The position numbers and the translations under genes are program-made. The notes below the pieces were generated by a model. The model did not search any database. It saw nothing but the letters and a program-made list of their open reading frames with translations, and was not told the DNA's origin. From Callorhinchus milii (Eukaryota), in contig NW_024704742.1 of NCBI RefSeq assembly GCF_018977255.1, positions 51,214,001-51,278,000 of the forward strand: a stretch of DNA of 64,000 nucleotides. The letters are read 5' to 3'. Positions 1-64,000 of the stretch are shown piece by piece; within the stretch, counting starts at the first letter, position 1, and each line of letters begins with the position of its first letter.

Positions 1-574
1 TCTCCAGAAGTAAATTAAGTTGAAACAAACTACATCGCATTTTATGAAATGTACCTGCACACGAGTACAGATGGTGATAGACACTGAAAGCCCTTGTGTA
101 TTTTCTGTTTGCAGATCAACCAGAAATTGATCATTAGGCAAAAAAAATGTCTCACCAGGGTCTTAATGACTGATGAACAGTCTTGATCTCATTCTATACT
201 GCCAAATTAGATTTTAGTTCTGCATTAATATACCTACTTTGGCGACAGTACTGGAAAAGAACAAGATTGTTCATCAGTTAAACCGAGAGGATGGAAAAAT
301 CCTTTTCTGAATCTAGATCGATTTCCAGCTGCATACATCAACACAAACTATAAATAAAACTGTATAAAAGTCAATTGAACATTGTGTCATTTCAGGCTTT
401 AGCAAGTTGGCTAAAACCATAAACTTGAGTTTAGGATTCTCAGCCACAAAATACGCAGACAATCCACTTTACAATATATTCTATGAGATGTCTCAATGAT
501 GCGATACATTAAATGGCCACCTAGTTTGTTTCCAAAAAATATTCACTATAATTTACAATAACTATTATAAAATG

Positions 575-2705
575 TGTAAACTGGTCTGAACTGTTAGTGG
601 GTAAACCTGCAGATGAACATGGGAAGTATTCAAAAAAGTATTTGATACAATACAGAACAAGTACATACCCTTAACTTGCAAAAGCTCCAATCGGGTAGTT
701 AAGCAACCATGGTGGACAAAAGAGTGAACTGTATTAAGCTAAAAGGCTTACTCAACTGCAAGAAAAAATGGAAATGCAGAGGACTGGGAGAACTACAAAA
801 GGCAACAAAGGGATACAAAGAAAGTAATAAGAAGAGTAAAAAGGGAGTGTGAAAAAAAACTTGCAAGGGTTATTAAAACCAATAATAAAACCTTTTATAA
901 ATATATTAAGAGAATGGTCAAGGAAAATGTGGGTCTGTTAAAGACAGTTGTAGGTGAGACTTTTAACGAAAAATAAGGAAATGGCTGACTTGTTAAATAA
1001 ATACTTCGCTACCGTTTTTATAGCAGAGGATGAGGACAAAATACCAGCTGTACAGGGTTACCTAAAAATAAGTCAAAGAAAAATGCTTAATAAAATTAAT
1101 ATAACTAAAAAAATGGTAAATAGAGAAAATAATGAAACTCAAGATAGACCAATCTCCAGTACCTGACAGTTTCCACCCCAGGTTGTTAAAGGAAATAGGA
1201 GAGGAAATTGCAGATGCATTTGTCATAATTTTCCAAAGCTCCCTTGATTTGGGAATTGTGCCCTGAGATTGGAAAATTGCAAATGTCACCCCTTTATTTA
1301 AGAAGGGAGGGAGGGAGAAACCAGTGAACTACAGACCTGTCAGCTTAATGTCAGTGTAGGGAAGTGTGAGGAAAATACTGGAATCCATCATCAGCGACAG
1401 AGTGACTGAACACTTGGACAGATATGAGCCAGTCAAAGAGAGTCAGCATGGGTTTGTGAAGGGTAGGTCATGTCTGACTAATCCAGTTGAATTTTTTGAG
1501 GAGGTCACTAAAATGGTGGATAAGAGCATGTCTATGGATGTTGTTTATATGGACTTTCAGAAGGCATCTGATAAGGTTCCACACAAAAGATTATGAGCAA
1601 AAATGGAAGCGCATGGAGTCAAAAGTAACCTTGTGACGTGGCTTGGTAATTCGTTGGGAGGCAGGAAACAGAGGGTAGGGATAAAGGGAACGTTCTCTGA
1701 TTGGCGGGATATGACAAGTGGTGTTCCTCAGGGGTCTGGACTGGGACCCCATATATATATATGAATGACTTGGATGAAGGACTAGAAAGTTTTATATCCA
1801 AGTTTGCAGACGACATTAAGCTAGGAGGCTCAGTAAGTTGTGTAGATGGGAGTAGGAAGTTACAAAGGGACTTAAGACAGATTAAGTGAGTGGGCAAAGC
1901 TGTGGCAGATGGAATTCAATGTAGGGAAGTGTGAGGCCATCCACTATGGATGGAAAAACAATGAAGCAGAATATTTTATTAAAGGAAGAAATTAAGAACT
2001 GTGTACGAGCAAAGGGATTTGGGTGTCCATATCCAGGTGCAAAAAGTAATCAAAAAGGCGAATGAAATGTTGGCCTTTATCTCAAGGGGCCTGAAATACA
2101 AAGGGGAAGAGACGATGCGTCAGCTGAATAGAGCGTCAGTCAGACCCCATCTGGAGTACTGCATTCAGTTCTAGGTATCACACCTCAGGAAAGATATATT
2201 GGCCCTGGAGAGGGTGCAGTGCAGGTCCACCAGAACGTGACCAAACCTTAAAGGGCTAAGTTACGAAGAAAGGCTGTGTAAACTTGGATTTTATTCCCTT
2301 GAGTTCAGAAGGTTGAGGGGTGATTTGATTGAGGTGTTTAAGATGATAACAGGATTTGATACGGTAGATACAGAGAAGCTATTTGCTCTGGTAGGAGAAT
2401 CCAAAACAAGGGTCATAGTCTTAAAATTAGAACCAGGCCATTTAAGAGTGAAATCAGGAAGCATTTTTTCACTCAAAGGGTGGTAGAAATCTGGAATTCT
2501 CTTCCACAAAAGGCCATGGATGCTGGATCCATCCACACCTTCAAAAATGAGGTTGATAGATCTTTGATAAGTCAGGGTATTAAGGGATATGGGCAAAAAG
2601 CGGGAAATTGGAATTGAAAGGATTAGTTGAGGTACAGATCATCTAATTAAATAGTGGAACAGGCTCGAAGGGCTGAATGGCCTTGTCTTGTTCCTATGTT
2701 CCTAC
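575..2705 (+). mobile_element. CR1-clade LINE, 5'-truncated, decayed ORF2 (RT) plus 3' UTR
   Basis: Frameshifted RT fragments EMADLLNKYFATVF (954-1166), KILESII..SQHGFVKGRSCLTN..DVVYMDFQKASDKVPHKRL (1366-1596) and YMNDLDEGLESFISKFADDIKLGG (1701-1889). Ends in a CR1-type tail gggctgaatggccttgtcttgttcctatgttcc at about 2670-2702. Confidence 0.93.
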
Positions 2706-3701
2706 CTGCATTGCACCTTAGAGGTAGAATTGCTACCACCACAAATTCTATTAGATTTGTCGGCTTCTCTGGGAGCATCAAAGCTTGTTTATGACACAAA
2801 ATGGACTTACAAGGATAGATTTCAGCTGGCTCGCACCCAAAGCAACCACGCATTACTCATATCACATAGCCTTTTGTTTTGGAAACTGCACATTGAAGCT
2901 TATTAATATTTTATGAAGCAACCTTTCAATGGATCCACGGTATAAAATTTTTTCATTCTCTCTCCTTGGTTGTTTTACACTACATAAGCTTTTACATTTT
3001 TCACAACTGCAGTGAAATTTACGTCAAATTATCTCATGGCACAGAAGCATCTCTGGTTTACTAAAACCACAAGGTTCAAAATCTAACTCCTACCCAAATA
3101 CTTTCTTGATGTTATGGTTTTCCTTATCATAAGATGGAAACAAAACACATTAATTAAATCATTTGTAACCCATATGGGGTTGCCAATCTTCTCTTGCACA
3201 TATAAATTGAAGGAGAGACAAATAATGGTATTCATTTAATTTTGCAGTCCACTACAAATCTGACAGCTCTTTCATTCACATCATCGTTTAATGTCATCTA
3301 TACTAATACCACAAAACAAACTAATCAATGTTTTGGTGAAAGGCAAGGAACCAAAGCGTATTTTTTTCTTGCTTTAAATGAAAATGATTTACTGTCTGAA
3401 TTAATTAATGATCCCATTACAGTTAACATTGTCATTAACTACAAGACTTGCAGTAATGCTTTGTACAAATTAGTCTGTCAGTAGAAAATATGTTTCCACA
3501 GCAATATGATGCTACATGCTTATGGCCGAAGATTTATCACACAATCAATCTTAATGAAGTTAATTCTGAATTATATTAATAAGAAACAGCCATCCTGCAT
3601 TTTCACAAGTAGTAGAATTTTTCGTAAGAAGTAGAGTAAATTCAAGCGTCTCAGCCATTGACAATCACATACAACAATCAAATGCCAATACCATTCCTTA
3701 C

Positions 3702-3755
3702 CTGATCAAATTGTGAGTCTTCACCTCTTTGCAAAGATCTGGACAATGGTTTCTC
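3702..3755 (-). CDS. FRYL: FRYL coding exon (54 nt, EKPLSRSLQRGEDSQFDQ)
   Basis: Minus strand reads ttttgtcttctag|GAGAAACCATTG...TTTGATCAG|gtaagg, phase 0/0. The peptide matches the FRY/FRYL segment that follows MAEPL (recalled human FRYL EKLLSRSLQRGEDLQFDQ). Confidence 0.95.
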
Positions 3756-5299
3756 CTAGAAGACAAAATAATAGTTGGTAACTTCTCTGTGCCTTCCAAA
3801 CAACACTGGTGTCATAATGCCTACATTGAGCAAAGAAAAACAAATTGCTGCAAATCTCCAATGTCCCTGGTAAATAATATGTTTCCTAAGACAGTTACCT
3901 CAATATTTTTAAAAGTAGTGGGAACCATGTTAACATCTCTTCAAGGCAATACCAGCATTTTGTATCAAGTGACTATTGTACTTACAATGTTTGATTTGAC
4001 TACTGAAGGACCCCAAAATCAGTGAACTAAAGAACAGCACTATGAAGAAAATATAAAGTCAGTTTTTCCTAAAATTGTAAGACTTTGTTTTCAACACTTC
4101 ACTGGTTTAATGTTCTCGAGACAGATTAAGGCTGTGGTTGGTTCATCACGGTTTCAGGCATAGCGATACATGGACAGAAAGGTGTGGAAGGCATTCTGAA
4201 GAGGAAAATAATTCCATTGGTGGCAGAGATTCTAGATTTATCGGTTGCAGAAGAATGTGGTTTACAGAAAATAATCTTCTACATACATTGTGGAGCTCTT
4301 TTTATGATAACAATGTAATCATAATCATAGTTGCTAATTTAGCTAACAGCAACTTTATAAATTCTTCACCCCTAGGGACCATTTGTTGGCCATCCTTGGA
4401 AGCTCTGTAGATCACGAATGATGGTGCAAGTGGGATCTATATAAAAGCACTAGATATAACTAATTGCAGGAACGGGATAAGACCATTCAACTCATTGAAC
4501 CATTTATTTGATCATGGCAGACCTGTAAACCTATTTCCCCACCATTTCTCCATATTCCAGTATTTCTCTTTTATAAATCTCAATCAATTCGACATCTACA
4601 GCCTTCTAAAGCAGTGCATTCTAAGTCTGAAAAAATGTTTTCTGATCTTATTTCTACCCTATGTGGCCCAAGGAAAAACATCCCTGCAGTCAATCCAAGT
4701 TTGAAGCCAGAATTTGATATAAATCAAAATTTTTCACAAAAACAGTGCCCCAGGCAAACACATACTCAGTATCCGAATGGAAGATCTTACTTGGCAATTA
4801 CCCAAAGATATGTGACTATCCAGGTTTGGCAAAGTAAAGCATCAAGTGTAAGTAGCGTTTGCAATGCAATCAGAGGATTGAGCAAAGGTGTTATAAAGGG
4901 AGCTTAATAAGAGTATGCAACAGATGTTCGATATAGATAAGCCGAAACATGGTGCTACATACAAATGAATCTCTTAAACAAAAGTTCCTCCCTTTTGATT
5001 TCCTCATCCAGCTATAGTGTGTGAGGGTGACAGACGGGAGAAACAGTTATAATCCTATTATTTAGACAAACTGAAATTAATCATCATTGCTTTGCAAACA
5101 GTTAGCTTTCAAACACCCAGGGCTATGTCAGTCTACAGTTTTTAGCAGCTTCCTTTTTTGTAGAGGAACCCAAACTTAAATATTGACCTCTTTATAAAAT
5201 TTTTAGTTTCAGTAAATTACAAAAATGTGGATTACTTAATAAGAAACCACTTGTTTGTGCACATTTCCTATCACAGGGAACAGAAAGAATGCTTCACTT

Positions 5300-5790
5300 A
5301 TATAAATTGTTAGTCAGAACTCAATTGGAGTATTATGTCCAGTTTTCGTCACCCCAATTTAGGAAGGATGCTATTTGGGAGACAGTAGAGATTTACTCGG
5401 GTGATGCCAAGGATGGCATCTCAATACTCATTGATATATGAATAGATAATAGAGGAATTGGGCCTATTTTCATCGACAGAGATCTTTAAAAGAATGAGAA
5501 ATTTTGATAGAATTTTTTTCTGACTCACTGATGGATCAGTTACTAGAAGGTATCAATTTAATTTAATTACTAAGGGAGCAAAGGGCGATTGAGTCTTTTT
5601 TGTACACACACTTGTTAGGATGTCGAATGCCTTGCGGAAGCAGTGATGGAGACTGAATCCATGTTAGCTTTCAAGAGAGAACTAAATAAACATCTAAAGA
5701 GGAATAACCTACAAGGGGTATGGGCAAAAGGCAAGTAAATGGGACTGAATGGATTGCTCTGGCAGAAGCAGCACAAACACAATGAACTTT
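5300..5790 (+). mobile_element. Old CR1 LINE 3' fragment
   Basis: Degenerate similarity to the 3' part of the CR1 at 575-2705 (ttggagtattatgtccagttt..tttaggaaggatg; gctttcaagagagaactaaataaacatct..caaggggtatggg). Confidence 0.7.
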
Positions 5791-6725
5791 CTTTGCAGTA
5801 AAGTTCAATGCCTCTAAACAATAGGCATGCTTCATATTTTAAACTCATTTCCACTATAAAACATTTTTTAATAACAGGACCATCAGAAAATCCAGTCCAG
5901 AATACAAACCAACCACTCGCTTTGCTTAAATCAATACTAACTAAAGGGATGCTCAAGAAACAGAAAAGTAAAAACGTTTCTAGTTACTTGATTGGCACAA
6001 TGTGAAAAAAAAACTGTATTGCAATGCTGTATTTCCACCTAATATTAAAAATGAAAGCAAAGTTCATTAGCTTGCAATGAAATTCAATACTAAAAATATT
6101 CATGGTTCCTAAGGGCGCTTCTTATCTCTAGTCCTGCCACCCCTTCTGCATTTTGATTTTGGAAGTGACCGGTAAACTAACAGTCATTGACTTGTCCTTT
6201 TTAGTCAGCAAGTAACTGTATGACTACGACCACTGCAGTGTTAAATAAAACCATGGCTACGTGGCATTTCTTACTGCAATGTAGTTTCCACTCTGCACTG
6301 CGTAATTGCTGATCTGGAGACTTAAATCCACTGTGTGTATTGATAGTGATACAGCATTGTCATGACATCACTGCACTGCAGTCTGCACTACAGAATACAC
6401 CTATGGAACTCAGTTATTCACATCTAAGTTTGCTGCAGTATAGGTACATCAATAGTGCTGCTTGAAATTGCTCCACACAAATTGCTTGGCTCCAAGTGAA
6501 TATTTCTGCTGAAGCAAATAGTGAGGAGGTAGCAATGAAAACTCCAACCAAATCCACATACAATCTGGAATAGAATTTGTAACTAGGCATCCTCCAGGAG
6601 TACATTTAAAATCATACAACACCCATATAGCACTGATTTCATGGCTGTCAGACAGTACTATGTGCAAACTGGTTTCCACAATCACCTACAAAACAAAAAG
6701 TCACTAAGTCCTGGTCACAGAGCAC

Positions 6726-6975
6726 ATCATTTATAACCTTGACGAGTGCAGTCTCAGTGCTGTGAGCAGGGCAGAAACCAGACTGACAGGGCTTGAGCAG
6801 GGAGTGGGAGAAAAGGTGTGAGCGAAGTTGGGTTGCGATGAAGCATTCCAGGACTTTAGAAAGGGTAGGCTTGAGATGGGCTGGTGGTTAACAAAGTTTG
6901 ACAGAACAGGGCTTTTTTTTTAAAGGAGAGGGATAATGACAGCATTTTTCAGGGGGAGCAGGACGATGGTGGGGT
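6726..6975 (-). mobile_element. L2 LINE RT fragment
   Basis: Minus-strand translation gives ..QPISSLPF..KVLECFIATQLRSHL..QSGFCPAHSTETALVKVIND, the L2 RT N-terminal motif. Confidence 0.8.
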
Positions 6976-7082
6976 GGAAGGGACAGGGGACTTGCAGCAG
7001 GCTTTTGTTAGCAGTTATGCAAATGATACCCAAATCTATTTTGGTTGAGAACTATTCTAGTTGCGATCCCAGTCCTACCGAT

Positions 7083-7810
7083 GTTCTGACTGTCAGCTTG
7101 TCTGACATCGAGACCTTGATGATCCACAGAGCTGAATGCAGACAAGACAGAAGCTATCGTCCATGGCTCCTTGTCAACACATTCTCACCTGCGGTTCTGA
7201 ACTCTTTGACTTTCCCTGCCAATCCTTCAGACTCACCAAACCTGTACACAACCTTAGCGTAAAGTTCAATTCCTAATTATCCTCCCTACCCCGCATCAGG
7301 TGCCTGACCAGTACTGCCCTCCTCAACTTCATTAGCTGCCTTCACCCCCATTGTGTTTTGAAAACTGCACGTTTCTCATCCTCGCTGCTCCACCATTGAG
7401 GGCTGCACTTTCAACTACTATGAGAACTGTTCTAGTTGCGATCCCAGTCCTACTGATATGCCATATTTATATATTACTGATTTGAATACTGAAATATTCT
7501 TATTGCACCAAAAACATAATAGTTAGTGCTGCAGAGGATCATGTATCAACTACCATCTCTCAGGTTTTTGGGTTGCAACGATGCCTTGAATTTCTGGAAT
7601 TCCCTGCCTCAATCCCTTCGTTGTGCTCCCAATTTTACCAATTTTCTGGATGGAATAATAATGCAACACCTGAAGACTTTCCTCTTCGACTGTGCCTTCG
7701 ATCACCTCCCCTCTCTTTCCAGCTCGGCGTCAACCACACTACTGTTAAGTGCTTCAAGATACTACCTGCGTGAAAGGTGCTATATAAAGGCAAGTTCTTA
7801 TTGTTGTAGT
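7083..7810 (+). mobile_element. Decayed L2 3' fragment interrupted by a templated insertion at about 7421-7583
   Basis: Contains gcttgtctgacatcgag, caccattgagggctgcactttcaactac, tttctggaattccctgcctcaatccc and the L2 tail gtgaaaggtgctatataaaggcaagttcttattgttg, as in other L2 copies in the window. Confidence 0.7.
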
Positions 7811-8364
7811 TTGTTACTATTCTTGCATTAACAACTGTTTATAGTTACTGAAGGAACCTGACACTTAACAGATGGAACTGTTAGTTATGTGTCATGAGTA
7901 GATAATCTGATATTCCATTATATGTCATTATGCTTAGGCCCTTTACCATACCGGAATCAGACATTTGAACATGTCTCTCTTTTGGGAGCGATCATGACTA
8001 TATAGTATAAGTGAAACAGAGAAACCAAGGATAGTGACATTCTCCGCACCTCTATTCCAAACCACACAAAAGAATATGATCTCACTGAAGGAATAGAGAA
8101 TTTGATAAAAAATGAGTACATACTGGCATCTACCCAGCAGGATATGATTTGAAGAAGTGGAAAAACCTGAGAGATAGTAGTTGATTCATGATCCTCTGCA
8201 GCACTAACTATTATGTTTTTGGTGATTGACTAATGGGCTATTTTATCGTTTGTGCCATAATCAAGGTAGGAATGGATAAAGTCTCACCAACTATTGCATC
8301 TGGCTCGTGCAATAAAAATTGGTTGGTGCAGTATTCAAATCAGTAATATATAAACAGCAATATA

Positions 8365-8505
8365 TAAACTATTTGGATAGGTACTTAAAAAGACAAAAAA
8401 ATGCAGGGCTATGTGTTAAGAGCGGGGGAGTGGAACCAGTTGGTAGCTCTTTCAAAGAGCCGAAACAGGCACAATGCGCCGAATGACCTTCTGTGCTGTA
8501 AGATT
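8365..8505 (+). mobile_element. CR1 3' tail fragment
   Basis: tggataggtactt..atgcagggctatg..gctctttcaaagagcc..ccgaatgaccttctgtgctgtaag; the same tail occurs at about 61430-61530. Confidence 0.65.
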
Positions 8506-9552
8506 GACCTGATGACAAGTTGACCTGAAGGCTGTGAACATTTGCAAAGTAAAATACATGTTCAGCCTAAGCACATAAATAGCAGCTTGCCATACATCAT
8601 AACCACCCATACTGCAAGTCTGATCAGATAGTACTGAGAATGTTAGTGCCTCTCCTGCATTACTTGTAAGGTTGGAATTCGGAAATCTAGGTCAATGGTT
8701 CTTGTAGAGGTATATGCACACATGGTCCTGTACAAACTTGTGCCACATCGTCATTATTACCAAAAGTATTTTTTCCTTGGCATGTCTAAAGCATGACTAC
8801 TTGAAGGATGGGTAACCTGAATACAGTCCTTATTAAATGCACATCACTTGCCCACCCTCTTGCCCCAGGTGAGTAGGAAAAGAGGGATTTCATACCTTCC
8901 AGTTCTAAACATCTGCACTTCTCACTTATTTTGAATTAAAAATACCACTGGCATATTTACCAGATTTCTTTCAGCTGGTTTCCCATGTCAAATTTTCCCA
9001 TGTCAAACCCAAAACAAGAGTATCAAACTCAGCAACATAGCTCTGCAAATGCAGAGGTGGAGTCTGACTGTCTAAAAAGTACTTTACTCATCAGAGCTGG
9101 AAGAATCTACAGTACATCATACTGTAGACAGCAAATAAAGCTTTAGATTTTCTTTTATTTTTTAAGGACTTTTTTGCACCAGAGATCGCAAAACTGATCT
9201 TTAACAACTTCACAAATACACTATTACATATCCAAGAGTTCTACTGCATGCGCCAATTGCAAACATTATTTCCACATTATGAACAAAAACTCTTACTAGA
9301 CGTCAGAACAATGGATCGACTCAGTCCAGTCTAAAACAAAGTCGTAATGTTATTTGTAAATCAGTTACAGCTGCTGAGGGACAACAAATAACTCAGTCAA
9401 CCATATAAACAACAGTCTTGTTTACTTCTGAATAAATATGATCTAATAATCAGCAGGTATTTCCATTGAATTTGCAAGTAGAATATCAGAAATTTTGTTT
9501 GCTGCCCTAGTTCATAGTTAATCTAAAAGGGACTTTAGGAGGAGATTATGAG

Positions 9553-9663
9553 AATAATAATAATACTTGCATTTGATATAGCGCCTTGTCATGTCTTTGA
9601 GACGTCACAAAGCATATACTGTAAACTGAATTGACAATATATTTTGTGGGCAAAACGTGGAAC
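9553..9663 (-). mobile_element. SINE 3' tail fragment (L2-type tail)
   Basis: aataataataatacttgcatttgatatagcgcctt..ttgagacgtc matches the tail of the full copies at 18801-19101 and 29773-30143. Confidence 0.75.
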
Positions 9664-10330
9664 TATTTTGTGAGCGAGAACATGAAACTCACTGCCGGAT
9701 AATACAGTTGAAGCAAAAATCAATCCACGACTGTTTGTGGGTGAAGGCTGATTTGGAGCATAAACACCAGAAAAGGACTGGTTTGGTCGAATGGCCAATT
9801 TCCCCGTCATATCATTCTTTGTATATCTACGTAATGAACAAGCAGAAAGGGGTGAGGCCAGGATAATGGACTCATTTAAGAAACAATTTGGTGATAGTCC
9901 AAGTACTCTGGAAGGTTAACATCAAGTGGGCTGAAGGACCTTCTTCATCCAAAACCAGTTATTATGTAATACCTGCCCTTTCACCTCCTCCCAGACCACT
10001 ATCCAAAGGCCGCAAACACAGCTTCCATATAAGACAGCGGTTTGCATGTACTACCACCATGTAGTATACTGTATCTGCTGCTCATGGTGTGGTCTCCTCT
10101 ATATTGGGGAGACTAAGCGCAGATTGGGTGACTGATTTGCAGAACACCTCCGCTCTGTACGCAAGGTCAACCCTGATCTTCTGGTCCTGCCATTTTAACA
10201 CACTTCCATTCACAGTCTGACCTCTCCATCCATGATCTCCTATGCTGTTCCAATGATCCACAACGAAAGCTTGAGGAACAGCATCTTATCTATCTGCTGG
10301 GGACCCTACAGCCCTCCGGCCTCCATAAAG

Positions 10331-10546
10331 TAAGTGAATTGACTGTATATTTGTGGGCGAAACGCGGCAGGCAATTGCGCACAGCAGTGTCCCACAAACA
10401 GTCATGGATTGAAAATGACCAATTTATTATTGTTTTGTTTTTTGGAGGGATTATTATTAGGCGTGTGGAGTAAGGAAACTTACCCAAGGTTTGCCAGGTG
10501 TCTCACTTGCAAGGCGAGTGCTCTAACCACTGAGCTACAGGACTCC
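10331..10546 (-). mobile_element. tRNA-derived SINE (3'-truncated) nested in the Penelope element
   Basis: Head on the minus strand GGAGTCCTGTAGCTCAGTGGTTAGAGCACTCGCC; body matches 18801-19101. ctccataaa occurs on both sides (10321 and 10555). Confidence 0.85.
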
Positions 10547-10880
10547 ATGTGTGACTCCATAAAAGCTCACCTTCCCCCCTCACCCTCTTTCTGTTACCAG
10601 AAGAGTTATCTTCTGTTATCATTACAATCATCACCCCAGACACTCTTTGCCTCTCTCTGGTGTGTTGCCCTGCACTATTAACACCTCTTCTCCCCACTTT
10701 TGTTTCAACCCAACCCCACTTTTGTTGTATAACCCCCCTTTTGTTTTACGCCACTATCTCCTCTTTAATCCATCAACTAAAACATTCTCTCCTTTGCCTT
10801 ACAATGTCTTATTTGCCGTCCTTGTCCTGCCTCCATCGCTCAAACTTGTCCTTAAAAACCTCTGCCTCCCAACATGCCCC

Positions 10881-10920
10881 TGCTCTGTCGAAGGGTCGTG
10901 GACCCGAAAGGTTGACTCAA
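10881..10920 (+). ncRNA. Degenerate minimal type I hammerhead ribozyme motif in the Penelope pLTR
   Basis: CTGTCGA-A-GGGTC/gtg/GACCC-GAAA-GGTT-GACTC. Two substitutions from the three-copy consensus CTGACGA-A-GGGTC/GTG/GACCC-GAAAC-GTT. Confidence 0.6.
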
Positions 10921-12680
10921 TTTCCTTTCTCCGTAGATGCTGTCTGACCTGCTGCGTTTTCCCAGCTCTCTCTGTTTTTGTTTCAGATTCCAGCATCTGC
11001 ATTATATTGTGTTTTGTACCAGTTATTATCTTCCAGCTCCCAGTTTTATATGCTGAAATTGTCCCAATGTTTCCCAGTCGTGTCAGCTCTTCCTCCCTTT
11101 GTTCTCCTGCCTCATCTTTGCATCGCTGTGTTAGAATCAACCCCACTACATCATCTTCTCATTGACAAATTTGTACAATGCAGATCAACAGCTGCAAATC
11201 AAACAAAAAATTAAATGCACAAAAATTCCTAATTTTTCAAGGTTATTTTTTTCTAATGGTTGGTTTTTATTTATTTAAAAAAACTATTTTAGTGTGTTTA
11301 GAAGTGGGTGCCTTGAGCACTAGCTTTGAATCATATCAAGACAGGAGCAGTCCCACGGGGGCCTACAGAGGTGATTTCCGATCAAGCAGCAAACCTCAGC
11401 CATAAGAAATCCCTTATGAACACTTGGAACTCAGTGTTCTCGAGCTAAAGCATTCACATCTGTCAAGAGACCACAACGCCAGCCTGAACTCCATGTCTGA
11501 TTGGAACGACAAGGTTTAAACACAAGGCTGCTCATGCATGCACAGTGTAAGCAGAAAAAGATGTGGAGGGGTTTGAGCGATTCTGGAGAAAGACACTGTT
11601 GAGGGAGAGACTTGTGAACATTAGGAGAACAAATTTAATTTTTGTGAATAAAGCCACATTAAAACTCTTGTTTTTTTAAAAAAGGAGCCCATGTTAGAAA
11701 GCATTCACACTATATAGTAATTGATACATAGATTCCCCACTGTTGGATACTAATTAATAAATAAGGATCAATGAAAGGGGATCAGGAGGTAGAGAAAGTA
11801 GGAAGCAGGAAGAACTCAGTAGAGGGTTTTTGGTGACTGATTTTTGTAACTGGTGAGCTAAAATAGAGTGTTCTACACATGTTTGTTGAGAACATAACAC
11901 CCACTACAAGTAGAATATATTATGTAAAGAAAATAAGCCAAAGCTAACTTATCCACTGGAGCAGAATAAGGACATTAATTATAGAAAATTGGGTTTCAAA
12001 TTCTTTACAGATAAAGTAGACCCAGAAAAGAGGAAATTTACAACCGAAAGTGGGTTGAATAAACCAAACCCACTATATATCGATTGATGATGGGTTAGAT
12101 TTGATTGTATTGTAACTACATTAAATTCCTGATAACTCGACCATGGTTTAACTTGCCACCATCACTTCTCATCATGCTGTCAATATCCTAGCTGCTTTTA
12201 TGTATTTATACATATGCCTAACTCATCACTCTGGATAACTTGCCACTGAACTGATTGCCCTTGGGAGTGTTGAGTTATCGGGAGTTTACTGTAGATTTCC
12301 TTTAGCCAATCGTATAGGTTATTGACAACTTTTCTGGGCATTCCTTTGCACATGGAATCATTATGTGTAACTGTGGGGTGGACTGTTCTGCAAAGGTAAC
12401 AGTGCATGAAGAAATCCACATTGGATGTGCTCTTGGCAGTTCAAACATCTGAACTCTCATTGAAGAAGCCGATACAAATACCATGTGATATTCTTTTCCG
12501 TAGTTCAGTTAATCTCTTCAATACTTTTCCTGACTTTGGGGGCTGTATAATGACCATTTAAATGCCTGAATTATTCTGCATGATACTGCAGAAGCAGTAC
12601 AAAGAGAACTAGTTCTTAAACAGCCTGACAATGCTGGTACTGGCACTCAATATACCCCACCTCATATTCTTCTGTGTGTC

Positions 12681-13096
12681 AGCCTGGCTCTGTTGTTAGC
12701 ACTCTCACCTCTGAGTCAGAAGGTTGTGTGTTCAAACCCCAGTTTGGGACGGAACTCAATAGTGTAAGCTGACACTCCAGTGCAGGGTTGGGAGTATGCT
12801 GCATTACTGGAGGTGCTGCCCATCAGATAACATTAAACTGAGCTCCTGCCTGTTCAAGTGGACGTTAAAAATCCCATGGCACTATTCGAAAAGAGGAGGG
12901 AGTTTCTCCCAGTCCTAGACAATAATCCCCCAAACATAATTGGCCATTCACTTCATGGCTGTTTGTGGGACACTGCTATACGTTCAATTCCCTGTCGAAA
13001 AAGTATACAGTCCCTCTGCTTTACATTAAATTCTGTGAAGCACTTTGAGATGTCCTCCTGACATGAAAGAGCTATGCCAAATGCATAATTATTATT
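12681..13096 (+). mobile_element. DeuSINE-type SINE (SacSINE1/AmnSINE1-like Deu domain), near full length
   Basis: tRNA-like head (ggctc..ttagcactctcacctctgagtcagaaggttgtgtgttcaaacccc), Deu-domain core (gctgacactccagtgcag..gtggacgttaaaaatcccatggcactattcgaa) and L2-type tail (tttgagatgtcc..tgaaagagctat). Family name recalled, not searched. Confidence 0.8.
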
Positions 13097-16084
13097 GTAT
13101 ATTGCAGGTATTGTTCCAATATGGAAACAATAACCACATATGCAAATATATAATTTCCCTGTCTCACTTTTCTTCTCTGGATTCTCCAGAGAAGGTTTGT
13201 GCAAACAATTAGTGTAAATAGCTATTTTTGACGCAGTCTGAGCTCAGCCCATTCCCAGCTTCAGTACTCCTGGCAGCAGTTTGCTGTTTATCTCAATTGC
13301 CAAGAAGTAGCTTCAACTTAGGACTTAAAATATATTATAAAGTGGATTGACTGTATTTTGTAGGTGAAACATTTATATAAATATAAATTTGTATTGTATC
13401 GTAAGCTATATTTCTACATTGCATTTTATTAAATCAGTTCTTACAAAATACATATATAGGATAACATGTCAAATGATGTAGTGAAGATTCAGGAGGCTGC
13501 CTCTGAGTGGGAGAGAAACTACTTCTGATTTATCTGTCCTTATTTTACTATGCTTTAGCATAGAAAAAAATTCCAAATCAGTCTGTTGTGAGACCAATTT
13601 ATCATAATAATATCAAGTAAATAGGAACATTTATTTGAAAAGGGCACAGGCGTTGTGCACTCTGTGATTCAACAACACATCATTACTACATCAGCAGCCA
13701 CTTCTTCACTGCTTCTATTGCATTGTGGAACCAATTTATCATAATAATACCAAATAAATAGGAACATTTATTTGCAAAAGGCATAGAAGCAGCCTGTCAA
13801 TTTTCTGCAGGTTTTGATTTAGTTATGTAAAACTGATATCCCAAACAACTGAGAATTATTCTATCTGTAATAAATTGCATTATTCCTGGCCAGAATTATC
13901 TAGATCACAGCGTCTTTGTTCCAGGATTTACAGTGTCCTACACTTCTCAACAATAAATTGCACTTGCAAACTGCCTTCACTGAGAATGAATGTCTTGACA
14001 TGCTTGGCAAACACAATGGTGAACCCTGAGTAGGAGATTTAAGGATGTTGACAAAAGCCACAGCCAAAGGGATACATTTTCATGCATGTACACCTGAACT
14101 AATCCTGATTTAGGAGGGAAGTCCTTTGAGTCAAGCTCAACCAAACTGAAGATAAAGCCAGACAATACATAGATAAGGTATGTGCCAGGAAAGGGAGTTC
14201 TGGTAATGGTAACACTGCAACATAACAGCAGCTGCAATTCTGAAAGTAGTAAACAAGCAAAATGTCACAGACATCAAACATCTCAAATATATGCTGCTCC
14301 TTATGATTATGCTTTGTCAACTGAAATATACTTTGTCAAATCAAATAAAGAATAAATTGGTGTCTGACACAAGTAGAAAATCATTGTCAAGCTTAATAGT
14401 ATCCAAACGAAACCAATAATTCCAAGTATGCCACATAAACATGGAAATTCCTGAGTCTCTTCCTGGAGCAACGAATCCTGCTTACTGAATTCCAGAGAAT
14501 ATTAGGTGCAGGTTGGCATGATCCAAGGCTTGGGGACGCCAAATTGTGCAATGGAGTCTGCTGGAGTTGAACCAACTAAAAGCACATAGCGTGCCTCTGA
14601 AAGCTCTGTCTGGCAAGACCACCTTACCCATTAGGGCTTGGCTTGTGTAGTTTACAAGAGCTGAGTGGGGAGAATCCTTGCCCCGGGGCACCAGTCTGTC
14701 CATCCTAGACCTACTGATGAGCCAGGCTAGCTGGTTTATCATCATCATCAATGCCTTGGGAGTACTGGGGATCCATCTGAATTGGGATCCTGAATACCAC
14801 AACCAGCACATGTCAACTCAGTTCTGACATTGTGTTGCCAAGCACATCGCCTTACAGGAAGAATAGTTCAAGAATTAAGGAAAACAGATGTCTACCACCA
14901 AATTATTTCTTTCAGCTTTCATATCCCAGCTCTCTGAACATTCACTTAAGACACCATCAACAGTTCAAAAAATGTTAAAGCATTGATTTGTGTAATGTGT
15001 CATGGCACTCAAACAGCACAGCAATCTTGCAAGCAGTGAGCTGTTTACTCTTACAATTTATTCAAATAACGTACAATACGCTCTCAGATGGAGTGTCCCT
15101 TCAGTGGAATGTTTGGCAGTGCAGACATTCATTAGAAAAGTGCAGACGCAACAGAATGCCAAGAGTTACAGTAAACAACCCATGTTATATTCCAGCTTCT
15201 GGAAGCTAATAACTCTACCAATAAGAAATTACTGACGGTAATGCAAAGTCAAAGCCTCAGGACATTCTCACCAGCCATGATAAATTATTTATGCCACCCC
15301 TGTAGAAATATCTAGGATCCCGTGACACAAGCTACTCATACCCGTGGGTTTTAAGACTCGTCAAAATACCCCTTTGATGCACTACCATCAATACAGTATG
15401 ACATATAACAGTGCTATAAAATGCTTATGAAGTTTCATTTCATTAATCAAGAATGCAGATTGATGTTCATAAACTAGTTAATTATAGTACTTTAATTGCA
15501 AATTATGGTTACAAAGGGTAAGAAACAATGGGAAGGATACAGGTATCTCCTATGTTCCATATTATATTTTGGCACCATATCTGGGTGCTGACAGAGAGAG
15601 TATAGCATGGACAGGTGACCTCTTTTATAAAAAACTGGATTGAGAGCTCAGCAGAAAATAAAAACAATAAAAAGAACAACTGGTAATTCAACCAGCAACT
15701 CTACAAGGTTAATTCTGTAGATGTAAGAGAACACGAATCAGGCTTTGGTGACTTTTGATGCTGTCCTCAAAGTGTCAATCACATCCGCCATACACCAGCT
15801 TTCAAAGATATACCACCTACACATCCTTCTACGCAGTCAGAAATTGTCCTTCATAGGGCCACTCCTATTTCCTTCACTAATTTTGCCTGTATCATTTGGG
15901 GCACCACGGATTCCATGACAACTGCTACCACTCTCCTTTCCAAGTCCATTTCACCCACCCACATAAGGCTTATTATTTAAAGATCCCAATTAAAAGATAA
16001 CTCTGTGGAATCAGGTTCTTTTATTTGTTTTCATTTTTCCCCATCTGTTCAGTTTATTTGCTGGTTACTCTATCATTGATGGAT

Positions 16085-16475
16085 TTTGACCCCTCCTTTT
16101 TCTTGTCTATATGCACCCTCTTGGTGATATCATCCACAAAGAGAATGTTAACTTTCACATGTATGCAGTGACACACAAATCTATTATTCCCCGTCTCCCT
16201 TTGATTTCTGGTCCACCTGGTTCTGTTCACCTTCCTATCAGACATCAAGGAACTGGATAAGCCTCATTTTCTTGCAGCTCAACATGGTCAAGACCAAGAC
16301 CACCCTCCCCGGCTCCTACCAATGTATCCTCTTTTCCAGCTCTGACTTCAATATCCCTGACCTCTCCCTCTAAACTCAGTGAACCAGTGCACAACCTTGG
16401 TGTTTGCTTTGATCTTCAGCTCTATTTCCTCCCTTGCATTCAGATCCTGGTCAAGATTACTTTTCTTTATCTTCT
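16085..16475 (+). mobile_element. Old L2 RT fragment next to the FRYL exon donor
   Basis: ccctcctttttcttgtctatatgcaccctcttggtgatatcatcc..aactttcacatgtatgcagtgacacacaaatcta (..YMHPLGDII..NFHMYA.DTQIY..), matching the L2 copy at 31100-32195. Confidence 0.75.
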
Positions 16476-16506
16476 TTTAGGAAAGTAACAGTATAAGTTT
16501 ACTCAC

Positions 16507-16706
16507 CAGTGGTTCAGCCATCACAACTTCAATCTTCTTCTCCGCCTGGACTGTGAATTCAGCCAAGAGACTCTTGATGACATACTCCCCAGGTTTGATG
16601 TCTGGGTCAATGGTAACGTTTGACATGATGACACTTTTCTTCTCCCAGATGGGATGAGTGCCTGTAGAAATACGGCGCCTACTCACACTGCTGACTGGTG
16701 CCGACG
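16507..16706 (-). CDS. FRYL: FRYL coding exon (200 nt), contains the commonly annotated start MSNVTIDPD (ATG at 16624-16626)
   Basis: Acceptor cttttctttctcttcccttgtag|CG, donor CTG|gtgagt. [40 protein letters not shown] is much closer to recalled FRYL ([40 protein letters not shown]) than to FRY. The 80 nt upstream of the ATG are open in the same frame. Confidence 0.96.
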
Positions 16707-17959
16707 CTACAAGGGAAGAGAAAGAAAAGTGATTCCTTATGACTGATCAACAGAAAATGAGCAACACAATTCGGTGAGTTTGTCTTAAAAGCAGGAATGG
16801 CAGTCACAATCATTAGCCAGGTGAATCCGTTTGACAAGGTAGATGTACTTTTCATTAAAAGCCATAATATATATCCTAGCATCATGACTTAATCACTCTT
16901 ATTCACGTACAAAATAAGCTGAAATGTTCAGACACCCGACTGACCAAATAAAATTAATACAATACTGAATGCTAATAAAGCATTACTTATTGTTCAGCCA
17001 AGTCAAATTAGCTCATAATACTAACAATTTTGAAATGCTTACTATGTGGGAATGAAAGGTTTGCAGGAGCGAGCTGTAGCGCTCAGCTTAGAAGCAGTAA
17101 TTTCCTACTTAATTTCAGTTGGATTCACATCTTGCTTTAAAAATGTGGGAATCTATATTGGAAATGACAGACCGTCTCACGTTCCAAAATAGAACTAGAC
17201 TTTGGGTATTGCTCTGGGAAGCCAAGTTTACCATATATTAAAAATTTGTGAATACTAAGTCTGGATAACACGTAGTACATGTAGTGAATAATGAACATAG
17301 CTTTACAATTTTAACTTTTTTGTTCGAAGATCACGTTTTCAGTTAAGGAATGGTTTACGGGTCTTTCCATTATTGTATTAAAAAAGTCAAAATGCAAAGT
17401 TGATATAGGCTGTGGATATTTTAAAAACTGACCTGGGAATTCAGGAAAATTGTTACAATTCCAGTAATATGATTAAAAAGCTTTCTGAAAAAAATTGAAG
17501 CGCTTGATGCATCTCACAATTTGTTGAGTAAGTTGTCATCTTCAAAGTTTAAGGCTATCTGTCATTTGGGGTTTTTATAATACTGTACAGTGTGCTCACA
17601 AGTCGTTCTCATCAATTCTGCAACAAATTTCAATCATAACACTTGGTGGAGCAGGAAATGTCTGTCCAGTGATTATATTGTTGCTAGGGGCAGCGTAAAG
17701 TGTTTTGGCAAATTAAGGGAATGGTAAAACAACATAATTGGCTCATCAGCAATTCATGGGTTCAAAAGGCAAGGCTTTCGATGCCACAGTAGATTAGCAG
17801 ATTCTCACACCCACAGGAGGTGCCAGACAATTCCATTTGACTCAGCTAACCCCTTCCTCCCACTGAACTCTCAGCAACCATTACATTAATTTCATAGCAG
17901 AACTTTTTAATAGTTTATTGTGTACTACTTCACTTCCCTCGCATTGTTTTACTGATATT

Positions 17960-18323
17960 AGTTCCACGGGTACGAGCTTCCCTCTCGTACCTCAACCAAG
18001 TTATCACTCGTCGCTTATGAGCCAAAAGTTTTGATAGGTTTATGAGGGGGAAAGGTAACCAGAGGGCATCACAGCCAGAAATGATCCAGTAATCAACTGG
18101 CATCCTCACATGCTAACCAGTGGGTATTCAACAGTTAGCAGGAATCTACTCTGACTGATATTCTCTCCCCTCCTTAGCTCGCTGGCATTGGTCTCAAGTG
18201 CTGCACTCTCCACTGTCAAGGCTGAAAGATTACTTTAACACAGCACATTACTGATCAAACATGGGATTCTTGATCTGTATTGCTTAGAACCACTCAGGTT
18301 ACCCACTCAGCCATTGGGAAAGC
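17960..18323 (-). mobile_element. Ancient SINE, tentatively AmnSINE2-like
   Basis: Minus strand: cccaatggctgagtgggtaa..atacagatcaagaatccc..gctaaggaggggagagaatatcagtcag..ggctgtgatgccctc..cttggttgaggtac..cccgtggaac. Resembles my recollection of the AmnSINE2 consensus; a related 3' fragment is at about 42241-42375 (+). Confidence 0.5.
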
Positions 18324-18800
18324 AAGGATATCTCAACTTAGTGTTATCAACTGGAGGAACTTAAAAATCGCAGAGTTTAAAAAGAAATATAGAAATTTAA
18401 GTTGAAACACTGTGTCAACAATATTTGTTTCTACAGCAGCAGATCACTAAAATGGTGATATTTTATCTAAATTTAATTATGCAATGGAAATGGTATGGTT
18501 CCAATGCTAAGTTTGACTGACATCAGTCTTATTAAAGTTTAGTGTTTTAGTGCAGTAGCAATTTCCACAATTTCAGTCTTTATCTAACTAGTCAAGATGT
18601 CAAGCAAAATATTTCAGCAACTCTGGTGACAAATTCAGTGGACTAAGATACTTTTATGAGATTGGCCAAATCTTAGAAAAGTATCTTAACCCATTGTATT
18701 TATCACCAGCAGCTTGCAAGTTCAAAAAGGCAATGTTTTTGATACCAAAGCAGATCAACGGAGTACCACACAGCTTTGAAGAGATATATAATAAATATAC

Positions 18801-19101
18801 AATAATGCTTGCAGTTAATATAGCGCTTTTCACGTCTTCTAGACGTCTCAAAATGCTTCATAGAATATACTGTAAAGTGAATTGATTGTATATTTGTAGG
18901 CGAAACATGGCAGCCAATTGCGCAGAGCAGTGTACCACAGCAGTCGTGGATTGAAAGGATCAATTTTTTTTTTTTTGAGGGATTATTATCAGGCGTGTGG
19001 AGTAAGGAAACTTGCCCAAGGTTTTGCCCGGCCGAGAATTGAACGAACCCAAGTCTCTTGCTTGCGAGGCGAGTGCTCTAACCACTGAGCTACAGGACTC
19101 C
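18801..19101 (-). mobile_element. tRNA-derived SINE, near full length
   Basis: Minus strand: A box TAGCTCAGTGG, B-box-like GGTTCGTTCAATTC, body gcaagtttccttactccacacgcc, tail tttgagacgtctagaagacgtgaaaagcgctatattaactgcaagcattatt. Confidence 0.9.
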
Positions 19102-20129
19102 ACACAAAGAGTCCTGTAGCTCAGTGTAGCTCAGAGATCCAAACAAAGTCTTGCTATCTGAAAAATGTGAAAATGAGTCATCAGCATTCCCTCCCCCAAA
19201 ACAAAATGTTTTACAAATACTTCAGACATAATGCGTCAATCACATCTATCGAATGGGCAGTTTACATTATTTTACCATAGCCAATTAATTTTACAGTATA
19301 TCCCGTGCAGCGCTTTGAGATAGCCCGAAGACGCGATGAGGCGCAATGTCAAATTCAAGGATTATTATTATTTTGATAGATACCTTAAAACCAAGGCTAT
19401 TCTGAGAAATTAATTCTCCAATAGGGCACAGTGCGAACCATAGCTCAGTGGTGCCCTAAAGCACAAGTAGAATATCTATTCTTCGCCTGCAGTTTTGACA
19501 TCTCAGCAAGGCCATCAGAGAAACTAGCCATAAATAAGGCACTTCCCCAAAGAACAGAAGGGAAAATAAATCAGAAAGTAGTGAAGCAAGCAAATCTACC
19601 TCTCCGCACCTCCCAGCAGCTGGTTACAGAGAGCTACAAGTAGACACTTGCAATGGAATGTCGGCTGCCTTATAAACTGCTAAACAATGCAGAGGAAGTG
19701 AGATAACATTTAAAGGAAGAAAAATGCGCAGTTTGAAATAAACAGGAAAATATACAATGTTCACTGGCTCAGAGGGCCAAAGATGCAGTTGGAATGTTTA
19801 AAAGGAATTTAGATACTGTTCTTAGCAAATATTAAGGGTTATGTAAAAAGGTAGGGAAAGTGGGGTTAAAAATTCTACCACAATCTAATAATATGGCATA
19901 CAGGTTAGAAGGGTCCTTATGATTTGTATTCCTGGGTGAGGTCTAACTATCTTCAATTAAATGTCATCAAGACCGAGGCTCTCTTGCTTTACTTCCATTA
20001 ACGCCTCAATACCTGAGGTGCTGACTGCATCAACCTGCACGATGATCACTCCACCTCACACAGCTGAAGCGAAAGATTGGTGTCCTATTCAACCTCCAAC
20101 TGCTTTTCAGCCCTATATGGCTTTCACTC

Positions 20130-20876
20130 ATTCACCTTTCCCTCACCTAAACAAAATCACCCACTTCTGGCACCACCTCTCTACCCCTCCCTCCTTTCTC
20201 GAGCCACCGTCCAGGCTCCATTCCTCCTGCACACACTGCTTTCCAGAATTCCACAATTCTGCAGCCCATTATCCTCTCCATACCGGCTCCACGGGCCCAC
20301 AGCCCCATCATCGCTCAGCTCCCCTGGCTCTCCATCCCCCAGTGCATTAAATTCAAGATCCTCATCCTTAATTTTAAATATTCCATGGCCTCATCCTTCC
20401 TCTGCGACCTCAGTTTCATACCATCATGTTGTATGACTCCATTGTCTCCCTATCCTTGAGAGGATCCAGTTCAAAATCCTGGTCCTCACCTACAAAGCCC
20501 TCAATGGCCTCGCCCCACCCTATCTCTGTGACCTCCTAACCCCCTACCTATCCGCCCGCTCCCTCCACTCAGCCGGCTCTGGCCTGCTCCATGTCCCCCG
20601 ACCCACCCGCCCCACCATTGGCGGGAGAGCCTTCAAGCCACTCTGCCCCCAACCTCTGGAACTCCATCCCCCAATCACTCTGCCTCACCCCCTCCTCAGC
20701 CTCCTTCAAGTCCCGCCTCAAGTCCCTCCTCTTCGACCATGCCATCGTCCACCACCTTTTCCCTCCCTTCTCCCTCCCTGACCCCAGCTCGGGTCTGAAA
20801 TGCTGTACACTGTCCAGCACCTTGGGACGTCCTCCCAACATGAAAGGCGCTATCCAAATGTAATCTTGTTGTTGTA
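20130..20876 (+). mobile_element. L2 LINE 3' ends (an older fragment at about 20130-20400 followed by a GC-rich younger one)
   Basis: RLHWLSI..KFKILIL and RIQFKILVLTYKALNGLAPPYLCDLL..APNLWNSIPQSL..FKSRLKSLLF, ending tgaaaggcgctatccaaatgtaatcttgttgttg. Confidence 0.88.
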
Positions 20877-21384
20877 TAAAGTGTTTGCTACTAACATTTT
20901 TTGATTCAAATATGCCCCATCCTGATTTCAGCTATAGATTTTTGCTCTTTGTCTGGGAAATTGTGGGAACGAATCATTCTATCAGTCATTCGAGTACAAT
21001 AATACAAGGTGTCAGGAGATGCCAGGTTTTTGTAATAAGTTCGAACAAAGACCCTCACATGTTACAGTGAACTGGAAGTCTGGCTGACGGCCAATCCTAT
21101 GAAGTCATACAAAAAAGATTTGGAGAGAACACGCAACTCCAGCAAAAAGCACAAGGTCCATCTTGCCACTGCAAGATGCCTTTAGCTGCACAAACAGAAG
21201 CCTAACATCATGAACACATTTTATAACAGAATTTACATCTTAAGTTGATCAATGAGCATCTTGCATGCAACCCATTTAATTAGTTTATTTTACTTGCTGA
21301 AAATTTTATAAATTTTCCCTCAAATTAAGATATGTGAATGCCTTTCTTTGTCCACTTTAGAGTCAAAATGTAAGTGGAAAATTA

Positions 21385-21560
21385 AACAACAACAAATTGC
21401 ATTCATACAGCACCTTTTCTTCATAGGGAGGATGTCCCAAGCCATTGGACAGTCAAGGGTTTAGACTCGAGTTGGAAGTTGCATTGGGAGGGCTTGAGGA
21501 GATGACCAAAAGCACAGACTAAAGGTAGGTCTTCAGAGTTTGAAGGAGGTGAGGGTTACT
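21385..21560 (-). mobile_element. L2 3' tail fragment
   Basis: aacaacaacaaattgcattcatacagcacctttt..ggatgtcccaag, the reverse complement of the L2 tail. Confidence 0.65.
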
Positions 21561-22210
21561 TTATAAAACCTAAGTCGTAGCTAGATATGAGGCCCATTTC
21601 TTGTTATTCCATTGAAAATTGTCAATACAACAACTTATATTTCTATAGTCACCTTCACGCGGTGTAGTGTTTGATGAACAGTACTTGGGACAGTTCTTTC
21701 TGCCATTCTTTGACCTTAGCACGAATTAAGGTTTTATAGTACTATTCTCTGTAGATAATCCTAATATACACATTTATGATTCTACCCCCACTTATAAAAG
21801 CAAGGATTATATAGTATCTAGGATTACTTCTATAGTTCTGGCTGCCAAACAGATGGTGCGCAACCGTTTTATTACATGTGTTTATTACCTACTGCACCTC
21901 GTCCTCATTATTCTTTGAATATAATTCAGCCTTCACATGCAAATAAACAAGACCATTTCAATGAAGGGGAAGTAGAGGGGAGTAACCAAAGAAACAGTCT
22001 CTTTAAGAATTTAATTGCATATGTGTGTCCCATCCCGTCCTGCCCCTATCCACCCCCCAGCGCACCACCCCCGCCCCCCCCACCCCGATTCCACGATAAA
22101 TTTGCTGACGTTCATCCTTGGGAATTACTTCAGATGTCAGTTTTGCTCCACCTCCAGCTAATACTATAAGTTCCTTCTGAAATCTCACCATTAACTCACA
22201 AACAACTACC

Positions 22211-22611
22211 TTAATAATAATCCTTACAATTGTCAATGGGAAATGTCTCAAACCACTTCATAGGATATACTGTGAAGTGTGGTACCTGTATTTTGGAGGC
22301 GAATGCAGCAGCTATGTCCTACGTCATAGAGTTAGTGACCAATTTTATTTGGGGGATTATTAGTTAGGACACTTGGAGTAACCCCTTTCTCGTATCGAAT
22401 AGTGCCACGAGATCTTTAACATCCACCTGAAAAGCTAGATGGGGCCTCGGTTTAACATCTCATCCGAAGTACGATACCTCCAACAATGCAGCACACACAC
22501 CCGTCGCACTGCAATGGTGCATCAGCCTAAACTTCGAAGTTCAAAATCGCAATGTGGGGATTGAACCCACAACCTGACTCGAGAGGTAAGATTGCTACCA
22601 ACAGTACCAAC
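22211..22611 (-). mobile_element. DeuSINE-type SINE
   Basis: tcgaatagtgccacgagatctttaacatccacctga..ggggcctcggtttaacatctcatccgaa..gattgaacccacaacctgactc is the reverse complement of the 12681-13096 core. Confidence 0.78.
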
Positions 22612-23051
22612 TAAAAATCCGTAAAAGAAATACAAAGTAGTATTGCAAGGCTGAGAAAAAAACACACTAAAAGAAAATACAAAGCTCTTAATCGAGTGGA
22701 GAAGCAAAGAAAACTAGTAACACAAGTAGATAAATCTTTAAAAATGGCAAAAACTTGCTGCACACCAGCAATCTGCTTCCCAAAGAACTGATTTTCTACT
22801 ATGGTTAACCAAACATTTATCGTGAAAATCCCAGCAAATCAACGGATAGAGAGATCAAATTAAGGAGATTGAGAAATGATCAACAAACACTGAATTCAAA
22901 CTGTGATTCCGTCAAAAGATTCCATGGAAGACAGTTTGGATGTTGATCCAATTGAACAAAAAATTTTCTTCAATCTAAAATAAGCCCCAGAGGTTTAAAT
23001 GTAGCTTATATCAATGATCCATTCAAACAGAATATGAATATATTTATCATT

Positions 23052-23270
23052 TAACAACTTGCATTTATGTAGTGCCCTTCACGGGATAACATCTTAAGAG
23101 TGTTTCACAACGACTGTGTTGGACACCGAGCAAGTGAGAGGGGAAGGGAGATGACTATTGGCACACTCGAAGGAGTAGGTCTGTAGCCTGGATTTAAAAC
23201 CAAAGAGAGACTTGAGGTGAGGTGGAGGGGAAGTGGGAACAAGTTCCAGAAGGAATTTAGGGGTAACATA
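23052..23270 (-). mobile_element. L2 3' tail fragment
   Basis: aacaacttgcatttatgtagtgcccttcacg; minus-strand ORFs contain FWNLFP and FKSRLQTYSF. Confidence 0.7.
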
Positions 23271-26200
23271 GGGATACTGTGTATTGCATAATGTGTGTAA
23301 TTGCCCACAAAACACAGTCACTGAACTTTACAGCCTGTACTGTGCTTTGGGACATCCAACGTGAGAGGTGGTACACTAAATATAAGAATTATTATTTTCC
23401 AACCAAAACAGGGCCCTAATGTAAAAAGGCGGCCCATAAAATTAAAACTGATAAATCATCAAGCATTAACTGCTTTTTAAAAAGCCTGCAATCATTTTTT
23501 TTTAAATCTTTGGATACCAATGCTAAACACACTCTTTAAAGTTTTAAAAAAAGACCAATATTGCTACAATATAACAAATTTCTACAATCATGGGCAAAGT
23601 AATTGTACTAAGGCCATAATTTAAAGCATTCAAGCACAACTATAGATTCTATATTATTTCAGACATTAGCAATCTTGTTACATGGAAACTGAAAGTACGA
23701 GAACAATGAAGCACTTGCTCACCCATTTGGAGTCAATAATCCTATGTATGTTCACAAATATTCTTATCTAGCCAAACAAATTTTACTTCCAGCTTTGTGC
23801 AGCCTTTTGCACGTTCACAAAATGCAACTAAAGTGGACAAGCACCACAAGCCTAAAGTCTATACAACATGGACACCAGTAATGTTTTTTCCTCCAGTAAC
23901 AAACTTACATTAGTCACTTATCAGGAAAACAATTAACAAATGACCCAAAGGCGATCCACTTTCAACTTTATTACTGAGTCGTACCCTTTTCAATCATAAA
24001 ATCCACTTCCTGCATCTGACATAACCACGTAAATGCAGAACGGAAATTGAATGTCTCCACCCTTGTAACAAACCAGAAACATAATCCCTCGCAAGCAAGA
24101 CACACTTACCACCTGTGAATCTATATCTGACTGACAATGGGTAAACAGTGCCAATTACTTCTGCCTCTACTAATTTAAACACCTATCAGTAAGTTTTTTT
24201 TAAAAAATAGTTTTTTTTTAAACTATTTTAAAAAATTAAAAAAAATAGTTTCATACTTGAATAACTCTTGGAACACAATGATCCAACGGTACTCATTTTT
24301 ATTTACCTGTAAATGCACGTTTTAACTTGCAACACCACAAAAATCTGGTGTGCAGTGAATGGCAGAAAATGGGATTAGAGCGGATGGCTCCATCAGTATA
24401 TCCTTCTGTGTCTTAAACATCCTATGATTCTATCATAGTCCACTTTCAAATTTTCTCTAACACTTTCAAATTTTACCTCTGAAGACTTTAATTTATGCCA
24501 TTGATTGTTTTCATAGTTGGTATAGTATCACTGAAAATGAGGCAAGGGAACCATCTTATAACTTGCTTTTATATAGCCCCCTTTATGTAGGATAGCATCT
24601 CAGGGAGATTTACAGTGACGGGGGTTGGACTCTGAGCAAGGGAGAAGGCGGAGGAGAAAGTGACATATTTAATACCCCTCATTATAGTGCTACCTTGTTT
24701 CTAAGATGAGTAGGTAATGGACATTTTGTGACATAAAAATCGATTATCACACAAATCCTGCTGAGTCGGTCGGTCAAGTTAGATTGTGCATCATAAGAAT
24801 GCAAACCTTACCAACTTGCGGAAATTTTGTGATATTGTGTCTCACTGAACCTATCCCACTTACCCTAGTGATGCCATAACCCAAAACTCTACAACAGCTG
24901 GTTTGTTCCTTCACTTGAAATTGTTGTGTTTTACCAGGGTTTCCCTGTTCTGTGAAATTTGGACCCAAGCTAAAATGACTTATCCAGCAAAGATGCCAAA
25001 AAACATTAATTTTACAAATCTGAGTACCCTCGCTATATACGTTTGTCATAAAAAGGGGCAAATGTTAATAAAATATAAATTATCTTCTGGCCAGCAGAGG
25101 GAGCTATATTTACTTGCTCATCGTTACATTCCAATAACAAAAATATCTGGATCGGGATTGTAGAAAGTGTGTGACTCAGCAAATTAACATCAAAAAGGAA
25201 TGGACTGCTCACAAATCCCGCTCTCCTGAAGTTGGTTTTGGAAGCGCTTCAGCAATAAATGCTCATCTCTCTACAAAACAGGGATTGGACCCTGGATATT
25301 TAAGCATGTATAGCATTCACGAATCTGGACTCAAGGCAAAACTTTCCAGAAATTGCCCTCCCAAGCCATAGAATTTCCATATTAGCTATCAACAGATATC
25401 TCCCTTTAGCATGTAGAATGGCTTATTTTGTTAACTTGTCACCTTCTGCTTGATCCAGATCCATGGGGTCACGGCAAAGAGACATGCCCATCATGAAGCT
25501 GACCCCCTCTAGTCTATTGAGCAACAGATCAATGTAGGCTGAAACCCTCCTTGCAGACAATTCCCAGTCATCTAATCCTCTTTCAAATCATCCAAAAATG
25601 CCCTTAAAGTGACACAGTTCTACAGTGTTAACAGTGAAGTCAGTTGATAAATGCAAACAGGAAAAGTGGGAGCCACGTTCATTATACAAAGAGTAACAAG
25701 CTAACAAGCTCTCAAAATCCTCACATGATGCGGGAAGCATTTCATCAACAAAGCTGAAACAATGAGACACATATTTAACAGCCCACACTGTTCTCAGTAT
25801 CTGTAGGTTTGGGAATTTATATTTGATGTACACATCATTGAAAAGTGGTGTAATTCAGATTTGTTTCAAACAAAGGACGATACTAGAAAAAGGATGCATA
25901 CATACTTCCTGCTGATTGAAAACCACACCGAGGCCAAACTCAACACTAATGGTGAAGTGCACCAGTTGCTCAGATGCTTGTCCATTGATCTAGTCTCAAA
26001 AGCCATTTGTGGCTCGTAGACTGGGTACGTCTAAAATAGGAGGAATTCATAACCATGCTGACAGCCTCCAAACCGAATTACCAAGAGCTCCACATATGTG
26101 TGGTTTCCAGTTCATCTGTTAAGGACTGCACACTCTCTTCCTTTAGCTAAGTACCCTAATCCCAGAGAATGTTGGTACAGGTTGACAAGATCAAGGCATA

Positions 26201-26381
26201 GGGGGACCTATCCCTGAAGCAATGGCTTACTGCTGGAGTTTAATGTCATTGAACATTGGTAAACTGCCTACTGGAACTACTTAATTGTTCGGCCTTTGAC
26301 AGTCAGGGTTATCAGGAATTAAATGGGAAGAATATATATATATATGTGTTATATTACAATTGTTTTGGCCAGCTGGGTAAC

Positions 26382-26622
26382 TGACATGCAGAAACACATA
26401 TCTATGCTTATCCAAACCAGACAGTTTCTTACATGTATGCCACCTACACATCCTACACATGGGAATTTCCCATGTCTGGAATGGAACGTGCACTGTCTCC
26501 CTGGAGGGACTCACCTTGCTTACTTAACTCTGGAGATTATTAGACATAGATTGGTAATAGCAAAGGCTAAGGGAACCTTTGGAGTGGCTGGACCTTAACC
26601 AGCTACAACAGTACAGCTCACC
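26382..26622 (+). repeat. Unclassified interspersed repeat, copy 1 (inverted copy at 36451-36704)
   Basis: Shared blocks tgacatgcaga, aaaccaga, tgtatgc, atgtctgga, tgcac..ctccctggagggac, gattattag, ttaaccagctacaac, agctc in the same order on the opposite strand of copy 2. Confidence 0.7.
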
Positions 26623-27989
26623 AGGAAGCTCATAAGGAGGTCCTTACATCTGCTGGGATTCAACTCATGAGAGCTCCAACCTGCACTTGTTGGATTTCAA
26701 AACATATTATTTTTGCCGTTTTATTGTAGAGTACATTAAAATAGAATTCCCAAACAGACAGACATTTTTGATTCTTTCAGTGTAACTATTACACAAATAC
26801 AAAACAAAATCCTAATAAAATAAACGAAAACACTGTCAAGGCTTCTTTTCTTCTCAAACTGTAATATTCTTATTTACTTAATTATAGGTTAGCTCATAGG
26901 ATGAAAGGTTTGTGCCATAGCTTAAAAGTTAGATAAAGAGCGGATTGTTTAATTCTAGAGTAAGAGTCTATTGTCTTACGCAATGAGCTATTCTGTTTGA
27001 AGTTGGAGAGCAACATTAATGCCAATCCTCCTCATGAGATTACAACATTATTTTAAATTAGCCCCATTTTCCCCTCCCAAAGGAAAACTATTAAACACGA
27101 TTATTGGATATCAGAATGCATCACACAAGTACATACATATCTATGGAGCACTGGGGAAGAATTTCCCTGAACTATTATATTATTTGTGAAAACTGAAATT
27201 ATGGATTATTTCAATGATTGCACTACTTGTTGCTCTACTTTGTATAAGATCTGATAATGGGTGACCTCAGGTAAAAGTAAAAGCGAGTTGCCAACCTAGT
27301 TGTAGGAAAATACTGGGCTTGGAGAAGCATCAGTTCAGCAGTGTTAGCAGAAAAAATAGGTGATTGGTTTGTGGAGCCTGGTGCGGGATAGGACACGAGC
27401 TGCAGAGTTCTGAATAGTCTGCAGTTTGTGGATAGAAGAGCTGGAAGTCCAGCGAGCAGGAAGTTAACATAGTCAAGCCTGGACATGTAGGAGATACTGG
27501 AGCAAAAATCAGGATCACAAAAGGAGAAAAACTGAGAGAAGAAAATAATAGAAAAAAGAAACCACGGGAAGAACAAAAATAATCACAAGCAATATTTTAG
27601 TGGCACTTTTATATTGCACGAGGAATACAACATGGGGTTTATTTTCATAACAATGCAAGTGGGATCTTTGTTTTCAGTGCTCACTAACATTGTTGTGACA
27701 TTCTCAGAAGGCTGAGCTCCAACACATGATGTCTCTCACCCTCAGTGAGCTTTTTTTTAAATGGTTGAAAATAGCTGATAAAAAAGTAAGTCCTGTTCAA
27801 TCATGAATATTTGAGTGGTGGTGCAGCAAAGTACCAGAGTTTGTTTGAACTTTAAAAGTTTGTTTTTGTCAGTTTTGCACAGCACGTGCAAATAGGAGAA
27901 CCCACTAGAACTAAATGCATCTCCCTGATGACTTCACAACCTCTCTGAAATTCCTGTTTCAAAGTTGTCCTCCTAGGAGGAGGAAGAGA

Positions 27990-28110
27990 TTGAGCACAAT
28001 GATACAAAGCATGTACAGCACGGAAACACGCCACTCGGCCCAACCATTCCGTGTCGGTGTTTATACTCCACATGAGTCTTCACCCATTTCGTACTCCCTC
28101 CCATTCCCCT
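27990..28110 (-). mobile_element. CR1-type 3' tail fragment
   Basis: tacagcacggaaacacgccactcggcccaacc..gtgtcggtgtttatactccac, resembling the reversed CR1 tails at about 36985 and 48775. Confidence 0.5.
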
Positions 28111-29099
28111 CTCGTGTGAAGACTATGGAGATCAGCTGGATCTAAGGTGATGTGCTTCACAATGGAATGGCAGAATCTGGTTAACCCTTTGTGATGATCT
28201 CAGTAGCCTGGTTCATGAGCCAGGCCGGTCTGAAATACTCCAGGATACTATTGATTACCAAAAGACCTATCTCGTCAGCAGGACTTGGGAGAGGCAGAAG
28301 AGTCACTGCAAGCAGCAATTCTTTCCACTCAGCTCCTGTTAACCTTACATATTGCTCGCCTCTACTTCCAAGTTCCATAGTCTCACTATTCTCATTCGAG
28401 GGACAGACAGGGAAACAGACTTGGTTCTCTGCCAATGCCAGAGGTTCTCAACAACCTCTCCCAGACAGTTCTGCAGCTACTGAGAACATTGTGGCACATT
28501 GCTACCACAAGACCACACCCTACCAACTATTGTACACAAATCCACTGCATCACAAGCCTCAAAATGTGCTCACTAGACCCTCTGCCCTTCCAGTGCTCAG
28601 TGCAGAAGTTGTGCTTTTCTATCATGTACTGCCAAAAGAAGCGTTGCAGTCTATCATCTAATGCAAATACACAGACCTCCAGACTAACGCAATTTGAAAT
28701 TAGGTGCACCTATCAGCACAGCATTATTCATCATAATTCACTGGAGTTTTTAATCTTATGTCAAAGTCTTTTTTAGAAGTATCATTTTACAAGTATGTTG
28801 GGATTAGCTCTAAAATGACTACTGTAATCTAACTGAGACTCTGTACATTCTTCATAGATCCAATTTTTAAAGATTTTAAGGCAGTATATCCTAAGCAAGA
28901 GGCTCTATGAGGTCATCTTGTAATCCAATAATAATGTATACAATTATGTCAATCAATGTACTGAATTATTTCGCTCTGCTCTTTCCTACAGATATTATAT
29001 TACTGTTTTCTCTTCCCAAAAAGGTCATCCAACCTCCTAAACTGCCACCTATTTTGTAAGTTCAGAGGATTCAGACATCATTTCACAAGATCAGTTCAG

Positions 29100-30520
29100 A
29101 TAAAGTAAGTATTTTAGCCCATCTGATCTTATCATTACAGAATAGCAACCCTACCATCCTCTCATCACAGCAAAACGTGATTTAAAAAAAAAAAAATTAG
29201 TCCAGTGTCCTGGCCTCAACTACCCTTAGTGGTAACTTGTTCCAGGCTTTCACTACCCTCCGGGTAAAGAAGAACTTCCTGGTATCTGTACTGAAATTGT
29301 CCTTTGCAACTCTAACCTATATCCTCTTGTTCTAGTCTTGATGTACCACAAAGTGTGGGGTTTACTTTTCAATCCCATTTAAGATTATGTCCACTTCTAT
29401 CAGGTCTCCTCTGAGTCATCTTTCAAGACTGAAGAGTTCTAGTTTGTCTCATCATAATTCATTTCTCTAACCTTCGGACTCATCCTCTTTGTTTTCCTCT
29501 CCACTACCTCCAGGCCCCCTTAGGTGTGGCCTGACCAGAGCATGATATAACTCAAACATGATATCTGAGGATCTGAATTCTACTGTTTCAGAGCCCAGAA
29601 TCTGTTTGCCTTATTTTTTTTGTCAGCTTTGAAATGCTAAGCAACGAGTCAAGGAGCACTCCTAAATCTCTTTCAGCTTTTATTCTTACCTTGGCAAGTT
29701 TTATTCCAAAAGTGGATTACTTGTTTTTCCTATTCTTACTTCCTAAATTTAATACTTTGCAATTCCAATCATGGAATCCTGTCGCATGTTGGTTAGAGCA
29801 CTCGCCTCGCAAATGAGAGGACCTGGGTTTGATTCCCAGCAGGGTGAAATCTTGGTCAAGGTTTCTTACTCCATACACCTCTGTAGGAGCCCAGTTGTTA
29901 GTCAATTGGAGGATCACTTTACAGGGGGTAAAAATCCCTTAAAAAAAATGAAAACCAAAATTAGAAATTTGGTCACTCAATCCACGAGTGTTTGGGGAAC
30001 ACTGCTGTGCACAATTGGCTTCTGAGTTTCGCCCACAAAATAGTCAATTCACCTTACAATATATTCTGTGAAGTGCTTTGAGACGTCTTGAAGACGAGAT
30101 AAGGCGCTATATCAAATGCAAGGATGATTATCATTATTATTATAATTATCTGTTATTTAAATTAATTTGCCAGTTATCAGCCCATGCGCACACCCTATCA
30201 AACTCTATTTGTAAAACCCTTGCTATCTCCTCTGATTCCAGTTCCTTTCCCCTCCGACAAACTTAATGTTATCTGCAAATGTAAACATCTGACATGAAAT
30301 CTGCAAATCCAGGTAATTAATATGTATCAGCAGCAGGAGGGGTCCCAGTACAGACCTTTGAGGAACCCCGCTTAACATTTCCCCTCATTTTAGACCCAGC
30401 TCCTCTAACAAAGGCCCTCGGTTTCTTTCCCTTTATGTCTTTCCTTTGATACTCAGTGGCCATTTGTGAAGAATTCCATCATGTGGTACTTCACAAACAG
30501 CTTATCAAAGAGATGCAAAA
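29100..30520 (-). mobile_element. Old CR1-clade LINE fragment interrupted by a SINE
   Basis: ttgttccaggctttcactaccctccgggtaaagaagaacttcct (CR1 3' region, reversed) and aggaggggtcccagtacagacctttgaggaaccccgct (SGVPQRSVLGPLL on the minus strand). Confidence 0.72.
29773..30143 (+). mobile_element. tRNA-derived SINE, full length
   Basis: ggaatcctgtcgcatgttggttagagcactcgcctcgc..acctgggtttgattccc head through tttgagacgtcttgaagacgagataaggcgctatatcaaatgcaaggatgattatcattattatt tail. Confidence 0.9.
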
Positions 30521-31099
30521 TTTACTTGTAATATAAGTTAATATAAGTTGACAATATGTTGCAATTGATTTCTATTTAATTGAGACAAAGATATCTGAAA
30601 CTCAGATAAAAGTGTCAGAAGGGTCACAATATTGTTGGCTTATAGACACAATGTATTGATCTTTATTCTCCTTCCTCAAGTTGTTAGTCTGGTGACAAGC
30701 AGTTTGTCCATTAAAAAGTTCACATGATCAAGGTTTCTAATCCTGATTTTGCCATTTAAATATGGCAAATGGGTAGAGTACAAATGGGTACTTCAAATAC
30801 AAAAACTTATTCACCTTTGGAAGCTATGGAAACTGTAAAAAAAAATGTGATATTAGACAGGTGTCATCGGTCCTAGATTTTGAAATGTTCAGCAATATTT
30901 AAGGTAAAAAGCAATACAATACTACAGAGACTGCTGCCATGAATTTAAAAATATTTAGACTAACTATGAGTTAATTTATCCTGGAAGGTGCCTAGAATTC
31001 ACCCAGAACAATGATGCATTGAATCAAGTATTTTGAAACGTTTGGAATAGGATTTTATTAAATACATGAAACATTAGTTATTATGAATTATAAATACTT

Positions 31100-32195
31100 T
31101 GCGCTTTCGTCTTTGCAAACGGTTTTCCTCCAGCCCCCCGCACGGTCTCATGCGGTGTTCCTCGGGGCTCTGTCCTCGGTCCCCTTGTCTTCACCCTCTA
31201 CAGGCTCCCCCTTGGTGACATCATCCACAGACATGGGGTAAATTTCCACATGTATGCGGATGACCATACCCAACCTCTCAGCCTCCACCCTCAACTCCAA
31301 GACCACTGGTGTCCTGACCGACTGCCTGTCCCCCATCAATTCCTGGACGAGGGATAACTTTCTCCAACTGAACGTCAGCAAGACCGAGGCCCTCCTGATT
31401 GGCTTGTGCCAGCGCCTCCGCACCTCGGGCACTGGCAGCATCAGCCTCCACGGCTCCACACTCAACCTCACTAAGCCAGTCAGGAACCTGGGTATCTTGT
31501 TTGATCCTGAACTGTCCTTTCTCCCCCACATCCGCACCATGACCGGCACTGCCTACCACCACCTCCGTAACATTGCCCAACTCCGCCACTGCCTCACCCC
31601 TCAGGCTGCTGAAACCCTCACCCACGCATTTGTCACATCAACGCTCGATTACGGGAACTCCCTCCTCATCGTCCTTCCCAGCTCTTCCCTTCACAAGCTG
31701 CAGATCATCCAAAACTGTGCAGCTCGTGTACTCTCACCCACCAGGCTCCGTGACCCCATCACTCCCACCCTCGCCTGACTCCACTGGCTCCCCATCCCCC
31801 AGAGGATCGAGTTCAAGATCCTCGTCCTCACTTTCAAGGCCATTCATGGCCTCGCTCCCTCCTACCTCTCTGACCTGCTGATCCCTACCAACCTGCCCAC
31901 TCCCTCCGTTCAGTGGGCTCCGGCCCACACCATGTCTCCCTACCATCAGCGCCGAGGCTTTCAGCCTTTCTGCCCCCACACTCTGGAACTCCATCCCATG
32001 GTCCCTTCGCCTCACTTCCTCCCTTTCCTCCTTCAAGACCGGTCTCAAGACCCTCCCCTTCGATCGTGTCTTTGGTCGCCCTCCCACCTCTCTAACTTCC
32101 CTCACCCCTAAACCACCCCTCCCCCATGCTCGGGTCCTGCCCCCTGTCTGTCCCGACGTGAAAGGCGCTCCATAAATATAATTTTGTAATTGTTC
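31100..32195 (+). mobile_element. L2 LINE, 5'-truncated (RT C-half plus tail)
   Basis: [21 protein letters not shown] and ORF 31254-31778 ([47 protein letters not shown]). Tail cgtgaaaggcgctccataaat. Confidence 0.93.
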
Positions 32196-33616
32196 TTATT
32201 GATACATTTCAATGGATAAATTGTACTTTCTGGTTCACACAAACCAGTTCAGTACAACAATGGATATGAAAATAACAACAAATACACAATGGCAATATCT
32301 CTTACGTTTATTCTACTGGGGAGTTCAATTCTAGTCCAGAGACCTTGCCCAAATATTGCACAAGAAACCGCTGGCATTTTTGCAGCTACTGCTCAGCAAC
32401 TAGTTCATCAAATGATACTCCCTTTCTCTGACATTTAAGCACTGCACCCGCTTTAAATGGCTAAACACAATTTGCCTGTGGCACTACCGTCACAGTTCTG
32501 GACTATTGAAGCAAAGAATGGAGTCATAATATAGATAATGATAAGTGTGTAAAACAGTAAATTGTATACAGTAATACTGCACCCATGTGCAGCTTGACTA
32601 CAATTTTGTTTTAAAAACTGATTAAACACCCACAATTTTCTTTGTATGATTCTGAAGTGCACAGTATCTGTACAAAAAATTATGTTGCTATGTTTGTATA
32701 ACATTAAAAAAGGCTAAATAGCGACAGGTCAGTGCTTACAAAAAAAATAAGTGATGACTTAAAGAGCAACAGTATTTCTATCAACTCATATCTGCTACAG
32801 GGCACTGTCACCAAACGGTATTTCATCATGTTTCTGTTAAAATAACTCATACAGGAACAGCAGTATATCACAGTACTGAAAGGAAGTTTCATCATCAATA
32901 TGTCTTAAACAAATAATCTAGAATTTAGAGTGATTCATGTCCTCTGCCTATTTGAGTGTATTTTTAAATTGCAAGTACTACTGACCTCATGGATGAAATT
33001 AGTTGTAAAAGAAAAACTTTCAAGTCGGATAGTAAAAAAAATCCAGGAGGGTGGGGCGGACGGGTTCAGTTGTAGAAGTTCTTCAACTACATAGACTCAT
33101 CTCATTCTATTTTACAGATAAATTTATTAGCTCTACACATGATGCTTCCCAGTGAAGATGTGTACTAAAAAATATGAAAATGTGATTCTTATAGTGAAGT
33201 ATAACTCTATATATGATTCCGGAACCATTATGATGAAATGTACCATAATAATAACAATCCTTGAAATTGATATAGCGCCTTATCACGTCGTTGAGACGTC
33301 TCAAAGCGCTTCACAGGTTATATTGTAAAGTGACTTGACTATTTTATGGATGAAATGTATTATAACACCTTATCACATCATCAAATATCGCAAAGCACGT
33401 TACAGGATTTTTTTTACTGTGAAGTTTAACAGGTGTGTATTTTGTAGGGGAACTTATTGAGGAAATGAGTGCATGAACACACACGCACGCACACATGCAA
33501 GCATATGTTTACAGCCACAAAGAGGAGCTAGACTGACTGGAAAAAGCAGCAAAGCTGATTTGATTCCTGTTTTCAGTCATAAATTAAATGGTTCTATGGC
33601 GTGAACAAGCAGGTTG

Positions 33617-33826
33617 TGCCAAGCTCCATTCATCCTGGTGGACACTCCTGTTAACCTATGAAGTCGGCTGAGCAAATCTCCTCTTGAAGGTCAATCTGCT
33701 GGTGGCAGTGGAGCTGGTATTTATTAAATGATTCTGCACAAAGAACAGGTGGTTAAAGGCAGTTGCTATAAAAGCTACAGCCTGTGAGAGCCCAAAGCAT
33801 TAATGTATTCCTGCTCCGAAGCACCT
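33617..33826 (+). repeat. About 210-bp diverged direct repeat, copy 1 (copy 2 at 35223-35432)
   Basis: Shared tgccaagctccat, acctatgaagtc, aaatctc.tcttgaaggtca.tctgctggtggcagtggagctgg, attctgca, gcagtt, attaatg.attc. Confidence 0.8.
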
Positions 33827-34744
33827 AATAATAATCCTTGCATTTGATATAGCAATACCTACTCACATCCACATCTGAGTGCATCACATTTCTAAATTAT
33901 TTACTGTTTTAAATGCTGTAAAGAGTACTACAGCACCAATTAAGACAATCCCAAGAGTCTCCGCATTCTCCATATAGTGCAATAAAAACAAAATTAGGCT
34001 GCGGTAGGGCAGGAACTTTCATCTCCAATTCCCAAGTCATGCTCGCAAATGTCTCTCAAAAGTCCCAAGTCACTTTTCATTATTTCTTTTGGAGTTTTTT
34101 GTTTTTGTATTTTTTTTAAAACCTTTCATTCATCCAAACTGAGTCTCTGTTTTAGTAATTCTATCAGTAACATACAGGGACACATGCAAGCATAATTTTT
34201 AATTATTAATACTGGACATAAGGATTCCGATACACTATTTAAAAAGAGAAGCAAGTTTCTTCTGGTGTCCTCCAGTTTGGTCATTTACTTCATGGCTGTT
34301 TGTGGGATATGGTTGTGTGGAAATTGGCTGTCACGTCCACCTACAAAATAGTTACCACACTTTACAGTAAATCCTGTAAAACTGACATTTTGATGACATA
34401 ATTGCTATATGAAATAAGGATTGATTATATTTTTAAAAGCATTTGCCTGTGCCTATACATATCCAGCTTGTTTAAAAATAATGTATTTATTACATGTTCC
34501 ACATAAGTATGGTGCTTTTAATTGTTATAGAATGATTATCCTTGCATTTGATATGGCACATTTCACATCCGAAGGACATCTCAAATCACAGGATTTACAA
34601 AGTGTACTGACTGTGTATTTTTTAGGTGAACACGGCAGCCAAGAAACAACAACAATTTGCATTTATATAGTGCCCTTCACTTGGAGCGATTAATAGAGGC
34701 GGAGCTTGATGCCGAGCCAACATTAGTTGGAATAATGCATGAAA

Positions 34745-35000
34745 TGAACGATTAATTTTATTTGGGGAATTATTGGGGAGAAACTCTTGGGTCTTTTAAA
34801 CAGTGGCATGGAATCTTTGACGTCCATCTGAACAACCAGGCGAGAACTGGGTTTAACATCTCATCTGAAGGATGGCACCTCTAAAAATGCAGTGCTCCCC
34901 GAGCACTGCACTCAAGTGAGCCTAGATTGAGCTCAAAGTTTGTGGGCTTGAACCCACAAACTTCTGAATCAGAGACAAGAGTGCTACCAACTGAGCCAGG
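34745..35000 (-). mobile_element. DeuSINE-type SINE, 5' part
   Basis: cagtggcatggaatctttgacgtccatctgaac..gtttaacatctcatctgaaggatggcacctc..ttgaacccacaaacttctgaatcagagacaagagtgctaccaactgagcc. Confidence 0.78.
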
Positions 35001-35222
35001 GTGATATCTAGAACACCCACTGTGTGATCAAGCAATGCAAAGGATGCTTTGGAACTGAATTTCTTAAAACACATATTCAAATTCTGTGGATACAATGGGC
35101 AGATGTTGGAAGGCATCAGCATCAAATCTACACTTTACACTCAGGCCTCCACTTGGATTTCCAACAGTAAATCTGTAAAAGACTGAAAAGCACTCTCATC
35201 ATTCTCTACTAACTGCCTTCCA

Positions 35223-35432
35223 TGCCAAGCTCCATGCTTCTTGATGGACAGTCTTGCTGACCTATGAAGTCAACAGAGTAAATCTCTTCTTGAAGGTCAT
35301 TCTGCTGGTGGCAGTGGAGCTGGCTTTCCCTGAATTATTCTGCAGAAATCCAGTTAGATAAATGCAGTTAGCTAACAAAAACATAGCCTATGGGATCCCC
35401 AAAATATTAATGCATTCATGCCCTGAGCATCT
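35223..35432 (+). repeat. About 210-bp diverged direct repeat, copy 2
   Basis: Aligns by eye with 33617-33826. Confidence 0.8.
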
Positions 35433-36450
35433 CCCTTTAAGGTGAGGAAGGTCTTTTTTTTAAAGAAAGACAATATAGATGGGATGTGGAAGGACCTTCT
35501 GGGTATGGTGGTCAATGCAGAATCCATATTAGCTTTCAAGAGGAAATTAGATAGATATCTAAGGAGGAAAAATCTGCAGCGGTATGGAGAAAGGGCAGGT
35601 AATGGGACTAAATAGATTGTTGATCCAGCACTGACACAATAAGTACAGTGGTTCTACAACATCAACACATTGTGCTTTACATTGTTCTAAAAATGGTACA
35701 ATATAGGAAGGACAGGTCAACAATCCATTTAGCAATATTTAACAATACATTTAGCAGCAACATACTGTACACACTTTAGGCAATTATCATTAAAGACCAT
35801 GTGCAAAGCAAGCACGTCTGCAACAACAAACAGCTGAATGAAGCACTACAAATGATGTTGTAGGATTGGATTTTTCTCATCATTCAAGCACATTCAATTT
35901 TAAAAACAATTTACCTACGATTACTTTATCTGGTGACAACCTAACGAGCTCAGTTGATAGTTCTCACTTCACCCACGTAGACTGCTATATTAATCTACAC
36001 TACAGGTAACGTGTCTTCTCTCTTTCTTTAATCTCTTTTCCTCTTCATATCCCTATGATTCGCCATGCCCATTCCTATCTTGGTTTCACTTCTGACTCAC
36101 AGTACAATTTCAGAAGCATCAATCACAATGACAGAATCTCAGTCAATGTTATGGGATGTTATTTCTAATGTCTGAACACATTATACCTCAAATCAACTTT
36201 TTCTTCTTTCATTTTATTATACAGACTGTATGCAAATAATAAAAAAAACATTTTGGAATGTCATTTTTACCTTTCTACAAACTACTTTAAACTAAGGGAG
36301 TTAAACATATTTGTGGGATCCATAGTTTTTTTTAATGCTTTTTATTAAAGAAATTGTGGTGACTCACTTTCTCTTCACTATACCAAACACCAGTAACAGA
36401 ACAGGGATTCTGCCCAAGCAACAAGAAGCTTTCAAGACAGTGCTCTCAAT

Positions 36451-36704
36451 GGCGAGCTATGAGGTTGTAGCTGGTTAAACTCCAGCAGTACCCCCAACCC
36501 CACTCTGGGGTCCTCAAGCCTTGGCTCTTGCTAAACTGAAACTAATAATCCAGATTTAGATGAACACAGTGTGTCCCTCCAGGGAGGGAGTGCACAATCC
36601 ACTCCAGACATAGGGACATTTTCATATGTAGAATAGCATACATTTGTGAAACTCTCAATCTGGTTTAGATACTCAAAAGAATGGTGATGGATCTCTGCAT
36701 GTCA
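36451..36704 (-). repeat. Unclassified interspersed repeat, copy 2
   Basis: Reverse complement aligns by eye with 26382-26622. Confidence 0.7.
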
Positions 36705-36959
36705 AACATCCAACGTACCAACAAAAAGCATCCAGTTCCACTAACCAGCATTTGTTAATTCTTCATGTTTTCTTTAAAGTTGAAAAATAATCACTTGCAT
36801 TGCCCACAGTTGTACAACAACTGGTGTGAAGCCAAAATGATGTGAGATTACCCTGAGGAGATTTTGTACCACTTCTTAATCCAAGTTAAACCTAAATAAA
36901 ACAGACCTCACAAAATGTCCTTTCAATTCTCTTTGGAAAGATTGCTGAACAGTTATTAT

Positions 36960-37580
36960 GGAATGTTATAGGATCACTGAATGTTTACGGCACAGAAGGA
37001 ACATGGTCTGTACTGGCATTAGCTCTCCCACCGCAACTATGGTAACGGAAAGCCTTCTCTGTCTCCGTACCAGTCAATAATATTTCTCCTCATGTAATTA
37101 TCCAATTCCCTTTTAACTGCCTACATGACTCAGCTTCAATGGCTATTTGTGCTAAGCTGGTTCACATTCTAACAACCTTCCACGTAAAAAATATTCTTCT
37201 AACCTCCTCCTTTTTTNCCTTCTGGAAATAATCTTCAATTTATGCTCTCTTGTTGCAAACTAGGGAATCGGTGGAAACAATCTTTCTCTGTTGAGCCTGT
37301 TACTCTCCTCTTCGATTGTGCCTTTGGTCACCCTCCTACCCCTACCCATCCTGCCCTCCACCCCTCCTGATCCCAACACCGAGCTCGGGTACAAATCCCT
37401 GACTGTCCAGCGGCTTGGGACGTCCTCCCGACGTGAAACGTGCAATACAAATGTAATTTTTGTTATTAAAGCCATTCATAATTTTGAAAAAAATCAGATC
37501 CCCTTAATCTTCTGTACTCCATTGAAAATAATCCAGCCTTTTAAGTTCCTCCACATATCTACAACCTTTTACCTTTGATA
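36960..37580 (-). mobile_element. CR1 3' fragment with a nested plus-strand L2 tail (about 37300-37465)
   Basis: ttatccaattcccttttaac, ggaaacaatctttctct and ataattttgaa..atcagatcccccttaatcttct match reversed CR1 3' sequence (compare 48765-49860). The inner segment ends gggacgtcctcccgacgtgaaacgtgcaatacaaatgtaatttttgtt. Confidence 0.72.
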
Positions 37581-39370
37581 TTCAGTGAATCTCCACTTTA
37601 ATGACACCCCATAATAAACAATATTTTATTAGGTTTTGTATTACTTCGACCTCAGCTCATACGCCATTGAAGTATTTCTTCTGTGGCATTGCTCATTCCT
37701 GTAACAATACTAATAACAAACGAAACCTCTCTCTTCTCATGGAATGCATGCAAGCCATTTCATTAAATTCAAAAGGATGAAGGTTGATGCTTTTAAATAG
37801 AGCAAATACAGAATCTGTCATCATCATCACAGAAGCCACTATCTGGCGAATGGATCCAAACCAATTTTGTGCTTGTGGATACTTCCGCTTCTCCCTTTTC
37901 AAAACATGTAGCCACCAACACATTGAAATGTCTCAAAAGTGCTTCAGGAATAATTGTTGTCAAATGTAATGACTGTTTTGTCAATCCTGCAAACATCCAA
38001 TCAAGCATACTTCTGTGGATTGCCTAATCGGAGAAGGGGGAAATCTAAAATGAAATTAAAGATATTTCAACAGTGGAAGACAATTTCTCCTACCCATTTC
38101 ACAACAACTTCTCCCGAAATAAATCCAGTCTACTGCTACCAATAAGTGTTTTTTTTTAATCTGGTATCCTAGTGAAAATCTTGCAAAACTCCCAAAATTT
38201 GTTTAAAGCAGTCAAATGGAGAGGACGTTAACCACTGCATTGCCAGATAGAGGTACAAGGTTTAAAAACTAGGGAGGCATTCACCTATATTCTGAATAGG
38301 GTATTCAAAATAATATCAGAATCTTATACTAACCACTGGCAAAGTAAACGCTCACTGATTAATTTGGAATCTTGGTGATAAGCAAACTCAAGTGTTAGAC
38401 AGTTTTAGGACAGTTGCGACTCAACTAGAAAAACAAATACCAGCATTCCAACTTTCCAGGCGATTTTGTGGGGGAAACGACTGAGGAAATCTTGCTAACT
38501 TCACTCTGTCATGATGCTGTCATCTTATATTTACATTTAATATCCAAATTGAGCCCTGCAGTAGATGAGTTTTAGAAAGGAATTTTCAGGCAGCAGCACA
38601 GAGAAGCTAAAACTAACAGAGCCAGTTTTAACATACAAATAAGGTTGTTTCACAGCATTTTCCTGACAAAAGTACGAACCATCAATGTTGGCAGAAAGTC
38701 TGCATACCAAAATCAGGCCATATTAATGTCACTCCATTGTTGCTCCTGAATAGAAAAAGCTAAACTATAATCAAACAGCAGCTAGCTATGCATTGACATT
38801 CTGCACACTAAGCAGGCTCGTAACATTCAAACGATACAGCGCTACATCAGGCTTTACAGAAAGAACCTACCAGCACTAAATAAAATGCGAGTGATTCAGA
38901 AAACAACCCATTGATGGAAACTGCATGGAAACATTTTCATTCTAACATTCTTAACCCTTAAGGCTAAAAAAAATTATGCTGACACGAATATTTATTTACC
39001 TTTTACAGTTAAAATCTGCAAAATCTCAAAAAGCTTTGAAAGTACGTGTGATAAAACATTAATTGGAGTACTCTGAAAATACTGCTCGTGCTTTCTTCAG
39101 TTCCAGGATGGTGAACATTCAATTTTTTATAAATAAAATTATGGTATGCATGGTGTCTATAGAACTATACATTATTCCATCTGATTTGAACCAAAAGATA
39201 TATTTTGACATTTTTTGATTAAAAGGTAATTATAGATTTTGCATTTTGGGATAATTTCACACCATTTTACACAATTCTTTAACATTTATGCAAAATAGTA
39301 TTCTTAAAAACAACGTATATGTACGGATCTATATATAAATACATATAGACCTTGAAGCATTTATACTTAC

Positions 39371-39443
39371 AGCTACTACTCCAAGACTTCAGCAGAGACT
39401 TGATGCTAATTTCAAAAAACATGGAATCCTGTAGGCTTAACAT
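39371..39443 (-). CDS. FRYL: FRYL upstream first coding exon (73 nt, [24 protein letters not shown] + 1 nt)
   Basis: ATG at 39443 (ataATG, in-frame TGA upstream at 39474-39476) and donor AGCT|gtaagt. Phase 1 joins the CG of the 200-nt exon in frame. The peptide resembles the recalled human FRY N-terminus [23 protein letters not shown]. Not in the ORF track because it is short. Confidence 0.9.
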
Positions 39444-40250
39444 TATGCCTTTTGTTGAGCAGAATAATGAATTTCAGAATTATAACAGTTTTGTCCCAGC
39501 TCTGCCAGTCGTTCGTCTGAATTACTGTCCCCTCACTCCTCTCAAAGGCAACACAATTCAAGCCTCAAGTGTCCCTTCGTCATTATTATGCAGTCTTTTC
39601 TGTGTGACGCACGCTTTGAGCTCTAGTGCTGGCTGAATACAGATGAACTCAGAAGCAGCCTGGAAAAACTTACTCGACATGGAAGGTGCCCTGCAGGGAA
39701 ATTTCACCTTTCATAGAGCACAGCCACATAGCCTCACAGACGGTATCATACAAACCAGTGCACAATGGTTAAGTTAGGCTGAGCAACTATTATCAGCTGC
39801 TTCCTAAGATGTTGATACACACAATATAGAAGGGTGGAGCTCCAAACTGTTTTAAGCAACTTCTTAGCTCTAGCTGCCTACGAAATACAACTGCACTGAG
39901 AAAATCCACCAGTGCACCACTCTTCTCAATTGCCTCACACAACTGGCAGTTTTTCATAGAGTCACAATTGAAGTGCATCCTTTTGCACTCTCATCTGCTG
40001 AAACGCCCGGCTCCAGCTCCTCTTCACAGGAGTGCATTGCTTCCTGAAGCTCTGCCACCCAGTCAATAATCAGCAAGCGCTCAGCATGCTTGTGATGACG
40101 CAGGGTACAGCGTCCCACTTAATCTACTAAAGATAATGTTGGCAGGCTGCTTTCGGGAGGAGGGGGGAGGGTGAAGGGAATAGGGTGATGCAATTAATAC
40201 TGTGCCATTTAGCCTATCGTGTTTCAGCTTTCCTAATTTGCTTAGCTCAC
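39444..40250 (-). promoter_or_regulatory. Putative 5' UTR and promoter of the FRY-like FRYL first exon
   Basis: No repeat recognised, locally more CpG, directly upstream of the ATG exon. Contains TGACGCA (40096-40102), a purine-rich GGAGG/GGGGGAGGG tract (about 40155-40171) and TGATGCAAT (40186-40194). TSS not determinable from sequence. Confidence 0.45.
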
Positions 40251-40916
40251 TGCAAAAATGTTCTTTCCTCTGGCTGGCTGCTGAAACTAAAATGAGATCT
40301 TGTTTCCCAATTGCAGAACCAGAGTAAAAACACTTTTAAGGTGTTTCCTTAAAGCAGCAGCACAGGAAGCTCTTTTTAACCATACAATGTGCAAGAATGT
40401 TTTTAAAGTACATGATATGGAAGAAAAACATTTTGTTAAGAATTGTATTTTAAGCAAACATTTGTGATCATCTTTGATATGATCAGAGCAAATATTTAGC
40501 TATTTTTGATGATTAATAATTTTCTTCACCGCAGTAGTTTATGCAGGGTGGCTTAAAGGGGAAACAAAGCCAAAAAGATGGATTTCTTTACAATATATTT
40601 TGTAAAGCGCTTTGAGATGTCTCGAAGACATGAAAAGGCACTGTATCAAATGCAAGGATTATTATTATTATTGTAACCCGTTTAGAAATGGAAATAACAC
40701 AAAATAGTTCTTTAAACAAAGGGAAAACTCGCCAGAAATTTCTTTATGAGGCAGCTCCTGACTAAAATGCTTCAGTGGTGCACATCACTGGGGCACTTGA
40801 CACAGTTGTATTCTCAAGTAGACAGCAATTGAAAGTTTCCAGGTTGGGCTGCTCCACTTCGATCAGATCTTAGGTCAGTCTAAAAGCTCCCACCCTTTCT
40901 TTTTTTTCTTTACTAG

Positions 40917-41382
40917 TTTTAGTAAACTAAATATATCAAGATTTCAACCTTAAACACAAACTGTCTTATGGTAAACTGTATTTATTTTAGTGATTAAATG
41001 TCAGAGTATTATGGACCAGGTGGCGGACGTGGGAACAACTTTAGCAAGAAGAGGGAACATCTTTAAATAAATAATTATTTAGCATAAAGAGGGAACATCT
41101 TTAAATAATTATTTTACAAATGTTCCCCTTTCTCCAGAGGCAAGTTGTTGTAAGAAGAACACAAATTTCAGACAGAACCCAAGAATTTCTCAGATTGTGA
41201 AACCAGTGAACTTGAACATCCTAAGGCTTTAAACTGAACTGGTTAAAAATACAAATTTAGCAGCAATTACACTCAGTCATGGGACAGGGAGGGTAGGAAA
41301 CTTTTAATCACGAAAATAAATAGTTTAGCAAAAGATAGTTTGTGTTTAATGTTGAAATCTTGATATATTTAGTTTACTAAAA
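40917..41382. repeat. About 80-bp AT-rich inverted repeat pair with about 300-bp spacer
   Basis: 40917-40998 versus reverse complement of 41303-41382. The outer 51 bp (ttttagtaaactaaatatatcaagatttcaac.ttaaacacaaact.tctt) differ at 2 positions. Confidence 0.85.
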
Positions 41383-41439
41383 ATATTTTCTGCATCATCT
41401 GTGTGCCACAGGAATGTGGAAGAGGATATCTGTCGAGTT

Positions 41440-42160
41440 CAGTTGATAGTACTCTCTCCCCTGTTCAGGTGGATGTTAAAGATCCCATGGCACTATTCGA
41501 AAAGAGAAGGGAATTTCTACCAGTATTTTGGCCAACAATCCCCCCAAAATATAACCCTTTATGAGTGATTGTGGGGCAATCCTACATGCAAATTGGCTAC
41601 CGTGTTCGCCCCCAAAAAACAGTAAAACTCTCACAAGTCATATCAGCCGGGACCATAACATTAAATATGACTTACCCCAAGTAGCAATTACAGGCAAACT
41701 TGCATAAGTCACATCATATACAACTTAATCAATAATCTAAACTGCGCATGCGTACTTCTCTGCAGTTAGTGAGTGAGCGTACGGTGATGGGCTAAGACTT
41801 TGTTTCCTGCGCTTGTTTCAAGCGGAACACGACACATGCGTATTTCAATGCAATAACAGTGTTACAATTTGGGGGTGACATGCCTAGGATTTAGGATGTA
41901 CTTGGGATCAGGAAAACATTACGATTTAACCATTTACCCAATTTATAAATCGACTAGTGCAAATAATTCCAAGGGTTTATTGATAGAAAACTGAATGAGA
42001 CTTGGGTGCATGCACGATTTACGCAATTATACGATCCATACAGAGAAGACTTGTGCTTGTTTTACTGTACAGTCATTGCACTTGTATCCTATGAACTGCT
42101 TTGAGAGGTCCTCTGGACATGAAAAGCTCTATATCAAATGCAAGGATTATTTTTATTATT
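41440..42160 (+). mobile_element. DeuSINE-type SINE split by a MITE at 41620-42067
   Basis: caggtggatgttaaagatcccatggcactattcgaa..aattggctaccgtgttcgccc before the insert; tacagtcattgcactt..tttgagaggtcc..ctatatcaaatgcaaggattat after it. Confidence 0.8.
41620..42067. mobile_element. Non-autonomous Tc1/mariner (pogo/Tigger-like) DNA transposon, 448 bp
   Basis: TIRs CAGTAAAACTCTCACAAGTC (41620-41639) and GACTTGTGCTTGTTTTACTG (42048-42067), 17/20 match. TA follows the right end (42068-42069); the left flank is AA. Removing it restores a contiguous SINE. Confidence 0.78.
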
Positions 42161-42469
42161 TTGCTGTAATTAATTTAGGGGAATATATAAATTTGGATTT
42201 CACTCCTGATCACAATTGCAAAATAGCTTACACAAGAACATTGGGTGAGGATTCGATCAGTTTTACCCCAAAACTGAATGTTCTGCTGATGCTCTCCATC
42301 AAGTCTCACTCATGAAGAATGGCTACTTGATCAGAGTAGCAGAGTTTCCAGTACCTGCACGGCCATACTACAGCACGAGTCATTGCCTTCAAAGAGGAAA
42401 ATCTCAGCGTAAGACTTGAACCAATGCTCTTCACATAAGGTTACGTTTACGTTTTTCAGAATTAGACAC

Positions 42470-43140
42470 CAAGCAAGAGATGGGGGAAGTGGGGAGGGCC
42501 ATAGGCATGTTCGAAGAGGGAGGATTTGAAGCACGACAGACAAAAAGAGGAGAAAGAATGGCATAGGGAGGGAGTTCCAGAGGTTAGGGGCACAGGAACC
42601 AAAAGCTTGGTCCCTGTTAGTGCAGAGACGTGGAGTGTGTTATGTAGCTGAGTGGGACGGCCAAGTGGAGGGGCAGAGTTGGAGAAGGTCAGAAGTGGCA
42701 GAGAGTGGACAGATTTGTTAATGAGGATGTATAATCGATCCAATGGGAGACAGGTGGATAATGGAGACTGGTAAGGGTTTGGATGATTTGATGCAGGTAG
42801 CAGAGCTTTGAATGAGTGGCAGCTTGTGGATGGTGGAGCTAGGAAGACAAGCAAGCAGTGCGTTTGTAAAAGTCTAAGTGGGATGTGATGAGTGTTTTAG
42901 CCATACACGGTGTGAGACAGGTGTGGAGGCAGGCTACGTGTCAGATGTGAAGGAAGAGAGTCTTAGTGCGGGACCGGATGTGAGTGTCAAAGTAAAACTG
43001 AAGATCAAACCAGACCCAAAATTTGTGTACCAGCTCAAAGAACTCAAGAGGCCAGAGGGGCTGAAAAGGTAAGAGTCAACTGAAGAGAGGACAGTTGGGT
43101 GGAGCTGAGGAGGATGGCTTCCATTTTATCCAATATTAAA
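42470..43140 (-). mobile_element. Old L2 fragment
   Basis: Minus-strand FKSSLFEHAY, ggagttccagag, and aatattggataaaatggaagccatcctcctcagctcc (NxDKxEAILLSS). Confidence 0.7.
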
Positions 43141-43697
43141 GTTATACACTTTTCTACATCAGTAACCGTTTAATTCTGAAACTAGATCTTTAAAACACAT
43201 ATGAAATGACATGAAATAAAATACCCTAAGCAACTCATTCAAAACTCTGCTACCTACACCAAATCATCAATGTGGAAAAATACATTAATATTTGTGCTGA
43301 CATTAGATGAAATTACTGGTAATGGATTTGAAATTAATGAATAAATTGAAAAATGGCAAAATGTTAAGCTATAATTAAAATAAGTACATTGTTTGAATCA
43401 GCAAAGTGTTCCACCTAGTGACTCACCTAAGAAATGATGACAAGGATTTTTTTTAGATTATTTCAGAATTGGCAAACTTTACAGAATTTTTACTTAAAAA
43501 TAGCAAAAGCACACAAGTAACGGATTCATAATCAAAAGTATTAACACTCAGTACACTTGTGATGTTGTATTTTAATGCAATTAAACTCGTCAACACAAAA
43601 TGAATTTGGGCAAACCAAATCAAGCAAATTAAGAGCAGATTTCTATTGCAATTTGGGAGGATACACACAAGCTTTTAGGATAGATGAATTTCAGAGC

Positions 43698-45120
43698 TCA
43701 ACATCAACTCTTACTTATATAGCGCCCTGCATGCATGTTAGCGTCTCAGAATGCTTAAAAGTGGCGGAGCCTGAATCTGAGCTGAGGGAGAGGTGACCGT
43801 AAGCACAGTCGAAAAGAAAGATTTTCAGGCAGGACTTGAAAAAGGGGAGAGAGGGGGCGAGGCGGATTGATTGAGGGAGAGTGTTTCAGAGTTGAGGCGT
43901 AATGACTGAATGCACGACCTCCAGTGGTGGAGTGGAGAGTGCGAGGGACAAGCAGAAGGCCGGTGCCAGTTGAGTGGAGGCGCCAGGTGGTGGATTGGGG
44001 AGTGAGGAGGTCAGAGTGTTAGGGAGGTGCCAGAGAATGAAGGGATTTGAACACGAGTGTGAGGATCTTGAAGTCGATCTGTTCGGTGATGGGGAGCCAG
44101 TGGAGCCTGGTCAGAACTGGTGAGATGTGGGTACGGAGTTTGGTCCAGGTCAGTAATGCAGGCGGCAGAGTTCTGAATGAGCTGGATTTTTTGAATAGTG
44201 GAGCTGGGGAGACCGGCGAGGAGTGCGTTTGAATAATCCAGGCGGGAAGTGTCAAACGCATGCACAAGAGTTTCAGCTACATTTGGGGTAAGGTACAGTC
44301 GGAGGCAGGCAATGTGGCAGAGGAAGGTGGTCTGGTTAGGGACCGGATGTGGGTAAGGAAGGACAACTGTGGGTCGAACTGGATGCCTAGATTGCACACT
44401 GGTTCAGTGAGTCTGAGGGAAATGCTGGGGAGATTTAGGAGGTCAGATCCGCAGGAATGAAGGCACTGAAGGGAGCTAAGGAGTATGGCTTCCTTCTTGT
44501 CCACATTCAGCTGCAGGAAGTTTACACTCATCCAGGCCCTGATGTCTGCCAGACAAGCTGATAGAACATCAGCAGATATGAAGTTGCAGCTGGAGGAGGC
44601 AAAGTAGATCTGTGTGTCAACAGTGTCTGTGGGTGACATCGCCAAGCGGGAACATGTAGAAGAGGAAGAGAAGAGGGCCAAGGATGGAGCCCTGGGGTAT
44701 CCCACAGGTGACCGGATGGGCACGGGAGGAGAAACCATTTGCCAAGAGGAAGTGGAAGCGTTTGGTTAAGTAGGACTCCAACCATTCGGGTGCAGTCCCA
44801 CTAAGGTGGATGAGGAATGCGAGGCGGTGGAGGAGGATGGCATGACTGTGTCGAACGTGGCAAAGAGATCCAGGAGGTCGAGGATCCCTGGTCACAGATA
44901 GAGAAGACATCATTTGTTACTTTGACGAGCACTCTCTCTGTGCTGTGGGCAGGAAGAAAACCAGAATACAGGGCCTCGAGGAAGGAGTGGAGGGAGAGGT
45001 GTGACCGAATTTGACCTGCAACAATGTGTTCCAGGACTTTGGCAAGGAAGGCAGGTTGGAAACAGGATGGTAATTTGAGAGATTAGAGGGATCAAAGGTG
45101 TTTTTTTTGAGGCAGTGGCT
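43698..45120 (-). mobile_element. L2 LINE, 5'-truncated
   Basis: GIPQGSILGPLLFLFYMFPLGD, LADIRAWMSVNFLQLNVDKKEAILL, LHWLPITEQIDFKILTLVFKSLHSLAPP in minus ORFs; tail at about 43698-43730. Confidence 0.93.
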
Positions 45121-46584
45121 CTTAGCTGGCTTTAAGGGAACTACAGACCTCTGTAAACAGTTTACTGAACGTTAAAGTCACTTTAAAAGTCAGATTCACG
45201 TATCATGTGCATATATACAGTAGTAGCACACGAATTAATGCTAACAGAATATTAATGGAGCATCTCAGATACTGAAAAACATTCAGACTGCAGAGAATTT
45301 AGATTTACTGGAAGGATTATTTAATACAAATCTGCTTTGTTGACTTGCACTTCTACACAGTTATTAATTTTGCCAGATGAAAAGAAATCCTCACAGGCAA
45401 TAACAGGTCCATTTCTGTTTGCTGCATTAAGCTGATCGGAGAAACAGTATTCTTCCTATAACTAGATATCAATCTCAATGCTTGAATTGAAAATTTCAGT
45501 ACCAGTCGAAAAAAATTTCATTCAAAAAAAATCTTACATTTTATGCACTATTCCCTCAATAGAGAAAAAACATTGCACCGTGTGTTCCCATTATTTAACA
45601 TTTATAATGATAGTTAAAATGACTGCACTGATAAATCTCAATGTTTATAGGGTACATAAAAATTCAGCTGGAGACGAGAAAGAATCTTGACCTATGAAGA
45701 TGAATTTTGACCTCAACCTATAAGCAGCATTTTACTAAGACTGAAATCTTGCAATATTCAACCATTAACCTCAGTATGTCAAGAGTATGCTAGACAATAG
45801 ACATCTCCTTCATCGATTAAACGCAAAGGCGTTTAATTACAGTACAGAAGGCAGAGAATATTGCTGACAAACTGGAGTTTCTACACATATTTTCATTCAA
45901 ATTAGCCTAAAAAATACAATGAACCATAACTAATCTAGCTGAATATTAAGTTATAACATATTTAGTCTAAAAATAGAAACCTTTCTCCAAGTACTTAGTT
46001 GAAATCAATCTCCAGAACAGCTCCATTTATTACTGTCACCAAAACATTTTCGCGTATATTTAAGGACAATTAACATTAGTTTTAATTCACAAAATAGAAA
46101 TCTGAATATTTTGGGGAGTCTAACATTATGGGGTGAGGAAGAGAATTAACACAAAAAAGAGGTAAATTTGGTGGGGGGAATTTTTTTTGTTTGGATAATG
46201 TGATTTCCACACATTACCATAGCTGGTTTATCTGCATGTGCGTCACAATGTGCTCACATTCCCAGAATCAGCTTTGTTACAACGCAGGATTCAGGATGCA
46301 CATGGTCCATCATGGATCTTAGAAGAAATCAACAAATTCTGATACAGTATTAAAATATTTTTTAAAGTGTGTCAGTGAAAATCAGTAAAAAAAAGTAATG
46401 GTTCCTGCCTATATTATAAAGGTTCAACAAACGGGGAAAGTGGGAGAAGAGCAGATATCAACAACAACTTGCATTTATATAATGCCTCTCACATCTTGGG
46501 AGTGCTTATCAATATCAATTTGTGAAGTAAACAAAAAGCTGCAAATTTTTAAGATCGGACTACTAAAGACAAATGCAAGTCAAT

Positions 46585-46992
46585 CAATAATAATCCCTAC
46601 AATTTGATATTGTGGCTTTTACTTCAGGATATCTCAAAGCGCTTCACAGGATGTACTGGAAAGTGGAGTGACTGTATGTCATGCGGGAACACAGCAGGCA
46701 ATTTGCACACAGCAATGTCCCGCAAACAGCGATGAAATGAATAATAACCAATTTTAATTGGGGGTTGTTGGCCAAGATACCAGGAGAAACTCTTTTCAAA
46801 TAGTGCCATGGGATTTTTAATATCCACCTGAACAGGCAGATGGCACTTCAGATTAATATCCTATCCAATGAATGGCACCTCAAACAAACCAGCAGACCTC
46901 CAGCAGTGGATAGTTTTCAAAGTACAAGTTTTCAAGTCTCAACATAGTCTCCATATAGGGCTTGAGGCAAGAGCGTTACTAATTGACTCAAG
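46585..46992 (-). mobile_element. DeuSINE-type SINE
   Basis: tatctcaaagcgcttcacagg..aatagtgccatgggatttttaatatccacctgaacagg, the reverse complement of the 12681-13096 core and tail. Confidence 0.78.
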
Positions 46993-47184
46993 TCATCTGC
47001 TCTCGCCCAGCAACCCTTTGTGAACTTCATAAGGAAGGGACTCCCTGCAACTAACAATGGAAGAATAATAATTCATCAGACATGCTAATTTCTAAACTAT
47101 AATTGGGACAAATGTGGAACAAAACGTAGACGAGGAAGAACATTGAGTTACAACCTCAATCTTTTTAGAGAAGAGATACACAAT

Positions 47185-47760
47185 ACAAAATTACATTTTT
47201 AAAATGCCTTTCATGTCGGGAGGACGTCCCAAGGCAATGAACAGTCAGGGATTAGGACCCGGGCTGAGGGGTTGCGATCAGGGAGGGTGGAGGGCAGAGG
47301 TCGCCGAAGGCACGGTTGAAGAGGAGGGTCTCGAGGCATCCCTTGAAGGAGGCAAGGGAGGGAGCGAGTGAAGGGAATGTGGGATGGAGTTCCAGATGGT
47401 AGGGGCAGAGAGGCTGAAGGCCTGGCCGTCAACGGTGGAGCGGGCCAGGCAGGGGACATGGAGCAAGCTGCTGAGTGGAAGGACCAGACAGGTTGATAAG
47501 GGGTTAGCAGGTTGGAGAGGGCAAGGCCATGGAGGGCCTTGAAAGTGAGGACGAGGATTTTGAACTCGATCTTCTGAGGGATGGGGAGCCAGTGGAGCTG
47601 GATGAGGGTGGGTGTGATAGTGTCATGGAGCCTGGTGCAGGAGATGACGTGAGCTGCAGAGTTCAGGATGATCTGCAACTTGTGGAGGGCAGAGTTGGGA
47701 AGGCCGACAAGCAGGGCATTGGCATAGTCGAGCCTGTATGTAATGAAGGCATGTATGAGG
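47185..47760 (-). mobile_element. L2 3' end, GC-rich
   Basis: LQIILNSAAHVIS..LHWLPIPQKIEFKILVLTFKALHGLA and SAPTIWNSIP in minus ORFs. Confidence 0.9.
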
Positions 47761-48764
47761 GTACATGCACTATGTGTATGGCTTCCCTGGTTAGGGAGGA
47801 ACTTTTTTTTGAGCGTGAAAAACGCTTATGAAAAAGGCGATATAACCTAAACAAAGACAGGTATCTGGAAGAATTTGTCTTTTGTTTAAAAAACTGCAAT
47901 TGAAAAATCTAAGGACTTGTTGGTAAACGCTTGAAAAACAACTAGCATCAATACTGTACAAAGTAAACTTTTGGTATCTGCTACAGCAATCTAGGAAGGT
48001 TGAGAAAGAGAAGCTAAAGGGTGTCTGAGGTTACTGTGGAATGTATGGGAAAGACAAGATGTCTATTTTAATCAAACCTCAAATGTTTTTACAGGTGTGA
48101 AATTCCTTAAGGGAACTACTTAATTTATTTCTGGATGGCTAAGAGATGTGCAAATGTGTAGAGCTGCAATTTTTATATGATATGGAGTCTCAGTCAGAGT
48201 AGCCAAACCGATAAGACACTTGAGAACTAAAATGACGGTTGGCATTTTTTCAACAACTTTGAAGATATGCAATCATAATGGTAAATCACATTGGAGGCTG
48301 GCATTGTTAGTATTACTGCATGCAATGTCAACAGAATTTAAGTCCACTGGTTTACGAATTTTGTAAAATATGTACGCTTTGTACCTTCATAAAAAAAATT
48401 CGCCACTCAATCGACGACTATTTGTAGGATACTGCTGTGCGCAATTGGTTGCCACGTTTCGCCCACAATAGACAGTCTTTACAATACATGAAGCACTTTC
48501 AGAAATCTCAACAATGTCATAAAATGCTATATCAAATGCAAGGATTATTATTAAAATGTAAAAGTTGTATTGTTTCTGTGTGGGAAAAATTAACTGATCT
48601 CCTATGCTAATAAGAATCCAGTAGCTCTTTTGAAGTGTTAAGAAATTCCCATTTCCAGCAATGTTGCATTAGGCACTTAGAGTTTGTTTGGGGTTAAAGG
48701 CTTAGTTTGTGTACAGTGTAGAATGTGCTCACAATAGTTGAGTTCAGATCCAGGTGGCTCAACA

Positions 48765-49860
48765 CCATGGAATATTATAGCACAGAAGGAGGTCAATCAG
48801 CCTGTGTCAGCTCTTTGGAAGAGCTTTCCAATCTATCGCACTCCCCCATTCTCTCCCCATATCCTTGCATATGTTTCCTCTTCAAGTACTTATCCAATTC
48901 CCTTTTAAAGTGGTTATTGAATCGATTTCCACTACCATTTTAGACAGTGCATTCCAGAACGTAACAACTCTATGTGTAAAATAGTTTCTCATCTGGTTGA
49001 GAATTTTTTTTCTCAATTGGTACTTTTGCCAATTATCTTGAATCTATGTCCCCTGGTTACTGACCCACCTGCCAGTGGAAACAGTTTCTCCCCAATCACT
49101 GTATCAAAACCCCTCATAATTTTGAACACCTATTAAATCTCCCCTTAACCTTCTCTGCTCTAAGGAGAACAATCCCAGTTTCCCTAGTCTCTCTATCTAA
49201 CGAAAGCCCCTCATCCCTCGTATCATTCTGGTAAATCTCTCTGCACCCTATCCAAGGCCTTGATAGCCTTCCTAAAATGTGGTGTCCAGTGACTTATAAA
49301 GGTTTAGTAGACTTCCTTACTTTTATACTAAATGCCTCGAATTATAAAACCAAGGATGCCATATGCTTTTTTAACAGCTCTATCAACCTCTCCTGTCACC
49401 TTCAAAGACCTGTGCATATGAATCCCCAGGTCTCTCTGCTCCTGTACCCCTTTTAAAAGTGTACCATTTCTTGTATATTGCTTTTCCTCATTCTTCCTCC
49501 CAAAATGCATCACCTCACACTTCTCTGCATTAAACCTCATCTGCCACGTGTCTGCCCATTTCATGAGTCTGTGTCCTGCTGCCGTCTGCTACCATCCTCC
49601 TCATTGTTTCCTACGTTCAAAAGTTTTGTCTCATCTGAAAACTTTTAACTTTGCTCTCTATACCCAAATCATTTATGTTTATCAAAAAGAGCAGTGAGCC
49701 TAATACCAATCCCTGTGGGATACCACTGAATACTTCCCTCCAGTCTGAAAAACAACCATTTACCATTACCTTTTTTTGTCTCCCAGCCAATTTCATATCC
49801 ATGCTGCCATTGTCCCTTTTAACTCATGGGCTTCAATTTTGCTAACTAGTCTAACCATGT
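48765..49860 (-). mobile_element. CR1 LINE 3' fragment
   Basis: Minus ORFs VFSGIPQGLVLGSLLFLININDL and WADTWQMRFNAEKCEVMHFGRKN..EQRDLGI..VKKAYGILGFI. Confidence 0.92.
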
Positions 49861-52800
49861 AGAACTCTCTTAGAACCCAACAGAGAGGGTGGGGGAAAAA
49901 AAATCAAAGAAAGCCAAATTCAGTAGTCAAAAACAAATAAAGAAGGACATATACTAAAAACAGTAAATTCACTATTATTCCCAAACTGTAACAACATTTT
50001 TTACAAGAGCAAATATAAAGTTTCGAAGTTTTCCACCAATTGATGCAAGCTGCCAGCACTGATACCATTCCAGCAGAGTTGCCAGTTGTGCTGCCTTCTT
50101 GCAGAATTTAGCTAGTTTATTAATGAGCCGAAGCCTGGATTCATAGGGCAGTCCTTACTAGAGAAGTTCTGTGCTTTTTAAAAATAAAATCAGTATAAAG
50201 GAAGTGGAGGTTAGGAAACATTTTAAGATCTATCCCATCCCCTTTTATTCCAAATACATGTTCTAAAATAGCACTTTGAGGTGGAAGGAGTTTGACAGAA
50301 GGTGCTGCAGATGTCAATATGTCTGCACCATAACCACAGATCTTCATTTGCAGCAAACACAAACCGTTCTGTTTGGTGAAGATAAGTGGATTGTTGTACG
50401 TCACCACCCTTTTACGATACCTTTTATCACCAACAAAATGAAAAACAGTTTGGGCTAACTCCTATTAGTATAGTAACACACAAACCTACAAATTGCTTAA
50501 CTACTATATACAACATTTAGAAAAAAATACTAAACATCAAATTATTTACATGCAAACTGGTCCAATGTACATTACAGAATATATGTTTTATAGAATAATG
50601 GAGAGCCACAAAATAAAGACATCATCATGGTCAAAGTTCATGCATTCTTATTTTGAATGTACCAACCGGACTTATGTTGTTAGTTTATCATTTTATAGCA
50701 CATTTGTGTTGCAAATGCTTGTGTCTCAGACTCACTGTCAAGTGAGGAAAGAGATAAAAAAAGAATCAAGTAGTTTTCTTTTGCTTTTGAGACTCATAAT
50801 TATTCTATTCCTGACTTTAAATAGCAAATAAATGGCACCAAAACGACGGTATGCAAATGTTGCAGTATAATATGTATCATTATGAGGCCGAGATCAACAG
50901 TGCTCAAAGAGCCTTCTAATCCCAGATCTAGTTACTATACTCCTTAAAAACATTATTGTGGAACATTGACTCTACACATCATTACATCAGCAAGAAAGTA
51001 GAATTCAATCTGCAAAAAATGATTTTAGTTATTTAACATTCTATGTTTTTTATCCTTGTTAACCATGTAAGGTAAATTGCACTTGAATTAGTTAATTGAT
51101 AGGGTGGTGGGTGGAGCAACACACAACCGTACAAGCAGGGCAATATGGCCATAATTTCAGGCTGTGCTACCATAAATACCCAAGCTCATATCCGATTGTA
51201 AGTTTTCCTTTTTTGTGTACAATTCACTTCTTCTGAGTCTAGATTCAGGGAAGGAGAGACAGAAAGACAATCAAAGAAGCAGAGAAATTTGAACCAGAAA
51301 CTTATAACTTGTAAAAAAAATTGCAATTTTTTTAAAAAAGAAAATTCTCATAAAACAGAAGTACATATTATGTGTATATTTTAAAATTCAGCACCATATA
51401 ACCCATTAGGGAACCAGCTTATACAGATGCATCAATATTTCTTAAAATTGAAATAAGGCAGATTGTGCAGAGAGAGAAAAAAAGATTGGTCAGTTTATTA
51501 TTCTCCCTTTTCCTTAAGAGAAGACTTGACTCTCTGACCTTTCTTCCCTCTCTGCAGGGCAGCAATGAAGTTCTGCTACGGGCAGCACAGCCAAGATCAG
51601 CCATCATACTGCAGGAAATCACAAACTTCAAACCCACGACCCATCACTGTGTGGTATAGTTCATTAGAGTGCCAATGCGCTGCACCAATGCGTTGCTTGG
51701 ATAACAAAGATTTATGCATTTCATTTGGAGTAAAATGATTCCATTCAGAAAAACAATGCAGCTAAAGGACTTCCCTGTGATTATACTGCAAGAAAAGAAG
51801 TCACCTTGAAAAGAATTCTGAGCACAGCACCAGTGTGTAGCTCATGATGCTAAAGGACAAGCTGTTAATGATCATTTTTACAGTGTGACATGTTTGAATT
51901 ACTCATCTAAAAGTTATATTGACAGAACTTGAAATTATACCTTGTATATTAGAATCGCTTTTGTCACTTCTAAATGAGCACATTGGAATATGCAGTTACA
52001 GAATTTGTTTAACCACAAATAATGAAACTATGATGTACATCATATGATTTCTGCCAAATGGCTGAACAGTGTTCAATACTTTTGAACTTAATATTTTTTA
52101 ATAAGAATGGAAACTTACTAATAAGATCAGTAAATGGCTTAAGGAATTTTCACCACACTATTATGATTGTTATATGGTTATACCATTACAGTGGACCTGT
52201 GTTGCAATGATGTTGGAACCCATAAAATCCCCATCTGTAAATTAATGAGGCATGATAGCCAGTTTCACTATGCCTGCATGCAATCAGCTGGGTCACTCCT
52301 TGTGCATCAGCTAGCTCCTGCACTAAAATAATAATAATGTAGTCTTTCAGGTCATTTCAACATCATGTCCTGATTTCTGTGCACCCATTAAGTAGAAAGT
52401 GATGTTTCCAATGACCTGATTACCCAGAGGTCGGTCTTTTCTTAGCTGAAAGCTAAACGCTGATAAAGTGGATGATTTCCGGTACATCATATCCCTGCTG
52501 ATTTATGGTTGGTTCACAGGAAGTGACATTGGTGATGATCTAATCACCCAGAAGTGTCCATATTCACCAAAAAGGCATGCGGTGTAAATAGTGTCCATGC
52601 TGCAAACATGTTACAACTGAATTTGCAATAGAAATAGATCATTACAAGGTTATACTGTAAATAATGTTGAAATGAAATGAAAAACTGACCACATTAGTGA
52701 ACTGAGCACATTAATGGGGTGACCTTAAGGTGAGTTTCTACTGTACTGTTAAATCTAGGGCTTAAATCTCACTTTTACAAATTACAAACCTGGCATGAGA

Positions 52801-53799
52801 CATACATAATTCTTAAATGACTGCCACTAGTCACTATCAGAGGTTTAACAGTCATTCTGTGATTTAATAGTCACTTTCCAGAAATCTTGGTTAAGCTTGG
52901 CTATTTTTCTATTTTCTCAGGTTCATCACCAGTTGTGCTCCAATACAGTTAAGGGATCTACTACAGGCCTAAGGTCTTATCCAAGGGCAACAAACCTTTA
53001 TTTCGGCAGCGCATATGTGGCCATCTGCCAAGACAGAGATTCTGCACTGGATCTGCTACGGTAGTCATCTAAGCTTTCCAACCTTGAAGTTGCCAGATTT
53101 AAATATAAAATAGAGTAAAACCTTTTTACTCCTAGAAACATTTTTCATGGAGATGACACCATTGAAAGCAAACTTGTTCATATTTAGATCACCAGGAGAC
53201 TCAATCTGTACATCAACTTCTATTAAATCTATACATTTTAATACATTATTTATAAATGAACACTAGCAATCAACTATGATAAGCAGTCAATGATGAAACG
53301 TATGCTAAGCTTAAGGCTCAACATTCACGAGTTAGTGGATCCAAACAATGAGATCGCCTTATGCTTTCTATTTACATTAAGAAGTTCAAAGGATAGACTT
53401 TAGCCTCTCCCAAATAATAATGTGGGGGGGGTTGTTGAAGAACAGATGTACAAATGTTGATCCAGAAGTCATTTTCATCCTAAGTGAGTAAATGCCATGT
53501 GTTCAACAGCCAGCCTCATAATGGAAGGAAATGTATTGGTTGCAACTAAGGCCAACACTGCATTCTACCATTCTCAAGAGGAAATCATTGCCGTTTTAAC
53601 CTGCATTAGTTTATAGGTTTCCAGGTGATGGTTATAACTTGGCAGAGCCCACATTAAAATAAAACACAATTCCCAATTTGTCTATAAACAAACACTATAC
53701 AGAATTTAATGATGAATAGAATATACATTTTGTGAGCATTTCCTGCTTAGTACCAATTCATAGCACTAATAACACTTCCCTCAGTGCAGGAGCCCTTTG

Positions 53800-55045
53800 A
53801 ATTACAACAATAAAATGTATAGTGCCTTTTACGTCAGGAGGACGCCCCGAGGAGCTGGACAGTCAGTGTTTCACACCCGAGCTGAGGGTTGGGATCAGGA
53901 GGGTGTAGGATGGACGGGCGGACGGAGGGTGATCGAAGGCATGATCGAAGAGGAGGGTTTTGAAGGAGACAAGGGAGGGGGCGAGGCGCAGGGACTGCGG
54001 GATGAACTTCCAGAGGGTAAGGGCAGAGTGGCTGAACGCTCCATTTGCCAATGGTAGGGTGGGCGAGGCGGGGGACATGAAGCAGGCTGGAACTCGCTGA
54101 GCAGAGGGAGCGGGCGGGTTGGGAGGGGTGAGCGAGGCCATGGAGGGCTTTGAAGATGAGGACCAAGATCTTGAACTGTATCCTCCGTGTGATGGAAAGG
54201 CAGTAGAGTCGGGGGAGGATGGAGGTGATAGGGTCACAGAACCTGGTGTGGAAAAGGATATGGGCTGCAGAGTTCTGGATGATCTGCAGCCTATGGAGGA
54301 AAGTGTTGAGGAGGCTGACAAGCAGGGAGTTTGCATAGTCAAGCCTGGATGTTATGAAGGTATGTATGAGGGTTTCGGCGGCCTGTGGTGTGAGACAGTG
54401 GCGGAGCCGGGGGATGTTGGGGAGGTGGGGGAAGGCAGAGCGGATCATGGCATGAATGTGAGGTAGAAAGGATAATTGAGGGTCAAACAAGACCCCAAGG
54501 TTCTGGTCTGGCTCAGTGAGGTGGAGTGTGCAACCATGGATGGTGATGCCGTCAGCGCCTGAGTTGTGGAGGCGCTGACGGGAGCCAATCAGGAGAGCCT
54601 CAGTCTTGTTGACGTTCAACTGAAAAGAGTTAACTCTCATCCAGGACTTGATGTCTGACAGACATTCTGTCAGCACAGTAGTGGTCCTGGAGTCAAGGGT
54701 GGAAGCAGAGAGGTAGAGTTGGGTGCCATCCTCATACAGGTAGAAGTTGACCCCATGTCTGCGGATGATGTCACCAAGAGGGAGCATATAGATATTGAAG
54801 AGGAGGGGACCAAGGACAGAGCCCCGAGGAATGGCGCACGAGACGGTGCGGGGGCTAGAGGAGAAACCATTTGTGGAGATGAAGTGGAGACTCTGTGAGA
54901 GGGAAGATCTGAACCATTCAAAGATAGAATCATGAAGGTTGAAGTGAGAGGCGAGGAGGTGGAGGATAGAGTAGTCAACAGATCGACGGCAGCAGAGAGG
55001 TCAAGGAGGACGAGGAGGCAGAGGGAGCCCTGGTCGCAGATGGAC
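53800..55045 (-). mobile_element. L2 LINE, 5'-truncated, GC-rich
   Basis: ORF 53834-54787 (PLGDIIRRHGVNFYLYEDGTQLYL..LQIIQNSAA..IQFKILVLIFKALHGLA) and LLVLLDLSAAVD upstream. The catalytic YADD appears mutated to YEDG. Confidence 0.93.
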
Positions 55046-55649
55046 AAAATTCACTTTGACCAAAGTGACTGTTTTACTGTTTATGTAAAAAAACAATTTA
55101 AAAGCGCTTTGAGACGTCTTCCTGACGAGAAAGCGCTATATGTGTAAACCATATTGTATTGCCTTGTATTGTAAAACAAGCTGCATACGTGCCCGTATAT
55201 TAGGAATATAGAAACAGAAAATTCCAGCATAAGCCATTCAGATGGCTACAATTGCATTGATATCCAACCTCTCCTGCTCAATGGGTGAAATGGATTCAAA
55301 GGATCTTACTTAATCGCCCTCTTTTTTCAAGCTGAATCATCACTAAATAACATTTGGACTTTATCTGGAATGCTAACTAACATACTTTTTTTAAAAAAAG
55401 ACTGGATATAGATGAATAGTGTTTTGCCCACAAAACACACAATCCATCCACTTCACAATATATTTATACGTGATAAGGCTCTATATTAAATGCAAGGATT
55501 ATTATTTAGATATTTTTTCTTAAAAGTTATCCAACTTCCTTTACTTGATATCCTTTTAGAAAGGCATTTCAAGATTTGTAAGACTTTCTACAGAAGTCAA
55601 GTCTTCAAGATTTGCAAAACTTCCTACAGAATTGCCCTGTTAAAAATAA

Positions 55650-56040
55650 TCCTTACATTTCATATAGAACCTTTTACTTCAGAAGCACGTCTTAAAGTGC
55701 TTCACAGAATATGTTTTGTATATTTTGTGTATAATGAATATGTATGTTGTTGGCAAATACAGCAGCCAATTTGGAGGCAGCAATGTCCCTAAACAACAAT
55801 GAATGACCAATTTTGTTTGCCAGGACATCGGGACAAACTCCCTTACCTTTTCAAATAGTGTTTCAGAACCTTTGAACGGCAACTTGAACAGACAGGCAGG
55901 ACCTTGGTTTTAGCTTCTCACCAGAAGGACAGCACCTCCAAAAATGCAGCACATCCCCAGCACTGCACTGGAGTTCAATATCTGAACATGGGGATTGAAC
56001 ACAATTTCTCAGAGGTAAGAGTGCCACTAACTGAGCCAAT
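55650..56040 (-). mobile_element. DeuSINE-type SINE
   Basis: aagtgcttcacagaatat..gcagccaatt..accttggttttagcttctcaccagaaggacagcacctcc..gggattgaacac..agagtgccactaactgagcc. Confidence 0.75.
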
Positions 56041-57206
56041 TTAGCACATACCTTTTCCCCTTCATTCCTCTCCTGCTCAGTTTCTGACCTCCACTGTAAA
56101 GCACTGCAAGACATTTATTCTATTTGAAGATGCCATATAAATTCAAGTTCTTCATCTAAAGTCTGAAGGCTATTTGCAGCATTAGACCAATGGGAGAAAG
56201 AATACTAATACATTGATTTTTGCCTTTAGTGAGACATTGCCACACTTATTCATGACGTCGGGGAAGGAATGTAGAAAGAAAAAAATAGCTGGTTGATGTG
56301 TGAGAAAGAAGAAGTGGTACACTTCTCAGTCAAGAACAAACCTTCTGTAGACTGACCAAGGGACAGCAATGACCTTCATCTACACCCATACACTTACAGC
56401 CTACTAGGAAAATCAGTATAGCTGTTGGAAGATAAAAGGGGAAGAAAGACCTGAATATAGTTACTAAAATACCCTGTGGTTAAATATGGTCAAGTCTCCA
56501 CTTAGACAATTCTCTTAAGCAAACCCCAAATATTGTGCAAAGTCTGGGTTTGACTCCTCCTCATTTTACTTCCTGTGGTGGATCATCACCTCCAGCTGAC
56601 AGCCCAGCTAAGATTAGGAACTCACCACATGGGAAATTCCAGCCCCAAATCTACATCCTACTGCTCTGTCTGCAGCATAGCACATCAACCACTGCACTAC
56701 TGAGCCATCTCCATTAACCAGCTTTGAAACAAGAGGCAGCTAGAACATTCAGAGGTAGTTATTGGTGCTGAAATTACATAATTCAAAATGGCAAGGAAGA
56801 CTGAGGACAACATTATTGTACATGTTAATGGGGTATCTATCCTTGCTGGAGTTCTCAACTGTCTGACAATTTATCAAACCCTGAACACATGCGCAACTTA
56901 GGGGTCAGGTTCGATCCCCAGCTTTCCTTTCTATCACACATACGTTCCCTGACCAGGATCGCTTTTTCCATATCCACTACACTGCCCACCTCCATCCGTA
57001 CCTCACAACTGACGCAGTTGAAACCCTCATCACACCTTTGTCACTCCCAGATGGACTATTCCAATGCCCTCCTCGCTAGTCTCTCCAGCTCCCTGCCTCA
57101 ATCCCTCAGCCTTACCCTTATATCTATGTTTCAATCCCATCTGAAAACCTCTCTGTGGTCACCTCCCCATTTTCCCTTGCTCAGCATCCAACCCTGCCAC
57201 TACACA

Positions 57207-57425
57207 AAGTACTGCAGATGCTAGAAATCTGAAAACAAAAACAGAAGTCGCCGGGAACATTCAGCAGGTCAGGCAGCATCCAAGGAGAAAGGAAAGTGAG
57301 TCAAGGTTTCGGGTCCACGACCCTTCGTCAGAACCGAACCACTGTTCTGACAAAGTGTCGTCGACCCAAAACATTGACTCACTTTCCTTTCTCCATAGAT
57401 GCTGCCTGACCTGCTGAGTGTTCCC
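57207..57425. mobile_element. Non-autonomous element made of two inverted Penelope terminal repeats
   Basis: 82-bp arms 57253-57334 and 57344-57425 (8 mismatches by eye, 9-nt spacer), homologous to 10881-11012. Flanked by ccctgccactacaca (57192-57206) and ccctgtcactacaca (57423-57437). Confidence 0.85.
57297..57335 (-). ncRNA. Minimal type I hammerhead ribozyme motif, best-preserved copy
   Basis: Minus strand GGTT-CTGACGA-A-GGGTC/gtg/GACCC-GAAAC-CTT-GACTC: intact CUGANGA and GAAA boxes and a 5-bp stem II. One change (G to C) from the consensus GAAACGTT. Confidence 0.68.
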
Positions 57426-57589
57426 TGTCACTACACAGTTCTCCAAGCCATTATCCTGTGTGAAGGGTACTATTTAAAGGAAGCTGATGCTGTAGTAATA
57501 CGAATTAGAACAAAATGTATCCAGGTCTACAAACATGGACACTGCATTCCAGCCATGATTGATTAAAAACTTCACTGTCTGGATACTCA

Positions 57590-58020
57590 CCGCATGAAAT
57601 TTAGTACCCCCATCACATCAGTCATTGCCAAGCTCCACTGCTCCAAATCACCGAACGGATCAATTTCAAAATCCTCTCACTCGTTTTCAAATCACTTCAT
57701 TCACTCGCACCTCCCTACCTATCCGATCTGCTTACCCCCCACTCCACCACCTGCTGCTTCTGCTCGGCTGTCTCCGGCATCCTATGCCCTCCATTCCACC
57801 ATCGGTGGTCGTGCCTTCAGCCACTACGCCCCAAAACTCTGAAACTCTTTCCCTCAATACCTCCTTCTTGCCTCCTCCCTACCTTCAAATCCTGTCTAAA
57901 GACCTTCCTTTTTGATCGTGCTTACGGTCACCTCCCCCCTCCCTCTGACTCCGCCACTGTGAAGCGCTCTGGGACACTACCCCCCATGAAGGGTCCTATA
58001 TAAATGCAAGTTGTTGTTAT
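57590..58020 (+). mobile_element. L2 3' end
   Basis: ITSVIAKLH..STIGGRAFSHYAPKL; tail tgaagggtcctatataaatgcaagttgttgtt. Confidence 0.85.
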
Positions 58021-58872
58021 CAATAGCATCATTTGAGAACTAAACTACTGACAACTAAAGTCAAACATCAGCTTCAAACGATCCTAGGTTTTCAATGTCA
58101 GACTCAACTTAAACACCAGTAAAAGAATTTCATTCAATCATATCTACACAACAGCAGGAAAATACCATTAGAACATCTAACTTACAATGCAACCTTCCAA
58201 AGAAAAAATACATCAGTCTAATAATATGCCAGTAAAATAGGTTTTCACTCTACCTTTTTTTGTCCAAGGTATATGAAATACCGATTCCCTTTGCCATTTG
58301 CTGCCCTGATAAAAACTGTGCATGTCAATGTAAATTCAGCATTATATATCGCAGTACAAGCCCCCAAAAAGTGCAACCCCTAAATCCCTGTCCAACATTT
58401 TCATTCCAGTTAAGAACAGAAACTTTTCCAGAGTCTAATGAGGCAGATGAAAATATAGAAATCACTCAAATTGGGTCAAACCGAGGTATTACGGACGTTA
58501 CAACTTCAAATGGATTCTAAATTTGGACAATAATTGGATGACAGGCACTGCTGTTTCTCGAGAGACCAAGACCTCAGTTCAGTAATGGTGTCAGTAAAAT
58601 CTTGTCAAAATCCTGTACTGCCACCTTTGGTGAACAAAATGACTGACAATCCATTAGCTTTAAATTCTACAACCTCTCACAAACAGAATTACACAATGTG
58701 TTCAATTCTTAATCTACAAATACTGTACTGTAAATAGTAACAACTAGTACAACGCCCAAAAAACTATTTTATACATAACACTACATAAATACTGTATTTT
58801 ATACTTAACATGGCTGGAAAGCAGTGCCCATGTTTATAGACCTGAATACATTTTATTCTAATTTGTATTTAC

Positions 58873-59140
58873 TACAACATCAGCTTGCATTTAAATAGTA
58901 CTCTTCACGTAGGATAATGGCTTGGAGAACTGTGTAGTGGCAGGGCTGGATGCTGAGATGGGGAGGTGACCACAGAGAGGTTTTCAGATGGGATTTAAAC
59001 ATAGATAGAAGGGGTAAGACTGAGGGACTGAGGCAGGGAGTTCGAGATTAGGGTGTAGTGACTGATGATTTGGTCCCAGGTGGTGACTCAGAGGGATCGG
59101 GGCACGTGCAAGTGTGGCTACAGCAGTGGAGTAGAGCAGA
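58873..59140 (-). mobile_element. Old L2 3' tail
   Basis: acaacatcagcttgcatttaaatagtactcttcacgtagg..gggactgaggcagggagttc, a reversed L2 tail. Confidence 0.6.
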
Positions 59141-61936
59141 CTATTTATTACTGTTTTGTTAATTCTACAATCTAACAGCTTAACTACTGTAAATGATGGC
59201 TGTCTGATTGTAGTTCAAATCTCAGTCAATGTAACTGTCAGGCAATTTTTTTTACATTTCTAAATATTACCACAAAAACAATTTTTGCTATGTTCACCAA
59301 TAGACAACTGATACCAGTGGCTACTAATGCAAAAAGAAAACAAATGAAATTTAAAAACAATGTTTCAATCATTTCTTATTTTACTTCCGTTTTGTGGCAA
59401 ACATGGCCTCCGGGTCTAAACGTTTTAAGATTCACTTGTTAGGGAATTTTAAGGAGTAGGAAGGAAGCTCTGGGAGAAGAACATTTTTGGATGCAAAGAT
59501 TTTCACTTTGTTTTATATTCTCTTACTGAAATCACTGAGACTTGACTACATTCTTGAACTCCTGACTTTGAACACGCTCTTGCCATCCCAAATCAGACTT
59601 AACTTCATTTTTTATTCCTATTTCTTACTCACATCCTCAGGTACACGTTACGATTCAGATCTACCTATACTAGTTAGTCAGATTTACCGATCTCTGATAA
59701 TGCTGCATTGTATTATGATTGTATAGTACTCTGTAAAATAAAAATAAGTTCATTTTTTAAATCAGCCTTTATATACTTTATAGAAGCATTTAATGTAGTT
59801 ACATAATGCAAAATATATTACTAAACCATTTAAAAGCTTACACATCATCAGTCAACAACTTAACCATTAAACAGAATCAGAATAGAAATTATGAAAGTCA
59901 CTTACTGCTTCATTTTAAACTGCTCTAGATACCAGTGGAAAATAATTGAGTCACTCGAGCAAGTATGGTGCTCAATTACTATAATGGTTTTGCTGTACTT
60001 ACACAATGAAGTAAAAATGAAGCCATCTTGACCAGACCAGTTTTAAGTCAGTCCAGACAATTCAAGGCTGAAGGATTCAGAAAATGATCAGAATTCATCT
60101 TTGAAAACCGTAATGTTGCCTCCTCTATTCCCTTTGTTCTGCTTCAAAAACCTTACTGATTGGCAATGGCTGCACAGTTTGCAGTCAAATGAATGAACAC
60201 TTCATACCATTACCAGGTTACTAAAATAGAAATAAGCAGATCATTTTAAAGAGGATTCAGCCATCACTTGCCTTTGCAGGAGTATACTCCGACAGTGCTT
60301 ATAATATAAAGCTGTGCTGCACAACAGATAACAGCAGGACCATTCTTTGTGATACAGTACTGACAATACAAATGATTTTATTAAACCACCTTTAACCAAG
60401 CATAACTGTCCAAGTCCAAACTTAACCTAAAATTGTGTTAGATTATAGCTGGCTCAGGAGTTAATTTAAAATGTTATGAAGCTGTGTTCTTATTATTTCA
60501 AACAGAAACATTCAGGAAATTCAGTTACTCATTTTAAATCAGAGAGACGGTTACAATTAAAGGTGCAAACTGTCCTGGTTAAAATATTTAAACCTAAGTA
60601 GTTAGCATGTTAATCACAAAAGTTTTTCTTGAAAAAAAGTAAAAACCCAATGCAGGGTTATTTTTTGCCTGAAGATTATGGAATATTAAAAAAAGGAGAT
60701 TTCAATTTAGCTCTAAATGCAGTTTTAAAAATTCTGTATTTTCAAATAAATCTCATTTCATTTTCTCAAAGCCCCAACAAAACCACTATGTCCTGTTCAT
60801 CCCTGCCAGTTTCGAAGAAGAATTTGCATTTTTCAAGTGCCTTATCATCTCAAAATGTTTCAGATATTTGAACAAGTGTAGTGACTGTCTTAGAGACAAA
60901 TTAGGTGGCTATTTTGTAGCCAGCAACATCTCACGAACAGCAATGAGGTATATGACCAATTTCTCAGGGAAATGTTGGAGAGGATGCAGGAGAAGCTCCA
61001 TTCATCTTCTAAATCATGTCATGGATTCTTCCAACCTCTACAGGCAGATGTCTGGGACTGCAGCATTTAATGTTTCATCATAGTTTAGTCCTGTTATGTT
61101 TCAATAAACATTATTTTTGCTACAAAAAAATGAAGTATGCCATTACATTAGCAATATTACTATTAATATAAGTAATAAACTATTTACAAGTTCACAATAT
61201 TTCTATGTAAAATATAATAGCATGCTAATTATTGCTGAAATATATTTCATGGACCTTATTTGATGCAGTCACATTGTCTCTTTCCTACTGAACACCTATT
61301 GAAAGGTTCTTATATCTTTTCTTCATTAATTCAGTTAAACTAGTTTCATAAATGAGATATTTTCCCTAAATATTTCATTAAATACACTATGGTCCAATAT
61401 CTAAAAAAGGAGTCAATTGCAGTGGTTTGGGGGAAAAAGGCTGGTATATGGGACTGAATGGATAGCTCTTTCAAAGAGCCAGCACAGATAAAATAGACCA
61501 AGTAACTTTCTCCAGCACTGTAAGGTTTTACAACAGAAAACAACATTCCAAAATGTCCTGAACAGGAGTTTACTTCTCATTGAAAGTAGAATTTGTTTTC
61601 CTGAAAGTGAGTCCACTTCAAGAGATATTTGGCACAACTCCCTCCTGCTCAGCCTAAGCACTGAAGACATTTTGAATGATCATGATCGTGATGGAATCAT
61701 TCAAAATCACTTTTCTTATGTATTATATTTAAATAAGTGACTGTCCAGAGGATTTCATACAAGTGGCGTTTTTTTTTTAAAAAAGTGATGACTTTAGTCC
61801 TAATATATTTTACTAATCAACGGGCTTCATTGCTCTGCCCCTGAAATATAATTTTCACAAAACGTTTCATTCTATATATAGACAAAGTAGAAATCACCAA
61901 ATGTCTAAATTCCAACAAATGTTGGAATTTAATTTG

Positions 61937-62155
61937 GTTGTTCGGCGATTGGCAGATCGCTTTTCCAGGGTAAAATCCCTTAAAAATAATATTTTATTAT
62001 TCGACTGTTTGTGGGACACTGCTGTGCGCAATCAGCTACTGCAATTCACCCAAAAATATACAGTCAATTAAATTTACAGAATATTCTGGGAAGCACTTTG
62101 AGACATCTCGACGACATGATATGGCGCTATATCAAATGCAAGAATTATTATTATG
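61937..62155 (+). mobile_element. tRNA-SINE 3' half
   Basis: gattggcagatcgcttttccagggtaaaatccc..gactgtttgtgggacactgctgtgcgcaat..ggcgctatatcaaatgcaagaattattatt, matching 29773-30143. Confidence 0.85.
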
Positions 62156-62375
62156 ATTATCAGATGTAGAAGAAAACTATTACAGAGGAAAAATCAGCAG
62201 GAACTAATCAACTCAACTTACAAAACAAAACTGTTTTAGGGTTCTTCTAAACATCAAAATATTTGAGCAACAGGACTTATTATACTTTATACTTTTGCTG
62301 GGAATAGAATTTACCCAATGCCTGAGAGGGCCATGCTTAATAAACACAATCTTTTCTTTGTATTATTTGTTTGCC

Positions 62376-62480
62376 AGTTAGTGGCCTCGCCTTGCAATTG
62401 AGAGGACAAGGGCTCGATTTGGCAAGTTTCCTTACTCCACACACCTGTTTACCTAGCAGTAAGTAGGTATCCAGTTGTTG
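62376..62480 (+). mobile_element. tRNA-SINE 5' half
   Basis: ctcgccttgcaattgagaggac..ggcaagtttccttactccacacacctgtttacctagcagtaagtaggtatccagttgttg. Confidence 0.75.
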
Positions 62481-64000
62481 CAACAACAACAACTCGACTC
62501 AGAGCCGGGGGGCAGTGACCATAAGCACAGCCGAAAAGCAAGGTTTTCAGGCGGGCCTTGAAAAAGGGAAGAGAGGGGGTAAGGCAAAGAAATTGAGGGA
62601 GAGTGTACTAAAGTTTCACAGAGTAGTGGCTGAATGTGCGACCTCCAATGGTTGAGAGGGTGCGAGGGACAAGCAAAAGGCCAGTGCCAGTCAAGTGGAG
62701 GGGCCGGGTGGTAGATTGGGGAGTGAGGAGGTCGGAGAGGTAGGGAGGTGCCAGGGAGTGAAGGGATTTGAACACAAGCGTGAGGATTTTGAAGTTGATC
62801 CATTCAGTGATGGGGAGCCAGTGGAGCCTGGACAGAACTGGTGAGAAGTGAGTACGGAGATTGGTCCGGGTCACTATGCGTACAACAGAGTTCTGAATGA
62901 GCTGGAATTTTTGAATAGGAAGGTGGTCCTGGTCAGGGACTGGATATGAGGAGGAAGGACAGCTGGAGGTCGAACTGGACGCCTATATTGCACACTGATT
63001 CCGTGAGTCTGAGGGAGAGGCTGTGGAGGTTGAGGAGTTCAGATCCGCAGGAGTGAAAACGTTGACGGGTGCTGAGGTGTATGGCTTCCGTCTTGTCCAC
63101 ATTCAGCTGCAGGAAGTTTGCGCTCATCCAGGCCTTAATGTCTGCCAGACAAGCTGATAGAACGTGGAGTTGCAGCTGGATGAGGCAAACTTGAGTTGTG
63201 TGTCATCCACATAAATGTGGAAGTTTACCCCATGTCTGCGGATGGCATCACCAAGAGGGAACATGTAAATGAGGAAAAGGGAACCAAGAATGGAACCCTG
63301 TGGGAGCCCGCAGGTGAGCGGGCAGGAGGAGAAACCATTTGCTGAGATTAAGTGGAGGTGGTTGCTTAAGTAGGACTCAAACCATACGCATATGGTCCCA
63401 CTAAGGTGGATGACGGAGGAGAGACTGGAGGAGGATGGCGTGGTCGACTGTGTCAAACATAGCAGAGATCCAGGCGGACGAGGAGACAGAAGGAGCCCTG
63501 GTCGCAGATAGAGAGGTCGTTTTTTTCGACTTTGACAAGCTCTGTCTCTCTTCATGCAGGTGATTGTGGTTGAGAGGGAGGAGGGAGAAACAGGGTCAAA
63601 GGAGGTTTAAGGAGGAGGGAGTAACAGGAGCTGCGGCGGAGGAAGAAGGCGGTGTGGATGGTCTGGGTGGGGTGGAAGGGGACAAGGGATGGGGGGACAA
63701 CAATGTCCCCAAGCAGATGCTTTCAATCTTTGAGGCGAAGAAGTCTAAGACCTCGTGGCATTTGATGTGAGGATAGAGGGGGCTTGAGGGGGTGCTCGGA
63801 GAAGTTGATGGACGGTGCAGAACAGTGTCTTTGAGTTGTTTTTGGCCTCCAGGATGACTTTGGAGTAAAAGTCAGTTTTGGCCTGTGAAAGGAAGAGGCA
63901 GTAGGTACAGAGGTGCTTGAGCCACAGATAGCGGTGAATCATGAGGCCGGATTACTGCCGTCTACACTCGAGGACCCAGGGTGGGGTTTTAATTGAGCGG
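62481..64000 (-). mobile_element. L2 LINE with internal deletions, runs off the right edge
   Basis: GLPQGSILGSLFLIYMFPLGDAIRRHGVNFHIYVDDTQL, MSANFLQLNVDKTEAI, LHWLPITEWINFKILTLVFKSLHSLAPPYLSDLL and AKTDFYSKVILEAKNNSKTLF in minus ORFs; close to 43698-45120. Confidence 0.92.

Follow-up and report, generated by a model that had tools for sequence, protein, structure and literature searches.

A head-to-head pair of repeat ends with two decayed hammerhead motifs in Callorhinchus milii, probably left by one aborted Penelope-like insertion

Within a 64,000-nucleotide window of the Callorhinchus milii genome (contig NW_024704742.1, positions 51,214,001 to 51,278,000), a short palindromic insert carries two hammerhead-like motifs on opposite strands, which raises the question of whether it is one copy of a small mobile ribozyme unit, or what is left of a single integration event that brought the motifs along. 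All positions given below are those of this window. We conclude that the insert consists of two head-to-head ends of a high-copy repeat, very probably originating from one aborted Penelope-like target-primed insertion.

With one copy of a 15-bp duplication counted in, the insert (57207-57422) is 231 bp long. It contains two inverted arms of 82 bp each, identical at 74 and different at 8 of the 82 positions: the left arm (57253-57334, minus strand), a pLTR-like end piece recognised as an inverted repeat and by comparison with family contigs, and the right arm (57344-57425, plus strand), recognised as its inverted repeat. Between them lies a 9-nt spacer (57335-57343), which has no strand of its own. 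The arms are arranged head-to-head, and the hammerhead-like core that a sequence-only reading had reported in each of them is indeed present, on the minus strand of the left arm (57300-57334) and on the plus strand of the right arm (57344-57378). The same reading had described the insert as made only of two inverted terminal repeats, which is right for the 82-bp arms and the 9-nt spacer but overlooked a 46-nt tail (57207-57252, minus strand) that is present on the left arm alone and makes the insert asymmetric. This tail aligns with the tail of a third copy at 10.9 kb, and thus belongs to the element; tail-like loose ends are also found in contigs of public runs. The right arm is tail-less, and its last three nucleotides (CCC) are shared with the adjoining copy of the duplication. 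At the centre, the spacer and the end of the left arm together form a 5-nt tandem repeat, while the last five spacer nucleotides match the sequence upstream of the 10.9-kb copy at four of five positions, and given this match the true filler may be only 4 nt. RNA from either strand is predicted to form a hairpin of -157.9 or -143.6 kcal/mol (z = -15.9 and -17.5 versus 200 shuffles, with 0/200 equally stable).

The direct repeats on either side of the insert (57192-57206 and 57423-57437, both plus strand) match at 14 of 15 positions, with a single C-to-T change in the right copy; the probability of so good a match arising by chance is about 7e-8 for any one pair of positions. When the flanks were searched against the window, 57082-57206 and 57438-57569 were found to match 59047-58931 and 58930-58798 without a break, and 58798-59047 (minus strand, about 1.5 kb away) is thus a paralogous empty site. 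It contains the 15-mer once, at 58931-58945 and identical to the left copy, which is direct evidence of target-site duplication and bears out what had been proposed for the flanking repeat. Since CCC forms both the end of the right arm and the start of the right copy, the duplication is 12-15 bp long; the target is not AT-rich. By the same flank search, the host segment around the insert (57082-57569, plus strand) is an inverted local duplicate of the empty site, differing from it by about 21 substitutions in 247 aligned bases. It interrupts a LINE remnant (56881-58018, plus strand, made up of 56881-57092 and 57604-58018) which is colinear with a copy at 44407-43700 and which we take to be L2; a related copy in the window has an RVT_1 match. 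An earlier placement of the insert in an L2 remnant was correct with regard to the LINE, but the immediate host is the local duplicate of about 250 bp. This inverted duplication consists of a LINE 3' end and flank inside another LINE remnant; its divergence (21/247) is close to that of the two arms (8/82), and the insert is located near its middle, with 125 and 132 bp on either side. Elsewhere in the window, 53834-55000 (minus strand) is a stop-free LINE reverse transcriptase remnant of 388 codons (RVT_1 match, E 7e-12), with many shorter relatives spread over the window.

The third copy of the repeat end (10882-11012, plus strand) was recognised by alignment with the insert arm and tail, and is present in a single orientation, with no clear target-site duplication and no inverted partner found. 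Its motif (10882-10916) has A6U, C15.2G and one stem I change. Upstream is a pyrimidine-rich stretch of about 300 bp (10560-10881, plus strand), adjoined by a dispersed repeat (10330-10550) with a dozen matches in the window. The last 30 nt of the pyrimidine-rich stretch resemble the majority upstream sequence of the family, and the third copy is thus longer than the arms.

The family was sampled in contigs of four of 24 public runs (X1, X2, X12 and X19, with three organism codes), which were aligned at 80% likeness to 57090-57350, a reference containing the left flank, tail, left arm and centre. The numbers of matching contigs per run were 2,263, 5,890, 10,943 and 10,742, and depth is given as summed contig depth, which is no copy number. 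Run X1 contains the left junction exactly (57141-57239) but may be the source of the window itself, so this junction is not counted as support. At 57305 (position 16.2) the family has G, giving GAAAC-GUU in 75-86% of depth across the four runs, as had been deduced from the three window copies, while the CpG-decay letter accounts for 12-22% and the letter of the window for 0.4-0.8%. Other CpG changes reach 11-16% of depth at C15.2, 7-16% at G12 and 10-15% at C11.1, as expected of copies decaying without selection. Among the 40 of 48 difference rows listed, the left arm departs from the family majority at 57260, 57281, 57283 and 57305, and the family consensus fits a minimal type I hammerhead, with the CUGANGA and GAAA-C-G-U-H core around stem II, a bulged base between 9 and 10.1, a G10.1-C11.1 pair and a palindromic 15.2-16.2. 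A bulged base before stem II, G10.1-C11.1 and palindromic 15.2-16.2 are described as features of minimal hammerheads in PMC4209133, and the earlier assignment to a minimal type I motif with a palindromic helix III remnant agrees with the family majority. Pattern scans elsewhere gave no animal copies and no matches in viral contigs, two in metagenome contigs and two in prokaryote genomes, all four of which were taken as chance; the one inspected was GC-rich and by eye had no further likeness to the repeat.

Both motifs of the insert are damaged. The cores read GAAAG-GUU at 10906, GAAAC-CUU on the minus strand at 57310 and AAAAC-AUU on the plus strand at 57368, exactly as first reported for the three window copies, although the statement that most changes are at CpG sites holds by a bare majority only (5/9 changes over the three motifs). 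The left motif, identified from its core letters and fold prediction, has a 3-bp stem I, CUGACGA, a bulged A, a 5-bp stem II and GAAAC followed by CUU (family: GUU), with a predicted cut site between 57303 and 57302 on the minus strand. Its sole difference from the family core is G16.2C at 57305, which removes the palindrome required for a dimer helix III: the computed energy of the short-motif duplex for this helix is -5.7 kcal/mol in the family form versus +2.4 kcal/mol in the form of the left motif. The right motif is broken according to arm comparison and fold prediction, with G8A (57352), G12A (57368), G16.2A (57373), a stem II mismatch (57356) and a loop change (57362). G8 and G12 have established roles in hammerhead catalysis. 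In a Penelope-like element of the anole, G8C abolishes cleavage (PMC11167929); dimer cleavage is the subject of work by Lunse et al. (via the review PMC6765202). Stem II has a probability of about 0.21 when the left motif is folded alone, and of 0.0000 in the context of the insert, whichever strand is taken and in every one of the eight co-transcriptional prefixes tried, where forcing the hammerhead shape costs 41.3 (minus) or 35.4 (plus) kcal/mol. The antisense arm is predicted to trap the sense motif in a hairpin of about 82 bp. In the head-to-head order any transcript begins with the antisense arm, and silencing is therefore predicted even for a newly made insertion. Judged by an intact core and a formable fold, as used for active hammerheads, neither copy at this locus qualifies, and the insert has likely been inert since it was formed. 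The doubts expressed earlier about present-day activity are consistent with these predictions, whereas a self-cleaving motif on both strands does not amount to a working pair, each transcript having one sense motif preceded by an antisense copy. None of the Rfam matches with E up to 10 was to a hammerhead family; the miRNA-precursor matches (best mir-641, 41.9 bits versus a gathering score of 100) were rejected, as they reflect the long hairpin only.

With regard to the genomic surroundings, the window contains a coding exon of FRYL at 16507-16707 (minus strand; best match whale shark, 82%; no Pfam or PDB match), a further exon at 3755-3699 (minus strand, by protein match), and the start of an alternative first coding exon at 39396-39443 (minus strand), which matches the N-termini of turtle and pigeon proteins and lies 17.8 kb from the insert. 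A different first exon, present in four of the ten query proteins (shark, turtle, chimpanzee), had no match in the window. Observed/expected CpG never exceeds 0.61 in any 1-kb window, so that no promoter island was located. The insert is likely inside an intron of a longer FRYL isoform. The minus strand is the FRYL coding strand by exon match, and is also that of the left motif, so the best-preserved core does lie on the FRYL sense strand, as had been noted. Within the tail, 57228-57250 (minus strand) contains a pyrimidine-rich acceptor-like AG in the coding orientation of FRYL, the next base being 57228. With a crude score of 1.15 it ranks among the best 1.1% of the 4,067 AGs on the minus strand; two real FRYL acceptors score 1.30 and 1.07.

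Three other explanations can be weighed against a single aborted insertion. The locus could be one copy of a palindromic, non-autonomous element whose transcripts are put back into the genome by Penelope proteins, the "mobile non-coding ribozyme unit" suggested earlier, for which unique centre junctions at every locus had been set as a refuting result. The clean duplication around the whole insert is in line with such a unit, and non-autonomous pLTR derivatives are known, both MRC1 (PMC8557442) and tandem retrozymes (bioRxiv 10.64898/2026.07.22.740005). In the contigs, however, depth at 57342-57350 is 0, 3.7, 85 and 112, versus 22,279-665,288 at 57324-57332 just inside the arm, so that in the four runs the depth past the centre amounts to 0-0.023% of that in the arm (the zero of X1 being no proof by itself) and is no higher than that of the left flank (5-453 at 57126-57134). 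Of 34 joints, 15 are listed; 13 of these change strand and 11 of the 13 are arm-to-arm. No two of these 11 fold-back joints have the same pair of coordinates, and each has 1-3 contigs per run; one end lies in 57325-57338 (the upper limit of which is set by the reference) and the other in 57275-57302. The centre of this locus is absent from the 15 joints listed, although contig assembly and reporting may both miss some symmetric centres. Some other fold-back joints do recur, 57280/57334 in X2, X12 and X19 and three more pairs in two runs each, but the recurring ends adjoin private mismatches of the reference (57281, 57283, 57305), which can merge different junctions, and recurrence may also reflect orthologous loci. 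Moreover, the third copy in the window is a single arm. The contigs lend no support to a high-copy family with this centre, and a low-copy one may exist; the outcome of the test for this centre goes against a propagating family, and we consider it very unlikely that the locus is a copy of such a unit. Still less probable, to the point of being remote, is that the hairpin or the left hammerhead has been kept for a role in FRYL pre-mRNA, be it cleavage, a double-stranded substrate for editing or small RNAs, or a cryptic acceptor. The better motif being on the FRYL coding strand, the very stable hairpin and the rank of the acceptor-like AG in the tail would all suit such a role, but the left motif is without its helix III palindrome and buried in the hairpin, the position inside a FRYL transcript is itself inferred, and the divergence between the arms is similar to that between the duplicated flanks and shows no trace of repair.

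Long palindromes are unstable, and the insert could also derive from a longer head-to-head Penelope insertion of which the middle was later deleted across the palindrome, leaving the two outer ends. Long inverted insertions are common among Penelope-like elements (PMC8557442, PMC3846280), and the 5-nt tandem repeat at the centre is of the kind left by error-prone joining. Such a deletion gives no reason why both arms terminate 0-5 nt from the edge of stem I, nor why all 11 listed arm-to-arm joints have one end in the narrow range bounded by the reference, and this makes it an improbable origin. A single aborted insertion remains our preferred explanation. The pattern expected for it is present, namely an inverted 5'-truncated terminal repeat in head-to-head orientation, a tail at one end only and a target-site duplication, and it bears out the Penelope-type inverted arrangement that had been recognised in the sequence. 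An inverted 5'-truncated copy with a tail at one end is described for endonuclease-bearing Penelope-like elements in PMC8557442, and Pen2a_Av provides a case with an inverted pLTR, a 31-bp tail and a 9-bp duplication (PMC3846280). The name Penelope is likely to be correct, and draws on anatomy and motif; a Pfam search in three frames over the region upstream of the 10.9-kb copy gave no match, and no RT or GIY-YIG sequence was tied to the repeat in the window.

In the proposed sequence of events for the aborted insertion, the endonuclease of the element would nick both strands 12-15 bp apart, and one 3' end would prime reverse transcription at the end of the tail. The second arm would start at the border of tail and pLTR, where CCC is common with the target, by either a second priming or fold-back copying, the latter being a self-priming route proposed in PMC3846280. 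Both copies would terminate at the 5' edge of stem I or up to 5 nt from it, and be joined with a few filler bases, the ribozyme motif being a passenger of the pLTR. In vitro, the protein of an anole Penelope-like element cuts and extends both strands and has two reverse transcription start sites which delimit the tail, and hammerhead mutants leave insertion unaffected (PMC11167929); two start sites combined with extension of both strands would yield one arm with a tail and one without. Twin priming is indistinguishable from fold-back copying here, as the arms share no visible private variant, although the four of five spacer nucleotides matching the 10.9-kb upstream sequence give a weak hint that the tail-less arm may have been copied from RNA and not from the other arm.

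The common end point of the arms, no more than 5 nt from the first base of stem I, may itself be nonrandom, with the 5' edge of stem I marking a fixed end of the RNA or cDNA, determined either by splicing or by folding of the ribozyme, an idea that we regard as doubtful and offer tentatively. In Drosophila virilis, helix I starts on its 5' side where the Penelope intron ends (PMC4209133). In all four runs, loose ends behind 57334 have AG directly before the motif on the motif strand, an acceptor-like sequence at the equivalent place, extended to CCCCAG in X1, X12 and X19; agreement among these loose ends is only 0.35-0.40, and both window copies with upstream sequence have T instead of the A of this AG. 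The pile-up of loose ends at 57333-57334 is no proof of a preferred boundary, because this is where the reference leaves the family sequence. If the idea is true, symmetric mini-palindromes are genomic footprints of priming from both target ends, and the role of hammerheads in Penelope-like elements becomes testable from insertion ends: should arm ends accumulate genome-wide at the edge of stem I, a discrete intermediate would be indicated, along with a role for the ribozyme region.

A literature search, mainly of open-access papers, gave no work on this repeat from sharks or rays, and the supplementary alignments of PMC4209133 may contain chondrichthyan motifs. The observation is correct and of an ordinary kind, the arrangement having been described between 2013 and 2021. 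As it stands it has little wider weight, being one decayed copy of a repeat with thousands of contigs per run, and its wider value is that of one data point on how Penelope elements integrate; it is also a clean teaching example, with the empty target 1.5 kb away and both junctions readable.

Compared with known systems, the insert resembles the truncated Penelope-like elements with dual minimal hammerheads on opposite strands, about 100-700 bp apart, reported by Cervera and De la Pena in 2014 (PMC4209133). The dual-motif statement in that paper concerns Schistosoma mansoni, whereas here, in a cartilaginous fish, the motifs start 9 nt apart, stem II has 5 bp, stem I has 3 bp and mutations are present in both copies. 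Non-LTR retrozymes (Li, Clavereau and Pollet, bioRxiv 10.64898/2026.07.22.740005), which are present in the one chondrichthyan sampled there, are likewise non-coding and pLTR-related with a type I hammerhead, but form head-to-tail tandems with two sense ribozymes per transcript, unlike the single sense motif here; a non-LTR retrozyme was rejected for this locus given its head-to-head layout, and there was no tandem unit among the direct repeats in 56500-58200. The complex insertions of Penelope-like elements (Arkhipova et al. 2013, PMC3846280; Craig et al. 2021, PMC8557442) share the head-to-head inverted 5'-truncated copy, the tail at one end and the short target-site duplication, and differ in that there is no ORF between the arms here, while the tail is 46 nt long versus 30-40 nt reported for such elements, and the duplication 12-15 bp versus 8-10 bp in the rotifer examples. 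Finally, Poseidon of the green anole (Frangieh et al. 2024, PMC11167929) primes without homology to the target and in vitro used an AT-rich target, in contrast to the target here, which is not AT-rich and has 3 nt in common at the tail-less junction, but its two reverse transcription starts and the cutting and extension of both strands are compatible with the combination of a tailed and a tail-less arm at this locus.
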